Assembly (NCBI GenBank): GCA_958296135.2 | Contig: CATQHZ020000001.1 | Coordinates: 2,176,001 to 2,240,000, forward strand | DNA length: 64,000 bases | From: an uncultured Poribacteria bacterium | GTDB lineage: Bacteria; Poribacteria; WGA-4E; WGA-3G | Reading direction: 5' to 3' | Shown: one piece after another, positions 1 through 64,000 of the stretch | How the letters are laid out: each line of letters begins with the position of its first letter | Numbering within the stretch: the first letter of the stretch is position 1 | Notes under the pieces: model-generated | The model's database searches: none | Told to the model about the DNA's origin: nothing | The model's input: only the letters and a program-made list of their open reading frames with translations | Translations under genes and position numbers: made by a program

Positions 1-611
1 AAAACTTATCTAGCATTGGCGGTGCAGAACGCCCCGGCATCGTGCATCGGCTTGACAAGGATACCTCCGGTCTGCTCGTCATCGCCAAAACAGATGACGT
101 GCATCGCGAGCTCTCTACGCAGTTGGAAACGCGCGCGATGACGCGGCGATATGTCGCCGTGGTGTGCGGCACGCCCGCGAATGCATCCGGGACAATCGAT
201 GCACAGATTGCAAGAAGCCGCCGCGACCGGCGACGGATGACAACGGTAGAGGAAGATGGCCGGCCGGCCATCACGCACTATGAAGTTGCAGAAAGTTATG
301 AGAAATTCGCGCGCCTTCAATTGCAATTGGAGACAGGGCGGCTCCACCAGATCCGCGTGCATCTGCAACACATCGGGCATCCTGTTGTCGGCGACGCTGT
401 CTACGGCGGTGAGAAACGCGCACTGCACGATGCCAATGCTAGCGGTGTCAAGCAGGCCCTCTCGCAACTGAAACGTCAAGCGTTGCATGCGCACACGCTA
501 GGGTTTGAACATCCTGTCACACAGGAACGTTTAACGTTTTCCGCGCCAATACCAGCCGATATGCAGCGGCTGGTTGATGCCCTATTTGACCCAAAATGTG
601 AAATGTGGTAG
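1..611 (+). CDS. rluD: RluA/RluD-family RNA pseudouridine synthase (5'-partial)
   Basis: Frame is open from base 3 (NLSSIGGAERPGIVHRLDKDTSG); catalytic HRLDKDTSG, LETGRLHQIRVH and RQALHA motifs. Confidence 0.85.
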   Translation, partial: NLSSIGGAERPGIVHRLDKDTSGLLVIAKTDDVHRELSTQLETRAMTRRYVAVVCGTPANASGTIDAQIARSRRDRRRMTTVEEDGRPAITHYEVAESYEKFARLQLQLETGRLHQIRVHLQHIGHPVVGDAVYGGEKRALHDANASGVKQALSQLKRQALHAHTLGFEHPVTQERLTFSAPIPADMQRLVDALFDPKCEMW

Positions 612-650
612 AATCTCTCTATATTGACAGCCATTTATTCTCCGCGGTAG

Positions 651-851
651 TCCCGACATGAAACGCATCGCAGTAGGAGGGACATCCCTGTCCCGACATG
701 AAACGCATCGCAGTAGGAGGGACATCCCTGTCCCGACATGAAACGCATCGCAGTAGGAGGGACATCCCTGTCCCGACATGAAACGCATCGCAGTAGGAGG
801 GACATCCCTGTCCCGATACGTCGAAAATCGAGACCGGGAGGTCTCTCCTAC
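651..851. repeat. Four exact 40-bp tandem units, each carrying a GTAG-tagged REP-like palindrome, followed by an inverted REP copy
   Basis: Unit tcccgacatgaaacgcatcgcagtaggagggacatccctg at 651, 691, 731 and 771; inverted copy tcgagaccgggaggtctctcctac at about 828-851. Confidence 0.95.
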
Positions 852-873
852 CGGATGACCGGCATAAGGAAAA

Positions 874-1752
874 ATGATGTTTGAACAAAACGATTTATCT
901 CACACAAGCGAGCCCGTTGCGCTGCAACCGATGGATTTTACGGATATTCTGGATGGCACTTTCAGCCTCTATCGGAACCACTTCCGCTTGTTTATGAGCG
1001 TTTGCGCCATTTACGGTATCTCGATATTCGCGACGAATCTGGTTTCGCTCTTCATCGTTACAGCGCGCATTTCACCCCTCACGGCGTTAGTGATATTGGG
1101 CATCACGAGTTGCGCGAGTTTTGGGGTAACAATTCTGAGTTTTGGTGCCCTCATCTTCGCGAGCGCGCAGACTTATCTCCAGCGCGACGTTATCGCTTCT
1201 GACGCATTGTGGCAAGGCTTCCGCCGCTTCTGGGCCTACCTCCTCAGTAACCTAGTCTGGTTTTTAGTTGTCGTTGGTTTGTCAGCAACGCTCATCGGTT
1301 TCCCCTTTGGTATCTATTTTGGAATCCGTTGGGGGTTATGTGGCATGCCTGCACTGCTGGAAGGGTGCCCAGCGCGGGCTGCATTGAAACGGAGCAGCGA
1401 ATTGGTGAAAGGCACATGGTGGCGCGTCTTCGGTATCTCACTAGCAATTTTTCTGCTTTGGGTGATGCTCCTATTCATACTGAAGTCCACTGTCGGATTT
1501 GTCTTGACCTTGATAGGCGTTACAGATCCGGTGAACCTACCAGAAATGTTACGCCGAATGGTGATTCCTCCATCCCCTGATGAAGTCGGCATGCTCGCTA
1601 ATGTGATTAGGGTTTTTACAGATAGTATCGCCTCCATTTTGACAATGCCAATTTTAACCATCGGTTCCATGCTCCTCTACTTCGATCTGCGCATTCGGAA
1701 AGAAGGGTTTGATATTGAAATGATGGTGAATACCCGTGAATCCATTGACTAA
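874..1752 (+). CDS. Integral membrane protein (GDPD membrane-anchor-like) of the MoxR cluster
   Basis: Multiple hydrophobic helices; PMDFTDILDGTFSLYR, ALKRSSELVKGTWWR and LLYFDLRIRKEGFD motifs. Confidence 0.7.
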   Translation: MMFEQNDLSHTSEPVALQPMDFTDILDGTFSLYRNHFRLFMSVCAIYGISIFATNLVSLFIVTARISPLTALVILGITSCASFGVTILSFGALIFASAQTYLQRDVIASDALWQGFRRFWAYLLSNLVWFLVVVGLSATLIGFPFGIYFGIRWGLCGMPALLEGCPARAALKRSSELVKGTWWRVFGISLAIFLLWVMLLFILKSTVGFVLTLIGVTDPVNLPEMLRRMVIPPSPDEVGMLANVIRVFTDSIASILTMPILTIGSMLLYFDLRIRKEGFDIEMMVNTRESID

Positions 1753-2386
1753 CAAGGCAGTCGCGCTTTGGTTTATCCTCATCTTCGCAAGTCTCCTCTC
1801 TGTGATATTTGTCATGGCGAATGAGGAACAGCACTTCAGAGAGGAACTCGCATCCGACCGGACGCGCATGGATGTCTCTTTTGAGAAATACCAAACGATC
1901 CTATCCAAACTCCGCCGGCACAACGACATGGGATGGGACGTTGAATTCAGCAAAGTGTTGCTCGTGCTAGGCATCATCGCGCTGGCAGCCGCGGTTATCT
2001 TTTTTGGCAGAAAGATTCGCAGCAACTTGATTACCGAAGCGCGGGACAAGGCACCAGACCTTGCCCTAGAAACTTTGGCAACAGAAAAAGCCGCGCTAGC
2101 GCACGCCGAGACAGCAGAAGCCGCAAGCGACTTTCGGCACGCACTCCGGTTTCTTTACCTGTCGGCAATCTTGCATCTCCAAGAACGCGGCCGCCTCACG
2201 CACGATAAAAGTCTAACGAATTGGGAGTATCTCCGCGCGTTGCAAACGGACACTGAATTGCAACGCGCCTTGCTGCCTGCCATTCAGGTTTTTGATGAGG
2301 TGTGGTATGGCTACCAGCCGTGCAACGCGGAAACCGTCGCTAATTACCGCGAATTGTTGAAAGAGGTCTACAGAACAAACCGATGA
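1736..2386 (+). CDS. DUF4129 domain membrane protein
   Basis: ALRFLYL...SLTNWEYL...FDEVWYG motifs; cluster context. Confidence 0.75.
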   Translation: MNPLTNKAVALWFILIFASLLSVIFVMANEEQHFREELASDRTRMDVSFEKYQTILSKLRRHNDMGWDVEFSKVLLVLGIIALAAAVIFFGRKIRSNLITEARDKAPDLALETLATEKAALAHAETAEAASDFRHALRFLYLSAILHLQERGRLTHDKSLTNWEYLRALQTDTELQRALLPAIQVFDEVWYGYQPCNAETVANYRELLKEVYRTNR

Positions 2387-3651
2387 GAGACACCACTTGT
2401 CCGAATAATACTGCAGGACTGACGCAGCATGAACTCGGTAGGCGCGGTTTTCAACCGCGCATCCGTGCACGGCTACAAACCGCGACAACGGACAACTATA
2501 GACATCTGTCCTTACAGTCTCGCTTCCTGAAAATCGCCTTAATCGTGTCCATCTGTTTCGTGCTATCGGCGTGCGACGGCTTGGATCGAAGTGGCAGCAC
2601 GCTGAACAGCGTTTTGCGCGCCTTGAAATTCCGCGTGACAGAAATATCCCATGTCTCCCCTGCACGGCTAGAAAGATTCGATGTGCTGTTTCTGTGGCAA
2701 ATCAGAAGGGCCCTCGCCGAAGAAGAGTTTCAGAAAATACACGCTTTCGTTCATGAAGGCGGCACCCTGATTGTCGCCGGTGATGACACGGCACTTGAGC
2801 CCCTCTTCTCGGAGTATGGGTTTGAGTTGCACACGGCACAAAGCGAGCTCATTGATGCAGAACGGATTCCGAGAAAACCGCTCTTTCCGGCGCGCCCAGT
2901 AGCCGAAATCCACGCGCGAACGGATGTTTTCATCACCGGGACAAACGCGATAGACGCAGATAAGATAGCGATGCCGCTCTATGGCAGCGGAACAGAATAC
3001 ACCATCGTAACGTTTCGGCACGGTAACGGGCGCGCCTTTTTCATGTCGTGTCCCTATATTTTCAGCGCGTCGGGACTGGCACATGCAGGAAACGCAACGT
3101 TCCTCTATAACTTGATGTCGACGGTGCCGCGCAAGGCGCGCATCGGGCTCGCCGAATACCGATATTACGGCACCGGCGCGGCAAATTCACCAGACCCGCT
3201 GATAGCACTGCTGTTTGAAACACCGGGAGGATTAGGAGTCCTCTATATCGGCATCACCTTTTTTGTGTTTCTCATGCTGCGCGGGCGGCGGTTTGGAAAA
3301 CCGTTGGAAGTCCAAGAAACGCAACGGCGGCTCAACTCCGAATACGTCCTCGCTATGACTGCACTCTATCAGAAGGGGAACACGCGTCACGAGATTTTGA
3401 GACAGCTGCGCGACGGATTGAGAACTGACCTCGGGGCGCGGTGGCATCTCAACATATCGGATGCTCTGTCTATAACCCCGCAAGCACTCGTGGAGGAAAT
3501 CGCCAAGCGTAGTCCCCTGGCTTCCGATGAACTGCGGAAGTTATTGATGGACTTGGAGCCGCGCGGGGATATATCAGAAGCGCAGCTCCTTGAAATCGCC
3601 AAAAAGGTCGAGGCGTATTACGATACATCCAACATGAGACGGAGGCACTGA
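2383..3651 (+). CDS. DUF4350-like membrane protein with a REP-derived N-terminal extension
   Basis: ATGA overlap with upstream stop; FVHEGGTLIV, GNGRAF, RGRRFGKP and EYVLAMTALY motifs. Confidence 0.7.
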   Translation: MRDTTCPNNTAGLTQHELGRRGFQPRIRARLQTATTDNYRHLSLQSRFLKIALIVSICFVLSACDGLDRSGSTLNSVLRALKFRVTEISHVSPARLERFDVLFLWQIRRALAEEEFQKIHAFVHEGGTLIVAGDDTALEPLFSEYGFELHTAQSELIDAERIPRKPLFPARPVAEIHARTDVFITGTNAIDADKIAMPLYGSGTEYTIVTFRHGNGRAFFMSCPYIFSASGLAHAGNATFLYNLMSTVPRKARIGLAEYRYYGTGAANSPDPLIALLFETPGGLGVLYIGITFFVFLMLRGRRFGKPLEVQETQRRLNSEYVLAMTALYQKGNTRHEILRQLRDGLRTDLGARWHLNISDALSITPQALVEEIAKRSPLASDELRKLLMDLEPRGDISEAQLLEIAKKVEAYYDTSNMRRRH

Positions 3652-3758
3652 GCGGCAGGAAGGATTTCCTAAAGCGCGTAGTTGGAAGCCGCGCCTACGG
3701 GGATTTCCAATTGTAAGCGCGGATTTCCATATCCTCCCGATAGGACTCACAAAAATCA

Positions 3759-4709
3759 ATGCAAACAACTCAGTTCGTCTTTGAAAAAATGAGACAAGAG
3801 GCACAAAAAATTATCGTCGGACAGGAGGAACTGTTTAAACTGGTAGTCGTCAGTTTCTTTACTGGCGGACATGTGCTAATGGAAGGCGTGCCGGGCACAG
3901 CGAAAACCTTGATCGCGAAGACTTTGGCGATGCTCGTCTCCGGCGAATTCAGTCGGGTGCAATTTACCCCAGATCTGATGCCCTCGGATATCGTCGGCAC
4001 GAGTGTGTATGAGCTGGCGACGCACCAGTTTAACCTCAAGCGGGGCCCCGTGTTCACAAACGTGCTCCTCGCTGACGAAATCAATCGCGCGCCTGCCAAA
4101 ACACAATCCGCGCTGCTTGAATGCATGGAGGAACGACAGGTTAGCATTGACGGTGTCCGGCACGAACTTCCACCGCCGTTTATCGTCTTGGCGACGCAAA
4201 ACCCTGTGGAATACGAAGGCACCTATCCGCTGCCTGAAGCGCAGCTGGACCGGTTTCTTTTCAAATTGCGCGTGGAGTACCCGGGGCGCGAGAGGGAGCG
4301 GCAGATTCTCATGAATTATCATGAAGGCTTTAATGCAACGCGGCTGGAAAACGCGGGGGTTGCAAGCGTCGTAGACAGAGAGTTGCTCCTGCAGTGCCAA
4401 GAAGAAATTCAGGCAGTCACAGTTGAGGATTCGATCTTTGACTACATTGTGAGTCTCGCGGAAGCGTCACGCGAGTCCATCGAACTGGTTTTGGGAGGCA
4501 GTCCGCGCGCCTCCATCGCGCTGTTGTTGGCGAGCAAAACCTACGCCGCGTTGGAAGGCCGCAATTACATTCTGCCCGACGATGTCAAATTTCTAGCACC
4601 GCATGTCTATCGGCACCGCATTCTGCTGAAACCCGAGGCGGAGCTCGAGGGGTTATCGGCGGATAACGTGATTGAGCGATTGCTCGCCGCCGCCGAAATC
4701 CCGCGGTGA
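3759..4709 (+). CDS. moxR: MoxR-family AAA+ ATPase
   Basis: GVPGTAKT Walker A; [30 protein letters not shown] and [19 protein letters not shown] motifs. Confidence 0.95.
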
Positions 4710-4744
4710 TAACAGCAAACAGGCCCCGAGATTAGGACAAAACA

Positions 4745-6121
4745 ATGCAACTCAGCAACCGGCTCCTCTGCCTCCTCTTTCTCGTAGCAATACCAATGAT
4801 GCTTTCAGGCATCTCGCCGAATCTGTTGTTCGTCGGCGGAGGTTATGTGTTGCTCCTGTGCATCGTCTGTGCGATAGATTATCTAACGAATCCGCTGTTT
4901 ACAAAAATAGACGCGCGGCGTGAGATGAATTCCAAATTTTCATTAGGCGTGGAAAACGTGGTGACGCTACAAATAGTGAACCGGTCGCGCCATCACCTCA
5001 AACTCCACCTGAAAGACGATTTTCCATCAGAATTTCAGTTTTATCGGGCAATACACGAGGTGCCTCTACCCCCATCAGCAGAGAAGACGCTTGTCTACCG
5101 GCTCACGCCGCTGCGACGCGGGACTTACAGATTTGAAGACATCCATCTGCGGTGCCGGGGAGTTCTAGGACTGATTATCCGACAACGACACATTGCCGCT
5201 GCGGCCGCGGTGAAAGTCTATCCAAACCTGCAAGCAGTACGGCAATATGAACTGTTGGTAAGGCGTGGTATGCTCGGCCAGCTGGGACTTAAAAATTCGC
5301 GGCAGTTTGGGGAAGGCACGGAAGTCGAGCGGCTCCGCGAATACGCACCCGACGACGACTTTCGCCGCATTGACTGGAAGGCGACAGCACGGCACCGAAA
5401 ACCGATCGTCCGAGAATTTGAGACTGAACGGAGCCAAGATGTCATCATCATGTTAGACACCGGCAGATTGATGGCATCGCCGATTGTGCTGGAAACATCG
5501 GAAAATGCCAAACCAGACCGGCGGGACAGATACAGCAATCTGTCCTTACAAACAGCAATGATTAAGTTGGATTATGCAATCAACACAACCCTGATGGCCG
5601 GCTATGTCTCAACGCTCAAAGGCGATAAGGTAGGGTTAATCGCGTTTGCGGACACGGTGCATCAATACCTTGCGCCGAAGTCGGGCAAAAAGCAGTTTCT
5701 GACGATGCTGGAGAGCATCTACGCGTTACAGGTGCAGCCAGTTGAACCCGATTTTGAGAGCGCGTTCACGTATTTAGCATCAAAACAGCGCAAACGCGCC
5801 CTGGTTATCCTCTTCACAGACATCTTGGACAGAGACGCGGCGGAAGGGCTTGCGACTTACGTCGCGCAGCTCTCAAGACATCACCTCGTCGTTTGTGTGA
5901 CGTTGATGGATTCAACGATTATCGCGCTCGCGGCGCAAAAGTTGACTGATTCCAAAAGCCTCTATCAGAAGATGATAGCAGAAAAATTGCTTCAGGAGAA
6001 ACAGGCGACGTTGGAAATCCTGCGTCGGCGTGGTGTCATCACGCTTGATGTGCCAGCACATCAATTGACGATGACGGTGGTGAATAAATATTTGGAACTC
6101 AAGGCGAAATCTCGGATTTAG
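4745..6121 (+). CDS. DUF58 / VWA-like MoxR partner protein
   Basis: LREYAPDDDFRRIDWKATAR and DTGRLM motifs; follows moxR. Confidence 0.9.
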   Translation: MQLSNRLLCLLFLVAIPMMLSGISPNLLFVGGGYVLLLCIVCAIDYLTNPLFTKIDARREMNSKFSLGVENVVTLQIVNRSRHHLKLHLKDDFPSEFQFYRAIHEVPLPPSAEKTLVYRLTPLRRGTYRFEDIHLRCRGVLGLIIRQRHIAAAAAVKVYPNLQAVRQYELLVRRGMLGQLGLKNSRQFGEGTEVERLREYAPDDDFRRIDWKATARHRKPIVREFETERSQDVIIMLDTGRLMASPIVLETSENAKPDRRDRYSNLSLQTAMIKLDYAINTTLMAGYVSTLKGDKVGLIAFADTVHQYLAPKSGKKQFLTMLESIYALQVQPVEPDFESAFTYLASKQRKRALVILFTDILDRDAAEGLATYVAQLSRHHLVVCVTLMDSTIIALAAQKLTDSKSLYQKMIAEKLLQEKQATLEILRRRGVITLDVPAHQLTMTVVNKYLELKAKSRI

Positions 6122-6151
6122 CAGCTCGGCATGCGCGCGTCCAAAGCGCGC

Positions 6152-7114
6152 CTACGGTATCTGTTCTGCGTCAGTCCTAAACAGATAGCCGAACAGGAGA
6201 ATCCCTGTTATCGCACCGAAGCCAATTTTAACCGATGGCGGCAACCCGGAAGGAGAAATAAACCCCTCAATAACGCCAGCGATGAGGAACAAGGCGATAC
6301 ACCCGCCGAGGAGATGCACAGCGGTTTTCGCCGCCTCGGTCAGCGCGCGTTTCCGTGTGAGCAAGCCGGGCGCGATGAGCGCATACCCCATTTTCAACCC
6401 GGCACCACCCGCAATAAAAATAGCCGTCAACTCAATATAACCGTGCGGCGAGACGAAGGACCAGAGTGCCAGCGAAAGCCCATGAACGTGACTGAGCCCT
6501 GCAATCGCGCCGATAAACACCCCGTTAAACGCTAACACGTAGACAGAACCTAGCATGAAAACGATGCCGGCGGCGAATGCCAAAAACGCCACCCGAATGT
6601 TATTCGTGATGACGAAAGAGGAGAGTAAGTTTCTCGCTTCTGCCGATGTGTTGTTCCACGTCGTCTTGTCGGTTTTACGTAAATGATCGAGCAGGCGGGG
6701 CGGAACGATGTCTTCCGCGAAGCCGGGATTCGCCACAGCAAGCCAATAAGAGGCAGCAAATCCGAGCGCGAACAACAAAAACGCGGCACCAATGAAACTG
6801 ACATTTTCGCGAAACAGCGAGGGAAATCCAGAACGGAAAAACTGCCCGAGCGTGCCGCGTTTGAAAGGCGCAGTCTGGTAAATCCCCGAATGCGCACGCG
6901 AGGCGAGTTGGTTAAGGTAGGGAACGTAAGGCGTTTGCGGAAAATCGCGCCGCGCCACCGCTAAATCTGAGGTAACGCGGCGATAGAGATACCCTAACCG
7001 GTCGAGTTGCGGAGGGGACAATTTGTTCCGCCGCGCGCCGCGCACCCGCTCTAACAATGCCTCCAATTCCGACCAGGTTGGCTGTTTTTTGTTGACGAAT
7101 TCTTCCAAGGTCAT
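6152..7114 (-). CDS. SpoIIM/DUF95-family membrane protein
   Basis: YRRVTSDLAVAR, TNNIRVAF, PHGYIELTAI and AGVIEGFISP motifs. Confidence 0.85.
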   Translation of the reverse strand: MTLEEFVNKKQPTWSELEALLERVRGARRNKLSPPQLDRLGYLYRRVTSDLAVARRDFPQTPYVPYLNQLASRAHSGIYQTAPFKRGTLGQFFRSGFPSLFRENVSFIGAAFLLFALGFAASYWLAVANPGFAEDIVPPRLLDHLRKTDKTTWNNTSAEARNLLSSFVITNNIRVAFLAFAAGIVFMLGSVYVLAFNGVFIGAIAGLSHVHGLSLALWSFVSPHGYIELTAIFIAGGAGLKMGYALIAPGLLTRKRALTEAAKTAVHLLGGCIALFLIAGVIEGFISPSGLPPSVKIGFGAITGILLFGYLFRTDAEQIP

Positions 7115-7249
7115 ATTCGTTAAATCATCTTATGTCTGATGAATTTGGAATTATATGAAATTAACTTGATTTGTATCGTCCCTGCAGGGCAAGATCCGAC
7201 GAATCTCCACGCAACGTCATTTGGAATAATTCCATTACAAACGGTTTTC

Positions 7250-7999
7250 ATGAACAACCACTTATCCATCAAAACCCCAGAACAGATTGAACTCACCTAT
7301 AGCGTAGCGGGCATTGGCTCGCGCTTTTATGCAGCGATGCTAGATACCCTACTGCTAACGCTCATCGGTGTGATAGGCGGCTTTGTCATCGCCACCGCGA
7401 TAACAGAACTAGACGACATATTCGGGAATTGGCTTGCCGCTATCGGCGGACTTGTCGTCTTCGCGCTGTTCTGGGGTTACTATATGCTTTTTGAGGTGAC
7501 GATGAACGGACAGTCGCCCGGCAAACGTGCCTTAGGCTTGCGCGTTATCAAAGAGGGCGGCTATCCAGTCAGCTTCGCCGATTCCGCTATTCGGAATCTG
7601 GTGCGGATAATCGATTTCCTTCCGTTCTGCTACGGCATCGGGCTCATTGCGATGCTGATGAATAAAAATTGGCGGCGGCTCGGCGATCTCGCCGCCGGTA
7701 CTCTTGTCGTGAGAGATGGCACGAAATCAGCAAACGCGGGAAACCTCCCGGCTGCGCAGCCTCGGCCGCAATCCGCGCTAACCTATGCCGACTGGATGCA
7801 ACCGGAACTCGTGACAGCTGCGGAACTGGAGGCGGTGCGGATGTATCTGTCGCGCCGTGCGATGCTCCCGAAACTGCGCCGACAGGAACTGGCGCGCACA
7901 CTCGCGGCCCCAATCGTCCAAAAAATGGGCGGCAGCACCCGGGTCGATTATGAGGTATTTTTGTATGAGCTCCATATCCTCATGAATCAACAGCAGTAG
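7250..7999 (+). CDS. RDD-family membrane protein
   Basis: IKTPEQIELTY..AGIGSR, GQSPGKRALGLRV and RRLGDLAAGT motifs; start moved to ATG 7250. Confidence 0.9.
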   Translation: MNNHLSIKTPEQIELTYSVAGIGSRFYAAMLDTLLLTLIGVIGGFVIATAITELDDIFGNWLAAIGGLVVFALFWGYYMLFEVTMNGQSPGKRALGLRVIKEGGYPVSFADSAIRNLVRIIDFLPFCYGIGLIAMLMNKNWRRLGDLAAGTLVVRDGTKSANAGNLPAAQPRPQSALTYADWMQPELVTAAELEAVRMYLSRRAMLPKLRRQELARTLAAPIVQKMGGSTRVDYEVFLYELHILMNQQQ

Positions 8000-8161
8000 G
8001 AGCGCCCTCCGTTACGCCTAGTGAAGAATGCCTGCGTTGTCTCGCAAAAATAGGCTATCTTTTCCCGATACCGTATGCATCAAGACTGCTGGGAGCTCGC
8101 CGGCACCCTTTGGAGGAGCGCGGTTGCAAACCGCAACTACGGGGGCCGTTCCGCTTCGGTA

Positions 8162-9241
8162 TCATTCAACCCGAGGGTGTCTCGCCGTTGGGTTTCTCTG
8201 CAAACGCACCTTGGAATCGGTTAGCGGCAATTCCACCCGCGCGCCGTTGCGCAAGTGCGACTCAATCACGCCGAAGATTAACTCCGTGCTGGCATACGCA
8301 CACCGGACACCACCTCGCGTGGGTTCGCCGGTATCCAATGCGCGAACCAAATCTTTTATCAGGTTCGCCGTGCTGCTGGTGCGCTCAAATTCCGGGAATA
8401 CCTCTGGTACTCTGCAAGCGCGCCAGCCGGGAATATCCTGTTGTTTGCGGATATGCCACTGCCAGCCGTTATTCCAGCAGGTGACAGTGCCGCGTTCGCA
8501 AATCGCCTCCCACTCGGAACTGCGCGGTGTGAGCAAAGCATGCGCTGTCACACCGTTTTCAAATTGGATTGTGCCTTGGCCCGCCGGGTCTTCACGAAGG
8601 ACATCGCCATCAATGACGTTATCCCCGTTTGGAAGGTATCCCGAAACCCACTTCGCCGGGGCATCGCTATTCAAGCGCAGAACCAGATCGATGTTATGAC
8701 TCGCCGTGTTGAACAGCGTGCCGTTTGAATAGATAATCAGCGTGCGGAGCCGCCCCAGCTCGCCGCTGTCAATAACCTCCTTCATCTTATCAAAACCGGT
8801 GTGCCACCGGCGATTGGTGCCGAGGTTAAAAGCGACGTTGTTCGCTTCCACCGCTGATACCATCGCCGCTGCCTCGTCCATGGAGGCGGCCATCGCCTTC
8901 TCGGCGTAGATGGCTTTCGTGCCGTGCTCTGCGGCGTAGATAACAATCTCAGCGCGATGTTCCGGCTGCGTCGCAACGCTGACGATGTCCGGTTGCTCCT
9001 TTTCCAGCATCTCGCGATAATCGGTATACTGACTCGATTCCGGCACGTTGTAGCGGTGGCCGAAATGTGCCATCACGTCCGGACGCAGGTCTGCGCAGGC
9101 GATGAGTGCTGTCCGTTCTTCGGCGAAATAGCCGGCGGCATGCGAATACGGCAGGCGGATCGCCTCGTAATCCGGGACTTCGTTGTCAATAAATGCTCCC
9201 ATCCGGCTACAGCCGATGACAGCTGCGCGATACGTTTTCAT
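8162..9241 (-). CDS. Gfo/Idh/MocA-family oxidoreductase
   Basis: Rossmann AVIGCSRMG; DIVSVAT and AEKAMA motifs. Confidence 0.9.
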   Translation of the reverse strand: MKTYRAAVIGCSRMGAFIDNEVPDYEAIRLPYSHAAGYFAEERTALIACADLRPDVMAHFGHRYNVPESSQYTDYREMLEKEQPDIVSVATQPEHRAEIVIYAAEHGTKAIYAEKAMAASMDEAAAMVSAVEANNVAFNLGTNRRWHTGFDKMKEVIDSGELGRLRTLIIYSNGTLFNTASHNIDLVLRLNSDAPAKWVSGYLPNGDNVIDGDVLREDPAGQGTIQFENGVTAHALLTPRSSEWEAICERGTVTCWNNGWQWHIRKQQDIPGWRACRVPEVFPEFERTSSTANLIKDLVRALDTGEPTRGGVRCAYASTELIFGVIESHLRNGARVELPLTDSKVRLQRNPTARHPRVE

Positions 9242-9274
9242 TGTTCCCTCCTCCTTCGCGATTGGGGATTGCTC

Positions 9275-10267
9275 TTACCGCGGCAAGAAAAATTTATTCG
9301 CAACCTCGGTGAGGAAATTCTGTCCCATCACCCGGTATCCTTCTGCATTGGGATGCAAATCATCTGGCAGCAGATGCCCGAGGTCCGGGCCGAATACGTC
9401 AAGTCCATTAACGTAGTGGACATGCTTGTCTCCGTGGGACTGCAGTGCCTCCGCGGCGGCTTGCACTTCTTCGCGCATTCCCTGTAGATGGAAACCCACC
9501 GCGTTCGGTTTTTCCTCCCTCGGCGGCGAATAGATGGGCGACATCAGCACGAGCGGGATATCGGGATGCTTCTCGCGGATAATCTGCACCGAGCCGATAA
9601 TCGCCGGGCGAAATGCGCGCAGCCCCAAACTCGCCGCGCCCTGGATGTTAATACCGAGGCACATAGAGATGTAGTCTGCGGGCAGACCACGAATCATCCG
9701 AGCCACCATTGCATCGAGGTGACATTGGCCGCCATAGCCGAGGCAGGTTAAATTGAACCCTCGTTCGCGCGCAGCGATGGCGGGCCACGTCTGCGTCGGC
9801 GATGCCGCTTGACGACACTGCGTGATCGAGCTGCCGTAGGTAACCCATCGGGGCCGCCCATCACTAAACGGTTCTATCGTCGCACCATCGTCTATCTCCA
9901 GATTGCGCAGTTGGAAGATGCCGTATTGCGGCAGCCACAAGTCAATCCATTTCATTTCCGACGACAGCTTTTCAAAGGCGAAGGTGTCTCTACCGGTTAA
10001 ATCAATGGAATTGATAAACTCGCCATCACAACAAAGATCGAGCCTGCCGCTTTCGCGCTGCGGGACGATGTTGCCCGCGACGCGCGTCGTGTCACTTGAG
10101 AAACTGATGCGGACACCCGCGGGCATAGCGGAACGTTCAAGCAACGGTTCGGGAAATAAGACGTGTTCAGCATACGGCGTGCGCCACGGCATCGTCCACG
10201 CCGCTGTCTCTTGGAATGAGATGGCTCCCTGCCAATTGAGGGCGGGATGGTTAGGGTTTATGTGCAT
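9275..10267 (-). CDS. SGNH/GDSL hydrolase
   Basis: YGSSITQ block I, LGYGG, GIN and DDLHPNAEGY block V. Confidence 0.9.
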   Translation of the reverse strand: MHINPNHPALNWQGAISFQETAAWTMPWRTPYAEHVLFPEPLLERSAMPAGVRISFSSDTTRVAGNIVPQRESGRLDLCCDGEFINSIDLTGRDTFAFEKLSSEMKWIDLWLPQYGIFQLRNLEIDDGATIEPFSDGRPRWVTYGSSITQCRQAASPTQTWPAIAARERGFNLTCLGYGGQCHLDAMVARMIRGLPADYISMCLGINIQGAASLGLRAFRPAIIGSVQIIREKHPDIPLVLMSPIYSPPREEKPNAVGFHLQGMREEVQAAAEALQSHGDKHVHYVNGLDVFGPDLGHLLPDDLHPNAEGYRVMGQNFLTEVANKFFLPR

Positions 10268-10288
10268 AGTAGCTCCTCGTATTGAACA

Positions 10289-10351
10289 GGCAGATATGAC
10301 ATCTGCCCTTACCAGCGTGGCATACGGGCGGATATAGCCATCCGCCCTTAC
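10289..10351 (-). repeat. Two tandem GTAA-tagged REP-like palindromes
   Basis: Minus strand gtaagggcggatggctatatccgccc and gtaagggcagatgtcatatctgcc; family also at about 2490, 3713, 5524, 11987, 19791, 24522, 33438, 53322 and 55386. Confidence 0.85.
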
Positions 10352-11160
10352 AAAGCGTCAACAACGGCGCGGAGTTGGCGAATGCCTTCTAACATCTGCT
10401 CCGGCGTTCCCCAATGCTCAATGCTCGCCGCCCCGGTGAACCCGTCTGCGACAAGCGTCTCTAGCAGCTGCACATAGCGCAAACCTGTCTCTCCGATCGG
10501 CTCGAGGCTTTTCTGCCCATTCGGTTTGACATGCACGTGCGTTACCAACCCTCTGATGTGGGAATAGCCTTCCGGCAGCGGGTTTTCGCCGCAATGTAAT
10601 CCGTTATTGACATCCCAACACGAAGTAAGCGCGGGGCTATTGCCGAGTTCATTGATAACAGCGCGCGTCTCTTCGCACGTGCCAGCGAGACAAGCACTCT
10701 CGTTTTCAAAGGCGAGCGTCACGTCCGCGCCTTCTGCAATTGGAACAACCGGGGCGAGTTTCTCGGCGATAAGTTCCAGATAGTCGTTGATATCCGGGCG
10801 CGCCGCGCCGCGCACACCGCGATTCGGATTCCAGAAGGTGAAGCCTCGGATGACACGGGTATCAAATGCATGCGCGAGCTCTACCATCCGGTCGAAGTGC
10901 CGCAGGTGCTGTTCGTATTCCTGTTGGTTGTCAATCGCGCATTTGCCAAACGGCGAACCGATGCAGGCGACTCGTACATCGTAAGCATTCAGCACATCTT
11001 GGACGCGTTTGACATCGTCGTCGTCAATTTCGGTGACGTGTTTGCCCCACACGCCGCCGCGGATTTCAACGGTGTTCGCCCCGGCTCCAACGCCGAGTTT
11101 GATGGCCGCCTCAAAATCGGTTTTGGAAACCTCGTCAGCGAAAAAACAGACATCGATCAT
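10348..11160 (-). CDS. Sugar phosphate isomerase/epimerase (xylose-isomerase-like TIM barrel)
   Basis: FADEVS, IGSPFGK, FENE, WDVNN, HVHVK and SIEH motifs. Confidence 0.85.
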   Translation of the reverse strand: MIDVCFFADEVSKTDFEAAIKLGVGAGANTVEIRGGVWGKHVTEIDDDDVKRVQDVLNAYDVRVACIGSPFGKCAIDNQQEYEQHLRHFDRMVELAHAFDTRVIRGFTFWNPNRGVRGAARPDINDYLELIAEKLAPVVPIAEGADVTLAFENESACLAGTCEETRAVINELGNSPALTSCWDVNNGLHCGENPLPEGYSHIRGLVTHVHVKPNGQKSLEPIGETGLRYVQLLETLVADGFTGAASIEHWGTPEQMLEGIRQLRAVVDAL

Positions 11161-11180
11161 TCTGAAGTCCTCCGTTTATG

Positions 11181-11477
11181 TCATGTCGTGAAGATAATGA
11201 GCAGGTGCATAATCAACGATGCCGCCATTAAAATCGCCCCAAGGCTCATAATGACAGAATGTTGCGCTAAAAACGCCGCGGATCGGTGACTTCTTGATTG
11301 GAAGTAAAGCGAAATTAGCCAAATTACGCCACTGAACAAGAAAATGCCACCGATAGCGATGTTGCGTTCATAAGCCAAGCCGCCACGTTGCCATTCAACG
11401 CAAGCTTTAACGAGATGAAGAGTCCCGTTGAATAAACAACAGAGGCACATAACACGCATCGCCTTTCGGTTGGACAT
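11181..11477 (-). CDS. Small hypothetical membrane protein
   Basis: Three hydrophobic segments; start uncertain (11477 or 11534). Confidence 0.45.
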   Translation of the reverse strand: MSNRKAMRVMCLCCLFNGTLHLVKACVEWQRGGLAYERNIAIGGIFLFSGVIWLISLYFQSRSHRSAAFLAQHSVIMSLGAILMAASLIMHLLIIFTT

Positions 11478-11502
11478 TTTGAAACGTGAAAGCATTGAAG
11501 CG

Positions 11503-11919
11503 TTAGCCTCCCTCGAAACCGAGCCAAACATCAATGAATTGGATAAGCAGTGAGAGCCCTAACAGCCCCCAAGAGATACGAGTCAACACGAGGGAATTCC
11601 GGTGCCACGCGTTCGGTGCGTCGGATTGTCCCGATTTGATATAGACTGCTCTTAGGCCCGCAGTGCTGCCTAACAGCATCAGTCCGCCTGCGATGATTTT
11701 CACATGATAATACCGGCGTTCTGCCTCACGCTGTCGCGGGGTAAGCCAATCTTTTCGCTCCCGGCGACGCAGTGCCTCTTCTATCTCCTGGTGCTCCTGC
11801 AGCCCTGTGTAACCCGAGAAAAGACTGGTAAGCCCCATGATTGCTATACAGAGATACATGCATGCTTCCGATTTCGGGTGAATTTTCTTGAGTCGCGCAA
11901 ACATCGAATTCGTCTCCAT
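11503..11919 (-). CDS. Hypothetical membrane protein
   Basis: 138-aa ORF with three hydrophobic segments. Confidence 0.5.
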   Translation of the reverse strand: METNSMFARLKKIHPKSEACMYLCIAIMGLTSLFSGYTGLQEHQEIEEALRRRERKDWLTPRQREAERRYYHVKIIAGGLMLLGSTAGLRAVYIKSGQSDAPNAWHRNSLVLTRISWGLLGLSLLIQFIDVWLGFEGG

Positions 11920-11959
11920 CTCATGAGGTGGTAATCTTCCTTGAAATACCCCCTTCCAT

Positions 11960-12050
11960 CAGGGCGATTCAGTTCTCGGCTGAACTGTAAGGACAGATTT
12001 TTATCGCTGCCCGTTAACGCCTTGTTCGTCGGAAAACTGAATCGTCCTAG
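11960..12050. mobile_element. MITE-like element with terminal inverted repeats, flanked by a direct repeat
   Basis: Left end cagggcgattcagtt, right end aactgaatcgtcctag; ccttccatc at 11952-11960 and 12051-12059; contains a GTAA REP. Confidence 0.65.
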
Positions 12051-12061
12051 CCTTCCATCCT

Positions 12062-13105
12062 TCAATCTGCATCAGATGCCTTCTGGCGGTTTAATTCGAT
12101 TTGCAATTGCCGATAAGCCGCTTGGAGTTCAGCGAGTTCCTCTTCGACCTGGTTGGCTCTTGCATCGGCTTGTGCCGCCTCAACGCTTTTTCGCTCGGCA
12201 TCTGATTCAGCGCGATGACGTTCCGCTTCGGCGCGTTGGCGCGCGGCGGCTTCTTCTCGCGCAAGGGATTCAGCGCGTTGGCGCGCGGCGGCTTCTTCTC
12301 GCGCAAGGGATTCAGCGTGTTGGCGCGCGGCGGCTTCTTCTCGCGCAAGGGATTCAGCATGTTGGCGCGCAAGAGCCGCCTGCGCGACGTTTTCCTTCGC
12401 CTGTTCCGCTTCTGCCGCGAGCTGATCGGCAAGGGTTGCAGCTTCCTCGGCTTTCTCTGCCGCTGCATCCATCGGTGTCTCTAACCACCGCGCCGCACCC
12501 GGGTCATAGAATCCGAAGCCGTCGCCGCGTAAACCGAGGAATAACCCCAAAGTCTCTGCAAAGACTTTGCCATCTGGCGCCGGCCGAATTGGAACGTATT
12601 CGGTGCCGACAAGACGAAAACCCATCAATGGGGTGGGTAAAAACTTGCGCTCGGCATCGTAAAGGAAATATTCCCGGACACCCAGCCTTTCGGCGTAGAG
12701 CTTCTTCTTCGGACCTAAGTCGTTCTTAAACGTATTTTCGCTAGAAAACTCTAGCACGAAGTCCGGCGGTTTCCCCTCTTCCCAAACGCGGTAGATGCGC
12801 CGTTGCTTCCGTTCAATACCGAACGTGACGAAGACATCGGGCGAGACCGATTGCTTGGCACGGCCGATAGCGTAATACATGAACATGTTGCCGGATACGC
12901 AGACATCCGGCACGTCTTGGAAACGCGCGTCGAGCGTCAAGAGGGAGTCAATCAGCAGGTCGCGATGAAGTTCGGTTTCAGCCATAGGTTGTCCATCCGA
13001 TTCGGGATAGTCGGTATCGTCCTCAAATGCCGGCTCATAAGGGAGCGGCGGCGGTGCCCCGCGGTAAGGCGGGTATATCTCCGCAGTGTGTTGATTGGTT
13101 TGCAT
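12062..13105 (-). CDS. Uma2 (DUF820) PD-(D/E)xK endonuclease-like protein with a coiled-coil tail
   Basis: YPESDGQPMAET, SPDVFV, PPDFVLEFSS and LGVREYFLYD motifs; Ala/Glu-rich tail. Confidence 0.9.
   Translation of the reverse strand: MQTNQHTAEIYPPYRGAPPPLPYEPAFEDDTDYPESDGQPMAETELHRDLLIDSLLTLDARFQDVPDVCVSGNMFMYYAIGRAKQSVSPDVFVTFGIERKQRRIYRVWEEGKPPDFVLEFSSENTFKNDLGPKKKLYAERLGVREYFLYDAERKFLPTPLMGFRLVGTEYVPIRPAPDGKVFAETLGLFLGLRGDGFGFYDPGAARWLETPMDAAAEKAEEAATLADQLAAEAEQAKENVAQAALARQHAESLAREEAAARQHAESLAREEAAARQRAESLAREEAAARQRAEAERHRAESDAERKSVEAAQADARANQVEEELAELQAAYRQLQIELNRQKASDAD
12231..12370. repeat. Coding tandem repeat, 42 bp x about 3.3 (ESLAREEAAARQ[HR]A)
   Basis: Units start at 12231, 12273 and 12315, with a partial unit at 12357. 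Confidence 0.95.
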
Positions 13106-13141
13106 TGTCGCTCTCCTTGATTCAGGATAAATCTTATGTTA

Positions 13142-13170
13142 AGTTTACCACAAAAATACGCGAGTGTCAA
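13142..13170 (-). promoter_or_regulatory. Sigma70-type promoter for the Uma2 gene
   Basis: TTGACA-17 bp-TAAACT on the minus strand. Confidence 0.6.
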
Positions 13171-13210
13171 GTTTTTCTCGCGATTTTTCGGGAAACCGAA
13201 TAATTTGGTA

Positions 13211-14335
13211 TCAGATGTCAACCTCTAGCTGCCTGCCCTTAAAATGCCGCGCCGATTTCGGACGCGCCTCAATCCGCCACGGTAACTTCACCAAGTCGTG
13301 ATACCGCCGGTTATGATTGGCAAGTGTCACTGCTTCTTGCACATTAGTAGGATAGCCATAGATTTCATAGTCAACCGAAGGCAGCAGCCCGTGTCTCTCC
13401 TTGAGCCTTCTCTGCACCGGATCCAGCGCGAGAATGGTGAGATCGATGCCGATCCAACGTCGGTTGAGGGTTTCAGCAGCATCCAGCGTTGTGCCGCCGC
13501 CACAGAAGGGATCGAGGACAATGTCCCCTTCATTGGTAGACGCTTTGATGAGGCGTTCCAGCAAAGCCCGCGGCTTTTGCGTCGGATACCCCATCCGTTC
13601 GTTTGCCAGCCTGCCGACAGGTGTCATGTTATCCCGTTCTTCCAGCCAATAGTCCTCCGGGATTTTGCCGCGCGCATCGAGCTCATAATCCACCTTAAAG
13701 ATACCCTGCGTCTTCCCAGTCTGGCGTTTTTTGTAGGGAATCTTCACGGCATCGGGATTGAACGTGTGTCCCTGTTCAGCGACGGTATAGAAGAGGAGCG
13801 TATCATGCTTCCGCGGGAACCACTTCTTCGTATTGCTCGGTCCGGTATAACACCACACGATTTCGTTTCTGAAGTTTTTGTTATCCTTCAGATTCCTCGC
13901 GTCAAAAATCGCATCAAGGAGCCCTTTGAGATAGTGCGATGCCGTTGCATTGCAGTGCAGATAAAACGAACCGGTCTCTTTCAGCACGCGATGCACCTCG
14001 GCGAGGCGTGGCCCCATGAAAGCGAGGTAGGCGCGCATCGCACCTTTATTGCCGGTCGTTGCCTCCTGAAGGACGAGATCATAGCCTTGAAGGCATTTGT
14101 TGAGCCGTTGATAGGTCTCGGTGGTTTGTTCAGCAACGAAGTGGCGTGCTTCTCTCGCCGCGTCGTCCCATCGCCAGATATCGGTGAACGCCTTCTTCTG
14201 TGCCTGGGAGTTTGGCAAAAAGGTGTTATAGACGCGCCCGCTGTTGAACGGCGGGTCTGCATAGCCGCAATCTACGGAATTATCTGGGAACTCGCGTAAG
14301 ATTTCCAAGTTGTCGCCGAAGTAGATGCTGTTCAT
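13211..14335 (-). CDS. Orphan beta-class amino (N6/N4) DNA methyltransferase, lacking the C-terminal nuclease of its paralog
   Basis: ADPPF motif IV precedes VLDPFCGGGTT motif I; GYPTQKP; homologous to 59139-60683. Confidence 0.9.
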   Translation of the reverse strand: MNSIYFGDNLEILREFPDNSVDCGYADPPFNSGRVYNTFLPNSQAQKKAFTDIWRWDDAAREARHFVAEQTTETYQRLNKCLQGYDLVLQEATTGNKGAMRAYLAFMGPRLAEVHRVLKETGSFYLHCNATASHYLKGLLDAIFDARNLKDNKNFRNEIVWCYTGPSNTKKWFPRKHDTLLFYTVAEQGHTFNPDAVKIPYKKRQTGKTQGIFKVDYELDARGKIPEDYWLEERDNMTPVGRLANERMGYPTQKPRALLERLIKASTNEGDIVLDPFCGGGTTLDAAETLNRRWIGIDLTILALDPVQRRLKERHGLLPSVDYEIYGYPTNVQEAVTLANHNRRYHDLVKLPWRIEARPKSARHFKGRQLEVDI

Positions 14336-16059
14336 TCGCGCGCTTCTCCTTCTGTCTCAGATGCTTCCTCCTGCTGATTTTGCAGATTCCAGGCGATAAA
14401 CGGTGCCAAGTTCGCCAACACCTCAAGCGGTGCTTCTTCTTCAGAGAAAACCGCCTCTACTACGGCCTCATTGCCTTTCACCGAGAGCCACGCCAGCAGC
14501 GGTGACATCTCTTTCACATTGCTAATCGCCACTTCCGGTGGGAGGGAACTCCCTGTTGCCTCCAACAGCCGCGCGAGGTTGAGTTGCGCCACTACCGTCG
14601 GTGTCTTCGGCAGCTGCTTTAATGCATCCGGTCTCTTTTTCTGCTGAATCGTGTCAACGAGCGCGTAGATCTGGTCTTCTGAGAAACTGAGCAAAAATAG
14701 CCCATCGCTTTTGCAGTGGTAAACATTCTCCGCGAACTCTGACACTGTTGTGCCGCTGTAATCCGTTTGCGAGACAGACGCATTGCTCACATTCAAGATG
14801 CTGTTGCCGATGAGATTCAATTTTGAAGGGTTGCTGGAATTGAAAATCAGGGAGCCTTGCGTTTCCACATCGCCGAAATCTATCGCCAAGGCACCATCGA
14901 ATTCGACGTTTAATCCGCTGAAGACTTCCGGGTCAAACTGCGTCAAATCGGAAACGGACAAGGCGAGTTCGCCGGTTAGCCCTGCCATCACATCTGTCTC
15001 AAGATCCAAATGCAGGTTCTCTTCAAAGAGTGAAAGGGCTGTGTAGGTTTCTTCTGTGGAATTATTCTCAATCTCGGCGTGAGCGAATTGCCACACTTTC
15101 TCCAAAATCGGCGGCGCAAGGGCAACAAATAGCTCTTCCTCCCCTGAAAGTGCTTTGAGCGTGCGCAACTGCGAGCCTTCCTTCAGGAACATCGTTACCC
15201 CTTTATCCAATTTATCCAACGGGTCCGGCGGCGTAAATTGGGTGTAAACTTGGAGGCATTTCCCACCTTCTAGCAAATTGAGCCGGGCGTATGCATGTTC
15301 AAAGAACTCAAGTTGCTTCCGGGTGCTTTTGCTTAAGTCTTTGAGCATCGACAAGGCTTGTGGCACATCAACGAACGTCGTGAGCTCTCCCGCACCAAAC
15401 TTTTTAGTCGCCTTGGCAAAGTCAGGGTTCTTCGCGATAGAGGATGCCTTCTTTCGGAAAGTATCAATGAGTTTTTCAAAGCTGCCTTTCCCGATGCCCG
15501 CAACCAGAAATTCGTCAACAAACCCGTAGGTGATGAAATGTTCTGGAGTCTCTAGGGTGCTATAGTGGTTCTTTCGGTATATTCCCGCTTCTGGTATGAG
15601 TGTGCCTTCATTCATGCCCATCATACCGGCGATGATTTTAGTCAGCCGCTGGAGTTCGCCGATATTTCCGCCGGAATGGACGAGGAGCCCGATTTGCGTT
15701 TCTCCCGCTTCGTTTTGCCACATCGCGAGGCCGGTGCGATAGCCTACCGTCTTGATGAGTCCGCGCATGTCTGTGCCGAACAGCGTCAGTCCCATTGTCA
15801 AGCCTTGCTGCATTTCGGGGACAGCACCCGGCAAGAGTGTCTGCATCTTTTGCCAGTTTTCGGAGAGTTCGATCTCGGCGTAGACTTCGTCCAGATCTCG
15901 CAGTTGCAGATAGAGCGCGCTCTCTTTGGGGATGAAATCTTGAACCTTTGCAGCGTTTGTCGACATTGCGAAAAAGACGATACCTATTAAGGCAATGGCT
16001 CCGTATATAGCGCGCTTGCAAAGCGCGCCTACCGGGATTGGATTCAGTTTTCGTCGCAT
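14332..16059 (-). CDS. Exported protein, DUF3352-like
   Basis: Signal peptide, then FIPKESALYL; second repeat with LDLETDVMAGLTGELAL. Confidence 0.6.
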   Translation of the reverse strand: MRRKLNPIPVGALCKRAIYGAIALIGIVFFAMSTNAAKVQDFIPKESALYLQLRDLDEVYAEIELSENWQKMQTLLPGAVPEMQQGLTMGLTLFGTDMRGLIKTVGYRTGLAMWQNEAGETQIGLLVHSGGNIGELQRLTKIIAGMMGMNEGTLIPEAGIYRKNHYSTLETPEHFITYGFVDEFLVAGIGKGSFEKLIDTFRKKASSIAKNPDFAKATKKFGAGELTTFVDVPQALSMLKDLSKSTRKQLEFFEHAYARLNLLEGGKCLQVYTQFTPPDPLDKLDKGVTMFLKEGSQLRTLKALSGEEELFVALAPPILEKVWQFAHAEIENNSTEETYTALSLFEENLHLDLETDVMAGLTGELALSVSDLTQFDPEVFSGLNVEFDGALAIDFGDVETQGSLIFNSSNPSKLNLIGNSILNVSNASVSQTDYSGTTVSEFAENVYHCKSDGLFLLSFSEDQIYALVDTIQQKKRPDALKQLPKTPTVVAQLNLARLLEATGSSLPPEVAISNVKEMSPLLAWLSVKGNEAVVEAVFSEEEAPLEVLANLAPFIAWNLQNQQEEASETEGEARE

Positions 16060-16081
16060 GATGCACCTCTATTTGAAAAAT

Positions 16082-16114
16082 GTAGCATGGCGAGGAACAG
16101 CCCCTCGCCCTACG
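16082..16114. repeat. GTAG REP-like family C copy
   Basis: gtagcatggcgaggaacagcccctcgccctac; related copies at about 18191, 32489, 39690, 53359, 54259, 61398 and 61450. Confidence 0.75.
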
Positions 16115-16126
16115 GCGATGAAGCAC

Positions 16127-17824
16127 TTACGGAACCCGAATGTCTTCAACTAACGCTTGCACCTCGGCGGGTGGCGGCGGTGTGAGTGCAGACACGGCGA
16201 TGGAGACGATGAAGTTCAGCACCATCCCTAGCGTGCCGATTCCCTCCGGCGAAATACCCCACCACCAATGCGCAGGCGTATTATGCGCCGGATTGATGAA
16301 TTTGAAATAGACGATGTAAGCCGCCGTAAACGTAATGCCGACAATCATCCCGCTCACCGCGCCTGCCTTGTTCATCCGTTTGGAGAAGATGCCCATTACA
16401 ATAGCGGGGAAAAATGAACTCGCGGCGAGCCCAAAGGCGAATGCCACTACTTGCCCGACGAAGCCGGGCGGGTCCATCCCGAAATATCCGGCGATGCAGA
16501 CAGCGATGCCCGCGGCGATACGCGCCGCGCCTAATTCCTGTCTCTCACTCAACTCTGGCACGAGCGCGCCTTTGAGGAGATCGTGCGCGATAGCAGTGGA
16601 GATGACGAGCAGTAAACCGGCAGCCGTAGACAGTGCAGCCGCCAAACCGCCCGCGGCGACTAACCCGACTATCCAATTCGGCAGCTTTGCGATTTCTGGG
16701 TTTGCCAGCACTATGATGTCTCTGTCAATCGTGAGTTCATTTGGCACATCGGATTTCGGGCCGCGGTATTGAATTGCACCGTCGCCGTTTCTGTCTTCAA
16801 ACTTGATGAGCCCTGTCGCCTCCCAGTTCTTGAACCATTCCGGCACCTCCTCATATTTGACATCCATCATCTCTCCGTTCTGTTCAACCCTGACAGTTTT
16901 GAGTAGGTTCGTGCGGGCGAACACGGCGACTGCGGGGGCTGTCGTATAGAGAATCGCTATGAACAACAACGCCCATCCCGCAGAGATGCGCGCTTCGGAT
17001 GCCTTGCGCACCGTATAAAACCTGATGATAACGTGCGGCAGTCCCGCCGTGCCAAGCATCAACGCAGCTGTGATGAAAAAGACATCAATAGTGGATTTAG
17101 TCCCATCGGTGTATCGGTTAAAGCCGAGTTCTTCGTTGAGTCCGTTGAGTCTGTCAAGGAGATACATGCCGGAGCCATCGGCAACCTTCGCAACGAGTCC
17201 CATCTGCGGAATAACGTTGTCGGTGATAAGAATAGAGATGAAAATGGCAGGGACGAGATAGGCGAAGATAAGGACGCAGTATTGCGCCACTTGCGTGTAG
17301 GTAATGCCTTTCATTCCGCCGAGCACGGCGTAAAAGAAGACGATGCCCATACCGATGAAAACGCCGACATCGATGTTGACGTTCAGGAACCGGGAGAAGA
17401 CGATGCCGACACCGCGCATTTGTCCTGCGACGTAGGTAAATGAGACGAAGATGGCGCACACCACTGCGACAATCCGCGCCAATTGCGAATAATACCGGTC
17501 GCCGACGAAATCAGGCACTGTATACTTACCGAATTTTCGGAGATAGGGTGCGAGCAGCAGTGCCAGCAAGACGTAGCCGCCTGTCCACCCGAGCAGATAG
17601 ACGGAGCCGTCGCGTCCCATGAAGGCGATGAGGCCTGCCATGGAGATGAAGGAGGCGGCACTCATCCAATCGGCGGCGGTGGCCATGCCGTTGACGATGG
17701 GATGCACGTTGCTCCCGGCGACGTAGAAATCGCCTGTTGATTTCGCCTTGGACCAGATTGCCACGCCGATATACAGCGCGAAGGAGATGCCCACCATTAC
17801 GAAAGTCCATGCTTGCACGTTCAT
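16127..17824 (-). CDS. actP: Cation/acetate-type sodium:solute symporter (ActP-like)
   Basis: NGMATAADWMSAASF and GTAGLPHVIIRFYTV motifs; about 13 TM segments. Confidence 0.85.
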   Translation of the reverse strand: MNVQAWTFVMVGISFALYIGVAIWSKAKSTGDFYVAGSNVHPIVNGMATAADWMSAASFISMAGLIAFMGRDGSVYLLGWTGGYVLLALLLAPYLRKFGKYTVPDFVGDRYYSQLARIVAVVCAIFVSFTYVAGQMRGVGIVFSRFLNVNIDVGVFIGMGIVFFYAVLGGMKGITYTQVAQYCVLIFAYLVPAIFISILITDNVIPQMGLVAKVADGSGMYLLDRLNGLNEELGFNRYTDGTKSTIDVFFITAALMLGTAGLPHVIIRFYTVRKASEARISAGWALLFIAILYTTAPAVAVFARTNLLKTVRVEQNGEMMDVKYEEVPEWFKNWEATGLIKFEDRNGDGAIQYRGPKSDVPNELTIDRDIIVLANPEIAKLPNWIVGLVAAGGLAAALSTAAGLLLVISTAIAHDLLKGALVPELSERQELGAARIAAGIAVCIAGYFGMDPPGFVGQVVAFAFGLAASSFFPAIVMGIFSKRMNKAGAVSGMIVGITFTAAYIVYFKFINPAHNTPAHWWWGISPEGIGTLGMVLNFIVSIAVSALTPPPPAEVQALVEDIRVP

Positions 17825-18102
17825 GGTTGCGTTTCGCCCTCCGAGTCTTCAGTCGCCCGGTATTTTTTATCAAGCCGGTTCATCAGCATCGCGTAGACAA
17901 AGATGAGCTCCACAAAAATCCAGATGGATGCCTGTTGCGCGAAATAGAACCCGATGCGATAGCCTCCAAGTTGGAGCCGGTCGAGTTGCTCAACGAACAC
18001 GATGGAGCACAAGAACGACGTGACGAACCAGATGCCGAGTAAGATGGCGAGGTATTGCAGGTTTTTCCGCCAGTAAGCGCGGTTGCTATCCGATGTTTTC
18101 AT
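17821..18102 (-). CDS. DUF4212 / symporter small subunit
   Basis: AYWRKNL...GFYFAQQ...MNRLDKKY; GTGA/ATGA-type overlap with the symporter start. Confidence 0.85.
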   Translation of the reverse strand: MKTSDSNRAYWRKNLQYLAILLGIWFVTSFLCSIVFVEQLDRLQLGGYRIGFYFAQQASIWIFVELIFVYAMLMNRLDKKYRATEDSEGETQP

Positions 18103-18138
18103 GCGGTGTTCTCCTCCGGCTTTTTTGACTTGCAAGGG

Positions 18139-18167
18139 ATTCTATCAAAAAATAGGATTTTTGTCAA
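18139..18167 (-). promoter_or_regulatory. Sigma70-type promoter of the symporter operon
   Basis: TTGACA-17 bp-TAGAAT. Confidence 0.65.
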
Positions 18168-18224
18168 GGAAAATGTTTGCATAGGGCTGTGTAGCGCGAG
18201 GCCTGTCCCTCGCGCTCTTGGATG

Positions 18225-18830
18225 TTACCCTTTCTGTGCCACCATGCTGACGAGGATGCCGAGGATTTTATCACACTCGCGGATAGTGTAACTCGCCATA
18301 TCAATGGAGAGACACCCTTCCGTTAACTTCAGGAATTTCCACGCCAGGCCTGTTGTGCTTACGCCGTAAATCGTGGGAATGTCATTCCCTCTCTTAGCAT
18401 TAAAGCGTTGGGCGGCGAGCATCTCGGCGGTGCACTGCCCGAGGCCGAGCGTCATGTCATCCTTTTTCGCCTCCACAAGCGTAATGACAGGTGCCTGTAA
18501 CACATGTTGCACGGGTGACAGGCTCACTAAGAAGTCACACACACCGATCAAACCGTCATCGGCATCAATGCTGAAATCAATCCCGGAAAAGACGCTGATG
18601 CGCCAATCCAAGTGCTCTTGCAGCTCAAACAGCATCCCGGCGACAATCAGTTCTGATTTTGCCTTTTCGGTGTTGATAGCCGTCGCCAACCACACCTTTC
18701 TCTCCAGATCGGAGGTAAAATGCTCCCGCGGTGCAACCGGTTCTACTTCAGCGAAGAGCTCTTCGGAGTCAACGATGTCTAACTCAAACGTCTCAACGAC
18801 TTTTGCTAACGTAAAACTGCTGTCAGCCAT
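18225..18830 (-). CDS. PD-(D/E)xK-like (HsdR-N-related) hypothetical protein, tandem copy 1
   Basis: GVCDFL...VEAKK...GLGQCTAEM pattern; paralog of 18845-19450. Confidence 0.7.
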   Translation of the reverse strand: MADSSFTLAKVVETFELDIVDSEELFAEVEPVAPREHFTSDLERKVWLATAINTEKAKSELIVAGMLFELQEHLDWRISVFSGIDFSIDADDGLIGVCDFLVSLSPVQHVLQAPVITLVEAKKDDMTLGLGQCTAEMLAAQRFNAKRGNDIPTIYGVSTTGLAWKFLKLTEGCLSIDMASYTIRECDKILGILVSMVAQKG

Positions 18831-18844
18831 CGAAAATTACCTCC

Positions 18845-19450
18845 TTACACTTTCTGCGCCACCATGCTGACAAGGATGCCGAGGATTTTATCGCACTCGC
18901 GGATAGTGTAACTCGCCACATCTATGTAGAGTCGCTTCTCCATCAATTTCAGGAATTTCCACGCCAGGCCTGTTGTGCTTACGCCGTAAACGGTGGGAAT
19001 GTCATTCCCTCTCTTGGCATTAAAGCGTTGGGCGGCGAGCATCTCGGCGGTGCACTGCCCGAGGCCCGAGAGAAAGTCGTCCCGCTTTGCCTCAACGAGC
19101 GCGATGATAGGTGCCTGTAACAGGTACTGCACGGGCGATAGGCTTACCAGAAAATCGCAGACACCTACCAAGCCGTCACTAGCATCAACGCTGAAGTCAA
19201 TCCCGGAAAAGAGGCTGATGCGCCGGTCGAACTGTTCGCGGAGCTCCACTAGCACCTCGGCAACAATCAGTTCCGACCGCGCCTTTTCCGTGTTGATCGC
19301 TTCCGCTAACTGCACCTTTCGCTCCAACGCCGTGTTGAGATGGGCCCCCAGTGCTATCGGTTCTACTTCAGCGAAGAGCTCTTCGGAGTCAACGATGTCT
19401 AACTCAAACGTCTCAACGACTTTTGCTAACGTAAAACTGCTGTCAGCCAT
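18845..19450 (-). CDS. PD-(D/E)xK-like (HsdR-N-related) hypothetical protein, tandem copy 2
   Basis: Same 201-aa length and motifs; AGGAGG RBS. Confidence 0.7.
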   Translation of the reverse strand: MADSSFTLAKVVETFELDIVDSEELFAEVEPIALGAHLNTALERKVQLAEAINTEKARSELIVAEVLVELREQFDRRISLFSGIDFSVDASDGLVGVCDFLVSLSPVQYLLQAPIIALVEAKRDDFLSGLGQCTAEMLAAQRFNAKRGNDIPTVYGVSTTGLAWKFLKLMEKRLYIDVASYTIRECDKILGILVSMVAQKV

Positions 19451-19470
19451 GGGAAATTACCTCCTTGGAT

Positions 19471-19950
19471 CAGGGCGATTCAGTTTTCGCTGCCGCAATT
19501 GAAAATTGGCAAATGTCTCCGCCCGCGTAGGGTAAGATCGCCCGATTATGACCTGTTTGCGATGGGGACATTGCGCGTAGCGCAACTTCGCCCGCAAACG
19601 ACAGAAAAGGGACAATTAAATGCCTCTATCCCTAGATGAAATTGAAAAGAGGGTTGCACATTACCTTTAATTATGCCATATTTCGGATGCATTTGCAACA
19701 CTTTTAGCAAAGTCATTTAGTTATTCCGTTTCTGTCGTTTGAATTGGCATGAAAAATAAAAAATAAAGGGTCATTTTTGCCGCTGGAAACGGGTGGATAT
19801 AGAAATCCGCCCTTACAGTTGCCGAGCGCGCACGCGTCCCGAAAATAATCTCCTTAATTACTGAAACTTCATCCTGATCTTGAACAAGTCAGGATCGGGC
19901 GAGCTTGTCCTATGAAGGGACGCGACAATGTGAAAACAGAATCGTCCTAG
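19471..19950. mobile_element. Longer non-coding element bounded by the same inverted repeats as 11960-12050
   Basis: cagggcgattcagttttc at 19471 and gaaaacagaatcgtcctag at 19932-19950; no ORF; internal REPs and palindromes; no matching flanking direct repeat. Confidence 0.5.
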
Positions 19951-19956
19951 CATATT

Positions 19957-19994
19957 AAAAAAAGCAGGGTATCCGAAATACATCGGAACCCTGC
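19957..19994 (-). terminator. Rho-independent terminator after the cohesin/dockerin gene
   Basis: Minus strand gcagggttccga-loop-tcggataccctgc followed by T7. Confidence 0.75.
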
Positions 19995-20037
19995 CTGAAA
20001 CGAAAGTCGTTTACTCCTGAAACGAAAGTCGTTTACT
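19994..20037. repeat. 22-bp exact tandem duplication
   Basis: cctgaaacgaaagtcgtttact x2. Confidence 0.9.
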
Positions 20038-21397
20038 TACGTACCAGCATTTTCCTCGTTGCGGTAAAACCGCCAGCGGTGAGTGTGTAGAAATAGACAC
20101 CACTCGCGACAGGTTCACGTTGTTCATTTCGGCCATCCCAATATGCTGCATGATGCCGGTCATGATAGATTCCAACCGGCTGATGCCCTAATGCCAGTGT
20201 CCGAATGAGTCTTCCGTTCGCAGCATAGATGCGCAACGTTACATTTGCTGCTTGGGCCAACTGATAGGGTATCCACGTTTCCGGGTTGAATGGGTTTGGA
20301 TAGTTTGGCAAAAGTGCCGTCGCTTTCGGAGTCAAGGCTACGAGGAGTTGCTGCAATTTCGAGATGCCACGCCGATAGATAGGATGGGCCATGTCAAGTT
20401 GCTGCGCTTGGATGAGCCATTGTTGAACGTCAGATCTGGCTGGCGCGCCAGCGGCATTGCCCAACGCCCTCGCAACTAAGACGAGATCAGCGATGTTGAC
20501 AGAACCGTCCTCGTTCACATCCGCAGCATGTTCACCGCGTAATCCGAACCATGAAGCGACTAGCACCAAATCCTGAATGTTCACCACACCGTCGCGGTTC
20601 ACATCTCCGGTAATTCCTGGTTCTTCTACCACCGCTGCACTCTCAACGCGAGGACGCGATACTGCGCCTGCACTGTCAGACAGGACTACGTCGGACAACC
20701 TCAAAATTGAAGGGTTGTAAGAAATGCTGACGAATGTGATGCTTGCAAGAGTCCCATCACCGTTGTTTTCCCCGGTTAGCGACGTTGCAGCAAACGTCAC
20801 GTCACCATCTGAAACAACCGGCGGCACAATAAATGGGTTGCCGGGCAAATAGTCTTCGTTCCTTATTGAGACAAAGCGGAGAGCGTCAGGGTCAAAACTC
20901 AAGGTGAATTGATACCCTGCAACGTTTTCACCACCGGCAATATCAATGTTGAACGTCAATTGTTCGCCTACGGCCGGGACACTGACTGATGCCGGAACCA
21001 GTCTCACAATTATGCTTGAGTGAACACCCAGTAGACTGGGAGCGGCAAACGCGCGTCCACTTTGCACTCCAAGCACAGCGGGTTCCGCCGACGTTTCTCT
21101 CCAGCCAGGACGTTTTTTGAGGTTCCGCAGCTCTTTGGCGGCGGTAAACCATCTTGTCCGGGGGATGCCTAGGGTGTTTTTCCGCGGGTTGAGAATCAGT
21201 ACTGTATCGTCCTCAAAGCCAAATCTGCCGCGGTTTTTCGCCCTGTCATGCGCACCCCGCGCCTGTCCATCATCAACGGAACTTCCCGCGCCTGCGTTTA
21301 ACAACCACGCGTAGATTGGGCCGTGAGCCTCCAATGCCATCACTTGCGGGACTATCGTCAGGAGACTCAGTATGAAAAGGGTTAGAAGTCTCGTCAT
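20033..21397 (-). CDS. Secreted protein with cohesin, dockerin and C-terminal FlgD-Ig/T9SS-like domains
   Basis: Signal peptide; cohesin (VAGYQFTLSFDP, GDGTLASITF); dockerin (GDVNRDGVVNIQDL, DVNEDGSVNIADL); LLPNYPNPFNPETWIPY...VASGVYFY. Confidence 0.9.
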   Translation of the reverse strand: MTRLLTLFILSLLTIVPQVMALEAHGPIYAWLLNAGAGSSVDDGQARGAHDRAKNRGRFGFEDDTVLILNPRKNTLGIPRTRWFTAAKELRNLKKRPGWRETSAEPAVLGVQSGRAFAAPSLLGVHSSIIVRLVPASVSVPAVGEQLTFNIDIAGGENVAGYQFTLSFDPDALRFVSIRNEDYLPGNPFIVPPVVSDGDVTFAATSLTGENNGDGTLASITFVSISYNPSILRLSDVVLSDSAGAVSRPRVESAAVVEEPGITGDVNRDGVVNIQDLVLVASWFGLRGEHAADVNEDGSVNIADLVLVARALGNAAGAPARSDVQQWLIQAQQLDMAHPIYRRGISKLQQLLVALTPKATALLPNYPNPFNPETWIPYQLAQAANVTLRIYAANGRLIRTLALGHQPVGIYHDRHHAAYWDGRNEQREPVASGVYFYTLTAGGFTATRKMLVRK

Positions 21398-21643
21398 TAA
21401 AATTTCTCCTTTTTAGCCCTTCTGGGCGTTATTTTTTGCCGAAGCAAAAAGGAAATGCTAACAAAAACGGACGCGGCTAAACGCTGCGTCTCAACGAAAA
21501 TAGCCCGCACGCGCTCGCCATAAATAGCAGAGCACGTGCGGGCACGAAAACAGAACGACGAAAAAAAGTCGCTGTTCCGCAAAGAAAGTAGAACCTATTC
21601 GTCGGGTTCGTATGCGGATTATACTTAACGTTTGTGCGATAGC

Positions 21644-21653
21644 GGGGGGGGGG
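21644..21653. repeat. G10 homopolymer upstream of the cohesin/dockerin gene
   Basis: agc-gggggggggg-taaacc; minus-strand TATAAT at 21618-21623. Confidence 0.9.
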
Positions 21654-21995
21654 TAAACCTTAAATTATCGGCGGACAACCGGTAACCTTTGTGAGCGCGA
21701 CAAGAGTCCCCAGCCCTACACTTCGCGTGCATTCCGTGGTTAGTCCCTTGTTCTTGAATTGTGACGTTCACAAGCCGGTTCTCCATTGGCGTTACCCGTT
21801 AAAGTGGATTTCTGTCGGTCTGCAATGGTGTGATGCTTCAATGCAACACCATGCTGTTACGTAATGATACAGTAATTCCAAAACACAATGCAAGTTTTTT
21901 GCGATGAAAACGAGCATCGGTTCAAGAATACCATAAAATGCATTTCGCGGTCAAGATTTTTTCAGGAAAATAATGAGCTGAATATAGAATTCCCA

Positions 21996-22583
21996 CTAAT
22001 AATTTTCAGGAAACATCAACCGTTCCACGTTCTCAATCAAAATGTGCAACACCTTCATGTGGATTTCCTGAATCCGGTCTGCCGTGTCGCCGGGTGCGAT
22101 GAGGAAAATATCGCAGAGATGCTTTAGTTCACCGCCATCTCTGCCGAGCAGTCCGAATACTTTCATCCGGCGCGATTTTGCCGCTTCCGCCGCGCGCACG
22201 ACGTTGGCAGAATTCCCACTGGTAGAAATCGCCACGAGTAGATCGCCGGGGTGCCCGAGTGCTTCTATCGGCCGCGCGAAGATTTCCGCGAACCCGAAAT
22301 CGTTCGCCGTGCAGGTGATATGGCCCGCATCGCTGAGCGCAATGGCAGGCAAAGGGCGACGAGCCGCTCGGAATCTTCCAGTGCATTCTTCGGCGAAATG
22401 GATGGCATCGCATAAACTGCCGCCGTTCCCGCACGTGAAGATTCTGCCGTGCCGCTCAAAAACGTCGCGCATCAGTGCCGCTGTCTCGGCGAGCGTCGCG
22501 ACGTTTTCGGGGTTTTGGATGAACTGGGCAAGCGCGTCTTGTGCTTCTAACAGCGCAAGACGAATGCTATCTGAAATGTCCAT
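21996..22583 (-). CDS. gmhA: Phosphoheptose isomerase (SIS domain)
   Basis: CGNGGS, HFAEE, ANDFG, ISTSGNS and DRIQEIH motifs. Confidence 0.9.
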   Translation of the reverse strand: MDISDSIRLALLEAQDALAQFIQNPENVATLAETAALMRDVFERHGRIFTCGNGGSLCDAIHFAEECTGRFRAARRPLPAIALSDAGHITCTANDFGFAEIFARPIEALGHPGDLLVAISTSGNSANVVRAAEAAKSRRMKVFGLLGRDGGELKHLCDIFLIAPGDTADRIQEIHMKVLHILIENVERLMFPENY

Positions 22584-22595
22584 GAGCGTTCCTTA

Positions 22596-24335
22596 TTAAA
22601 TCCGGAAAATCTCCCCTAACTTCCCGCCAAGCACTTTGCCTGCACCGAGTAGACATGCAATCAAAATAAGCATTCCTACAACCCCTAACGCGCTCGCGGT
22701 ATATGCACCGTGGTCTGGACGCTGCGAGAGCGACCAGATTGCTTTGGTAATCGGATAGTGCTGGTCCCGCATGGCCAAAATCAGGCTATCGCTCACCTCT
22801 AGCATGGAAAACGAGAAGACTAGGATTGCCCCGGCGAGGATATTGGCGATAACCAAAGGCAACGTGATTTTATACAACGTTCGCATCGGTGTCGCGCCCA
22901 TGTTCTGCGATGCCTCTTCGTAGGTGACGCTCGTCTGCTGGAGGCCGGCATAGATGGAGCGCAACATGTAGGGCAATCGCCGCACGGAATAACTGATAAT
23001 CAGCAGGAACGTCGGATTCTGCCTCGGGTCTAGCACGGAAACGATGCCATCGGGCAAGTGCCGCAGGAGCAGCGTTGTATCCGCGAAACTGCCGAGGTAG
23101 CCGAACGCAATCGCAACGCCGGGCAACGCTAACGGCAACATCGCCACGGCATCCAGCAGGTTTTGAAACGGGACGCGTTTGCGCGTCAAAAGATATGAAA
23201 CCACAACCCCGACGAGCATAGCGAGCAGCGTGCTGAAGATGCTATACTTCAGGCTGTTGAGGATACTCGGTAGCGTATCCGAATGTGTGAACGTTTCAAC
23301 GTAGTGCGCGAATGTCCACGATTGCGGCAGCACGCTCAACCGCCACTGGCTTGAATCCGGCGTTAACGAAACCAAGATGACGCTGATATGCGGCAGCAGG
23401 GCCATAAGCGTCAACCCGCCGATAAAGAGGTAGATGATACTGCGCATTCCCCAATTCGCATCCGTTTCACGCGAGGAGACATGCCCGCGCCCAAGCATCT
23501 CGTAGTGCTTACTGCCGGTCCAACGTTTAGAGACGTAAAACGCGAGTGCCGTCAGCACGATAATCAACACGACGAGTGCGTATCCCATCGGATTCGCGTT
23601 CGCCTCGGTGACTTGGCGGAAGATGCGCACCGCGATAACTTCGTTATAGTCAAAGATGAGCGGTGTCCCGAGGTCTGTGAATGCCCAGATAAAGACGAGA
23701 ATCGCCCCTGCGAAATAGCCGGGCATCATCAACGGCAAGGTTATTCGCCGAAAGACTTGGAACCGCGACGCGCCCATGTTCTCCGCTGCCTCCTCTAAAC
23801 TCGGGTCAACGTTCGCGAGGGCCGCCACGATGTTCAGATACATGATCGGATAGAGGTGCAGCGTTGACAAAAGCACGACACCCCAGAAACCGCCGCCGAA
23901 CCAGTCGATAGTCTCGGTAATGTCGATTAGCTTCAGTTTGACGAGGAGCATATTGACACTGCCGTATAATCCAAAGAATTGTTTCATGCCGATTGCCCCG
24001 ACGAACGGCGGCATAATCATCGGAATCAAGATGACAGAGCGTAACATATCGCGCCCCGGATACCGGTAGCGCGTCAAAAAATACGCCAGCGGCAGGCTCA
24101 CAATGCTCGTGATTAGCGTTACCATTACTCCGATTTTGAAACTGTTGACGACGAGCGTGCGGATGCTCGGGTCTGTCACCATCAGTTTGAAATACGTCAG
24201 GTTGAAAGTATTCTCTATCCAGAACGCCTCTTTGAAAACGTAGAGGAGCGGGTAGATAAGGAACACCACGAAGAACAGCGTCGTCAGCACGAGGATGAGG
24301 CTAATCGATGGAGTTAAATCGTATCTGTTTCGCAT
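22596..24335 (-). CDS. Fe3+/FbpB-type ABC permease with two transmembrane domains
   Basis: Two EAA loops (LEEAAENMGA, YEEASQNMGA). Confidence 0.85.
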   Translation of the reverse strand: MRNRYDLTPSISLILVLTTLFFVVFLIYPLLYVFKEAFWIENTFNLTYFKLMVTDPSIRTLVVNSFKIGVMVTLITSIVSLPLAYFLTRYRYPGRDMLRSVILIPMIMPPFVGAIGMKQFFGLYGSVNMLLVKLKLIDITETIDWFGGGFWGVVLLSTLHLYPIMYLNIVAALANVDPSLEEAAENMGASRFQVFRRITLPLMMPGYFAGAILVFIWAFTDLGTPLIFDYNEVIAVRIFRQVTEANANPMGYALVVLIIVLTALAFYVSKRWTGSKHYEMLGRGHVSSRETDANWGMRSIIYLFIGGLTLMALLPHISVILVSLTPDSSQWRLSVLPQSWTFAHYVETFTHSDTLPSILNSLKYSIFSTLLAMLVGVVVSYLLTRKRVPFQNLLDAVAMLPLALPGVAIAFGYLGSFADTTLLLRHLPDGIVSVLDPRQNPTFLLIISYSVRRLPYMLRSIYAGLQQTSVTYEEASQNMGATPMRTLYKITLPLVIANILAGAILVFSFSMLEVSDSLILAMRDQHYPITKAIWSLSQRPDHGAYTASALGVVGMLILIACLLGAGKVLGGKLGEIFRI

Positions 24336-24620
24336 TTTTGTTGTTTCTAGCAATGGTTTGGCTTTTCGTTGGCTTATCAGGCCGTCTGGACGTTGTCAAG
24401 ACTTGCATGTTACGGCAAAAACGTGCTTTAATGCATTATACCTTATATTCGCGCAAAATTGCACCTCTTTTTTCTTGACAGATACTTGCGATTCATGCGA
24501 TAATTAATGGCGTGCCCTGATTGTAAGGGCAGATTGCTATATCTGCCCATCCACGTTTGTTACAAACAGGCGGATACGGACATCCGCCGTTACGGTTCGT
24601 CCGTCAAACAGCATCACACT

Positions 24621-25766
24621 ATGGCAACAGTCAAACTCGAAAACGTCACAAAACGCTTCGGCGAACTCATCGCCCTAGATAACATCACATTTGATGTCCA
24701 CGACCGGGAGTTCTTCGTCCTCCTTGGACAAACAGGCGCGGGGAAGACGACGACGCTCCGCTGCATCGCAGGGCTGGATAAACCCGAAGAAGGCGAAATC
24801 TATCTGGACGATGTCTCTGTCAACGATAAAACGCCAGCGGCGCGCGATGTCGCCTTTGTTTTTCAATCGCACATTCTCTATCCGCACCTCACCGTCTACG
24901 ATAACATGGCGTTCCCGTTGCATCCGCGGAAACTACCGCCTGAGGAGATCGACCGGCGCGTCAAGGATATCGCACAAATGCTACATATTGAGCATCTCCT
25001 CAGACGGATGCCGAGTCAATTGAGCGGCGGCGAAACGCAGCGCGTCGGGCTCGGTAGAGCCATGGTGCGCCGGCCGCAAGTGTTTCTCATGGATGAACCT
25101 ATCTCTAATCTCGATGCGAAACTGCGCACCGAAATGCGCGCTGAAATCCGGTGGCGGCAGCGTGAACTCGGAACAACAACGTTCTACGTCACGCACGATC
25201 AGATTGAAGCAATGTCAATGGCAGACCGGATTGCAGTGTTGGAAGCAGGAAAAATCCAACAGTTGGGGACACCCTCGGATATCTACAATCATCCGGTGAA
25301 CCTGTTTGTCGCCGGTTTCATCGGCAGCCCAAGCATGAATTGCATCCCGTGTGAATTCTCGCGTGCCAACGGCAAGTTGCAGTTCACGCTAGGCGCGGGG
25401 TTACAAACCTCGTCTATGGATAATTCTGGGCGCACTATCGCAATTGAGGATGCCGACATTGCTAAAACCATCGGAGCTATTGCTGGAAACAGCGACGTTA
25501 TTTTCGGCGCGCACCCAGAAGATGTCCTCGTCAGCCATCAACCGATGCCGAACGCGTGCCAGGCGGAAGTTTACAGTGTTGAACCACTCGGCGCAGAGAC
25601 AATAGTCGAGTTGACGCTCGGCACGGACGCGGCCGGCGCGCATACGATTGTCAAATCACGCACCGCTCCTAACTTTGAGGCCCGAATCGGGGAGCACCTC
25701 TCTGTTATGTTTGTTGCGGAACGCATCCATTTCTTTGACAAAACGACAGGCGAGGCACTCTTATGA
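24621..25766 (+). CDS. MalK-like ABC ATP-binding protein
   Basis: GQTGAGKT, LSGGETQR, MDEP and YVTHDQ motifs; TOBE tail; start at ATG 24621. Confidence 0.92.
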   Translation: MATVKLENVTKRFGELIALDNITFDVHDREFFVLLGQTGAGKTTTLRCIAGLDKPEEGEIYLDDVSVNDKTPAARDVAFVFQSHILYPHLTVYDNMAFPLHPRKLPPEEIDRRVKDIAQMLHIEHLLRRMPSQLSGGETQRVGLGRAMVRRPQVFLMDEPISNLDAKLRTEMRAEIRWRQRELGTTTFYVTHDQIEAMSMADRIAVLEAGKIQQLGTPSDIYNHPVNLFVAGFIGSPSMNCIPCEFSRANGKLQFTLGAGLQTSSMDNSGRTIAIEDADIAKTIGAIAGNSDVIFGAHPEDVLVSHQPMPNACQAEVYSVEPLGAETIVELTLGTDAAGAHTIVKSRTAPNFEARIGEHLSVMFVAERIHFFDKTTGEALL

Positions 25767-25883
25767 ATTGGCGGCTGAAACTTTTCAATCTCATCCCCAA
25801 GTTTGTCAAGCGCATCGGATGCACGCTGCTCCGCAAACTCGGCTACGAACCTGATGTCTGGCTAGAAAATTTTCTCAAAAAAC

Positions 25884-25953
25884 ACCGGTAGGAGGGCCCT
25901 CCCGGTCCCGAAAGGAGCAACCGGTAGGAAAGCCCTCCCTGTCCCGAAAGGAG
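25884..25953 (+). repeat. Two 36-bp tandem REP family B units ending in AAGGAG
   Basis: accggtaggagggccctcccggtcccgaaaggag and accggtaggaaagccctccctgtcccgaaaggag. Confidence 0.85.
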
Positions 25954-25962
25954 ACACAAAAC

Positions 25963-27597
25963 GTGATAGGCGGAGATATTCTCATCGAATGCTTGAAAGC
26001 GCAGGGCGTTACAGCCGTTTTTGGCATGCCCGGCACCCAAAATATCCAGATTTACGATGCCTTGCTGAGGCGCGGTGCCGGCAAGATCGACCACTATCTC
26101 GTCCGGCATGAATACGCGGCGACGCAGATGGCAGACGGGTTCGCCCGCTCAACCGGCGAGGTCGGCGTTGCAATTACCGTGCCGGGGCCCGGCGCAAGCA
26201 ACGCCTCAACAGGCATTTTAGAGGCGTTCACCGACCGCGCTCCTGTCTTGCTCATCACCGGGCAAAGCCACACGGAACTCTACAGTAAATCTCCGGACAA
26301 AATGTTCCACGGGCTGGACCAGATGCGGTTTTTTGAGTCGTTTACCAAATACTGCGCAATTGCCCACACTGTCGCCGAAATTCCGGTCGTCGTTGAAAAT
26401 GCCTTTAAGGCAATGCGCACCGGCCGCCCGGGCCCGACAGTGTTGGAATTCCCGATGGATGTCGTCATGGGTGAAGGGGATGTCCGCATTCCACGGCGGG
26501 TTGAACGGCCGATGGGACATCCGCCCGACGATGCCCTCCTGCGCGATGCCGTTGACACTATCCGCAAGGCGAAGCGTCCCCTGATTTTCGCCGGTTCGGC
26601 CGTCTTCCATGCAAATGCGCGGAACGAGTTGCGTCTGCTCGCCGAGAAGTTGAACGCGCCTGTCATTGTCACGCGCTGCGCAAAAGGCGTTTTACCGGAA
26701 GACCATCCGTTGGCGTTGCAAATCTGCTACGGCTATTTGGCGAAGCAGGCATTACAACATACCGACTGCCTCATCGGCATCGGCCCGCGCTTCACCTCTA
26801 TTGATACACGAAGTTGGAGCATGCAGCTGCCGCAGCCGTTCATCCAAATTGACGAAGACGCAAACGAGATTGGGCGCGAATACCCCTGTGATATCGGTGT
26901 CGTCGGCGATATGAGGTTCACCTTGCAAGCACTCATTGAGGATGTCGCAGCCATTGAAGACGGTTGGGATGCTGTGTTGACTCCCCACCGCGCGGAATTC
27001 AATGCGCAACCCGCTCTTCCTATTATCCATGAATTACAAGAGGTGCTTCCGCGCGATACCCTCTATGCGATTGATGTCCACGCGCTCGGCTACGCCTCCT
27101 TCGCCGAATTTCCCATCTATGACCCGAGGACGTTCCTCTATCCGAATATCGGCGTGGCGTTAGGGCATGCCTTCCCGGCGGCCCTCGGTGCGAAAGTTGC
27201 GCATCCAGAGCGTCCTGTTATCTGCTTCAGTGGAGACGGAGGTTTCCTCATGGGCGCGGTTGAGATGGCAACGGCGATGAAATACGGCATAAACGTCGTC
27301 TCTATCGTCGTCAACGACGGGGCGTTGTCCGCTATCAAAGGTTCGCAGTTGAAAGGCTGCGAAGGACGCACTATTGATACCGATTTGCAAAACCCAGATT
27401 TCGTTCAATTGGCGGCGGCTTTCGGGGCGTATGCAAGGAAGGTGGAAAACGTGGCAGACTTCAAGCCGGCGTTACGCGACGCGCTCGCCGCTGAAAAACC
27501 GGCACTCATTGAGGTGATGATGCAGGACAAGCAGGCGGAGATTATCGGTTCGATCGGATGGTTGCAAGGAGATGGGCTGCGCAAATCAACTTGGTAG
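25963..27597 (+). CDS. Thiamine-pyrophosphate-binding protein (acetolactate-synthase-like)
   Basis: VFGMPG, RHE, VPGPGASN and GDGGFLM...VVND motifs. Confidence 0.9.
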   Translation: MIGGDILIECLKAQGVTAVFGMPGTQNIQIYDALLRRGAGKIDHYLVRHEYAATQMADGFARSTGEVGVAITVPGPGASNASTGILEAFTDRAPVLLITGQSHTELYSKSPDKMFHGLDQMRFFESFTKYCAIAHTVAEIPVVVENAFKAMRTGRPGPTVLEFPMDVVMGEGDVRIPRRVERPMGHPPDDALLRDAVDTIRKAKRPLIFAGSAVFHANARNELRLLAEKLNAPVIVTRCAKGVLPEDHPLALQICYGYLAKQALQHTDCLIGIGPRFTSIDTRSWSMQLPQPFIQIDEDANEIGREYPCDIGVVGDMRFTLQALIEDVAAIEDGWDAVLTPHRAEFNAQPALPIIHELQEVLPRDTLYAIDVHALGYASFAEFPIYDPRTFLYPNIGVALGHAFPAALGAKVAHPERPVICFSGDGGFLMGAVEMATAMKYGINVVSIVVNDGALSAIKGSQLKGCEGRTIDTDLQNPDFVQLAAAFGAYARKVENVADFKPALRDALAAEKPALIEVMMQDKQAEIIGSIGWLQGDGLRKSTW

Positions 27598-27657
27598 GCA
27601 AGCCCTCCCAGACTCGATTGCGTGCGTGTCGGGACCGGGAGAGATGTCATTTCCAAC

Positions 27658-27693
27658 AAAAAAGGAGTGTTGATGACACAAACACTCCTTTTT
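27658..27693. terminator. Bidirectional intrinsic terminator between the TPP gene and the tRNAs
   Basis: aaaaaggagtgtt-loop-aacactccttttt. Confidence 0.85.
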
Positions 27694-27697
27694 CGCA

Positions 27698-27770
<73 letters not shown>

Positions 27771-27806
27771 TTATGGATAGCCACGAAAAGCGAACCCTTA
27801 TAGAGA

Positions 27807-27879
<73 letters not shown>

Positions 27880-27894
27880 TTGTTGCTATTACTA

Positions 27895-27923
27895 ATTATA
27901 CCCTATTTCGCGCCAAAATGCAA
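27895..27923 (-). promoter_or_regulatory. Sigma70 promoter of the tRNA-Asn pair
   Basis: TTGCAT-17 bp-TATAAT. Confidence 0.7.
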
Positions 27924-27967
27924 ATTAAAATGCACTTTTTTGCGATTTTTCTAAAAAAAGTCTTTTT

Positions 27968-30277
27968 TTACCGTTTCGCCGAAAATATCTGAATGTTGCT
28001 ACCCGACTTTGCTACCACGCTTCGCGCAGGGATTCCCAAACCTTTATGCTCAAAATCCTTCTGCCCGAAGTTCGCGAACAGTTCAACAGCACTACCAAAC
28101 TCGGTGCGTTGGACAAATCTGTCTGGACTCAGCCATTCAAAATCTGTCATCGCCTTTCCGCCGATTTTTCGATGGAGCGGCGAGAAGAAAGCGTAGTGCC
28201 TTTTGATGCGCGCGACATGCTTTTCAAATTCCGCCAGATTGAGATGATACAACGGCGGAACATTGTAGAGCAATTCCAACAGAGCCAAGGTTTCCACTGC
28301 CTCCTGAAACTTCAGACTGCTAGAAAGCCAGTGGTTCGTCGTCACCAGCGAATCATGAAACACAATCTGATAAAGCGGTAGCCGAAACCTCGGGTCAAAA
28401 TAAAGATGCAGATAGCGTTGTTTGAGAGGCACCTGTTTGACGTGAATAGCGGGTGCTTCGGGCGGCCAGTAGCCGCCGATGTAGTAGGGTGAATCTTTCG
28501 CCTTCATGTCCATGTCGCCCCATCCGATAACGGGTGTCATCATTCCGTGTGCGAAGTGGAGCGTCGCCGCGGCATAGGCGGCACCTCCCTCCGAGCCGAC
28601 TACCATTTGATGCGTATCCTTAATCCATGCCATCCGTTTCAATCGTGCGTGCATGTCGTCCAGCTGCGTCGCCGGATGTTCCACCGAATAATCGTCAAAG
28701 AGTTCGCCGTATGCATCGCAATCAATGAACCACGAATTAAACGTCGTCGGCATCTGCGCGATAATGTCGTTGACGCGCTTTTCAACGGCCGGTTGCGCCA
28801 CCAGCGGGCTCAAGTGATACCCTTTCTGCTGAAACCCTCGGTTTTTTGTGCCATCAGCGTTGATAATCGCGCCGCGCTCATAAAGCACCAGATCGAACTG
28901 CGCCGTTTCCCATGTCTCCGGCTCCTGTGGGTGATGGATGCTGTGATAGGAATCATAAGGGCCTATGAGATAGCCGCGCTCTTTCGCCTTGGCGACAGCT
29001 GCGGGGTGGCGAAATCCTGCCTGCCATGAATCCACGCCGAGCCAGAGCCGGTCGAGCCCATTGTCAGAAAACCTCTCCAGCATTTTTACAGAGAGGCCGT
29101 CTCCCCATTCATCTGGGTGCCGAAGTTCATCGGGAAACGCCGCGTAAAAGAGGAGACTGTTAAGACGGTAAACCTCCGTGAAAGATAGAGAAGCAACGTC
29201 CTGTGCGAGTAATTTTTCCGCTTCTGGATGCAGGGAGACACTCTCTTCTTGCATGCACACTTGTAATCGCCGCGCTGTTTCGCGTGCTTCAAGCAGTTCG
29301 CTTAAAGCACGACAGACAACCCGTTGCGCATAGGCGTGCGGAAGGGCATCCCTTATGGCTTGCTGCGCTTCAGGATTTAGCCGTTCCCAAATATCCTTTT
29401 CTACGGCGTTTTCACCGCTGCTGAGTTTTGCCGCAAACGCCTTCCTGTCCGTTATATCGTATCGGCTGAGGAGCTGCCCAGCCCACAAATAGATATGCGC
29501 GGCACCGAGCAGTTTCTCAGCCGCTGGAAGGTTATCGATTTTTTCAGCAAAGGTAACGAATTCCGAGTTTTGCATCAGCCAGCGTCTGTAGTGCGTCGCT
29601 GGCGCGACAGGCGATGCTTCTCCCAATGCAATCCGCACCCCGTAACCCTTCCGTTTCCAATTCGGCGTGAAGGCATGCGATACTTGCATATCCAAGCCAG
29701 AGTCCATCGTTGAAGCAAACGAAAGGGAATTGTTGAACGGATTCGTCAAAATATAGGTAAGCGTCCATTCGCCAAAATCTAGTCCCCAAAACGGCATCGA
29801 GAGTCCCGCTGTGGTATTTATCGGCCCTTGCTCGGACAAGAAGTCTTGCCACAACTTGTCATCTTTCGGGACGTAACTTCCCTCAAAAAACGGTAGCATG
29901 TAGCCGCGAAGCACCGGAGTGTCCGGAATCATCGGCCACATCAAATTCCCCGCTGTCGCCGAGACAAATTCAACCGAGAGCGATTCGGCTATTAACGCAA
30001 CGCGGACGGTAAGGGCTATTTCCGGCAGTCTCCAACTCGCCTGATTCTCGTGCTGAACGAGTGCTGTCACGTTGCCGAGTCCCGTTTGTCCCCTTGAAAT
30101 CGGAACCGCTGGTTTGCCTTCCGGACGCGCGAAGAATTCCAGGGATTGCGGTGCAATTTCAATAGTCCATTCATCGTTGCTCAGCCGAACCACTTCGGGT
30201 GTAGCACTGAAACCGATTGCATGCATCAGAAACACCCCGAGACACACCCCATATTTTGCTACACGCTGTAGAAACAT
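27968..30277 (-). CDS. Secreted putative glycoside hydrolase (GH129/GH101-related)
   Basis: Signal peptide; LSMPFWG, GPYDSYHS, FIDCDAYGE, VGSEGG and LPLYQIVFHD motifs; start moved to ATG 30277. Confidence 0.65.
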   Translation of the reverse strand: MFLQRVAKYGVCLGVFLMHAIGFSATPEVVRLSNDEWTIEIAPQSLEFFARPEGKPAVPISRGQTGLGNVTALVQHENQASWRLPEIALTVRVALIAESLSVEFVSATAGNLMWPMIPDTPVLRGYMLPFFEGSYVPKDDKLWQDFLSEQGPINTTAGLSMPFWGLDFGEWTLTYILTNPFNNSLSFASTMDSGLDMQVSHAFTPNWKRKGYGVRIALGEASPVAPATHYRRWLMQNSEFVTFAEKIDNLPAAEKLLGAAHIYLWAGQLLSRYDITDRKAFAAKLSSGENAVEKDIWERLNPEAQQAIRDALPHAYAQRVVCRALSELLEARETARRLQVCMQEESVSLHPEAEKLLAQDVASLSFTEVYRLNSLLFYAAFPDELRHPDEWGDGLSVKMLERFSDNGLDRLWLGVDSWQAGFRHPAAVAKAKERGYLIGPYDSYHSIHHPQEPETWETAQFDLVLYERGAIINADGTKNRGFQQKGYHLSPLVAQPAVEKRVNDIIAQMPTTFNSWFIDCDAYGELFDDYSVEHPATQLDDMHARLKRMAWIKDTHQMVVGSEGGAAYAAATLHFAHGMMTPVIGWGDMDMKAKDSPYYIGGYWPPEAPAIHVKQVPLKQRYLHLYFDPRFRLPLYQIVFHDSLVTTNHWLSSSLKFQEAVETLALLELLYNVPPLYHLNLAEFEKHVARIKRHYAFFSPLHRKIGGKAMTDFEWLSPDRFVQRTEFGSAVELFANFGQKDFEHKGLGIPARSVVAKSGSNIQIFSAKR

Positions 30278-30285
30278 CAAATCGT

Positions 30286-31044
30286 TTACCTCGCCAACTC
30301 TTCCCATAACGCGCGGTAATAATGCATCACGCGCATCGGATCGGAGCTCCCCGCGATTTCTGCCAAGCAGTAGCCGGAATACCCAGACTCCCTCAACGAT
30401 GTGAATAACTCTCTCCAAGGATACTCGCGCCGATACAATTCGGTGATATGCACCAGGCCGATTCTGTCTTTCACAAGGTTGAAGTTGTGTTGGATAGTGC
30501 CGTTTTCCACTTCCCCGAAGTTAGAATTCCAACAGACGTAGACGTTACCGTGGTCTGCTGCATCGAGGATAGTGCGGATGTGCGGTAGTTCAGACGTGCC
30601 TCCGCCGTGCACCTCCAAGCGAATCTGCACGCCGAGGTTCGCTGCGAATTCTGCGCACTCCCGCAGGGCGAGCCCAATCTGCTCCAGCGTCTTTTCCACC
30701 GGGACTTCTTCAGGTAACCCATTCGGCCGCACCTTCACGCCGGGCGCGCCGACATCCGCCGCTAACTGTGAGTAAACCTTCGTGCCCTCTATATTCTGCC
30801 GAACGACTTCCGCATCGACAGCGTGGTAGTCAAACGCGGAACCTAAGCCCGCAATCTCAATCGGCGAGTCGGCGAACTGTTGCTTCACGGCGGCGCGCTC
30901 GCTCGCCGAGAGTTCTACTTCAACGCCGTGCGCGTGTGTCGTCCGCAGCTCCACACCGGCGAATCCTGTTTCCACGCATCGTTCAATGATGGTAGGAACA
31001 TCCCAATCTTTTGCCATGTTATATGTAACCAAACCGAGTTTCAT
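30286..31044 (-). CDS. Sugar phosphate isomerase/epimerase
   Basis: GVELRTTHAHG, LEVHG and CWNSN motifs. Confidence 0.85.
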   Translation of the reverse strand: MKLGLVTYNMAKDWDVPTIIERCVETGFAGVELRTTHAHGVEVELSASERAAVKQQFADSPIEIAGLGSAFDYHAVDAEVVRQNIEGTKVYSQLAADVGAPGVKVRPNGLPEEVPVEKTLEQIGLALRECAEFAANLGVQIRLEVHGGGTSELPHIRTILDAADHGNVYVCWNSNFGEVENGTIQHNFNLVKDRIGLVHITELYRREYPWRELFTSLRESGYSGYCLAEIAGSSDPMRVMHYYRALWEELAR

Positions 31045-31077
31045 AAATTCTCCTTTGAGCGTCGCGCCCAGATTTCT

Positions 31078-31659
31078 CTATTCAAAAAGTTCCGCCACCT
31101 GACAGGCAAATCCTTCGACGACATCCTCACCGGTGAGCGTATCGCTGAGCTTAAGCGTCTCAAAGTCACTCTCGGAACGATACACCGTCACCGTTTTTGC
31201 GACAGGTTCTATCACCCACACGAGGCGCGTCCCCGCGCTCAGATAGACAAACGCCTTTTCGATGACACTATACAACTTATCCGATGGCGAGACTACCTCA
31301 ACGGCGAGGTCCGGCGGAACTGGGGATGCTTTTCTTTTATCCTCGGGGACGCGTGCCGCTGAGAGAAACGCGACATCCGGTCTGAGCACACGCTCGCCTA
31401 CCCGAAAACCTGCCTCTGCGAGAACCTTCCCTCCCAATTGATTTTCGCGTACGTGCACGCGCAAAAAACTACTGATATTCACGCAGAGCTCAGCATGTTC
31501 CAAGGACGTAGCGGACATAGGTACTAACTCTCCTTTCACGTACTCATAATCGTCCAAGTCGCTTGTTAGGAATTCCTCCAACGTCATCGTGCCGGGCACC
31601 GGCGCGGGGCTCTCTGGCGGAAATCCGTGCGTCTCAATAGGATTAACCATCACCTTCAT
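31078..31659 (-). CDS. Uma2-family endonuclease-like protein, tandem copy 1
   Basis: YEYVKGEL, RPDVAF, PPDLAVEVVSPSD and GTRLVWVIEP motifs. Confidence 0.9.
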   Translation of the reverse strand: MKVMVNPIETHGFPPESPAPVPGTMTLEEFLTSDLDDYEYVKGELVPMSATSLEHAELCVNISSFLRVHVRENQLGGKVLAEAGFRVGERVLRPDVAFLSAARVPEDKRKASPVPPDLAVEVVSPSDKLYSVIEKAFVYLSAGTRLVWVIEPVAKTVTVYRSESDFETLKLSDTLTGEDVVEGFACQVAELFE

Positions 31660-31685
31660 CCTCCCTTTGCAGTGTCAATTTCACG

Positions 31686-31714
31686 TTGACTTTTGCCAAC
31701 CGTTATGCTATCAT
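31686..31714 (+). promoter_or_regulatory. Duplicated sigma70 promoter facing the 3' end of Uma2 copy 2
   Basis: TTGACT-17 bp-(TG-c)TATCAT; copy of 32405-32433. Confidence 0.55.
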
Positions 31715-31796
31715 TTAAGACCTCGGCAGCACAACCCCGTAGGCACTTTCCAAGCGCGCCTACCAACCGGGCGTTTCAGGAATTTGCGTAAGTCCG

Positions 31797-32378
31797 CTAT
31801 TCAAAAAGTTCCGCCACCTGACAGGCAAACCCTTCGACGACATCCTCACCGGTGAGCGTGTCGCTAGGCATGAGCAGCGTGATGTCTGTCTCCGAACGAT
31901 ATACCATCACCGTTTTCGATACGGGCTGAAGAACCCAGACTCTCCGCGTCCCGGCTTCCAGATAGGCGAATGCCTTTTCGACAACTCGCTGTGAAACATC
32001 AGAAGGCGAAATGATTTCAACAGCGAGGTCCGGCGGAATTGGGGCGGCTTTTTTCTCATCTTCGGGGACACGTGCCGCTGAAAGAAACGCGACATCCGGT
32101 TTGAGCACGCCCTCGCCTACCCGAAAACCCGTTTCTACGAAAACCCTTGCGTCTAGCCGATTCTCGCGCATATACAAACGCAAACATCCACTGACATTCG
32201 CGCAGATCCTACCGTGTTCCAAGGACGTAGCGGACATAGGCACTAACTCTCCTTTCACGTACTCATAATCGTCCAAGTCGCTTGTTAGGAATTCCTCCAA
32301 CGTCATCGTGCCGGGCACCGGCGCAGGCATCTCTGGCGGAAATCCGTGCGTCTCAATAGGATTAACCATCACCTTCAT
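31797..32378 (-). CDS. Uma2-family endonuclease-like protein, tandem copy 2
   Basis: KPDVAF and PPDLAVEIISPSD motifs; 193 aa like copy 1. Confidence 0.9.
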   Translation of the reverse strand: MKVMVNPIETHGFPPEMPAPVPGTMTLEEFLTSDLDDYEYVKGELVPMSATSLEHGRICANVSGCLRLYMRENRLDARVFVETGFRVGEGVLKPDVAFLSAARVPEDEKKAAPIPPDLAVEIISPSDVSQRVVEKAFAYLEAGTRRVWVLQPVSKTVMVYRSETDITLLMPSDTLTGEDVVEGFACQVAELFE

Positions 32379-32404
32379 CCTCCCTTTGTAGTGTCGATTT
32401 TACG

Positions 32405-32433
32405 TTGACTTCTGCCAACGTTTATGCTATCAT
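32405..32433 (+). promoter_or_regulatory. Sigma70 promoter of the HTH-MBL gene
   Basis: TTGACT-17 bp-TATCAT with extended -10 TG. Confidence 0.6.
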
Positions 32434-32544
32434 TTATGATACCATGTTACGCGCATATTTTCAATGCCATTTTTCGAGCCAAACACAAGCGGGAGACAGG
32501 CCCCCGCCCTACGGCGAAAGAAATCGAAATAGGAGAAAACCACC

Positions 32545-33372
32545 ATGTCATACGCACTTGAAGACGAATTCGGCGATATTATCGGGAAAGCCAGACGCGG
32601 GCAGCACCTCAGCCTCGCGCAAACGGCAACTGCCGCGGGGATACCCGAACCGCAACTCTCTCGCATGGAACAGTATACCTTAAAACCGACAGAAGCGCAA
32701 GTCTACCAACTCGCAGAAGTGCTGAATTTAGATGGCACCAAACTGCTGGACATCGCGACAGAACGCTGGGCACCGAATCCGGCGCAGCCCTCTGCGAATG
32801 CGGCACTAGATGTTGTCACCATCAGCGCGCCTGTCGGCGGCTGGCCCGTCAACGCGTATCTCTTAATCTGCAAAGCGACAGATGAAGCGGCGATTGTTGA
32901 CACGGCGGCGCACCCGAATCTTATCCTCGAACAACTAGACGCGCGCAAAGTTCAGCCTACCGCGATCCTACTGACGCACGCACACAGCGATCACGCGGAT
33001 GGACTTCCGCAGCTCCAACAGGCCACCGGGTCACCGACTTATCTCCATAAGAACGAACCGAAACCGAGGAGCGGGCAGCAACTAAAAACGGTCGACCACG
33101 GCGATGTCCTCACTGTCGGGGAGCTCATGGTAACCGTCGTTGATACGCCCGGGCACACCCCTGGCGGCTGCAGCTTCCTGACGCAAACCGCGGCGTTCGT
33201 CGGCGATGCCATCTTCGCAGGTTCCATCGGCGGACCTAACATCTCTTATGACGATGAGATTCATAGCGTCCGCGATAACCTGCTCTCGCTGGTAGACGAT
33301 GTCAGACTATTCCCCGGACACGGCCCTGCGACAACCGTCGGCGAAGAGAAGGCGCATAACCCGTTTTTCTAA
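32545..33372 (+). CDS. XRE-HTH plus metallo-beta-lactamase-fold hydrolase fusion
   Basis: N-terminal HTH (LSLAQTATAAGIPEPQLSRME); THAHSDH, TPGHT, GDAIF and PGHG motifs. Confidence 0.88.
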   Translation: MSYALEDEFGDIIGKARRGQHLSLAQTATAAGIPEPQLSRMEQYTLKPTEAQVYQLAEVLNLDGTKLLDIATERWAPNPAQPSANAALDVVTISAPVGGWPVNAYLLICKATDEAAIVDTAAHPNLILEQLDARKVQPTAILLTHAHSDHADGLPQLQQATGSPTYLHKNEPKPRSGQQLKTVDHGDVLTVGELMVTVVDTPGHTPGGCSFLTQTAAFVGDAIFAGSIGGPNISYDDEIHSVRDNLLSLVDDVRLFPGHGPATTVGEEKAHNPFF

Positions 33373-33483
33373 CAAGCCTTCCGGAAAATCGTACGCTGTG
33401 CGCGCTGACAACGCGCGCCTACGGGACAAGCATTAACGGACAGATATAGAAATCTATCCTTACGATAAAGGGAATTTGAGACA

Positions 33484-34506
33484 TTGCTGGCGTATCTCAT
33501 TCAACGTTTCCTCTCCATCGGTTTATCGCTTTTGGGTGTGTCGCTCCTCGTTTTTTTCATGGTGCATCTCATCCCCGGCGATGCCGCGCTCGCCATTCTG
33601 GGTGAACGCGCCACGGAAGAATCGCTCACTGAACTCCGAAGGGAGATGGGACTCAACAAACCGCTGTATCAGCAATACGCGAAGTTCCTGTGGGACATCG
33701 CGCACCTTGATTTCGGACGTTCGTTCAAAACAAAGCAGCCCGTCATCGAAGAGATTCAACGCTATTTTCCGGCAACGGTTGAATTAACCTTCGCGGCGAT
33801 GGCATTTTCAATCCTTTTCGGCATCAGTGCCGGCATCGTCGCCGCCATCTATCGCGGCAGATTCTTGGACTATTTCTCCATGTCCACTTCGCTCGCGGGC
33901 ATCTCCATGCCGATTTTCTGGCTCGGGCTAATGCTGATTCTGCTCTTCTCTCACATCTGGCCCATCTTGCCGAGCACGCAACGTCTGGATGCCATCCTTG
34001 ATTTGGACATTGAGCATCGCACCGGTTTCTACCTCATCGATACGTTGCTCATGGGCAACTTCGCCGCCTTTCGGAATGCCATCGCGCACCTCATCCTGCC
34101 CGCGATTACCTTAGGCACGATTCCGTTAGCCATCATCGCACGGATGACCCGGTCCAGTTTGCTGGAGGTGCTCAATCAACCTTATATCACTACAGCGTAT
34201 GCGAAAGGTTTGTCGCGGTGGAAGGTTATCGGCAAACACGCAATGAAAAATAGCATGGTGCCGGTGCTGACTATCATCGGACTGGAATTCGGGTACCTGA
34301 TGGGCGGCGCGATTCTGACAGAATATATTTTCTCCTGGCCCGGGCTCGGTTCGTGGCTGCGCGATGCCGTGGAGGCACGCGACATTCGTCCCATCCAAGG
34401 CGGTGTCCTCTTCGTCGCGACGATTTTCATGTTGGTGAACCTTTGCGTAGATCTGCTTTACGTCTACTTCGATCCGCGCATCCGGATTGGAGAGGAAACG
34501 ACATGA
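33484..34506 (+). CDS. dppB: Dipeptide ABC permease
   Basis: LIPGDAA, YFPATVEL, MPIFWLG, ARMTRSS, AYAKGL and YFDPRIR motifs. Confidence 0.85.
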   Translation: MLAYLIQRFLSIGLSLLGVSLLVFFMVHLIPGDAALAILGERATEESLTELRREMGLNKPLYQQYAKFLWDIAHLDFGRSFKTKQPVIEEIQRYFPATVELTFAAMAFSILFGISAGIVAAIYRGRFLDYFSMSTSLAGISMPIFWLGLMLILLFSHIWPILPSTQRLDAILDLDIEHRTGFYLIDTLLMGNFAAFRNAIAHLILPAITLGTIPLAIIARMTRSSLLEVLNQPYITTAYAKGLSRWKVIGKHAMKNSMVPVLTIIGLEFGYLMGGAILTEYIFSWPGLGSWLRDAVEARDIRPIQGGVLFVATIFMLVNLCVDLLYVYFDPRIRIGEETT

Positions 34507-35369
34507 GCAACGCAACAACCGTCAACAGCCAAATCTCGCGTTTTCGCAGAGCACGCTTGCGAGCCGCGCGCTACCCCTCTGCTATCATCGGCGTATCGAT
34601 TATCCTGTTCTTCGTGATTGTCGCCATTTTTGCGCCGCTGATTGCAACGCACGACCCGAGGCAGGCGAACGTCGTTGAACGTCTACAAGGCAGTTCCGCT
34701 GAACACTATCTCGGCACCGATGGAGTTGGCAGAGATCTGTTCAGCCGAATCGTCCATGGAACCCGTATCTCGCTCAAGGTGGGTTTCATGGCGACAGCGT
34801 TTTCGCTTGGGTTCGGCACCCTTTTCGGGGCGATTGCAGGCTATTACAGTGGGTGGTTGGAGAACGTTATCATGCGCGCGATGGACATTATGCTTGTTAT
34901 GCCGAGCATCTTGCTCGCCATGGTCATCGTGACGATTTTAGGACAGAGTCTTACCAACGCGATTATTGCGGTTTCTATCGTCTACATTCCACAGTATGCG
35001 CGCATCCTACGTGCCTCTGTGCTCAAAGTGCGCCAACTTGATTATGTGATGGCCGCCAAAGTCATCGGTGCAAGCGATTTGCGGATTTTAACGCGGACGG
35101 TCCTGCCGAACTGCATCGCGCCGCTCATTGTGCAGGCGACGCTCGGTATCGGTGCAGCGATTTTAGATGCCGCGGGGCTGAGTTTCCTCGGCCTTGGCGC
35201 GGAAATCGGGGAGCCAGAGTGGGGCGCGATGCTCAACGAAAACCGCAACTTCATCCGTCGCGCGCCGCTAACGGTGACTGCTCCCGGCATGGCGATTTTC
35301 CTCATCGTGCTAGCGTTTAACCTGCTCGGCGATGCCCTCCGCGACGCGTTGGATCCGCAGATAAATTGA
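34503..35369 (+). CDS. dppC: Dipeptide ABC permease
   Basis: HYLGTDGVGRD, LSFLGLG, PEWG and NLLGDALRDALDP motifs; ATGA overlap with dppB. Confidence 0.85.
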   Translation: MSNATTVNSQISRFRRARLRAARYPSAIIGVSIILFFVIVAIFAPLIATHDPRQANVVERLQGSSAEHYLGTDGVGRDLFSRIVHGTRISLKVGFMATAFSLGFGTLFGAIAGYYSGWLENVIMRAMDIMLVMPSILLAMVIVTILGQSLTNAIIAVSIVYIPQYARILRASVLKVRQLDYVMAAKVIGASDLRILTRTVLPNCIAPLIVQATLGIGAAILDAAGLSFLGLGAEIGEPEWGAMLNENRNFIRRAPLTVTAPGMAIFLIVLAFNLLGDALRDALDPQIN

Positions 35370-35402
35370 TAGCATTGAGGCAGCGCGCATACCGGAAGAA
35401 AG

Positions 35403-38261
35403 TTAACTCTGTTGTTCCACAATGCTAATCTCCCCCGCGGTGAGCCCGTACAACGCGTAGACGTGCCGGTCAATTTCCTTTGCCAACTCGGATGTATCCG
35501 CATCCGGATTAGCCGCTTTTGCCGAGAGAATTTTGTCAACTAATGCGACAATCGGACGCTGCGCCTCTTCCGCCGGGACAACCGCCGGCAACTTCCTGAC
35601 AACAGCAACCTTCACTTGTGCCTGACTTTTCCCTGCCTCCTGCGAGACAAAGTGGTAGACAAAATTCAGCAACCGGCTATTGAACAACGCTAAAAAATAC
35701 TTGAGGTTCACGCGTGGCAATTTCGGGAGGATGGTATAGAGCGTGTTATCCGTGTAAAAACGCCCCGATTCCGCCTCGCTGTGATATGCGACAATCAAAT
35801 CGTCGTCAGTTTGCCGCATGAGGAGCCGCTCGGGTTGGTGGTGATTTTCAATGGGGCCCCCGAAGCCCCAGTACTCGTTTCGGCGGCTCGGTTTTCCGCC
35901 TCTGCCGATGCCGGGAATCGGCAGAGGTTCATAGTCAATCTCACAGAACCGATACTGCGCCTTCGGCGAATCCCACTGCACAGAAAATCGTTGAATCTGC
36001 CGGCCTTGTAACAAGCGATGTCTGCCGCCGTTGTCTTCCTTAAAGAAGAGCTTCTTTCTAACGTTTCCAGAACTGATGCCAGTATCCAAGATACGACAGA
36101 ACTTCTCTATGGCATCAAAGGTTAGAAGCCGCAGCACCCAGACGTTTCTGCCGCTCAACAGGAGTTTCTGGTCTGGCATCTGACGAATTGTTGCGTAGTC
36201 AACCTTACCTCTTGACTGATAGCGGAAATCAGGGAAATGGAGCTCGCCGCTCATGTAGGAGGCATGCGAACCGCCTACTGCGTCTTTCAATAGGACAAAA
36301 ATGGCAGTATAAATCGCAGCGTCAAACGTCTGTGCGGGTACCTTGACGAGATGAATGAGCCTGTTCTCCAAAAGCAAGTCTCGAATCGGCCGCTTTTTGG
36401 ACAGCGCGACATAACTATCATTGGCGATATATGAAAGAATACCTTTTTCGGCGACAAGATCGAACCCCGCGAAGATAAAGTAGTCGCATAAATCACCTAC
36501 CCAACCGTAGTGCTGTTTCAGTTGCTCGCGCAGCATGGAACTCAAATGCTCACCTTTGGCATACGGCGGGTTGCCGATAACGATGTCAAACTTGGGGAGG
36601 CGGCAAGGTTCCGTTGTCCTTCCGAGGAGTGTGTCCGCGCAGAAAAAGTGCGTCTTTAACTCTGGCAAGGCAGGCATCTCTCGATTTTCTCCTAACTCAG
36701 CAATGAGAGAGAGGAAAAGGCGAAACTTGGCAATCTCTATCGCCATCGGTTGGATGTCCACGCCGTAGATGCAATTTTTGATGAGATAGAACTTGCGGCT
36801 GTAATCGGGTGCATTTCTTTCAAAGACTTCTTCGCGTTCCGATTTTTGAATGTTGGCACTTTGTAACTGCCGCCATTGCGTATTGCGAGGATCGAGTTTG
36901 CCAAGCAGAAAGACCAGGGTGTGCAGGATGCCCATCGGAAAAGCACCGGAGCCACAACCCGGGTCAAGAATTTTGAGCGAGTCAATTTTCTGAATCAGTC
37001 TTGCAGTTTCCCAGTCGGTGAACCGATGGGGCCTATCCCTATAAGCAAAAAGATGGCGGAGTCTCGTATCTATGTCCGAATTTTCGCCCAACGCATTCTT
37101 AAAATAGGCGATGAGTGACTCCTCTACCATGAAATCGACAATTTCGCGCGGGGTGTAGAAAGAGCCGGTCTGCTTGCGTGTAGTAATGCCAGCTTCGGGA
37201 TGAGCGGTGGCGAGCAGGTTTTCAAAGATTCTTCCGAGCACTTCCGGATCGAGCGCGACGACTTCCTCAAGCGGCGTATTCTCGGCAATCGTGAATTTGT
37301 ACCGGTCGAGGATATGAACGAGGACGCGCTGCGATTGCTTTTCCCGGCAGGCGCGCGGTCTTCGTTCAATGCGGCTGAGAAGTTGCTCTAACTCATTTTC
37401 GTCACAGAACTCCGGTAACACGAGCCCCTTCTCCTTCAGAAACCCGACAAAGATGAGCCGCGTAATGAGACGAATGACGCACGTCGCATTGCGCACCGCT
37501 ACATCTTCACCTGCATCGGCAGGAAACCGCACCTTGTCCACCGCCCAGAAATACCAATCCGCAATCTCCTTGTAGAAGCGTCTGTTGAGCACGGAGATAT
37601 CCAGCGTTTTCTGCCACGCCTGATGCAACTCCAAGAAATTGCTGAACTTGTGTGCACGATAGAGCGGAGCCAGGGACAACTCCGCCAAGAGCTCAACGTG
37701 TGCACGATGTGGGGAGACAACATCAATATCCTTGATGAAGCTCACCTTTTCAAGCACATCACGTCCGCTTTCGCGCCGACCAGGCCTTCGGTGAATACTC
37801 GCGAAGGTAAGCGAGCTTCCGTGCTGAAAAATGAGCAGTGCCGGCATGGCGAACACTTTGTTAATTTCACGGGTGATGTGCGCAAGCGCAGTGCGGTTGT
37901 AGGCCTTCCCCCGCAATTTCACGGCGAGGTAAAGATAAGACTGATAGATGCTCGGCTCAAAGGTGTCCCCGGGACCTAACTTGGTGTCCCGCCCTATTCC
38001 CTTGCTGAGCTCGTCATCGGTAATCTGGAAGAGGAAATCAAGGGTGTCCCATTCATGGAGCAGTGCCTTTTCAGGGTTTAGTTGCCCGTAACTATTGAAC
38101 ATCTCCGTGAATCTTTCGGCGGTATTCGGTTCAATCTTGAGCGTCCTATCGCTCTTGTAACCCAGCACGCTGAGGAGGCTGCGCGCGTTTTCGGCGAGGT
38201 TACCGTCCGGGAAACGGCTGAGGGCACCGCGAATCTCGTCTCTGCGTTGTGCAGAAATCAT
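35403..38261 (-). CDS. Large gamma-class N6-adenine DNA methyltransferase (Eco57I/type IIG-like) with a TaqI-C-like TRD
   Basis: KQTGSFYTP, LDPGCGSGAF (motif I), YGVDIQ, IGNPPY (motif IV) and VYALYGLT..EI. Confidence 0.85.
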   Translation of the reverse strand: MISAQRRDEIRGALSRFPDGNLAENARSLLSVLGYKSDRTLKIEPNTAERFTEMFNSYGQLNPEKALLHEWDTLDFLFQITDDELSKGIGRDTKLGPGDTFEPSIYQSYLYLAVKLRGKAYNRTALAHITREINKVFAMPALLIFQHGSSLTFASIHRRPGRRESGRDVLEKVSFIKDIDVVSPHRAHVELLAELSLAPLYRAHKFSNFLELHQAWQKTLDISVLNRRFYKEIADWYFWAVDKVRFPADAGEDVAVRNATCVIRLITRLIFVGFLKEKGLVLPEFCDENELEQLLSRIERRPRACREKQSQRVLVHILDRYKFTIAENTPLEEVVALDPEVLGRIFENLLATAHPEAGITTRKQTGSFYTPREIVDFMVEESLIAYFKNALGENSDIDTRLRHLFAYRDRPHRFTDWETARLIQKIDSLKILDPGCGSGAFPMGILHTLVFLLGKLDPRNTQWRQLQSANIQKSEREEVFERNAPDYSRKFYLIKNCIYGVDIQPMAIEIAKFRLFLSLIAELGENREMPALPELKTHFFCADTLLGRTTEPCRLPKFDIVIGNPPYAKGEHLSSMLREQLKQHYGWVGDLCDYFIFAGFDLVAEKGILSYIANDSYVALSKKRPIRDLLLENRLIHLVKVPAQTFDAAIYTAIFVLLKDAVGGSHASYMSGELHFPDFRYQSRGKVDYATIRQMPDQKLLLSGRNVWVLRLLTFDAIEKFCRILDTGISSGNVRKKLFFKEDNGGRHRLLQGRQIQRFSVQWDSPKAQYRFCEIDYEPLPIPGIGRGGKPSRRNEYWGFGGPIENHHQPERLLMRQTDDDLIVAYHSEAESGRFYTDNTLYTILPKLPRVNLKYFLALFNSRLLNFVYHFVSQEAGKSQAQVKVAVVRKLPAVVPAEEAQRPIVALVDKILSAKAANPDADTSELAKEIDRHVYALYGLTAGEISIVEQQS

Positions 38262-38539
38262 TGTGAATGCTCCTCGATTTCTACCTGCGGTTCATCGGCA
38301 GTTCGATTTAGACGCGAGTGATGCATCGCCCAATAGATGCCTGCTGTCAAGACACCACCGACAAGGGTTGCAAGGAACCACATCGGTGGACTCACGAAAA
38401 TCGTGGAGTGTCTGATGGAGAGCCGGTCAGCATCCCTATAGACTGCAAACGCAAATATGATATGCACCAGAACCGTTAAAATTCCAACTAGGATAGACAA
38501 GCTGCTCAAAATAGTAAAATCGATCAAATCGAAATTCAT
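38258..38539 (-). CDS. Small hypothetical membrane protein
   Basis: 93 aa with two hydrophobic segments; AGGAG RBS; ATGA overlap with the MTase. Confidence 0.7.
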   Translation of the reverse strand: MNFDLIDFTILSSLSILVGILTVLVHIIFAFAVYRDADRLSIRHSTIFVSPPMWFLATLVGGVLTAGIYWAMHHSRLNRTADEPQVEIEEHSQ

Positions 38540-38607
38540 TTTTTCTCCTTACCAACCAGAACAAACCCGGTAGGCGTGCTTTCAAAGCGCGCCTACCAGA
38601 AGTCTCG

Positions 38608-39648
38608 TTAAACTGCAACGCCGATCTCTTCGCGCCAAGCGTCTAACAACTGCATGTTGCCGAGCGTGTCATCCCACGGCATCGCCGGTGCCTGCCGCGC
38701 CGCGATATGGTTCGCCACCATCTCCGCTTCATACGTAAAGAGATCTTTGTCGACAGGAACAGTTATCTCCGAGGATTCGCCCTGCAGATGCGACTGAACG
38801 ATGAGTTTCGTTGAAGGAAAGGTTGTGCCCGGCGGCAACGGCTGTTTAGCGTGGCGGCACACCGATGAGGGAAGCCAAGGCTCCGGAATCGTGAGAGAAC
38901 CCTCCGAACCGTAAATCGTCACGCTACTGCCGAGACGACACTCCACGGCACAAAATATTTCCCCGATGATGTCGTTCTCAAACTTCAGCGTTGCCGAGGC
39001 GATGCCATCTACGCCAGTCGATGTCAATGTCCCATTCGCTTTCACCGAAATCGGGTTCAAAAACGGCTTGTTATCGGCGGCACCCGCCATCTTCCGCACC
39101 ATAGAAGCAGTGTAACACCCCAGGTCAAGGATACCGCCGCCGCCCATTTCACGGTTGAAAATGCGGCTGTCGGGGTTGAAATTGACGCGGTGGCTGAACG
39201 TCGCGCGAATGACGAGAACCTCGCCGATTTCCCCATCTTGTATCAGTTGAACTACCCGCTCGATCTGCGGGTGGCACCGATACATAAACGCCTCCATCAG
39301 AAACACATCGTTTGCGCGTGCCGCTGCTACCATCGCAGATGCTTCCGCGTGGTTCATGCTGATAGGTTTCTCCACCAGAATGTGCTTCTTCGCCTCCGCC
39401 GCCTTGATTGCCCACTCGGCATGAAGCGGGTGAATCGTCGAAATGTAGACAGCATCGACATCCTCGTCCGCCAAGAGGGCCTCGTAACTCTCGTATTGGC
39501 GAGGGATGTTGAAATCGTTGGCAAGTTTTTCTCTGCGTGATGACGTGCGGCTGGCGACAGCGAAAAGCTGTCCTGTATCCGTAAAACGCGTGCCGTTGCA
39601 GAATACGTAGGCGATGCCGCCGGCACCTATGACTCCCCAGTTTAACAT
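38608..39648 (-). CDS. Gfo/Idh/MocA-family oxidoreductase
   Basis: WGVIGAGGIA, EKP, EAFMYRCHP and GGGILDLGCY motifs. Confidence 0.92.
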   Translation of the reverse strand: MLNWGVIGAGGIAYVFCNGTRFTDTGQLFAVASRTSSRREKLANDFNIPRQYESYEALLADEDVDAVYISTIHPLHAEWAIKAAEAKKHILVEKPISMNHAEASAMVAAARANDVFLMEAFMYRCHPQIERVVQLIQDGEIGEVLVIRATFSHRVNFNPDSRIFNREMGGGGILDLGCYTASMVRKMAGAADNKPFLNPISVKANGTLTSTGVDGIASATLKFENDIIGEIFCAVECRLGSSVTIYGSEGSLTIPEPWLPSSVCRHAKQPLPPGTTFPSTKLIVQSHLQGESSEITVPVDKDLFTYEAEMVANHIAARQAPAMPWDDTLGNMQLLDAWREEIGVAV

Positions 39649-39722
39649 CGGTTGTTTCCTCCTTTGTCGTTTTCCGAGACGAGAAAGTTCGCGAGGGACA
39701 GGTTTTCCCTCGCGCTACGGTA

Positions 39723-40919
39723 TCATTGCGATGCTGCCGCGGCGCGCTGACTTGCCAGCGGATGCATAACTCCCGCACCGGCGGGCCAAACCCCCGGTTC
39801 TGCCCTAATCCATTCACACAATTTTTGCGCGTGCGGTGTCAAGGCTTCCCAAATCTCATGCGGCATCACCGGACTAAAGCCGTGCGGTGTGCGCCACGGG
39901 GCGGCATACTCAACGTTCGGTAATGCGCGAACCTCCCGTGACAAATTCGGGGTTGCGCCGTGCCACGCGCGGTTATCTCGGAACACACCGGAACCAGCAG
40001 TAGCACCGACGAGTGTAGAGTGCCGCATCCAGTCCGGCTCCTCGCCAGGGGGCGGCGGCGATTGCTGTAGCGTATGAGTCCCCGGAATCTGCCGAATCGG
40101 GCCGTTTTCCCACGTCAGATCGCACATGACAAAGTTAATAGTCACCGTCGGCGGAGTCATCTCCATAATCAACTTTTGTGTCGGCACATCAAGATTTCCC
40201 GCGCTGTCCCTCTCTAACTTCACACCGACGCGTTCGGCTTGCGCAACCCGCGCTTCCGTGAGATGCTGCGGGTCGCGCCCATCGGGATGCAGGTGTTGAT
40301 ACTCAATCGCGCCCGGCAGACAGAGATCTCCGCCGGAACCCCACACGTGATAATCAGACGAGCCAAAAATTTCAGTGACGATAGGGGTTGTCGTCGACAG
40401 ACCGGTCATGCTTGCCCAAGCCGAGTCGTGTAGCATCTGCCGTGATGCGGAGGAGGTGCCGTAACTATAGCGGTGCGGCAAGCGTCCTGTCTCGGTGACA
40501 TATTTTCGGTTGCCGCGTCCCGGAATCGAGAGGATATCGCGCAGCACGCGGGCGCATCCTTCGCGCCACTGTGCGAGTTGCGCCGAATTCAGCAGATCGC
40601 GTACGACAACGAACCCGTCCCGATGGAAGATGCGCGCGGCGCGCTTGACTTCGTGCGGCTCACAGATTTCAAGCCCGCGGATGCCGTTGTGCTCGCGCAA
40701 ATGCTCGCGGAGTGCTTGAACACCCGGCTCATCGTAAACCCGGCGGCTCGGCGAAGTCGGGTCTGACACGCCGAACCCACGGTGACTCGGAAAGACGTTG
40801 CCCTCTGCATCTACCGTCTCATTCGGCGGCGTATTCTCATCCCATCCGACAAGCGTCTCGCCGAAAACCTGCATGCTTTCCAATTCTGCTTGAATCTGTT
40901 GTCTATTGATGTCTATCAT
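39723..40919 (-). CDS. Phytanoyl-CoA dioxygenase (PhyH) family protein
   Basis: FHRDGFVVV, HPD (HxD), NGPIRQIPGTH and WHG motifs. Confidence 0.85.
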   Translation of the reverse strand: MIDINRQQIQAELESMQVFGETLVGWDENTPPNETVDAEGNVFPSHRGFGVSDPTSPSRRVYDEPGVQALREHLREHNGIRGLEICEPHEVKRAARIFHRDGFVVVRDLLNSAQLAQWREGCARVLRDILSIPGRGNRKYVTETGRLPHRYSYGTSSASRQMLHDSAWASMTGLSTTTPIVTEIFGSSDYHVWGSGGDLCLPGAIEYQHLHPDGRDPQHLTEARVAQAERVGVKLERDSAGNLDVPTQKLIMEMTPPTVTINFVMCDLTWENGPIRQIPGTHTLQQSPPPPGEEPDWMRHSTLVGATAGSGVFRDNRAWHGATPNLSREVRALPNVEYAAPWRTPHGFSPVMPHEIWEALTPHAQKLCEWIRAEPGVWPAGAGVMHPLASQRAAAASQ

Positions 40920-41092
40920 GACGCATCACTCCCTCTCCATAAACGTGACAGGCGAGATAAATTATAGGATAATTTGAAATGTATCATAAAATCCTTTTTT
41001 AGGCAACGATTTTTTCGCATTGACTTTCACACAGAGATATGATACACTAAATGAGCATCAATCTGGACGCGACAGGCAACAAGGAGAAAAAA

Positions 41093-42712
41093 ATGAGATA
41101 TTTTCAAACCCAGGGCACCGTATATCCCGAAGATAACTACATCGTTGCCCGTCGAAAAGAACTCGCCGATTTCATCATGCGGGTGAAACGCGGCAGATAC
41201 ATCGTGCTTTTCGCACCCCGCCAAACCGGGAAGACTACGTTCTTCCGCACTGCGCTAGAAGCCCTTACGGCTGAAGAACCAGACTACTTTCCAATTCAAC
41301 TCAATTTTGAGGCGTATGAAGACAGCGATGCTGCTGAATTTTACGCAGGGCTCCCCGAGGATATTCACGTGGCAATCGAGACGGTTTTTCAGCAACGCTG
41401 CAGGCGCATCTCTGCGCCTTTCGCCCAATTTTTGGAGGATACGAGATTCACCAATCATCTCTCAATGAGAAGGTTCTTTAGGCAGCTTTCAACTTTTCTC
41501 AATAATCAACGGGTTGTTCTCATCATGGACGAGTTTGATGCCATCCCGCGAGAGGCCCTGCGCGGTTTTCTGCATATACTCCGCGCTATCTATCTCTCTG
41601 GTAGGGTGCGATGTCCTCACAGCGTCGGAATTGTCGGCGTTAAGAGGCTCACGCAGCTCAGCTACGATAGGACTATCTCGCCCTTTAATATTCAGGACGA
41701 GTTTCACTTGCCGAACTTCACGCTCGCCCAGGTGCAGGAACTCCTCGGGCAGTATACCGAGGAAGTCGGCCAAGCCTTCGCACCAGAAGTCATTGAAAGC
41801 CTCTACAAACAGACGGCCGGACAGCCGGTGCTTGTCAACCGATTGGCACAGATACTCACCGCGGAATTGGACATTCCAAAGACGGAGATGATTGACACCG
41901 AACACTTTTCAACCGCACACAGGCACCTCCTCCGCGAGTCAAACGTCAACCTCCAGCATCTCACAACCAATATCCAGAGGGATGCCCGATTTGCAAGGCT
42001 CCTCATGAAAATCGCGTCTTATGATGAAGGTATCCGATTCAATCCGCGCGACGAAATTATGGATGAACTCGCCACATACGGTGTCCTCGCGGAAGGCCCG
42101 GATGGGATGTGTGAAATCGTCAATCCCATTTATCATTATTGCATTCTACAGACGTTTGAACCCGCAGTGAACGGACTAGAGGCGGAATACTTCCCCAAAG
42201 ACACCGGCCCCGAGACCTTTCGGGAGTACCTCATCCCCACCGGACAGATTGACATGGCACTGCTCCTCGATAACTTTCGCGATTTCATCGCGCGTGCCGG
42301 ATTCCGAATCCTACTAGTACCACAGACACCACAAGAATATGTGGGGCAGCATCTCCTGTTCGCCTATTTGGATAACTTTGTCCGGCAGGTGCATGGGACA
42401 CTGCACCTGGAGGTGCAAACTGGACGCGGTAGGATAGATCTGATGGTGCACCATCGTAACCAGAAATACATCGTTGAAACCAAAATCTGGCAGGGCGAAC
42501 GAAGTTACCAGAGCGGCAAACAGCAACTCGCCGCCTATCTTAAGTTGGAAGGTGTCACGGAGGGATACTACATCGTCTTCGATCATCGAAGGACACCAGA
42601 GCCGCGCGTAGAAACGGAGATGCTGGAAGGAAACCTGACAATTCGGAGTTACGTCATCCCCGTGATGCAAGAACCACCCTCCGCTAGCAGCGCGGGGCCA
42701 GCAGAACCGTAA
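41093..42712 (+). CDS. AAA-like ATPase (AAA_35-type) with a C-terminal PD-(D/E)xK nuclease domain
   Basis: APRQTGKTT, MDEFD, SPFNI, TAGQP and GRIDL...VETK...QLAAYL motifs; RBS AAGGAG; promoter TTGACT-17-TACACT at 41020-41048. Confidence 0.85.
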   Translation: MRYFQTQGTVYPEDNYIVARRKELADFIMRVKRGRYIVLFAPRQTGKTTFFRTALEALTAEEPDYFPIQLNFEAYEDSDAAEFYAGLPEDIHVAIETVFQQRCRRISAPFAQFLEDTRFTNHLSMRRFFRQLSTFLNNQRVVLIMDEFDAIPREALRGFLHILRAIYLSGRVRCPHSVGIVGVKRLTQLSYDRTISPFNIQDEFHLPNFTLAQVQELLGQYTEEVGQAFAPEVIESLYKQTAGQPVLVNRLAQILTAELDIPKTEMIDTEHFSTAHRHLLRESNVNLQHLTTNIQRDARFARLLMKIASYDEGIRFNPRDEIMDELATYGVLAEGPDGMCEIVNPIYHYCILQTFEPAVNGLEAEYFPKDTGPETFREYLIPTGQIDMALLLDNFRDFIARAGFRILLVPQTPQEYVGQHLLFAYLDNFVRQVHGTLHLEVQTGRGRIDLMVHHRNQKYIVETKIWQGERSYQSGKQQLAAYLKLEGVTEGYYIVFDHRRTPEPRVETEMLEGNLTIRSYVIPVMQEPPSASSAGPAEP

Positions 42713-42985
42713 CCTCTTTCCGCTTCCCGGCAGGAGCGCATCAATAACCATCCGAAGAAGATTATTTCCGCAACAATATCTTCCGCAGTCTAGCAGAGCC
42801 TCTTTTTTCGCAACAATTTTTTTTGCTTGAAAAATTAATCAAAATCTGCTATCATAAATATTCAATACTAAATTACGTTGATTTCCCAGTACTGGATGTC
42901 TAGCTAGAGCAACCTCTCTTTAGATCCTAGCGGACCTAATGAATCTGAAACCTTTTGTTCCAGTTCGGCGTTAAGAAAAACAGCA

Positions 42986-43111
42986 GTAGGAGAGACCTCC
43001 TGGTCTCGACATCATCTGTAGTAGGAGAAACCTCCCGGGCTCAACTCTGCAGTAGGAGAGACCTCCTGGTCTTGACATCATCTGTAGTAGGAGAAACCTC
43101 CCGCGTCTCGA
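42986..43111 (+). repeat. Four tandem GTAG REP family B units (a 66-bp dimer, duplicated)
   Basis: gtaggagagacctcctggtctcga-like units at 42986, 43021, 43052 and 43087. Confidence 0.9.
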
Positions 43112-43194
43112 TGCCCATGAAACTGGCGTTGCGCGAGGCAAGGTAATTTGCCTAACAACATCCGAATTGAAAACCACGAAGGTCCTGATAAAAT

Positions 43195-44412
43195 ATGCTC
43201 ATATTGCACACCGCCGATTGGCACATCGGGCAGCGGCTCCACGAACGGCCGCGGATCGACGAACACAGACAATTCTTAGAGTGGCTCCTCAAAACGATTA
43301 AAGAACGCGCCGTGGAGCTCCTCCTCGTTTCGGGAGACATCTTTAATACGTCGCTTCCCTCTGCGGATGCCACGAATCTCTATTACGATTTCCTCCACCG
43401 GTTTTCCAAGGAGACGAAGGCGTATGCGGTTATCACCGCCGGCAACCACGATTCGCCGCGGCATTTGGAAGCACCGAAAGAGTTCCTCAAGATGGGGAGG
43501 ATTTACGTCGTTGGGCGCGCCGCTGAAGCGGATGATTGTGTCCTCCCCTTTCCGCCGGAAAACCCGAAGGTCGCCGTAGCAGCCGTACCGTATCTCTCCG
43601 AAAGCGAGTTGTCGCACATCTCGTTTGAAACCGAGCCGGAGAAAGCCGAACGCTATCGCGAGCGTCTGAAAGCACTCTATCGGCAGTGCGTTGACGCGAT
43701 GCCCGCTGAGCTCCCGAAGATTTTGATGGGACACCTCTTCGTCAAAGATGGAAAAGTGGGCGATTCGGAACGCAACATCCAAATCGGGGGTGCGACTGCG
43801 ATCCACGTTAAAGATTTTCCTGATGGAGTGGATTACGTCGCCTTAGGGCATTTGCATCGGCCGCAGGAAATTAAACGCGCGAGTTATCCGGTCCGCTATT
43901 CCGGTTCGCCGCTGCCCTTGCGGTTCAACGAAGCCACTTATCGCAAGACGGTTTACCTGCTAGAGGTTTCCGATGCTGGCAAGTCTCTTTCGGTGGAAGG
44001 GATCGAGATTCCTAATTGCATCGGCAAGGAACTCTGCACTGTGGAGGGAGATCTCAACACGGTTTTGACGCGGGCGATGGAAGAGGATTGGGATGGGAAA
44101 TACATCCAGGTCAAACTGACATTGGATAAACCGGAAGTCGGTATCAAGGAAAAGGTTCAGGACGCGTTTGGCCAACGCGGCGGCGATGTGCTGATCGTTA
44201 AACTGGAACTGCGCGATCCGGCCTGCCCAGACCCCTGGGACGGGATTCAACTTGAGGATCTGCGGCAGCCCACTGAAATTTTTAAGCTGTTCTATGAAAA
44301 AAAAGGATTTGGCAAAGAGCCTGATGAACAGCTCATGCAAACGTTCACCGAACTGCTGGAGTCGGTAAAAAATAAGGAGGTATCTGATGAAAGTGATCCA
44401 GCTGAGACTTAA
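43195..44412 (+). CDS. sbcD: Exonuclease SbcD (Mre11-like)
   Basis: HTADWHIG, SGDIF, AGNHDS, ALGHLH and YSGSP motifs. Confidence 0.93.
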   Translation: MLILHTADWHIGQRLHERPRIDEHRQFLEWLLKTIKERAVELLLVSGDIFNTSLPSADATNLYYDFLHRFSKETKAYAVITAGNHDSPRHLEAPKEFLKMGRIYVVGRAAEADDCVLPFPPENPKVAVAAVPYLSESELSHISFETEPEKAERYRERLKALYRQCVDAMPAELPKILMGHLFVKDGKVGDSERNIQIGGATAIHVKDFPDGVDYVALGHLHRPQEIKRASYPVRYSGSPLPLRFNEATYRKTVYLLEVSDAGKSLSVEGIEIPNCIGKELCTVEGDLNTVLTRAMEEDWDGKYIQVKLTLDKPEVGIKEKVQDAFGQRGGDVLIVKLELRDPACPDPWDGIQLEDLRQPTEIFKLFYEKKGFGKEPDEQLMQTFTELLESVKNKEVSDESDPAET

Positions 44413-47299
44413 GAATCTCGGCCCGTTTTACGTCACACCGGTCGAACTTGATTTTGAAAACGGACCGTTGGCTGATGCTTCGCTCGTGGCGATCACAGGG
44501 CGGACGGGTGCGGGGAAGACGATGCTGTTCGATGCGATCTGCGTCGCGCTTTACGGCAAAACGCCGCGCTTGGATGGTATTGAAGACAAACACCCGAGGC
44601 ACCTTCTCAGCCACGACAGGACCGAAGGTCATGCCGAGGTGATTTTTGAGGCGAACAGAACACGTTACCTCGCTAAGTGGTCCATAGAACGTGGCGATTC
44701 ACCAAGCGGAAAGCTAAAGGTTGTTACTACCGACGAGTTAATCACCGACAGGTTACACCCGCTTGGCAAATCTACTGGCAGTAGCGAGAGGATGATTAGC
44801 GAAGAAATTGAGTCTATCTTGGGACTTGATTTTGATGCATTCAAGCGGTCTGTCATGTTAGCGCAGGGCGAATTCGCGGCGTTCCTGAAAGCAGCCCCCG
44901 CAGACAAACTGAAAATTTTGACGGCCGCCGCAGACCTTGGCATTTACGATGACCTAAGAGGCGCGTTAAAAGAAAAAATGAACGCGGTTAGGGCTGACCT
45001 GAGAACGGCTTTAACGGAACCAACCACTATCCTAGGATTTGTCGACCTGACAGAGTTGGCTCCCGCAAAAAGCGTTTTAAGAGAACTAGACAATATTCTA
45101 TTACGGAACGGTGACCCCGGCAAAACCGGCAAAGGATTTGTTTCCAAGGACCTAGACGCTATTCTAGGAGTCCTGCGCAAACAGGTTTCCGATGCAAAAG
45201 AGACGCTATGCCGTTTGAAGAAGGACGCGAGCGCACTTGCCGATCTGGCAGAGGAACACGAATGCAAAAAGCGGCGAGAAGAAGAGCGGACCGAGGCGTT
45301 TAAAAAATTGGAATGTTCCAAAAAATGCCTATGCGAACTCCTCGCTCGGGCACCGGAAATTGCGGCACTTGAGAAAGAACTTGAACGCGCCATTCTCGCC
45401 AACCAACTCCATCACGAAAAATCGGCTTACGATAACGCCAAATCCGAACAGGACGAGGCTGAGTCGGAACTTCGCGATGGAAAAAAGAAGCGCGACGAGG
45501 CACAAAAGGATAGTGACTTGCGGCGCGCCATTTTTGACGAAATTGACGATGCCTACCAAACTGCCTTGTCAGAAGCCCAGACGAAAAAGGCTGCCTACAA
45601 TGCAGCGATACCTGATCTGAGGTCAGCGCATAACCTGTTTGCACGCGCGGATGCCCTGATTCCCGAAGAGAAAAAACTGGAGGAAAAGATTGCCAGTTTG
45701 TCCTCCCAGTTAACTGACGGTAGAAAGCGTCGAACGAAATTGGTAGGACAGATCCGAAAGGCGGAGACGTTCATTGATGAAAATCCGCTCCCGGCAGATC
45801 GACAAGAACGGCTTAAGCTGCGGGACTTGGCGGTTCTGGCAAATCCTATCAAAGCACTGCGCCAGAAACTTAATAGCGGTGAACCTTGTCTCGTCTGTGG
45901 TGCAACGGAACATCCGCATGCCCATGAGATCGCAAGCGAGATAGGATCCGCCACTGAACCCCTTCTCTGGAACGCGATACCTGATTACCTCCACGGGCTC
46001 GGACCCACACTTGAGGAAGCCTTATCTCGAGTAGTCAAACGGATAGACGCTGTTGAAGCGCGCGAAGAAGAGTGCAGACAGAAACAGAGTCAGTTGCGAG
46101 AACTTGACTTGACTATCCAGGCAACCCAGCGTGAACTTGAAAACGCTGAGGACACTAGAAAATCGGTTCTCGCCGACATTGAAGGCTACCAGCGCGATGG
46201 CAATGAACTTTTGGCTGCCGCCAGTGAGAAAACTGGCGGGTTGACAACCGAAGCGGAGATTGATGCCGCTCTCAAAAATCTCGAAGACGCGGTTCGGGAG
46301 AAGGCAACTCAGCGCGACGAAGCCAAGAAGGCACTTACGGACAGCGAGACATTGCTAACTCAGGCACAAACCGACTATAACCTTCGCGTATCCCTCCGTG
46401 ACAAATGGGCGGCAAAACTCGAAACGGCACGCAAGACTTACCTAGATAAGTTAAGCGGTACCGGGTTTGACTCCCCGGAGGCACACGATAACGCGTTTCG
46501 GGAAGAAGAGTGGATAGAGGCGGCAAAGCTCAAGATCGCAAACTATCGGCAAGAAATGCACCAACTTGAGGTAGCCATTGCCGAACTGAGCGCGCGATTT
46601 GAGGAAACGCCGTTCGATCCAAAGAAATTGGGACAGATTATCGCGAAATTGGCAAAGATTGAGGAAGATATTCGGAAGGTGGACCAAAGGATTGGCGCGC
46701 AACGGCAGATCGTCACTAACTTGAAGGATGCCCTTTCCAAGTTTAATGACTCGGCGGAGAAAGTCCGGGAGGCCTACGAGGAATTCTCGCGATGGAACAA
46801 TTTGCGGATGACAATCGCACACCCCAACCCCGGTGCCCTGAGCAATTTCGCGTTGCAGGTTGTGCTTGAGCAAGTCAGTCAGTTTGCCAATACGCAACTA
46901 GAATACCTGACATCCGGCCGGTATCAACTCAAGGTTGAAGTTATCCGCAAGCTTAGCGGCCTCAAACTCACCGTCGTTGACAAGTGGAACGCAAACAAGG
47001 AACGTCCCGTCGAAACGCTCTCCGGCGGTGAATCATTCCTCACAAGCTTCGCGTTGGCTCTTGGATTATCGGAGGTTAGTCGCGGTCGCGCCCAAATCGA
47101 TTCGCTTTTCCTTGACGAAGGCTTCGGCACACTCGATGCCGAGACGCTTGACATCATCATCGACTCGCTGGATAGACTCCGCAAGCAGGGACGCAGCATC
47201 TTCCTCATCAGCCACGTTGAGAAACTCACGAGACGTTTGCCTGTCGAAATCCGCGTACGAAAAGGGAGAAACGGGAATTCAACGGTTGACGTTGGTTGA
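44387..47299 (+). CDS. sbcC: SbcC (Rad50-like) SMC ATPase
   Basis: GRTGAGKT, LAQGEF, CLVCG zinc hook, LSGGE and LFLDEGFG motifs. Confidence 0.92.
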   Translation: MKVIQLRLKNLGPFYVTPVELDFENGPLADASLVAITGRTGAGKTMLFDAICVALYGKTPRLDGIEDKHPRHLLSHDRTEGHAEVIFEANRTRYLAKWSIERGDSPSGKLKVVTTDELITDRLHPLGKSTGSSERMISEEIESILGLDFDAFKRSVMLAQGEFAAFLKAAPADKLKILTAAADLGIYDDLRGALKEKMNAVRADLRTALTEPTTILGFVDLTELAPAKSVLRELDNILLRNGDPGKTGKGFVSKDLDAILGVLRKQVSDAKETLCRLKKDASALADLAEEHECKKRREEERTEAFKKLECSKKCLCELLARAPEIAALEKELERAILANQLHHEKSAYDNAKSEQDEAESELRDGKKKRDEAQKDSDLRRAIFDEIDDAYQTALSEAQTKKAAYNAAIPDLRSAHNLFARADALIPEEKKLEEKIASLSSQLTDGRKRRTKLVGQIRKAETFIDENPLPADRQERLKLRDLAVLANPIKALRQKLNSGEPCLVCGATEHPHAHEIASEIGSATEPLLWNAIPDYLHGLGPTLEEALSRVVKRIDAVEAREEECRQKQSQLRELDLTIQATQRELENAEDTRKSVLADIEGYQRDGNELLAAASEKTGGLTTEAEIDAALKNLEDAVREKATQRDEAKKALTDSETLLTQAQTDYNLRVSLRDKWAAKLETARKTYLDKLSGTGFDSPEAHDNAFREEEWIEAAKLKIANYRQEMHQLEVAIAELSARFEETPFDPKKLGQIIAKLAKIEEDIRKVDQRIGAQRQIVTNLKDALSKFNDSAEKVREAYEEFSRWNNLRMTIAHPNPGALSNFALQVVLEQVSQFANTQLEYLTSGRYQLKVEVIRKLSGLKLTVVDKWNANKERPVETLSGGESFLTSFALALGLSEVSRGRAQIDSLFLDEGFGTLDAETLDIIIDSLDRLRKQGRSIFLISHVEKLTRRLPVEIRVRKGRNGNSTVDVG

Positions 47300-47399
47300 T
47301 TTCGGAAACGGAGCGGATTTTGAACGACATCCGCCCCGACGACTAAAGGGCGCGCTTGCAAAGCGCGCCTACTGGTATAGAGTGAAATGGAGGATTTCT

Positions 47400-48158
47400 A
47401 TGCAATTTGGCTTCATGTCATCCGTCTGTCCGCCGCTAACGCTGGCAGAACTCATTGACAAAGCGAAACACTATAACTATCAACACCTAGAATTCCGCGT
47501 GGAATGGAAACACGGACACGGTGTTGAATTGGACGCAACCCCGGAACAACTGCGCGAGGCAAAAGCGCGCCTCGCCGACAGCGGCATCGCACTCTCCTGC
47601 ATTGCAACCGGTTGCAGATTCGTCAGTGCGGACGCACAAGAACGCGCCGCGCAGGTGGAATTGCTTAAGCGATATATCGGGCTCGCCGAAACGATGGGCG
47701 CGCAGAATATTCGGATCTTCGGAGATCCGGTGCCGAAAACACCGGTTGAGGTAGCAGAAACGCTCGATTGGGAGGCAGATGGCATCCGCGCCTGCGACGA
47801 ACTCGCCGGTGAAGCGGGAGTCGCGCTCTGTCTGGAGACGCACGGCAATCTCATCGCCAGTTACGTATCTGAAGTGCTGCACCGAGCGGAGGCGCAGCAT
47901 ACCTTCGTGAATTGGCACGCGGCGCATCATGTCCGGCATGGCCAACCCGTTGACGTAGCGTATGCGCATCTGCGTGGGAAGATTCGGCACGCGCACGTCA
48001 ACTTCGGCAGTGAAGGCCCGATGCCTGACACGGAGAAGGACTCCCTCACGCTCCTCGCGCGAGATGGATATACGGGGTTCGTGTCAATAGAGGTGATTAA
48101 CCCACCGGATTCGGATGCGGTGCTGCAACGGCATGCGGAACTCTATAACGCGCTCTAA
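47400..48158 (+). CDS. Sugar phosphate isomerase/epimerase
   Basis: HGHGVE, IRIFG, LETHG and SIEVI motifs; RBS GGAGG before ATG 47400. Confidence 0.85.
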   Translation: MQFGFMSSVCPPLTLAELIDKAKHYNYQHLEFRVEWKHGHGVELDATPEQLREAKARLADSGIALSCIATGCRFVSADAQERAAQVELLKRYIGLAETMGAQNIRIFGDPVPKTPVEVAETLDWEADGIRACDELAGEAGVALCLETHGNLIASYVSEVLHRAEAQHTFVNWHAAHHVRHGQPVDVAYAHLRGKIRHAHVNFGSEGPMPDTEKDSLTLLARDGYTGFVSIEVINPPDSDAVLQRHAELYNAL

Positions 48159-48229
48159 TATTCATTCTTGGAAACGTACGTACGGAAAGAGGAGAAGGCG
48201 CGGTTGAAAACCGCGCCTACCAATTCCAT

Positions 48230-48559
48230 TCAAACGCTGAACGACTCGCCGCAGCCGCAGGTGTTTCTGGCGTTCGGATTGGTAATCTTGAACCCGGAAT
48301 CCATCAGCCCATCGTTATAGTCCAGCACCGAACCGGCGAGGTAGAGAGTGCTGCGCGGGTCGATGAACACTTTCAGTCCGTGGAATTCAAACACCTTGTC
48401 GGTGCCTTTCGGCGCACCGAATTCAAGGTTGTATTGGAAGCCGGAGCATCCACCGCCGACAACTTGCATCCGCAAGCCGTGTGCGTCGGTGGCTGATTCG
48501 CTACTTCGATTGATGAGCGCGACAGCTTTTTGTGCCGCGGATTCTGTTACAGTAATCAT
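48230..48559 (-). CDS. iscA: Fe-S cluster A-type carrier (IscA/ErpA/HesB)
   Basis: GGGCSGFQY, NPNA and CGCGESF motifs. Confidence 0.92.
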   Translation of the reverse strand: MITVTESAAQKAVALINRSSESATDAHGLRMQVVGGGCSGFQYNLEFGAPKGTDKVFEFHGLKVFIDPRSTLYLAGSVLDYNDGLMDSGFKITNPNARNTCGCGESFSV

Positions 48560-48573
48560 TGTTATTGCATCTC

Positions 48574-48963
48574 CTATTTTGTAGGAAGGACCTCTAGTCC
48601 CGATTTAGACAGCGCATCGGCAATTGCCATTTTGAGGACTTCTTCCGCATAGACAGCATAGCGGTGCTTGTCCGAGGGTAACCCGCCTAACGCCTCGGAG
48701 AGCACCGTCGCCGTGATTTTATGGGCACCCAACATCGGGAGCCCGGTAATCAATTCGGTTAAGATCGAGCCACTCGCAATCGCGGTTGGGCATCCGAATG
48801 CCCGAAATTTTGCCGCAACAATAGACCCGTTTGCGACGTTGAGCGTCAGTTTAAGCATCTCCCCGCTAGCAGCAGACCCGACGGTGGCAGAGCCATCCGC
48901 ATCGGCGATAGTCCCGATGTTGCGCGGGTTTTCATAATGGTCTGTCACTTGTTGCGTCAACAT
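48574..48963 (-). CDS. IscU/NifU-N-like protein with a degenerate ligand set
   Basis: DHYENPRNIG and FGCPTAIAS motifs; only one Cys. Confidence 0.85.
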   Translation of the reverse strand: MLTQQVTDHYENPRNIGTIADADGSATVGSAASGEMLKLTLNVANGSIVAAKFRAFGCPTAIASGSILTELITGLPMLGAHKITATVLSEALGGLPSDKHRYAVYAEEVLKMAIADALSKSGLEVLPTK

Positions 48964-49001
48964 AGCGTTCCCTGTCCGTGCATCCCATCCATCATATTTT
49001 A

Positions 49002-49030
49002 ATTATACCCTATTCTGTAAGGAATGTCAA
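49002..49030 (-). promoter_or_regulatory. Consensus sigma70 promoter of the iscU-like/iscA pair
   Basis: TTGACA-17 bp-TATAAT; divergent TTGACA-17-TATCTT at 49056-49084. Confidence 0.75.
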
Positions 49031-49130
49031 ATTTTAACCTCACGGAATAAAAACCTTGACACATATCAGCATCTATTGTATCTTAAAACATTATGACACT
49101 GCTTTGCAACGCTTTATGGAGGAACAGCCC

Positions 49131-49832
49131 ATGATTCAGAAAAGTCAATTCACATTCGTTGTAGCATGCACGCTGGTGCTGCTCAGCGCGCTCCCAACTT
49201 TCGCCGTAGAACAGTTTAAAGTGTCCAAATACGGCAAAGGGGTGCAGATCTGGTTTGAAGCGGAGGCCTTTGACGAAAGGGACTCCGAAGATGTCTACCA
49301 ACTCGGAAAAGCCGAAAAAGCGGTAGACCCGGCCGATGATGCCTACGGTGATATTGTTACCAACGCGGGTGCCGGCAAGAAAGGCTGGATACTCTACCGG
49401 TTCGACATCAGTCGCGCGGGCGGAAAAGCCGGCGACTGGCGGTTCATCGGAAGAGTTATTAATCCAAGCAACCACTCAGACTGGCTCTGGGTGCTCGGCG
49501 ACGATGGCGACAAAATCCCCGAGAATGAGCCCGTTTTTGTCCGGCCAGATCATATCATCTTTGAAGAAAACGTACCCGCATGGACTTGGAAGCGAACAGG
49601 TGATTTCGGACAAGATGGCGGCACCGTCAATGAATTGCAAGACGGTGAGAACGTCATGATGATCTGGACGCGGCAGAGCTCGCTTCAGGTGCAATATGAC
49701 GTTTTCCTCTGGTCCAGCGATCTGGAGTATCAACCGACAGACGAGGACTACGAGAAAGCGGAAGACAAAACGTTGCCGGTTCAACCGGATGGGTTGCTGA
49801 CGACAACGTGGAGCCGCCTCAAGCGTCAGTAG
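49131..49832 (+). CDS. Secreted hypothetical protein with C-terminal PVQPDGLLTTTWSRLK motif
   Basis: Signal peptide; IWFEAE; GGAGG RBS. Confidence 0.75.
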   Translation: MIQKSQFTFVVACTLVLLSALPTFAVEQFKVSKYGKGVQIWFEAEAFDERDSEDVYQLGKAEKAVDPADDAYGDIVTNAGAGKKGWILYRFDISRAGGKAGDWRFIGRVINPSNHSDWLWVLGDDGDKIPENEPVFVRPDHIIFEENVPAWTWKRTGDFGQDGGTVNELQDGENVMMIWTRQSSLQVQYDVFLWSSDLEYQPTDEDYEKAEDKTLPVQPDGLLTTTWSRLKRQ

Positions 49833-50307
49833 TGGAAGAGGTTGGCTCCAACTCCGCTTGGCATTCGGCACAGTAGCCGATAATCTCGTTGCGGAAGCGC
49901 ACCGGTTTAAACGCGTGCTCCTCGCACACCGCTTTCTGGAGAGCGTCAATCTTCGGCTCTTTGAACTCCACGATCTGGCTGCACCGCAGGCAGATGAGAT
50001 GCGCGTGCTCGCGAAGCGAATGGATGCTCTCATAACGGGTGTTCTTTTGCGCGTCGATGAATTCTGTCAACAACCCGCTTTTGACGAGGAGCGGCAGCGT
50101 CCGGTAGATAGTCGGCCGCGAGGCACGGTAGCCGTTCCGCCGCATCTGAACAAGCAAGTCTTCGGCTTGGAAATGCCCGTTATAGGCATAGACCTGCTCC
50201 AAAATGTCCTGCCGTTTCGTTGTAAGACGGAGGCCGCAGCTTTCGAGATAGTCTTTAAACTGTTTGACAGAATCGGGTGGGGCTTTGGGTTTTTCGACGG
50301 TTTCCAT
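49819..50307 (-). CDS. Fur-family transcriptional regulator
   Basis: GLRLTTKR, TIYRTL, HAHLICLRC and YCAEC motifs. Confidence 0.92.
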   Translation of the reverse strand: METVEKPKAPPDSVKQFKDYLESCGLRLTTKRQDILEQVYAYNGHFQAEDLLVQMRRNGYRASRPTIYRTLPLLVKSGLLTEFIDAQKNTRYESIHSLREHAHLICLRCSQIVEFKEPKIDALQKAVCEEHAFKPVRFRNEIIGYCAECQAELEPTSSTTDA

Positions 50308-50326
50308 TGTGTATTCCTTATTCCCC

Positions 50327-50353
50327 GTAGGCGCGCTTTGGCAGCGCGCCTAC
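50327..50353. repeat. GTAG REP-like family A, full palindrome
   Basis: gtaggcgcgctttggcagcgcgcctac; family also at about 2438, 3674, 6133, 8118, 16010, 31739, 33400, 38570, 47350, 48197, 51114, 56447, 58105 and 59131. Confidence 0.9.
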
Positions 50354-50362
50354 GGGGTTGTT

Positions 50363-51295
50363 CTATGCAAAAACTACCTTGCGGCCCGGCGCGGCGAGCT
50401 GATGCTTCACGGCGAGCGCATAAAACCGCCGAAGCCCCGCAATCTCAGGATGCCCTAAATCGTAATGGATATGCTTTTGTAGGTAATCGCGGCAGAGGGG
50501 TTCGGGCAATCCAAGCTTTTGGGATTCAATGCGCGCGATTTCTGGGATTTGCGTTATCCCGCGCGTCTTTGCCTCACGTAGCACATCGGGTGCATCGCCG
50601 AGTTGCACACCTGTGCGCGCTACCCAGCACGCATAGACGAACGGCAGACCGGTGAGTTCATGCCACGCCGTACCTAGGTCTAGGCTATATTTCGTGGCGT
50701 TCAGTCGCCGAAGGGCGGCATCGCCGATGAGGAGCACCGCTTCGGATGCTGACGCGCCCGGGTCGGTGGATGGCGCGCACGGCGTGAATGTCGGATGAAT
50801 GCCGTATTTTTCTGCCAGCAAAATTTTCAGGAGCGCGATGGACGAACGCGAACTGGTATCCAACGCGACCTGCCGAATTTCGGGAATCGGCACGCGGCTG
50901 AACAGTTGGATACTCAGGACACTCCCTCGCGAAGCGATTGAAATATCGGGCAAGATGCGGTAGCCAGCATCCGGGGCGCGGAAATATTCAATAATCGGGA
51001 TTAAGCCGACATCCAGTTCGTTAGCCTTTAAAAGCACGGCGAGGCGGCTCGGCACCTCCACGCTGAGTCCGATCTTTGTCTCTTGTTTCTTGGCGCAACT
51101 CCCCTCACTCCCGGTAGGCGCGCGTTGTAAGCGCGCAACCTCAACACCCGGCAGCTCTCCATTCAAGAGAGGATAGATAAGCGGTTTCGTGTTCAGAAAT
51201 GAAACCGCCCCGACTCTTAAACACGCGCTACCGTAGACGGGATGACAAACCCTGCCCACGGCCTGATTTTCGGCTACGCCGCTTTTCTGTGCCAC
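50363..51295 (-). CDS. mqnA: Chorismate dehydratase (futalosine pathway)
   Basis: VSFLNTKPL, SVLSI, SSRSS, LLIGDAAL and DLGTAWHELTGLPFVYA motifs; start uncertain. Confidence 0.88.
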   Translation of the reverse strand: MAQKSGVAENQAVGRVCHPVYGSACLRVGAVSFLNTKPLIYPLLNGELPGVEVARLQRAPTGSEGSCAKKQETKIGLSVEVPSRLAVLLKANELDVGLIPIIEYFRAPDAGYRILPDISIASRGSVLSIQLFSRVPIPEIRQVALDTSSRSSIALLKILLAEKYGIHPTFTPCAPSTDPGASASEAVLLIGDAALRRLNATKYSLDLGTAWHELTGLPFVYACWVARTGVQLGDAPDVLREAKTRGITQIPEIARIESQKLGLPEPLCRDYLQKHIHYDLGHPEIAGLRRFYALAVKHQLAAPGRKVVFA

Positions 51296-52410
51296 CGTTC
51301 TCCCTCTCGGATAATCTCGTTGTAAAGCGTGTCGCGTTCGACTGGCACAAAGCCTGCTTCTTCGATAAGGCGCGTGAGTGCGTCAACGGAGACAGATTCC
51401 GGTGTATCCGCGCCTGCCATGTGCGTAATCTTCTCCTCGGTTACCGTGCCATCAATATCGTCCGCGCCGAAGCGAAGGGCGACTTGGGCGGTTTTCAACC
51501 CGGTCATAATCCAATATACCTTGATATGCGGCAGGTTATCTAGCATCAGACGCGCCACGGCGATGTTCCGCAAATCTGTCAGCCCGGAGGTTGAAGGCAG
51601 GTATGCCATCCGCGTGTTGGCAGGGTGAAACGCCAGCGGGATGAACGTTACGAAACCGCCCGATTTATCCTGCTGTTCTCGCAGCCGAATGAGATGATCT
51701 ACGCGGTCTTCGTTGCTTTCAAGGTGTCCGTAGAGCATCGTCGCGTTGGTGGGGATGCCGAGGTGATGCGCAATGTCATGCACTTCAAGCCATCCATCCG
51801 CGCTGAGTTTGCCGGGGCAGATTTTCTCGCGCGTCTCTTCGGCGAAGATTTCGGCTCCGCCGCCGGGTAACGAATCTAACCCTGCCTCCTTCAGCTCCGT
51901 CAATACCTCTTCCATCGACATCTTAAAGATACGCGAGAAGTGGTGGATTTCAACGGCGGTGAAGAATTTGATGTGGACTTGCGGCATCCGTTCCTTGAGC
52001 CCGCGGATGATGTCGAGGTAGTAGTCAAACGGCAGTTTGGGGTGCAGGCCGCCGACGCTATGAATCTCGGTGCATCCATGTTTTATGGAATACATCGCCT
52101 TGTCCAAAAATTCGTCAACGCTCATCTCCCACGCGCCCTCGGTTTGCATATTTTTTCGGGCGAACGCGCAGAAGTGGCACCGAGCGTGCAGAATGCACAC
52201 ATTTGAGTAGTCAATGTGTTGGTTGATGTTATAGTAAGCGATATTGCCGTTGAGCCGTTCGCGGGTGTGATTGGCGATAAAACCGACACCCGTAATATCG
52301 GGGCTTTCGTAAAGCGCGACACCCTCGTCAAAGGTGAGTCGTTCCTCCGCCTTAACTTTATCGTAGATGGTAGGCAATCTCGGGTCTGTAAAGCGACTGT
52401 AATTCTCCAT
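51274..52410 (-). CDS. mqnE: Aminofutalosine synthase (radical SAM)
   Basis: NVCILHARCHFCAF, SLPGGGAEIF, NATMLYGH, FIPLAFHP and HIKVYW motifs; adjacent to mqnA. Confidence 0.88.
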   Translation of the reverse strand: MENYSRFTDPRLPTIYDKVKAEERLTFDEGVALYESPDITGVGFIANHTRERLNGNIAYYNINQHIDYSNVCILHARCHFCAFARKNMQTEGAWEMSVDEFLDKAMYSIKHGCTEIHSVGGLHPKLPFDYYLDIIRGLKERMPQVHIKFFTAVEIHHFSRIFKMSMEEVLTELKEAGLDSLPGGGAEIFAEETREKICPGKLSADGWLEVHDIAHHLGIPTNATMLYGHLESNEDRVDHLIRLREQQDKSGGFVTFIPLAFHPANTRMAYLPSTSGLTDLRNIAVARLMLDNLPHIKVYWIMTGLKTAQVALRFGADDIDGTVTEEKITHMAGADTPESVSVDALTRLIEEAGFVPVERDTLYNEIIREGERWHRKAA

Positions 52411-52445
52411 TAATTTTTCCTATTGAGAGTTCACAAAAAAATTGC

Positions 52446-52499
52446 TTGACATATATCTCACAATAAAGGTATTATAGCATAGTAACTTTAAAATTGCAA
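52446..52499. promoter_or_regulatory. Overlapping divergent sigma70 promoters
   Basis: Plus strand TTGACA-18-TATTAT (52446-52475); minus strand TTGCAA-17-TATAAT (52471-52499). Confidence 0.55.
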
Positions 52500-52524
52500 G
52501 AAGTTTTGAGGGCGAAATAGAATT

Positions 52525-53325
52525 ATGTCAAAATTCGGATTGATTCATTACAACTACGCCAGCCAGTCGCTTGACGATTTTCTGAAATTTACGAGTGAAA
52601 CAGGATTCGGCTACGTTGAACTGCAGATAAGTGATGTCTGGCACGCGGAAACGGCAGAACCGGAAAAGCACGCGGAACTCGTCCGACAACAGGTGGCATC
52701 TTACGGCTTGCAGGTATCGGCACTCGCGGCGGGCAACGATTTCGTCGTGCTAGAAGAGGAAACCATCCGCGCGCAGGTGGAACGAATGGAACGTATCGCT
52801 GGCCTCGCGAAACGCCTGGGCACCTCGGTACTCCGCACTGAGGGAGGCTCGCCGAAGGAGGCTGTCCCGGAAAGCCGCTGGGTTGAGGCAATGGCGGGAT
52901 GTCTCACGCGGTGCCTTGAATTCGCAGAACAGCACGATGTCTACCTCGCCGTTGACAACCACGGCATAGTCACGAACGACGGTGCACTGCAGGTAGAACT
53001 CTTTGAGCGCGTCGCATCCAAGCATGTCGGCGCGAACATGGACACGATGAATTATCGGTGGGCCGGGCACGACTTAGAAACGGTGGGTAGGTATTATGAA
53101 ATCGTCGCGCCGTGGACACTGCATACGCACCTGAAGGACGGGACCGGTTCGCGCAGCAATTATCGCGGCGAGGCTCTCGGCGAAGGGGAGATCGACCTCG
53201 GGAAGGCAATCCGTTGCTTAAAAGAGGCAGGTTATGACGGTGTCTGGTGCTGCGAATACGAGGGGCGCGAAAACGATGGCACAGGCCAGCGGAAAAGTTT
53301 CGCGTGGATGCAGGCGAATTTGTAA
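52525..53325 (+). CDS. Sugar phosphate isomerase/epimerase
   Basis: VDNHG, DTMNY, HTHLKD and CEYEG motifs. Confidence 0.88.
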   Translation: MSKFGLIHYNYASQSLDDFLKFTSETGFGYVELQISDVWHAETAEPEKHAELVRQQVASYGLQVSALAAGNDFVVLEEETIRAQVERMERIAGLAKRLGTSVLRTEGGSPKEAVPESRWVEAMAGCLTRCLEFAEQHDVYLAVDNHGIVTNDGALQVELFERVASKHVGANMDTMNYRWAGHDLETVGRYYEIVAPWTLHTHLKDGTGSRSNYRGEALGEGEIDLGKAIRCLKEAGYDGVWCCEYEGRENDGTGQRKSFAWMQANL

Positions 53326-53410
53326 GGACAGATTTCTAGGTTTCCGCCCATGGGGACAGTAGCAAGGGACAAGGGACAGGCCCGCGCCCTACGGGGATAG
53401 GAACAGGGAT

Positions 53411-54262
53411 ATGGAAATTCCACCTCGCATTATCACCTTAACAACCGATTTCGGCACTAGCGACGCTTACGTCGGTGTCATGAAAGGCGTAATTCTGGGC
53501 ATCAATCCTAGCGCGCAGGTGGTTGACCTCACGCATGCCATCCCACCGCAGGATGTCCATGAAGCAGCGTTCTTAATCCATTCGGCGCACCGCTACTTCC
53601 CAAAAGGCACGATTCATACCATCGTCGTTGACCCGGGTGTCGGAAGCAATCGCCGAGCGATAGTTTGCCAAACCGATAGCGCGTTTTTTGTCTGTCCGGA
53701 TAATGGAGTGCTGAGTTATCTGGTAGAAGAGACTTCCGGTCCCAATTTCCTACCCGTTTGCGCGATTTCCAAGCGCGCAAACGCGGTAACAATCGAAAAC
53801 CCGGCGTATCTCTTACCCCACGTGAGCAACACCTTCCACGGCCGGGATATTTTCGCCCCGGTTGCAGCGCATCTCTCACTCGGCGTACCGCTTGCAAGAA
53901 TTGGAACACCGGTTCATAACCTCGTCCAACTGCCGATGCCAGAGATACACATCTCCGACGATACGCTTACCGGGCAGATTGTCAAGGTGGATAGTTTCGG
54001 GAATCTGATAACGAACATCTCGCGCAGAGATTTCGTAGCGTGGACAGAAACCGCGCCGCCTTACACAATTCAGATAGGCAACGCACGTATTAATCGTCTG
54101 AACCGCGCCTACGCCGAATCTGACATCGGCGAACCCCTGGCGATTATTGGCAGCTTTGGATTATTAGAGATTGCAGTGAACCGCGGCAGTGCCGAAGAAC
54201 GGTTAGGATTAAAACGGGGGGATGCCGTTATTATTCGGAAAAAACGCCTGCTTCACCCGTAG
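53411..54262 (+). CDS. SAM hydroxide adenosyltransferase / chlorinase-fluorinase family (DUF62)
   Basis: TLTTDFG, VVDPGVG, PDNG, TFHGRDIFAP, DSFGN and LEIAVN motifs. Confidence 0.93.
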   Translation: MEIPPRIITLTTDFGTSDAYVGVMKGVILGINPSAQVVDLTHAIPPQDVHEAAFLIHSAHRYFPKGTIHTIVVDPGVGSNRRAIVCQTDSAFFVCPDNGVLSYLVEETSGPNFLPVCAISKRANAVTIENPAYLLPHVSNTFHGRDIFAPVAAHLSLGVPLARIGTPVHNLVQLPMPEIHISDDTLTGQIVKVDSFGNLITNISRRDFVAWTETAPPYTIQIGNARINRLNRAYAESDIGEPLAIIGSFGLLEIAVNRGSAEERLGLKRGDAVIIRKKRLLHP

Positions 54263-54361
54263 CGCGAGGGAAAACTCGGCGATTCGCGCTCGCCGGGCCC
54301 GCGCCCTACGGACATAGGAACGGTGATATAGTCTCAGTCGATAAATAGGAGAAACATCGAA

Positions 54362-55351
54362 TTGAAACAGATTGCTTTAACAGGAATCAAACCGACGGGA
54401 CAGCCGCACATCGGCAACTACCTTGGCATGATCAAACCCGCGCTGGAACTCGCGGAGGATAGACAGGCTCTCTACTTCATCGCGGATTATCATGCAGTGA
54501 CTACCGTCAAAAACAAGAAAGAGTTACAGGATTTGACGCACCAAGCCGCGGCGACATGGCTGGCATTGGGGCTCAACCCGGACGAAGTCATTTTCTACCG
54601 CCAATCGGACATCCCGGAAGTGTTCGAGCTGACATGGGTGTTGGCATGCTTCACGGCGAAGGGGTTGCTCAACCGCGCGCACGCCTATAAAGCGATTGTT
54701 GACGACAACCTCGCTGCCGGCCGTGAGACAGACAAAGGCATCAACGCCGGGTTGTTCACATACCCCGTTTTGATGGCGGCGGACATCTTGCTATTCGGAA
54801 CGCATATCGTTCCCGTCGGGTTAGATCAGCAGCAACACCTAGAAGTAACTCGCGATGTCGCTATCGCCTTTAATAAGAACTATGGGAACGTCTTGACGGT
54901 GCCGGAGGCTGTCATCCGAAAAGGGGTGATGACTATCCCCGGCCTCGACGGGAGGAAAATGAGTAAAAGTTATAACAACGTCATCCCCATTTTCGCGCAG
55001 CCGAACCAAATCCGCAATCAGGTGAGGCGGATTGTAACGGATTCCAAGCGGCCGGAAGAACCGAAGGACCCGGATGAATGCAACGTCTTCGCTATCTATC
55101 GGCATTTTGCGGATGCGGCGGCAGTCGCAGCGAAGCGGCGACTCTATCTTGACGGAGGCCTCGGATACGGCGACATGAAAAAGGAGCTCCTCGAGTTGCT
55201 AGAGGCGACTTTTGCTGCCAAACGCGATACGTATAACGAACTGATGGAAAATCGGGATGAGTTAGATAAGGTGCTGCAGCAGGGTGCAGAGAAAGCGCGG
55301 GAGATTGCGGTGCCGGTCTTGCGGAAGGTGCGGAAGGCAGTAGGGGTTTAA
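54362..55351 (+). CDS. trpS: Tryptophanyl-tRNA synthetase
   Basis: TGIKPTG, HIGNY, YPVLMAADI and KMSKS motifs. Confidence 0.96.
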   Translation: MKQIALTGIKPTGQPHIGNYLGMIKPALELAEDRQALYFIADYHAVTTVKNKKELQDLTHQAAATWLALGLNPDEVIFYRQSDIPEVFELTWVLACFTAKGLLNRAHAYKAIVDDNLAAGRETDKGINAGLFTYPVLMAADILLFGTHIVPVGLDQQQHLEVTRDVAIAFNKNYGNVLTVPEAVIRKGVMTIPGLDGRKMSKSYNNVIPIFAQPNQIRNQVRRIVTDSKRPEEPKDPDECNVFAIYRHFADAAAVAAKRRLYLDGGLGYGDMKKELLELLEATFAAKRDTYNELMENRDELDKVLQQGAEKAREIAVPVLRKVRKAVGV

Positions 55352-55405
55352 TAGCCAATTGCCTTAGCTCGTATCCCTAGTAAGCGGGCGGATAGAGACA
55401 TCCGC

Positions 55406-55445
55406 CCTGACGTATCACAATCTGGCCTGACGTATCACAATCTGG
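55406..55445. repeat. 20-bp exact tandem duplication abutting a REP
   Basis: cctgacgtatcacaatctgg x2. Confidence 0.9.
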
Positions 55446-55454
55446 CACTCGCTT

Positions 55455-56408
55455 CTACAAGTGCGCGCGCATCAGTTTCTGATATTCAGTGTGCGCCGCC
55501 TGCGCGTCATATTCGCCATCAAGGACGCGGCGGAGGCACCGCACAAAGCCTATCGGCGCATCTTCCCCAAAGATAGTACGGCCAAACAAGATGGCGCGCC
55601 CACCGTTCTGGACGACGTTCTCCGCAAGCGCAAATGTGCTACGCGCATTTTGACGCGGACCGCCTAAAGCACCGATAACCAGCGTCTCATCAAACTGGCA
55701 CAACTCACGCCACACCTCCGCCGTCGTGTAGGCGGTTTTGATGAAGCGCGGACGCTGATGCTTGCGCAAATAACTCATCGTGCGAACGATGGAATCCGCC
55801 ACATACATCCCCCGTTTCTCATCGTCCATCCCCGGCAATTTGACGTTAGGCAGGAAAACCTCGAGCAGATGATCGAATCCCTCAATCTCGCCGACGATGT
55901 GCGCGAATTGGACATACGCCTGCAACATCCGCTCGTCAGCACCCGGGTCGTTGTTCAGCGTGATGGAATACAGCCCGAGGTTGACCCGACACTCCAGGGC
56001 CGGCGCGATGAGTGCCTCGCAATAGCGGTGCATATCCTCGGGGAACACCGTCTGGAAAGGCATGGACGGCCGCGAGGTATAGACTCCGAAGCGCGGATTC
56101 CAGATAGCCGTCTCCGAGTTCATCCGGACAATCGGCGTGATGTGTGTGTTTTCAAAGAGGTTCTCTTCAAGTGCCAGCGTTTCGGCATCAGCAGGTGTCA
56201 TGAGAAGCCCATCGAGCTGCCCATCTGCAGCAAGTTCGCGTTGGAACTCCAAAAACTCCGCGTGCGTCCGGTAGTGTGGTTTGGGATGCTGCACCTGCCC
56301 GAGCCCCTTGATGCCTGCCGATGCAAGCGGGTCTGCAGCGAAGACCAGGATTGGGCTCCGCGCAAGTAGGGCGGTGTCAGCGAGTTTGTCAAATATCCGA
56401 TTGCCCAT
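55455..56408 (-). CDS. Class I aldolase-like TIM-barrel protein of unknown function
   Basis: HLLEVF, FIKTAY (putative Schiff-base Lys), ALGG and LFGRTIF motifs. Confidence 0.6.
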   Translation of the reverse strand: MGNRIFDKLADTALLARSPILVFAADPLASAGIKGLGQVQHPKPHYRTHAEFLEFQRELAADGQLDGLLMTPADAETLALEENLFENTHITPIVRMNSETAIWNPRFGVYTSRPSMPFQTVFPEDMHRYCEALIAPALECRVNLGLYSITLNNDPGADERMLQAYVQFAHIVGEIEGFDHLLEVFLPNVKLPGMDDEKRGMYVADSIVRTMSYLRKHQRPRFIKTAYTTAEVWRELCQFDETLVIGALGGPRQNARSTFALAENVVQNGGRAILFGRTIFGEDAPIGFVRCLRRVLDGEYDAQAAHTEYQKLMRAHL

Positions 56409-56510
56409 GTATTCTTCCTTTTTTGTCAGCATTTACGCCGCTTCTGGTAGGCGCGGTTTCAAACCGCGCGCTTGCAACACGCGCCTACCGGCGGACGTTT
56501 TGTATCCATC

Positions 56511-59051
56511 CTACAAAACGCTCGTCGGATCGATGTCTATCATCAATTCAACGGCGTTGGATCTAATTGCGGGCGGCGGCTCGGCAGTCAACTGCTGAAT
56601 GCGTTGTGAGATAGCTTCAGCAGTTGCGCTGCGGAGCAAAAAGTGCCACCGGAATTTTCCTTCAATTTTTGAGAGCGGCGCAGGCGCAGGGCCCAGAACT
56701 TCCACCGAATCCTTGGTAGGCGGCGGTTGTAACCCTGCATCAGTTTGCAAGTGCTGAAGTTGATTCAGTACGGTGTGCGCTGCCGCAATAACCGCTTCTT
56801 CGTCTTTGCCGCGGAGGAGGAGCCGTGCCACATGCGAAAAAGGCGGGTATCGTAATTCTCCGCGCACCGCTACCTCTTGCTCATAAAAACCGACGTAGTC
56901 GTGCTGCTGCGCGGCCGTGATGCAATAGTGTTCTGGCATATAGGTTTGGATGATAACCTCGCCGGGGAGCTCGGCACGGCCGGAGCGTCCCGCGACCTGC
57001 GTCAGCAGGCTGAACGTCTGTTCACTCGCCCGGAAATCAGGGAAATTTAAGGCAGTATCCGCGGCGATAACGCCGACCAGGGTGACGTTTGGAAAATCCA
57101 AGCCCTTCGACACCATCTGTGTGCCTATGAGGATGTCGATTTCCCGCTGTTGAAATGCCGTTAAAATCTGTTGATGTGCGTTCTTTCGGGCAGTGGAATC
57201 GGCATCAAACCGTTTGACGTTCGCGGCAGGGAACGCTTTGCGAACCTCCTGCTCAATCGCCTCTGTACCCAAACCAAAATAGCGGATAGCAGGACTGCTA
57301 CACTGCGGACAAGTGGGATGTGTGTCGCATTTATGCCCGCAGTGATGGCAAACCAGTTTCTTAGTCTCGAAGTGAAACGTCAATGAAATGGAGCAGTTGT
57401 GGCACCGCTCAACGTAGCCGCAAGTTCGGCAGAAAACGTAGGTGGAGTGTCCGCGCCGATTCAGGAAGAGGATAATCTGCTCGCGTTTGACAAGGCGCGG
57501 CTCGATCGCGGCTCGGAGGCGCTTGGAGAAAATGGTGCGGTTTCCGCCTTTCAATTCCGCTCGCATATCAACGACATGCACTTCCGGCAGCTTTCTATCC
57601 AGCACCCGTGTGGGCAGGCTGAGGAGTTGATAGGTGCCGTTGCGAGCGCGGTGGAAACTCTCCAGTGCCGGTGTCGCACTGCCGAGTAGGAGCGCGCAGT
57701 TGGCAAGTTCACTCCGCTTCTGTGCTACCTCCCGCGCATGGTAACGCGGTGCTGTATCCGATTTATAGGAATCCGAGTGCTCCTCGTCAATAATTATTAA
57801 ACCGAGCGCCTTGACCGGGGCGAACACGGCGGAACGCGGGCCGATGACGATGGTGGCTCCGCCTTTTTGGACGCGGTGCCAACTGTCATAGCGTTCGCCA
57901 TCGCTCAGGCGGCTGTGCAGCACCGCAACGCGCTCGCCAAACCGCCCGATAAACCGCGAGGCAGTCTGCGGCGTCAACGAAATCTCTGGCACTAAGACGA
58001 TGACAGACTTCCCGCTTTCCAGAATCGACGCAATTGCCTGCATATAGACTTCTGTCTTGCCGCTCCCAGTTACGCCGTGAAGAAGCAAAATCCGCCTCAA
58101 TTCCGTAGGCGCGGTTTCCAACCGCGCTAGCGCGTTCTGGAGCGCCGCGAACGCCGCCCCTTGTGCCGGATTAAGTTGATAAGGTTTCGTGGCTGCAACC
58201 GGTTGGCAGCTCAGTGGATTCCGCACCACTGGTGCCTGTGTCATGCGGATGAAGCCGCGTCTTTCAAGGGTGCGGAGTAGGGAGGCACTTGTGCGCGCAC
58301 GCTTGGTGAGCTCTGCCGTGGCTACCGGCACCTCTTCATCAAGCAGGATTTGCAGAATTTCCGCGTGCTTCGCGGAGGCCGGCCGACGGCCCTTGCCTCC
58401 AAGACGTAGGGGTGGATTTCCGGAGCCGCCCGCTTCTTCCGTCAGTCTCGCAATTTCCGCCGCAATATCGGCAGGCGGCAAAGCAAGCGATGCTACGGTG
58501 GCCACCCGCGCGGTGGCCTTCGGTTTGTGGGTGACGTAGACATCAACAACGCCTTTTTCACGGAGCGCGGAAATCTTGGGACGGAGACTCGTGTAGTTGA
58601 CACCGACGCGCCGCGCAATCTGGTTTGGAGAGAGCTCGCCCTCCGCTTCCAACAGCGCGACAATCTCCTTCTGAACGCCCCTGACAGGGGGTGTACCGCC
58701 TTCTACCAGCTGCACCCGCTGCTGTTTCTGGCTGCGCACGGCGGCTGGCACCGCACAAAAGAGCGCGCTCCCCCATGAAGAGACGTAGTACTCCGCCATC
58801 CACCTCGTGAGCGCAAGCAGCTCAGCAGAGAACGTCGGAGATTTATCAAGACAGTCAGAGATGTTCTTGATTGACATAGGGGCCAAGTCTGTCGCGTCTA
58901 TCCGTTCAACGACGACACCTTCCTGTGTACTCCGCCGAAAAGGCGCAAGCACGCGGACACCCGGTTGCACAATAGCATCCAAATGCGGCGGCACGGCGTA
59001 TGTAAACAGCTGATCGATCGCCAGTGGGAAGGCGATGTTGGCGTAACGCAT
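56511..59051 (-). CDS. priA: Primosomal protein N' (helicase)
   Basis: GVTGSGKTEVY, VPEISLTPQ, DEEH, four CxxC and QVAGRSGR motifs. Confidence 0.96.
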   Translation of the reverse strand: MRYANIAFPLAIDQLFTYAVPPHLDAIVQPGVRVLAPFRRSTQEGVVVERIDATDLAPMSIKNISDCLDKSPTFSAELLALTRWMAEYYVSSWGSALFCAVPAAVRSQKQQRVQLVEGGTPPVRGVQKEIVALLEAEGELSPNQIARRVGVNYTSLRPKISALREKGVVDVYVTHKPKATARVATVASLALPPADIAAEIARLTEEAGGSGNPPLRLGGKGRRPASAKHAEILQILLDEEVPVATAELTKRARTSASLLRTLERRGFIRMTQAPVVRNPLSCQPVAATKPYQLNPAQGAAFAALQNALARLETAPTELRRILLLHGVTGSGKTEVYMQAIASILESGKSVIVLVPEISLTPQTASRFIGRFGERVAVLHSRLSDGERYDSWHRVQKGGATIVIGPRSAVFAPVKALGLIIIDEEHSDSYKSDTAPRYHAREVAQKRSELANCALLLGSATPALESFHRARNGTYQLLSLPTRVLDRKLPEVHVVDMRAELKGGNRTIFSKRLRAAIEPRLVKREQIILFLNRRGHSTYVFCRTCGYVERCHNCSISLTFHFETKKLVCHHCGHKCDTHPTCPQCSSPAIRYFGLGTEAIEQEVRKAFPAANVKRFDADSTARKNAHQQILTAFQQREIDILIGTQMVSKGLDFPNVTLVGVIAADTALNFPDFRASEQTFSLLTQVAGRSGRAELPGEVIIQTYMPEHYCITAAQQHDYVGFYEQEVAVRGELRYPPFSHVARLLLRGKDEEAVIAAAHTVLNQLQHLQTDAGLQPPPTKDSVEVLGPAPAPLSKIEGKFRWHFLLRSATAEAISQRIQQLTAEPPPAIRSNAVELMIDIDPTSVL

Positions 59052-59138
59052 CTTTTGTATTTCCTACCTGTTGTTGGCGTTTCTGGGAAAAGGACTTCCT
59101 TTACCAAGCCGTCTTGACGACACTAATGAAAAGCGCGC

Positions 59139-60683
59139 CTACGGCAGATTGTGCAATTTTGGCAGCATGAACTCTGTCTGCTCATCCTTAAAATGACGCG
59201 CCGATTTGTGCCGCGATTCGATGCGCCACGGCAGCCGGATCGTTTCGTTCAGCGAGGCCGGGTTCGCAAAGTAACCGTCGTCAATCTGCCAAAACTGGAG
59301 GCGCGGATAAGATTCTCCGTTATGTTGGAATGTTCCCATGCTTTCCTGCATTGCCTTCATGCCGCTGCTGATTGGCTCTACCGTAATAAAAATGCCTACC
59401 TGCGCCTTCGCCTCACGGATAGCGTAACAGAACGCGCGAAGCGCAGATATGTTCGGTTTGCCGGATTTTACCTCGGCGATAACGCGCGTATGCCGCGCTT
59501 TCTGGTTACGTGGATTCCATACCTTCACGGTGCCGGTGCCATCAAAACCGCCATCGCCGACATTTGCAGTGGGTTCAAGCCCGATACGTGTCACTGCCCA
59601 GTTGGCGAAGTCGTGATACTTTTTCTGGTCGCGCACCAGCAGCGTCACTTCCTGCATATTCGTCGGGTAGCCCGCGATTTCATAATCAACGGAGGGCCCA
59701 AGTCCATGCCTGTCGCGCAGCCGTTTCTGTATTGCATCTAACGCGAGCAGCGTCACATCAATACCGAGCCACTGCCGATTCAGCGTCTCCGCTGCATCAA
59801 TCGTTGTACCGCACCCGCAGAACGGATCGAGCACAATATCGCCAGGGTTTGACGATGCCTCAATAAGTCGCTCATAAAGCGCGAGCGGCTTCTGTGTCGG
59901 ATAGCCGAGACGTTCCTGGGAAGTTGAACCAATTTGATTCATCTCACTACCCCGCAGATAGGTGAAGACATCGTCCATCGGGGTTCCCTCATCCCAATAG
60001 AACCGCTTCCATTCGCCGTTCTTATCTTTGGTATGATTCCTGCGGTATTTGCGCCCAGCCTCATCTTCATACTTGAACCGATGCTTGTCTTTCTCGGCAT
60101 ACGGCATCCGTGGTGGATTGAACACGAACGAGGGGCCTTTGACGTAACGCAGGATAATGTCGTGCTTGCGCTTGAAATCTAGACGCGGGGCACTCCCCGC
60201 AGAGTAGTGCCAAACAATTTCATTCCTGAAGTTGGCCACGCCGAACATGGCATCCATCAAACCTTTCAGATAATGACTCGCCGTTGGATCGCAGTGCAAA
60301 TACATGCTTCCCCTGGGCTGGAGCACGCGGTGGAGTTCAAGGAGGCGTGGCCCCATGAAGGCGAGATACGCGCGCATGGCACTCGGCGCGCCACTCGTCG
60401 CTTTCTGTAGCACAAAGTCGTACCCGATGAGCGCGTTGTTCAAGACGGCGTAACTTTCGGATGTCCGAGCGAGTCTGCCAATTTCACGCCGCGCGTCTTG
60501 CGCTGCATCGTCCCACGTCCACGTATCCACAAACGCTGTCCGCTGCGATTGTGACTCTGTCAAAAACGTGTTGTAGTTGCGGCCGCTGTTGAAAGGCGGA
60601 TCGGTGCAAACGAGATGGATAGACTCGGACTCCATTTCGCGCAAGATTTCCAAATTATCGCCGAAGTAAATTTTTCGCAGCAT
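59139..60683 (-). CDS. Beta-class DNA methyltransferase fused to an Mrr-like PD-(D/E)xK restriction endonuclease domain
   Basis: TDPPF, GYPTQKP and LDPFCGCGTT; C-terminal DGGFDG...AEVKSG...GIFIT. Confidence 0.88.
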   Translation of the reverse strand: MLRKIYFGDNLEILREMESESIHLVCTDPPFNSGRNYNTFLTESQSQRTAFVDTWTWDDAAQDARREIGRLARTSESYAVLNNALIGYDFVLQKATSGAPSAMRAYLAFMGPRLLELHRVLQPRGSMYLHCDPTASHYLKGLMDAMFGVANFRNEIVWHYSAGSAPRLDFKRKHDIILRYVKGPSFVFNPPRMPYAEKDKHRFKYEDEAGRKYRRNHTKDKNGEWKRFYWDEGTPMDDVFTYLRGSEMNQIGSTSQERLGYPTQKPLALYERLIEASSNPGDIVLDPFCGCGTTIDAAETLNRQWLGIDVTLLALDAIQKRLRDRHGLGPSVDYEIAGYPTNMQEVTLLVRDQKKYHDFANWAVTRIGLEPTANVGDGGFDGTGTVKVWNPRNQKARHTRVIAEVKSGKPNISALRAFCYAIREAKAQVGIFITVEPISSGMKAMQESMGTFQHNGESYPRLQFWQIDDGYFANPASLNETIRLPWRIESRHKSARHFKDEQTEFMLPKLHNLP

Positions 60684-60691
60684 GACGCAGG

Positions 60692-61393
60692 TTATCCTTG
60701 CTTTAAGAAATCCATCACCTTTTTGATGTCTTCCCACACGTCGCGCTTCGCATTCGGGTTGCGGAGCAAATATGCAGGATGATACGTCGGCATCACCATG
60801 GGCGCGTTTTCCCGCTGTCCCGCGATACCATACGGATAGAACTCGCCGCGCAGTGCCGTGATGCCCGTCTTCGTATTCAGCAACTTCTGTGCAGCGAAAC
60901 TGCCGAGTGCCACGATGACCTTCGGCTGAATGAGCTCGATTTGGCGTTCCAAATAAGGGCTACACATTTCCACCTCGTCGGATGCCGGATTTCTGTTGCC
61001 CGGCGGCCGGCATTTGAGTATGTTGGCGATGTAGACATCAGCGCGCGTTAAATGCATCCCTTTCTCAATGATGTCTGTCAGCAGTTTTCCGGCCCTGCCG
61101 ACAAAAGGTTCCCCGAGCCGGTCTTCATCAGCACCGGGTGCCTCGCCGACAAACATCAACGCTGCGTTCGGGTCGCCCACTCCGAAGACGACGGTATTCC
61201 GAGTCGCATGCAGGCCGCATCGGGTGCAACCCTGGGCATCGGCATCTAACTGGCGCAGGTCGAACGTAGCGTAAGGAGATTCCGGCTGTGGTTCCTGGAG
61301 TTCGGTGAAACCGAGTTCAAGTTGTTCTTGCACGTATTCCCTCACAGTTGCGACAAGTTGTAGGTATTCTTCTCTAATACTGTCTGTGTTCAT
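60692..61393 (-). CDS. Uracil-DNA glycosylase, family 4
   Basis: [22 protein letters not shown] and TYHPAYLLR motifs; start moved to ATG 61393. Confidence 0.92.
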
Positions 61394-61556
61394 GGTGGCA
61401 TGGCGAGGGACAGGTTTCCCGCGCCCTACGGTAAAAACGGACACTCGCAGCATGGCGAGGGACAGGTTTCCCGCGCCCACTGTCGTTCGGGCTCGCAACC
61501 CGCCGATGTTAGTGACATCAGAAGCCCGGCGCGAGAAAATTCAAATGAGTTTGGTA

Positions 61557-63239
61557 TTAATTGCGCAGTTCGTGGATTAAGGAGAGCCCATCGAACCACG
61601 TGATATACAGAAACAGGGCAATCATGAGCACAACACTGACGTGTTGAACGATTGCCTGCTTTTTCAGACTGAGGGGCCTTCCGCGGACTTTCTCAACGGC
61701 GAAAAATAGCAGATGCCCACCGTCTGCGATGGGAATCGGCAATAAATTGACGATGCTGAGATTGATGCTGATAAACCCGATGAAAAAGAGCGCGCTGCCG
61801 AGTCCCAATTCAAACATGCGGCTCGTCGCGTTCGCGATGCCAATGGGGCCCGTGAGGAATTTCGGCGAGACCTCTTGGCTTATCAACTGTCGCAGCGTCT
61901 TGCCGATGGACTCCACCGTCAGCCACGAGGCTTCCAGGCTCTTTCCGAAGGCGGTAAATAAACTATACGTCGGCAAGTCACGCGATGGGACACCGAATGA
62001 AATACCGCTGAGCGTCGCATTCCAACCGAACCCGTAAGGGGTGCCAGTGATTTCGGATGTTTCAGCCGAGGCAATCGCGCCCGGTGAAAGTGCCACGGTA
62101 TGTTTCTCACCCTCGCGAAGCAGGCCGAGCTCAAGCCGGCCATCTACCCCCCATAATTGTGCAGAGAGCATTGCGTTCTCCACCGCTTTTCCGTTGAGGC
62201 TGAGTAGCGTATCGCCCGTGCGGACACCGGAGGCTTTCGCATCGGGCGGCACAGCTGCAGTAAGCTCCCACTGCACCGGCACTTTTACTACCATGGCGGT
62301 GCCGTCGCGACGAATCCCAAGGTGGAGCTCATCCGGATGCCGCTGAATTGTGCGGTAGAGGGCCTGATGGTGGGTTGAAATCCAATCCGCCTCCGGATCC
62401 CAAATCTGCGAATCGAACCGGGGCACGTTGTAGATTTTTTGCCCATTGATTGTCTCAACCCGGTCGCCGATTTGGATACCGACTTTTTCCGCCAGACTGC
62501 CTTCGGCCACTTCGGTGACTATCACTTTGCTACTGCTACTCACCTGAAGGATGCCGCTGTCGCCTCTCGCGCCGCGGATGCCTTCGGGGACAACAGTGAA
62601 CGTTTGCGCGGTGCCATTACGTTCAACAGCAACATCTAATTCCTGCCCGGGGCTAGTGTAAATGCGGGTATGGAAGGCCGTCCAATTTTCAACAGACGCG
62701 CCGTTGATAGACGTGATGACATCGCCGGACTTCAACCCGCCACGCGCCCCCGGGCCATCCGGTGCAACCGTGCCAAGTTGAACTGCCTCCTTTTCGCTGC
62801 CGATGTGCAGGCCGATCAGCCGCTCAATGAAGGTGGCAGAGTAGTCATTCAAACCGAATTGGAAGACGAGCCAATAAGCGAATACGCCGAAGAAGAGATT
62901 TACAGCGGGACCAGCGATGACGACAAACGCACGGCTGCCTAGCGATGCACTGCCGAATTCACCGCGCGCGCCTGTCTGTTCGTTTGGGTTTTCACCCTCC
63001 ATTTGGACATAGCCGCCGAAGGGTAACAGAGAAATGCGGTATTCCGTCTCCCCGTATTCAAACCCGATTAATTTCGGACCGAAGCCGAGAGAGAAAGTGT
63101 TCACCTTAATACCGGACTTTTTCGCCGCGAAAAAATGACCGAGTTCGTGGATAAAGATGAGGAAACCGAGCGGGATAATCGCAAGGAGCACAGTTTTTAG
63201 TGTTGGAAGAAGTGTTATGATTGGGTCTAGAAGTTCCAT
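61557..63239 (-). CDS. rseP: RIP metalloprotease RseP with multiple PDZ domains
   Basis: HELGH, AGPAVN, GPIGI and NLLPIPIADGG motifs. Confidence 0.92.
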   Translation of the reverse strand: MELLDPIITLLPTLKTVLLAIIPLGFLIFIHELGHFFAAKKSGIKVNTFSLGFGPKLIGFEYGETEYRISLLPFGGYVQMEGENPNEQTGARGEFGSASLGSRAFVVIAGPAVNLFFGVFAYWLVFQFGLNDYSATFIERLIGLHIGSEKEAVQLGTVAPDGPGARGGLKSGDVITSINGASVENWTAFHTRIYTSPGQELDVAVERNGTAQTFTVVPEGIRGARGDSGILQVSSSSKVIVTEVAEGSLAEKVGIQIGDRVETINGQKIYNVPRFDSQIWDPEADWISTHHQALYRTIQRHPDELHLGIRRDGTAMVVKVPVQWELTAAVPPDAKASGVRTGDTLLSLNGKAVENAMLSAQLWGVDGRLELGLLREGEKHTVALSPGAIASAETSEITGTPYGFGWNATLSGISFGVPSRDLPTYSLFTAFGKSLEASWLTVESIGKTLRQLISQEVSPKFLTGPIGIANATSRMFELGLGSALFFIGFISINLSIVNLLPIPIADGGHLLFFAVEKVRGRPLSLKKQAIVQHVSVVLMIALFLYITWFDGLSLIHELRN

Positions 63240-63262
63240 CAGGGGACCCCCTCGTTATTTAG

Positions 63263-64000
63263 TTAGCGTTCTGTTTTTTTGATGAATGCCCGTGCCGCCG
63301 ATTTTGCCCACGTGTCAACGGCCAGGATGTCGTCAAGGTTTGGATGTGGAATCACAACGTGTTTATCTATTACGCATCGCAGGATAGCAGGGATATCCGT
63401 AAACCCGATGCGGTTTGCGAGAAAAGCGTCTACCACCACCTCATCCGCGCTGCTGAGGACGACAGGGAGAGTGCCGCCGACTTCTGCCGCGGTATACGCA
63501 AGCGAGATGCACGGAAACTTTTCCGTATCCACGGGCTCAAAGTGAAGCGTTCGCGCCGCCCGCAAATCTAAACGCGGGACAGGCGTAGAAAGTCTCCGCG
63601 GATAAGTCAAAGCGAACTGAATCATAAGACGCATATCCGTTGGCCCCAACTGCGCGAGGGTGGAGCCGTCTGTCCATTCAACCATAGAATGGACAATGCT
63701 CTCGCGATGCACAACAATGTTAATCTTCGAGAGCGGCACATCAAACAGCCACTTCGCCTCAATAACCTCGAGCCCTTTGTTCATCATCGTCGCGGAGTCA
63801 ATCGTGATTTTCGCACCCATATCCCAGTTGGGGTGCCGAAGTGCCTGTTGCGGCGTTACATTCCGAAGTGCTTCCTTCGGCATTTCCAGAAACGGGCCGC
63901 CAGATGCGGTAATCAGGAGTTGATGAATATCCGCCTGCCGGCCGCGTTGTCCCTCTAGGCATTGGAAGATCGCGCTCATCTCGCCATCTATCGGTATTAA
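63263..64000 (-). CDS. dxr: 1-deoxy-D-xylulose 5-phosphate reductoisomerase (5'-partial)
   Basis: TASGGPF, HPNWDMGAKITIDSATMMNKGLE and HSMVE motifs; upstream of rseP. Confidence 0.92.
   Translation of the reverse strand, partial: LIPIDGEMSAIFQCLEGQRGRQADIHQLLITASGGPFLEMPKEALRNVTPQQALRHPNWDMGAKITIDSATMMNKGLEVIEAKWLFDVPLSKINIVVHRESIVHSMVEWTDGSTLAQLGPTDMRLMIQFALTYPRRLSTPVPRLDLRAARTLHFEPVDTEKFPCISLAYTAAEVGGTLPVVLSSADEVVVDAFLANRIGFTDIPAILRCVIDKHVVIPHPNLDDILAVDTWAKSAARAFIKKTER

What the first reader, a model, noticed from the sequence alone, without database searches (positions are those of the whole stretch)
56716..58431. priA carries three REP-like inserts from at least two repeat families
Seen: gtaggcgcggtttccaaccgcgc (58105-58127) encodes ARLETAPT just before the Walker A strand. 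gtaggggtggatttccggagccgccc (58406-58431) encodes GGSGNPPLR in the winged-helix/linker region. The degenerate gtaggcggcggttgtaaccctgcatc (56716-56741) encodes DAGLQPPPT in the C-terminal domain. All are antisense to the gene and keep the frame. Inference: their different degrees of decay suggest repeated insertions of different ages tolerated in a replication-restart helicase.
Basis: partly seen in the sequence, partly recalled or inferred. Interest (0 to 1): 0.7.

Follow-up and report, generated by a model that had tools for sequence, protein, structure and literature searches.

The report
Mobile hairpin repeats inside priA
The replication-restart helicase gene priA of this sponge-symbiont (Poribacteria-like) genome carries three in-frame remnants of small mobile DNA hairpins (REPs) in floppy surface loops, a clear new example of a phenomenon already described in other bacteria.

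Summary
priA (window 56511-59051, minus strand, 846 aa) holds three antisense, in-frame REP-like stretches.

- **Site 1 (58105-58127)** is an exact copy of REP family B (GTAG + GCGCGGTT-NNN-AACCGCGC), which has about 500 copies in the genome.
- **Site 3 (56716-56738)** is a degenerate family-B copy. About 0.016 hits this good are expected by chance in priA. One congener has no insert there. Another has a perfect family-B REP there in the opposite orientation.
- **Site 2 (58406-58431)** matches neither family A nor B. It is a diverged copy of a third family, C (GTAAGGGCGGAT-N6-ATCCGCCC; 19.7 bits). It lies in a 22-residue linker that the whole taxonomic family shares and that three other families of the order lack.

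All three map to the lowest-confidence loops of an AlphaFold model. Relatives in other genera carry their own REPs at sites 1 and 3.

The phenomenon is genome-wide. At least 143 family-B copies lie deep inside long ORFs, and 41 of 64 are read as A-R-L-x-x-A-P-T. Confirmed examples include tgt and a menaquinone gene.

Decay does not track age: by phylogeny site 2 is the oldest.

Intragenic GTAG REPs are in print (Di Nocera 2013), and this scan has noted them before in other Poribacteria. This is a new member of a known kind.

The parts
56511..59051 (-). priA, 846 aa: 3'-DNA-binding domain, two winged-helix-like segments, helicase lobes, Cys-rich region, C-terminal domain
   Evidence: ORF. Pfam PriA_3primeBD, DEAD, Helicase_C, Zn_ribbon_PriA, PriA_C and HTH_11. 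E 1.7e-127 to PriA 4NL4. Walker A, DEEH and 8 Cys are invariant across 46 aligned PriA.
58105..58127 (+). Site 1: intact family-B REP (GTAG head, 8-bp stem, 3-nt loop), antisense to priA. Encodes ARLETAPT (residues 309-316) between helix 295-313 and the strand 321-326 that leads to Walker A (329-333)
   Evidence: Weight-matrix score 38.3 of 40.1 bits. Hairpin -10.5 kcal/mol, z -3.5. 8-residue insertion relative to 4NL4. Mean pLDDT 65 for residues 311-320.
58406..58431 (+). Site 2: diverged family-C REP, antisense. Encodes GGSGNPPLR (208-216) in the linker between the two winged-helix-like segments
   Evidence: 19.7 bits on the family-C matrix, with 3 shuffled positions at >=10 bits. Same reading as other intragenic C copies, (A/T)GGYRNPPLQ. 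pLDDT <50 over residues 209-222. Linker is homologous in other genera, and both congeners lack 7 codons of it.
56716..56738 (+). Site 3: degenerate family-B REP, 3 mismatches from the rare GCGGGGTT/AACCCCGC variant. Antisense; encodes DAGLQPPPT (771-779) in a loop of the C-terminal domain
   Evidence: +2.8 bits, about 0.016 expected by chance in priA. 24 nt extra relative to congener G002; G001 has a perfect sense-strand REP-B at the same place. pLDDT <50 over residues 773-778.
56447..56488 (.). Intergenic family-B REP pair just downstream of the priA stop codon: one copy on + at 56447-56469, and a second GTAG-headed copy read on the minus strand ending at 56488
   Evidence: 1 mismatch to the site-1 string. 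The second arm is read directly.

Best explanation
The three stretches are remnants of separate insertions of GTAG-type REP elements into priA. REPs are short mobile DNA hairpins of the kind mobilised by REP-associated tyrosine transposases (RAYTs). These copies survived because each landed in frame in a flexible surface loop or linker where extra residues do not harm the helicase.

They are passengers, not functional parts of PriA. Site 2 is an old insertion that became a permanent linker in this taxonomic family. Sites 1 and 3 lie in two loops that different lineages have filled repeatedly with their own REPs.

Shown here: membership in the repeat families, the gaps in orthologs, the loop locations and the genome-wide pattern.

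Inferred: the insertion mechanism (RAYT-mediated), neutrality, and that the gene is functional.
For: Family membership:
- Site 1 is an exact family-B copy.
- Site 2 scores 19.7 bits on family C.
- Site 3 scores +2.8 bits on family B, with about 0.016 expected by chance in priA.

The families are real, dispersed and GTAG-headed:
- 2297 of 26496 GTAG sites are followed by a hairpin (8.7%). The figure is 1.5-2.9% for seven control heads.
- Family B has 536, 1806 and 255 copies in the three congeners, with reversed-pattern controls of 0-1 per strand.
- Family C has 156, 38 and 33 copies in the same three genomes.

A RAYT is present. One ORF scores 125 bits on NF047646 (cut-off 80). A second Y1 ORF is flanked by family-A REP arrays.

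Ortholog gaps exist at all three sites.

Independent hits fall at the same loops:
- G004's priA carries, at site 1, a member of its own 118-copy REP family in sense orientation.
- Genus g5 orthologs carry sense B-type REPs at site 1.
- G001 carries a perfect sense REP-B at site 3.
- G018 carries a GTAG-headed hairpin at site 3.

Loop location: the only two model segments with pLDDT <50 are residues 209-222 and 773-778. Residues 311-320 average 65, against a model mean of 84.

Genome-wide context:
- 128 ORFs of >=300 aa hold family REPs at least 90 nt from either end.
- 18 of 20 sampled ORFs have Pfam domains, often spanning the REP.
- tgt shows a 7-residue gap exactly at ARLETAP against a solved TGT structure.
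- 143 family-B loci scoring >=10 bits lie deep in long ORFs.

All invariant PriA residues are kept. No second full-length priA match exists in the genome.
Against: - Site 3 is weak on sequence alone. In the 0-10 bit bin, roughly half of intragenic hits genome-wide could be chance: 83 shuffled positions score >=0, against 85 intragenic loci in that bin.
- Sites 2 and 3 no longer fold better than shuffles.
- Site 1 is not a clean presence/absence. Both congeners have longer, non-hairpin loops there (17 and 18 residues against 13). They share its left end, and G001 also shares its CTAC head.
- G018's site-3 hairpin occurs at only two places in its genome.
- No RAYT was shown to flank family B or C copies.
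- Genes were called here as long ORFs, not by a gene finder.
- All genomes are metagenome bins.
- There is no evidence from RNA or protein.
Confidence: 0.8

Rival explanations
1. REP remnants in these loops act as homing or gene-conversion targets. New copies of the same family replace or refresh old remnants at the same codons. On this view the recurrence at sites 1 and 3 reflects targeting by the REP machinery, not only a selection filter.
For: - Site 1 is a perfect copy in G000. Yet G001 keeps both of its ends (GCGCGATTG ... GCGCGTCTACGG) around unrelated inner sequence. priA third codon positions are only 66-67% identical between G000 and its congeners.
- Site 3 holds REP-B in opposite orientations in two congeners and nothing in the third.
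- G000's site 2 scores 19.7 bits, while homologous segments in other genera score -1.9 or lower.
Against: - No direct evidence of conversion tracts.
- The pattern can also come from independent insertions into permissive loops plus deletions.
- Only three genomes of the genus were available.
- Independent contigs show no alternative form in the one sample, though contigs drop rare variants.
Confidence: 0.2
2. The hairpins or the encoded peptides have been co-opted. Examples would be an mRNA structure that tunes priA translation or stability, or a preferred A-R-L-x-x-A-P-T peptide module with a role in the proteins that carry it.
For: - 41 of 64 intragenic family-B copies use one of five open readings (binomial p 2e-14), and 53 of 64 are antisense.
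- Site 2's linker is kept at 22 residues in 25 of 53 orthologs.
- Di Nocera et al. 2013 (passages read) note that many intragenic REPs lie in replication and repair genes.
Against: - The same element sits in unrelated enzymes: TGT, PurH, CoaBC, a P-type ATPase and an MqnA-like protein.
- Intragenic copies are more decayed than intergenic ones: median 15.7 against 27.7 bits, Mann-Whitney p 2e-14.
- Two of the three priA hairpins are lost.
- The loops vary freely in length among orthologs.
- The frame bias can come from selection against harmful readings.
Confidence: 0.1
3. Sites 2 and 3 resemble REPs by chance or by compositional convergence in G+C-rich, Gly/Pro-rich linkers. On this view only site 1 is a real REP.
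For: - Sites 2 and 3 do not fold.
- Site 3 scores only +2.8 bits.
- Site 2's linker is old and shared.
Against: - Site 2 scores 19.7 bits, with no more than 3 of about 10 million shuffled positions reaching even 10 bits. It shares the reading GG-x-x-NPPL with 11 of the 20 intragenic family-C copies listed.
- Site 3 coincides exactly with a 24-nt length difference to G002 and with a perfect REP in G001.
Confidence: 0.07

Closest known systems
Intragenic GTAG-tagged REPs (Di Nocera, De Gregorio and Rocco 2013, BMC Genomics 14:522, PMC3733652; passages read)
   Same: GTAG head plus a short G+C-rich hairpin. High-copy dispersed families, several per genome. RAYT genes present. A minority of copies lie wholly inside ORFs of known proteins, many of them in replication and repair genes. 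The authors suggest they are tolerated in flexible linkers or loops. The highest GTAG count was in Opitutus terrae, of the PVC superphylum.
   Different: - priA and 'primosom' do not occur in that paper's main text or in the 4 supplement files held.
- Poribacteria are not covered.
- Here single units predominate in the sampled genes, whereas the paper says more than half of inserts are dimers or groups.
- Here the same two loops are hit independently in several genera.
Rickettsia palindromic elements (RPE; Ogata et al. 2000, Science 290:347; seen only as cited in PMC3733652 and PMC3184786)
   Same: Selfish palindromic repeats inserted in frame in protein-coding genes that apparently stay functional.
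   Different: RPEs are about 105-146 bp according to the table in PMC3184786, against 23-26 nt here. They occur in a different host lineage. No sequence relation was tested.
REP/REPIN-RAYT systems of Escherichia coli and Pseudomonas (recalled; model NF047646 used)
   Same: GTAG-headed hairpins and inverted pairs. A RAYT-type Y1 transposase is encoded in the genome.
   Different: Those elements are described as almost wholly extragenic. Here 64 of 482 family-B copies (13%) lie deep in ORFs of >=300 aa.
Earlier notes of this scan on other Poribacteria genomes: e1-1538195 (restriction enzyme gene) and e1-1507505 (pbpC)
   Same: REP hairpins in frame in low-confidence loops of Poribacteria genes. 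Both notes name the same closest known family.
   Different: They concern other genomes and other genes, and were not checked here.

Membership tests
GTAG-type REP | Terminal GTAG (or degenerate GTRG/GYAG) tetranucleotide at one end | tested here: met
   All three sites begin with GTAG. GTAG is invariant in the 430 family-B copies aligned. Most family-C copies read GTAA or GTCA, and GTAG variants exist.
GTAG-type REP | Short G+C-rich imperfect palindrome able to form a hairpin (stems of 5-13 bp) | tested here: inconclusive
   Site 1 meets it: 8-bp stem, -10.5 kcal/mol, z -3.5. Sites 2 and 3 have lost it: z +0.19 and +0.18. This fits decayed copies.
GTAG-type REP | Member of a high-copy family dispersed through the genome | tested here: met
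   Family B has 348 copies at <=3 mismatches and 536 by pattern. Family C has 230 at <=4 mismatches and 156 by pattern. Controls gave 0-1.
GTAG-type REP | A cognate RAYT (REP-associated tyrosine transposase) gene, typically flanked by the REPs | tested here: inconclusive
   One ORF scores 125 bits on NF047646 (cut-off 80), but no family A, B or C copies flank it. A second Y1 ORF scores 57 bits (below cut-off) and is flanked by family-A arrays. No RAYT is tied to family B or C.
GTAG-type REP | Mobility, seen as presence/absence between close relatives | tested here: met
   Site 3 is absent in G002, and G001 has an opposite-strand copy. 7 codons of site 2 are absent in G001 and G002. Site 1 is ambiguous.
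PriA replication-restart helicase | 3'-DNA-binding domain, winged helix, two RecA-like helicase lobes with Walker A and DEEH, Cys-rich zinc region, C-terminal domain | tested here: met
   All Pfam domains score above their cut-offs. E 1.7e-127 to 4NL4. GSGKT, DEEH and 8 Cys are invariant in 46 sequences. Model pTM is 0.83.
Rickettsia palindromic elements | Element of about 100-150 bp of the RPE sequence families | tested here: not met
   The elements here are 23-26 nt. They work alike but are not members.

The most novel reading that the evidence does not exclude
In Poribacteria, REPs are a steady source of new protein sequence. Remnants in permissive loops attract or are overwritten by fresh copies of the same families. 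Some become fixed parts of proteins. The 22-residue linker between PriA's two winged-helix segments, shared by a whole taxonomic family, would then descend from one ancient family-C REP. Selection would channel intragenic copies into one preferred reading (A-R-L-x-x-A-P-T).
Probability: 0.25. Interest if true: 0.65.

Novelty: new member of a known kind. Interest (0 to 1): 0.42.

Why it matters
The finding shows that an essential, single-copy replication-restart helicase tolerates three selfish-DNA insertions, and that the same loops are hit again and again in related lineages. This gives a natural map of permissive sites in PriA. It also offers a tractable system (three congeners with 255 to 1806 family-B copies) for asking two questions. 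How do REPs enter coding DNA? Why does one reading frame dominate? It does not change what is known about REPs in kind.

Tried and rejected
- **Families A and B for site 2.** Scores were -39.5 and -22.1 bits, so both were rejected. The neighbour search then found family C.
- **Generic GTAG+hairpin scan of 53 priA orthologs.** It gave 15 hits, against 11-33 for control heads. There is therefore no overall enrichment. Only the G+C-rich hits cluster at sites 1 and 3.
- **G018's site-3 hairpin as a family member.** It occurs at only 2 places in that genome, so family membership is not shown.
- **A distinct B' subfamily (GCGGGGTT/AACCCCGC) in G000.** It has 0 exact copies and 4 at <=1 mismatch. It is too rare to date site 3.
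- **PurH as a second validated insert.** The alignment to 3ZZM shows only two one-residue gaps in a variable linker, so this is inconclusive.
- **ORF 46935-48158.** Its REP lies upstream of the only Pfam domain and may be outside the true gene.
- **Sequencing runs.** No RNA holder is listed. All 4 holders are one sample and are kept as contigs. They confirm the assembly but say nothing on expression or rare variants.
- **Literature.** A search for Poribacteria + palindromic + repeat returned 31 papers, of which 15 were listed. By title and abstract start, none was about REPs in coding DNA. Searches gave the known precedents.
- **Markov-chain null script.** It returned no answer. A triplet shuffle replaced it.
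Full report
**The gene**

The window holds an 846-codon ORF on the minus strand at 56511-59051.
- It has every PriA domain above Pfam's cut-offs, plus an extra HTH-like hit at residues 127-174.
- It matches Klebsiella PriA 4NL4 at E 1.7e-127.
- In an alignment of 46 PriA sequences, the Walker A motif (G329-T333), DEEH (422-425) and eight cysteines of the zinc region are invariant.
- The genome has no second full-length match. The two other matches cover only the helicase core, at E 2.6e-6 and 3.4e-5.
- Titles of related public records name Candidatus Poribacteria.

**The repeats are real families**

The site-1 string occurs 8 times at <=3 mismatches in the window, against 0 in shuffles. On the 5.0-Mb main contig it occurs 9, 67, 175 and 348 times at <=0, 1, 2 and 3 mismatches.

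A generic scan found a hairpin directly after 2297 of 26496 GTAG sites (8.7%). The figure was 1.5-2.9% after seven control tetranucleotides. It was 6.3% after TAGG, which overlaps GTAG.

The hits sort into these families:
- **Family A**: GTAG-SGCGAGGGCCTGTCCCTCGCS and variants, about 1040 copies.
- **Family B**: GTAG-GCGCG(G/C)TT-NNN-AA(C/G)CGCGC with a covarying stem pair, 482 copies. Its consensus extends to CC(G/C) before GTAG. In most copies a second head, CTAC, follows the stem.
- **Family C**: GTAAGGGCGGAT-N6-ATCCGCCC, found later.

Copy numbers among the three congeners:

| Family | G000 | G001 | G002 | Source |
|---|---|---|---|---|
| B | 536 | 1806 | 255 | |
| C | 156 | 38 | 33 | |

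Family C leaves only traces elsewhere, at 0-9 copies per genome. B-type copies also exist in five genomes of genus g5, at 11-168 copies.

A RAYT-type transposase is encoded, scoring 125 bits on NF047646. A second, weaker Y1 ORF is flanked by family-A arrays. No RAYT could be tied to family B or C.

**Site 1 (58105-58127; ARLETAPT, residues 309-316)**

- It is an exact family-B copy, scoring 38.3 of 40.1 bits on a matrix built without it.
- It still folds as a hairpin, at -10.5 kcal/mol with z -3.5.
- Against 4NL4 it is an 8-residue insertion immediately before the strand that leads to Walker A.
- In the model it extends helix 295-313 and forms the coil to strand 321-326. Mean pLDDT for residues 311-320 is 65.
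- The loop is 7-9 residues in 29 of 53 unique orthologs, 13 here, and up to 33 elsewhere.

Other lineages have filled the same loop with their own REPs:
- G004 (another genus) has GTAGGCACACTCCGTGTGCC in sense orientation. This is a member of a 118-copy family of that genome, and the priA copy is listed among them.
- Several g5 orthologs have sense-strand B-type copies.

The two congeners have longer, non-hairpin loops (17 and 18 residues). They share the left end of the REP, and G001 also shares the CTAC head. G001 and G002 are sisters at 88.6% nucleotide identity. G000 is the outgroup at about 83.5%. The REP is therefore either at least as old as the genus and kept or refreshed in G000, or it was inserted into an older remnant.

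**Site 3 (56716-56738; DAGLQPPPT, residues 771-779)**

- It scores +2.8 bits on family B. 32 positions of a triplet-shuffled genome reach that score, giving about 0.016 expected in priA's 5082 positions.
- It is 3 mismatches from the rare GCGGGGTT/AACCCCGC variant by my count of the printed strings. That variant has 0 exact copies and 4 at <=1 mismatch.
- The loop is 6 residues in 35 of 53 orthologs, 5 in G002, 13 here and 9 in G001.
- At the DNA level G000 has 24 extra bases relative to G002.
- G001 has a perfect REP-B (GTAGGCGCGATTTCCAATCGCG) at the same place on the sense strand.
- G018 has a perfect GTAG-headed hairpin there, although that hairpin occurs at only two places in its genome.
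- The model gives pLDDT <50 for residues 773-778.

**Site 2 (58406-58431; GGSGNPPLR, residues 208-216)**

- It matches neither family A nor B.
- It has 41 genomic neighbours at <=6 mismatches, against 0.85 for shuffled queries.
- These neighbours are family C. On the family-C matrix site 2 scores 19.7 bits. 334 genomic positions score as high, and only 3 shuffled positions reach even 10 bits.
- 20 of 229 family-C loci lie deep in long ORFs. 11 of the 20 listed are read as (A/T)GG(Y/D)(R/G)NPPLQ-like peptides, the same reading as in PriA.

The segment lies in a linker that is:
- 22 residues long in 25 of 53 orthologs, all of them in the same taxonomic family;
- 15 residues in both congeners, which lack 7 codons of it;
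- 2-3 residues in 15 orthologs, among them the representatives L025-L030 of the three other families of the order.

Homologous DNA at that place in other genera still scores well above the rest of their genes on the family-C matrix. For example, L032 scores -1.9 there against -19.6 elsewhere, and L008 scores -2.7 against -8.3. The simplest reading is one old family-C-type insertion at the base of the family, followed by decay and partial deletions. G000's copy is unexpectedly well kept. The model gives pLDDT <50 for residues 209-222.

**Genome-wide context**

By regex and hairpin detection:
- 64 of 482 family-B copies and 126 of 934 family-A1 copies lie in ORFs of >=300 aa, at least 90 nt from either end. 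The figure for random positions is 58%.
- These copies fall in 128 ORFs.

By weight matrix:
- 935 family-B loci score >=0 bits. Of these, 228 are deep in long ORFs, and 143 of the 228 score >=10 bits.
- Intragenic copies are more decayed than intergenic ones: median 15.7 against 27.7 bits, Mann-Whitney p 2e-14.

Of 20 family-B-bearing ORFs sampled out of the 64 copies listed, 18 have Pfam domains at E <=1e-5. In TGT, PurH, DUF2126, NTP_transferase, COX15, DUF790 and a P-type ATPase the REP lies inside the domain envelope.
- TGT shows a 7-residue gap exactly at ARLETAP against a solved TGT structure.
- PurH is inconclusive.
- In the window itself, an MqnA-like gene (50363-51295, minus) carries ARLQRAPT inside its Pfam match.

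41 of 64 intragenic family-B copies are read as A-R-L-x-x-A-P-T-like peptides. This is one of five open readings (p 2e-14). 53 of 64 are antisense.

**Artefact check**

Independent short-read contigs from four runs of one sample reproduce both halves of priA without any difference or gap. This is probably the source sample. It therefore excludes an assembly error only.

**What is known**

- Di Nocera, De Gregorio and Rocco 2013 (PMC3733652; passages read) describe GTAG and CGTC REPs inside genes of several species. Many lie in replication and repair genes, with the most GTAG cases in Opitutus terrae. The authors suggest tolerance in flexible loops.
- priA is not mentioned in that paper's text or in the four supplement files held.
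- Rickettsia RPEs are the classic in-frame case (cited).
- This scan has already noted in-frame REPs in other Poribacteria genomes (not checked here).

**Verdict**

The finding is a well-supported new member of a known kind. Four aspects are worth keeping:
- independent hits at the same two PriA loops in several genera;
- a family-wide linker that looks REP-derived;
- the strong reading-frame bias;
- the mismatch between decay and phylogenetic age.

Noticed in passing
window 50363-51295 (-), REP at 51114-51136: A menaquinone-biosynthesis (VitK2_biosynth, MqnA-like) gene carries a family-B REP in frame (ARLQRAPT at codon 53), inside the Pfam match that spans residues 26-296.
   Followed up: partly
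window 46935-48158 (+), REP at 47350-47372: A 407-aa ORF with a xylose-isomerase-like TIM barrel (residues 174-398) has a family-B REP at codon 138, upstream of the domain. The true start codon may lie downstream, which would make the REP a 5' leader element.
   Followed up: partly
window 56447-56488: A pair of family-B REPs in inverted orientation (REPIN-like), sharing their tails, fills the 78-nt gap between the priA stop codon and the next gene (55455-56432, minus).
   Followed up: no
G000 contig C2 (143,886 bases): This contig has 36.8% G+C, against 54.4% for the main contig. It may be foreign to the bin or a separate replicon.
   Followed up: no
G001 (same genus), whole genome: G001 holds 1806 family-B REP matches in about 4.4 Mb, against 536 in G000 and 255 in G002. 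This is a seven-fold range in copy number within one genus.
   Followed up: no
L011, L015, L021 (genus g5 priA), site-1 loop: These orthologs have 24-33-residue loops at site 1. The loops contain a shared EARHH(D/G) segment beside the REP-like hairpin, which suggests stacked insertions.
   Followed up: no
window 59139-60737 (-): Directly upstream of priA lies a 532-aa ORF. I took it for a DNA methyltransferase from its sequence alone and did not test this.
   Followed up: no
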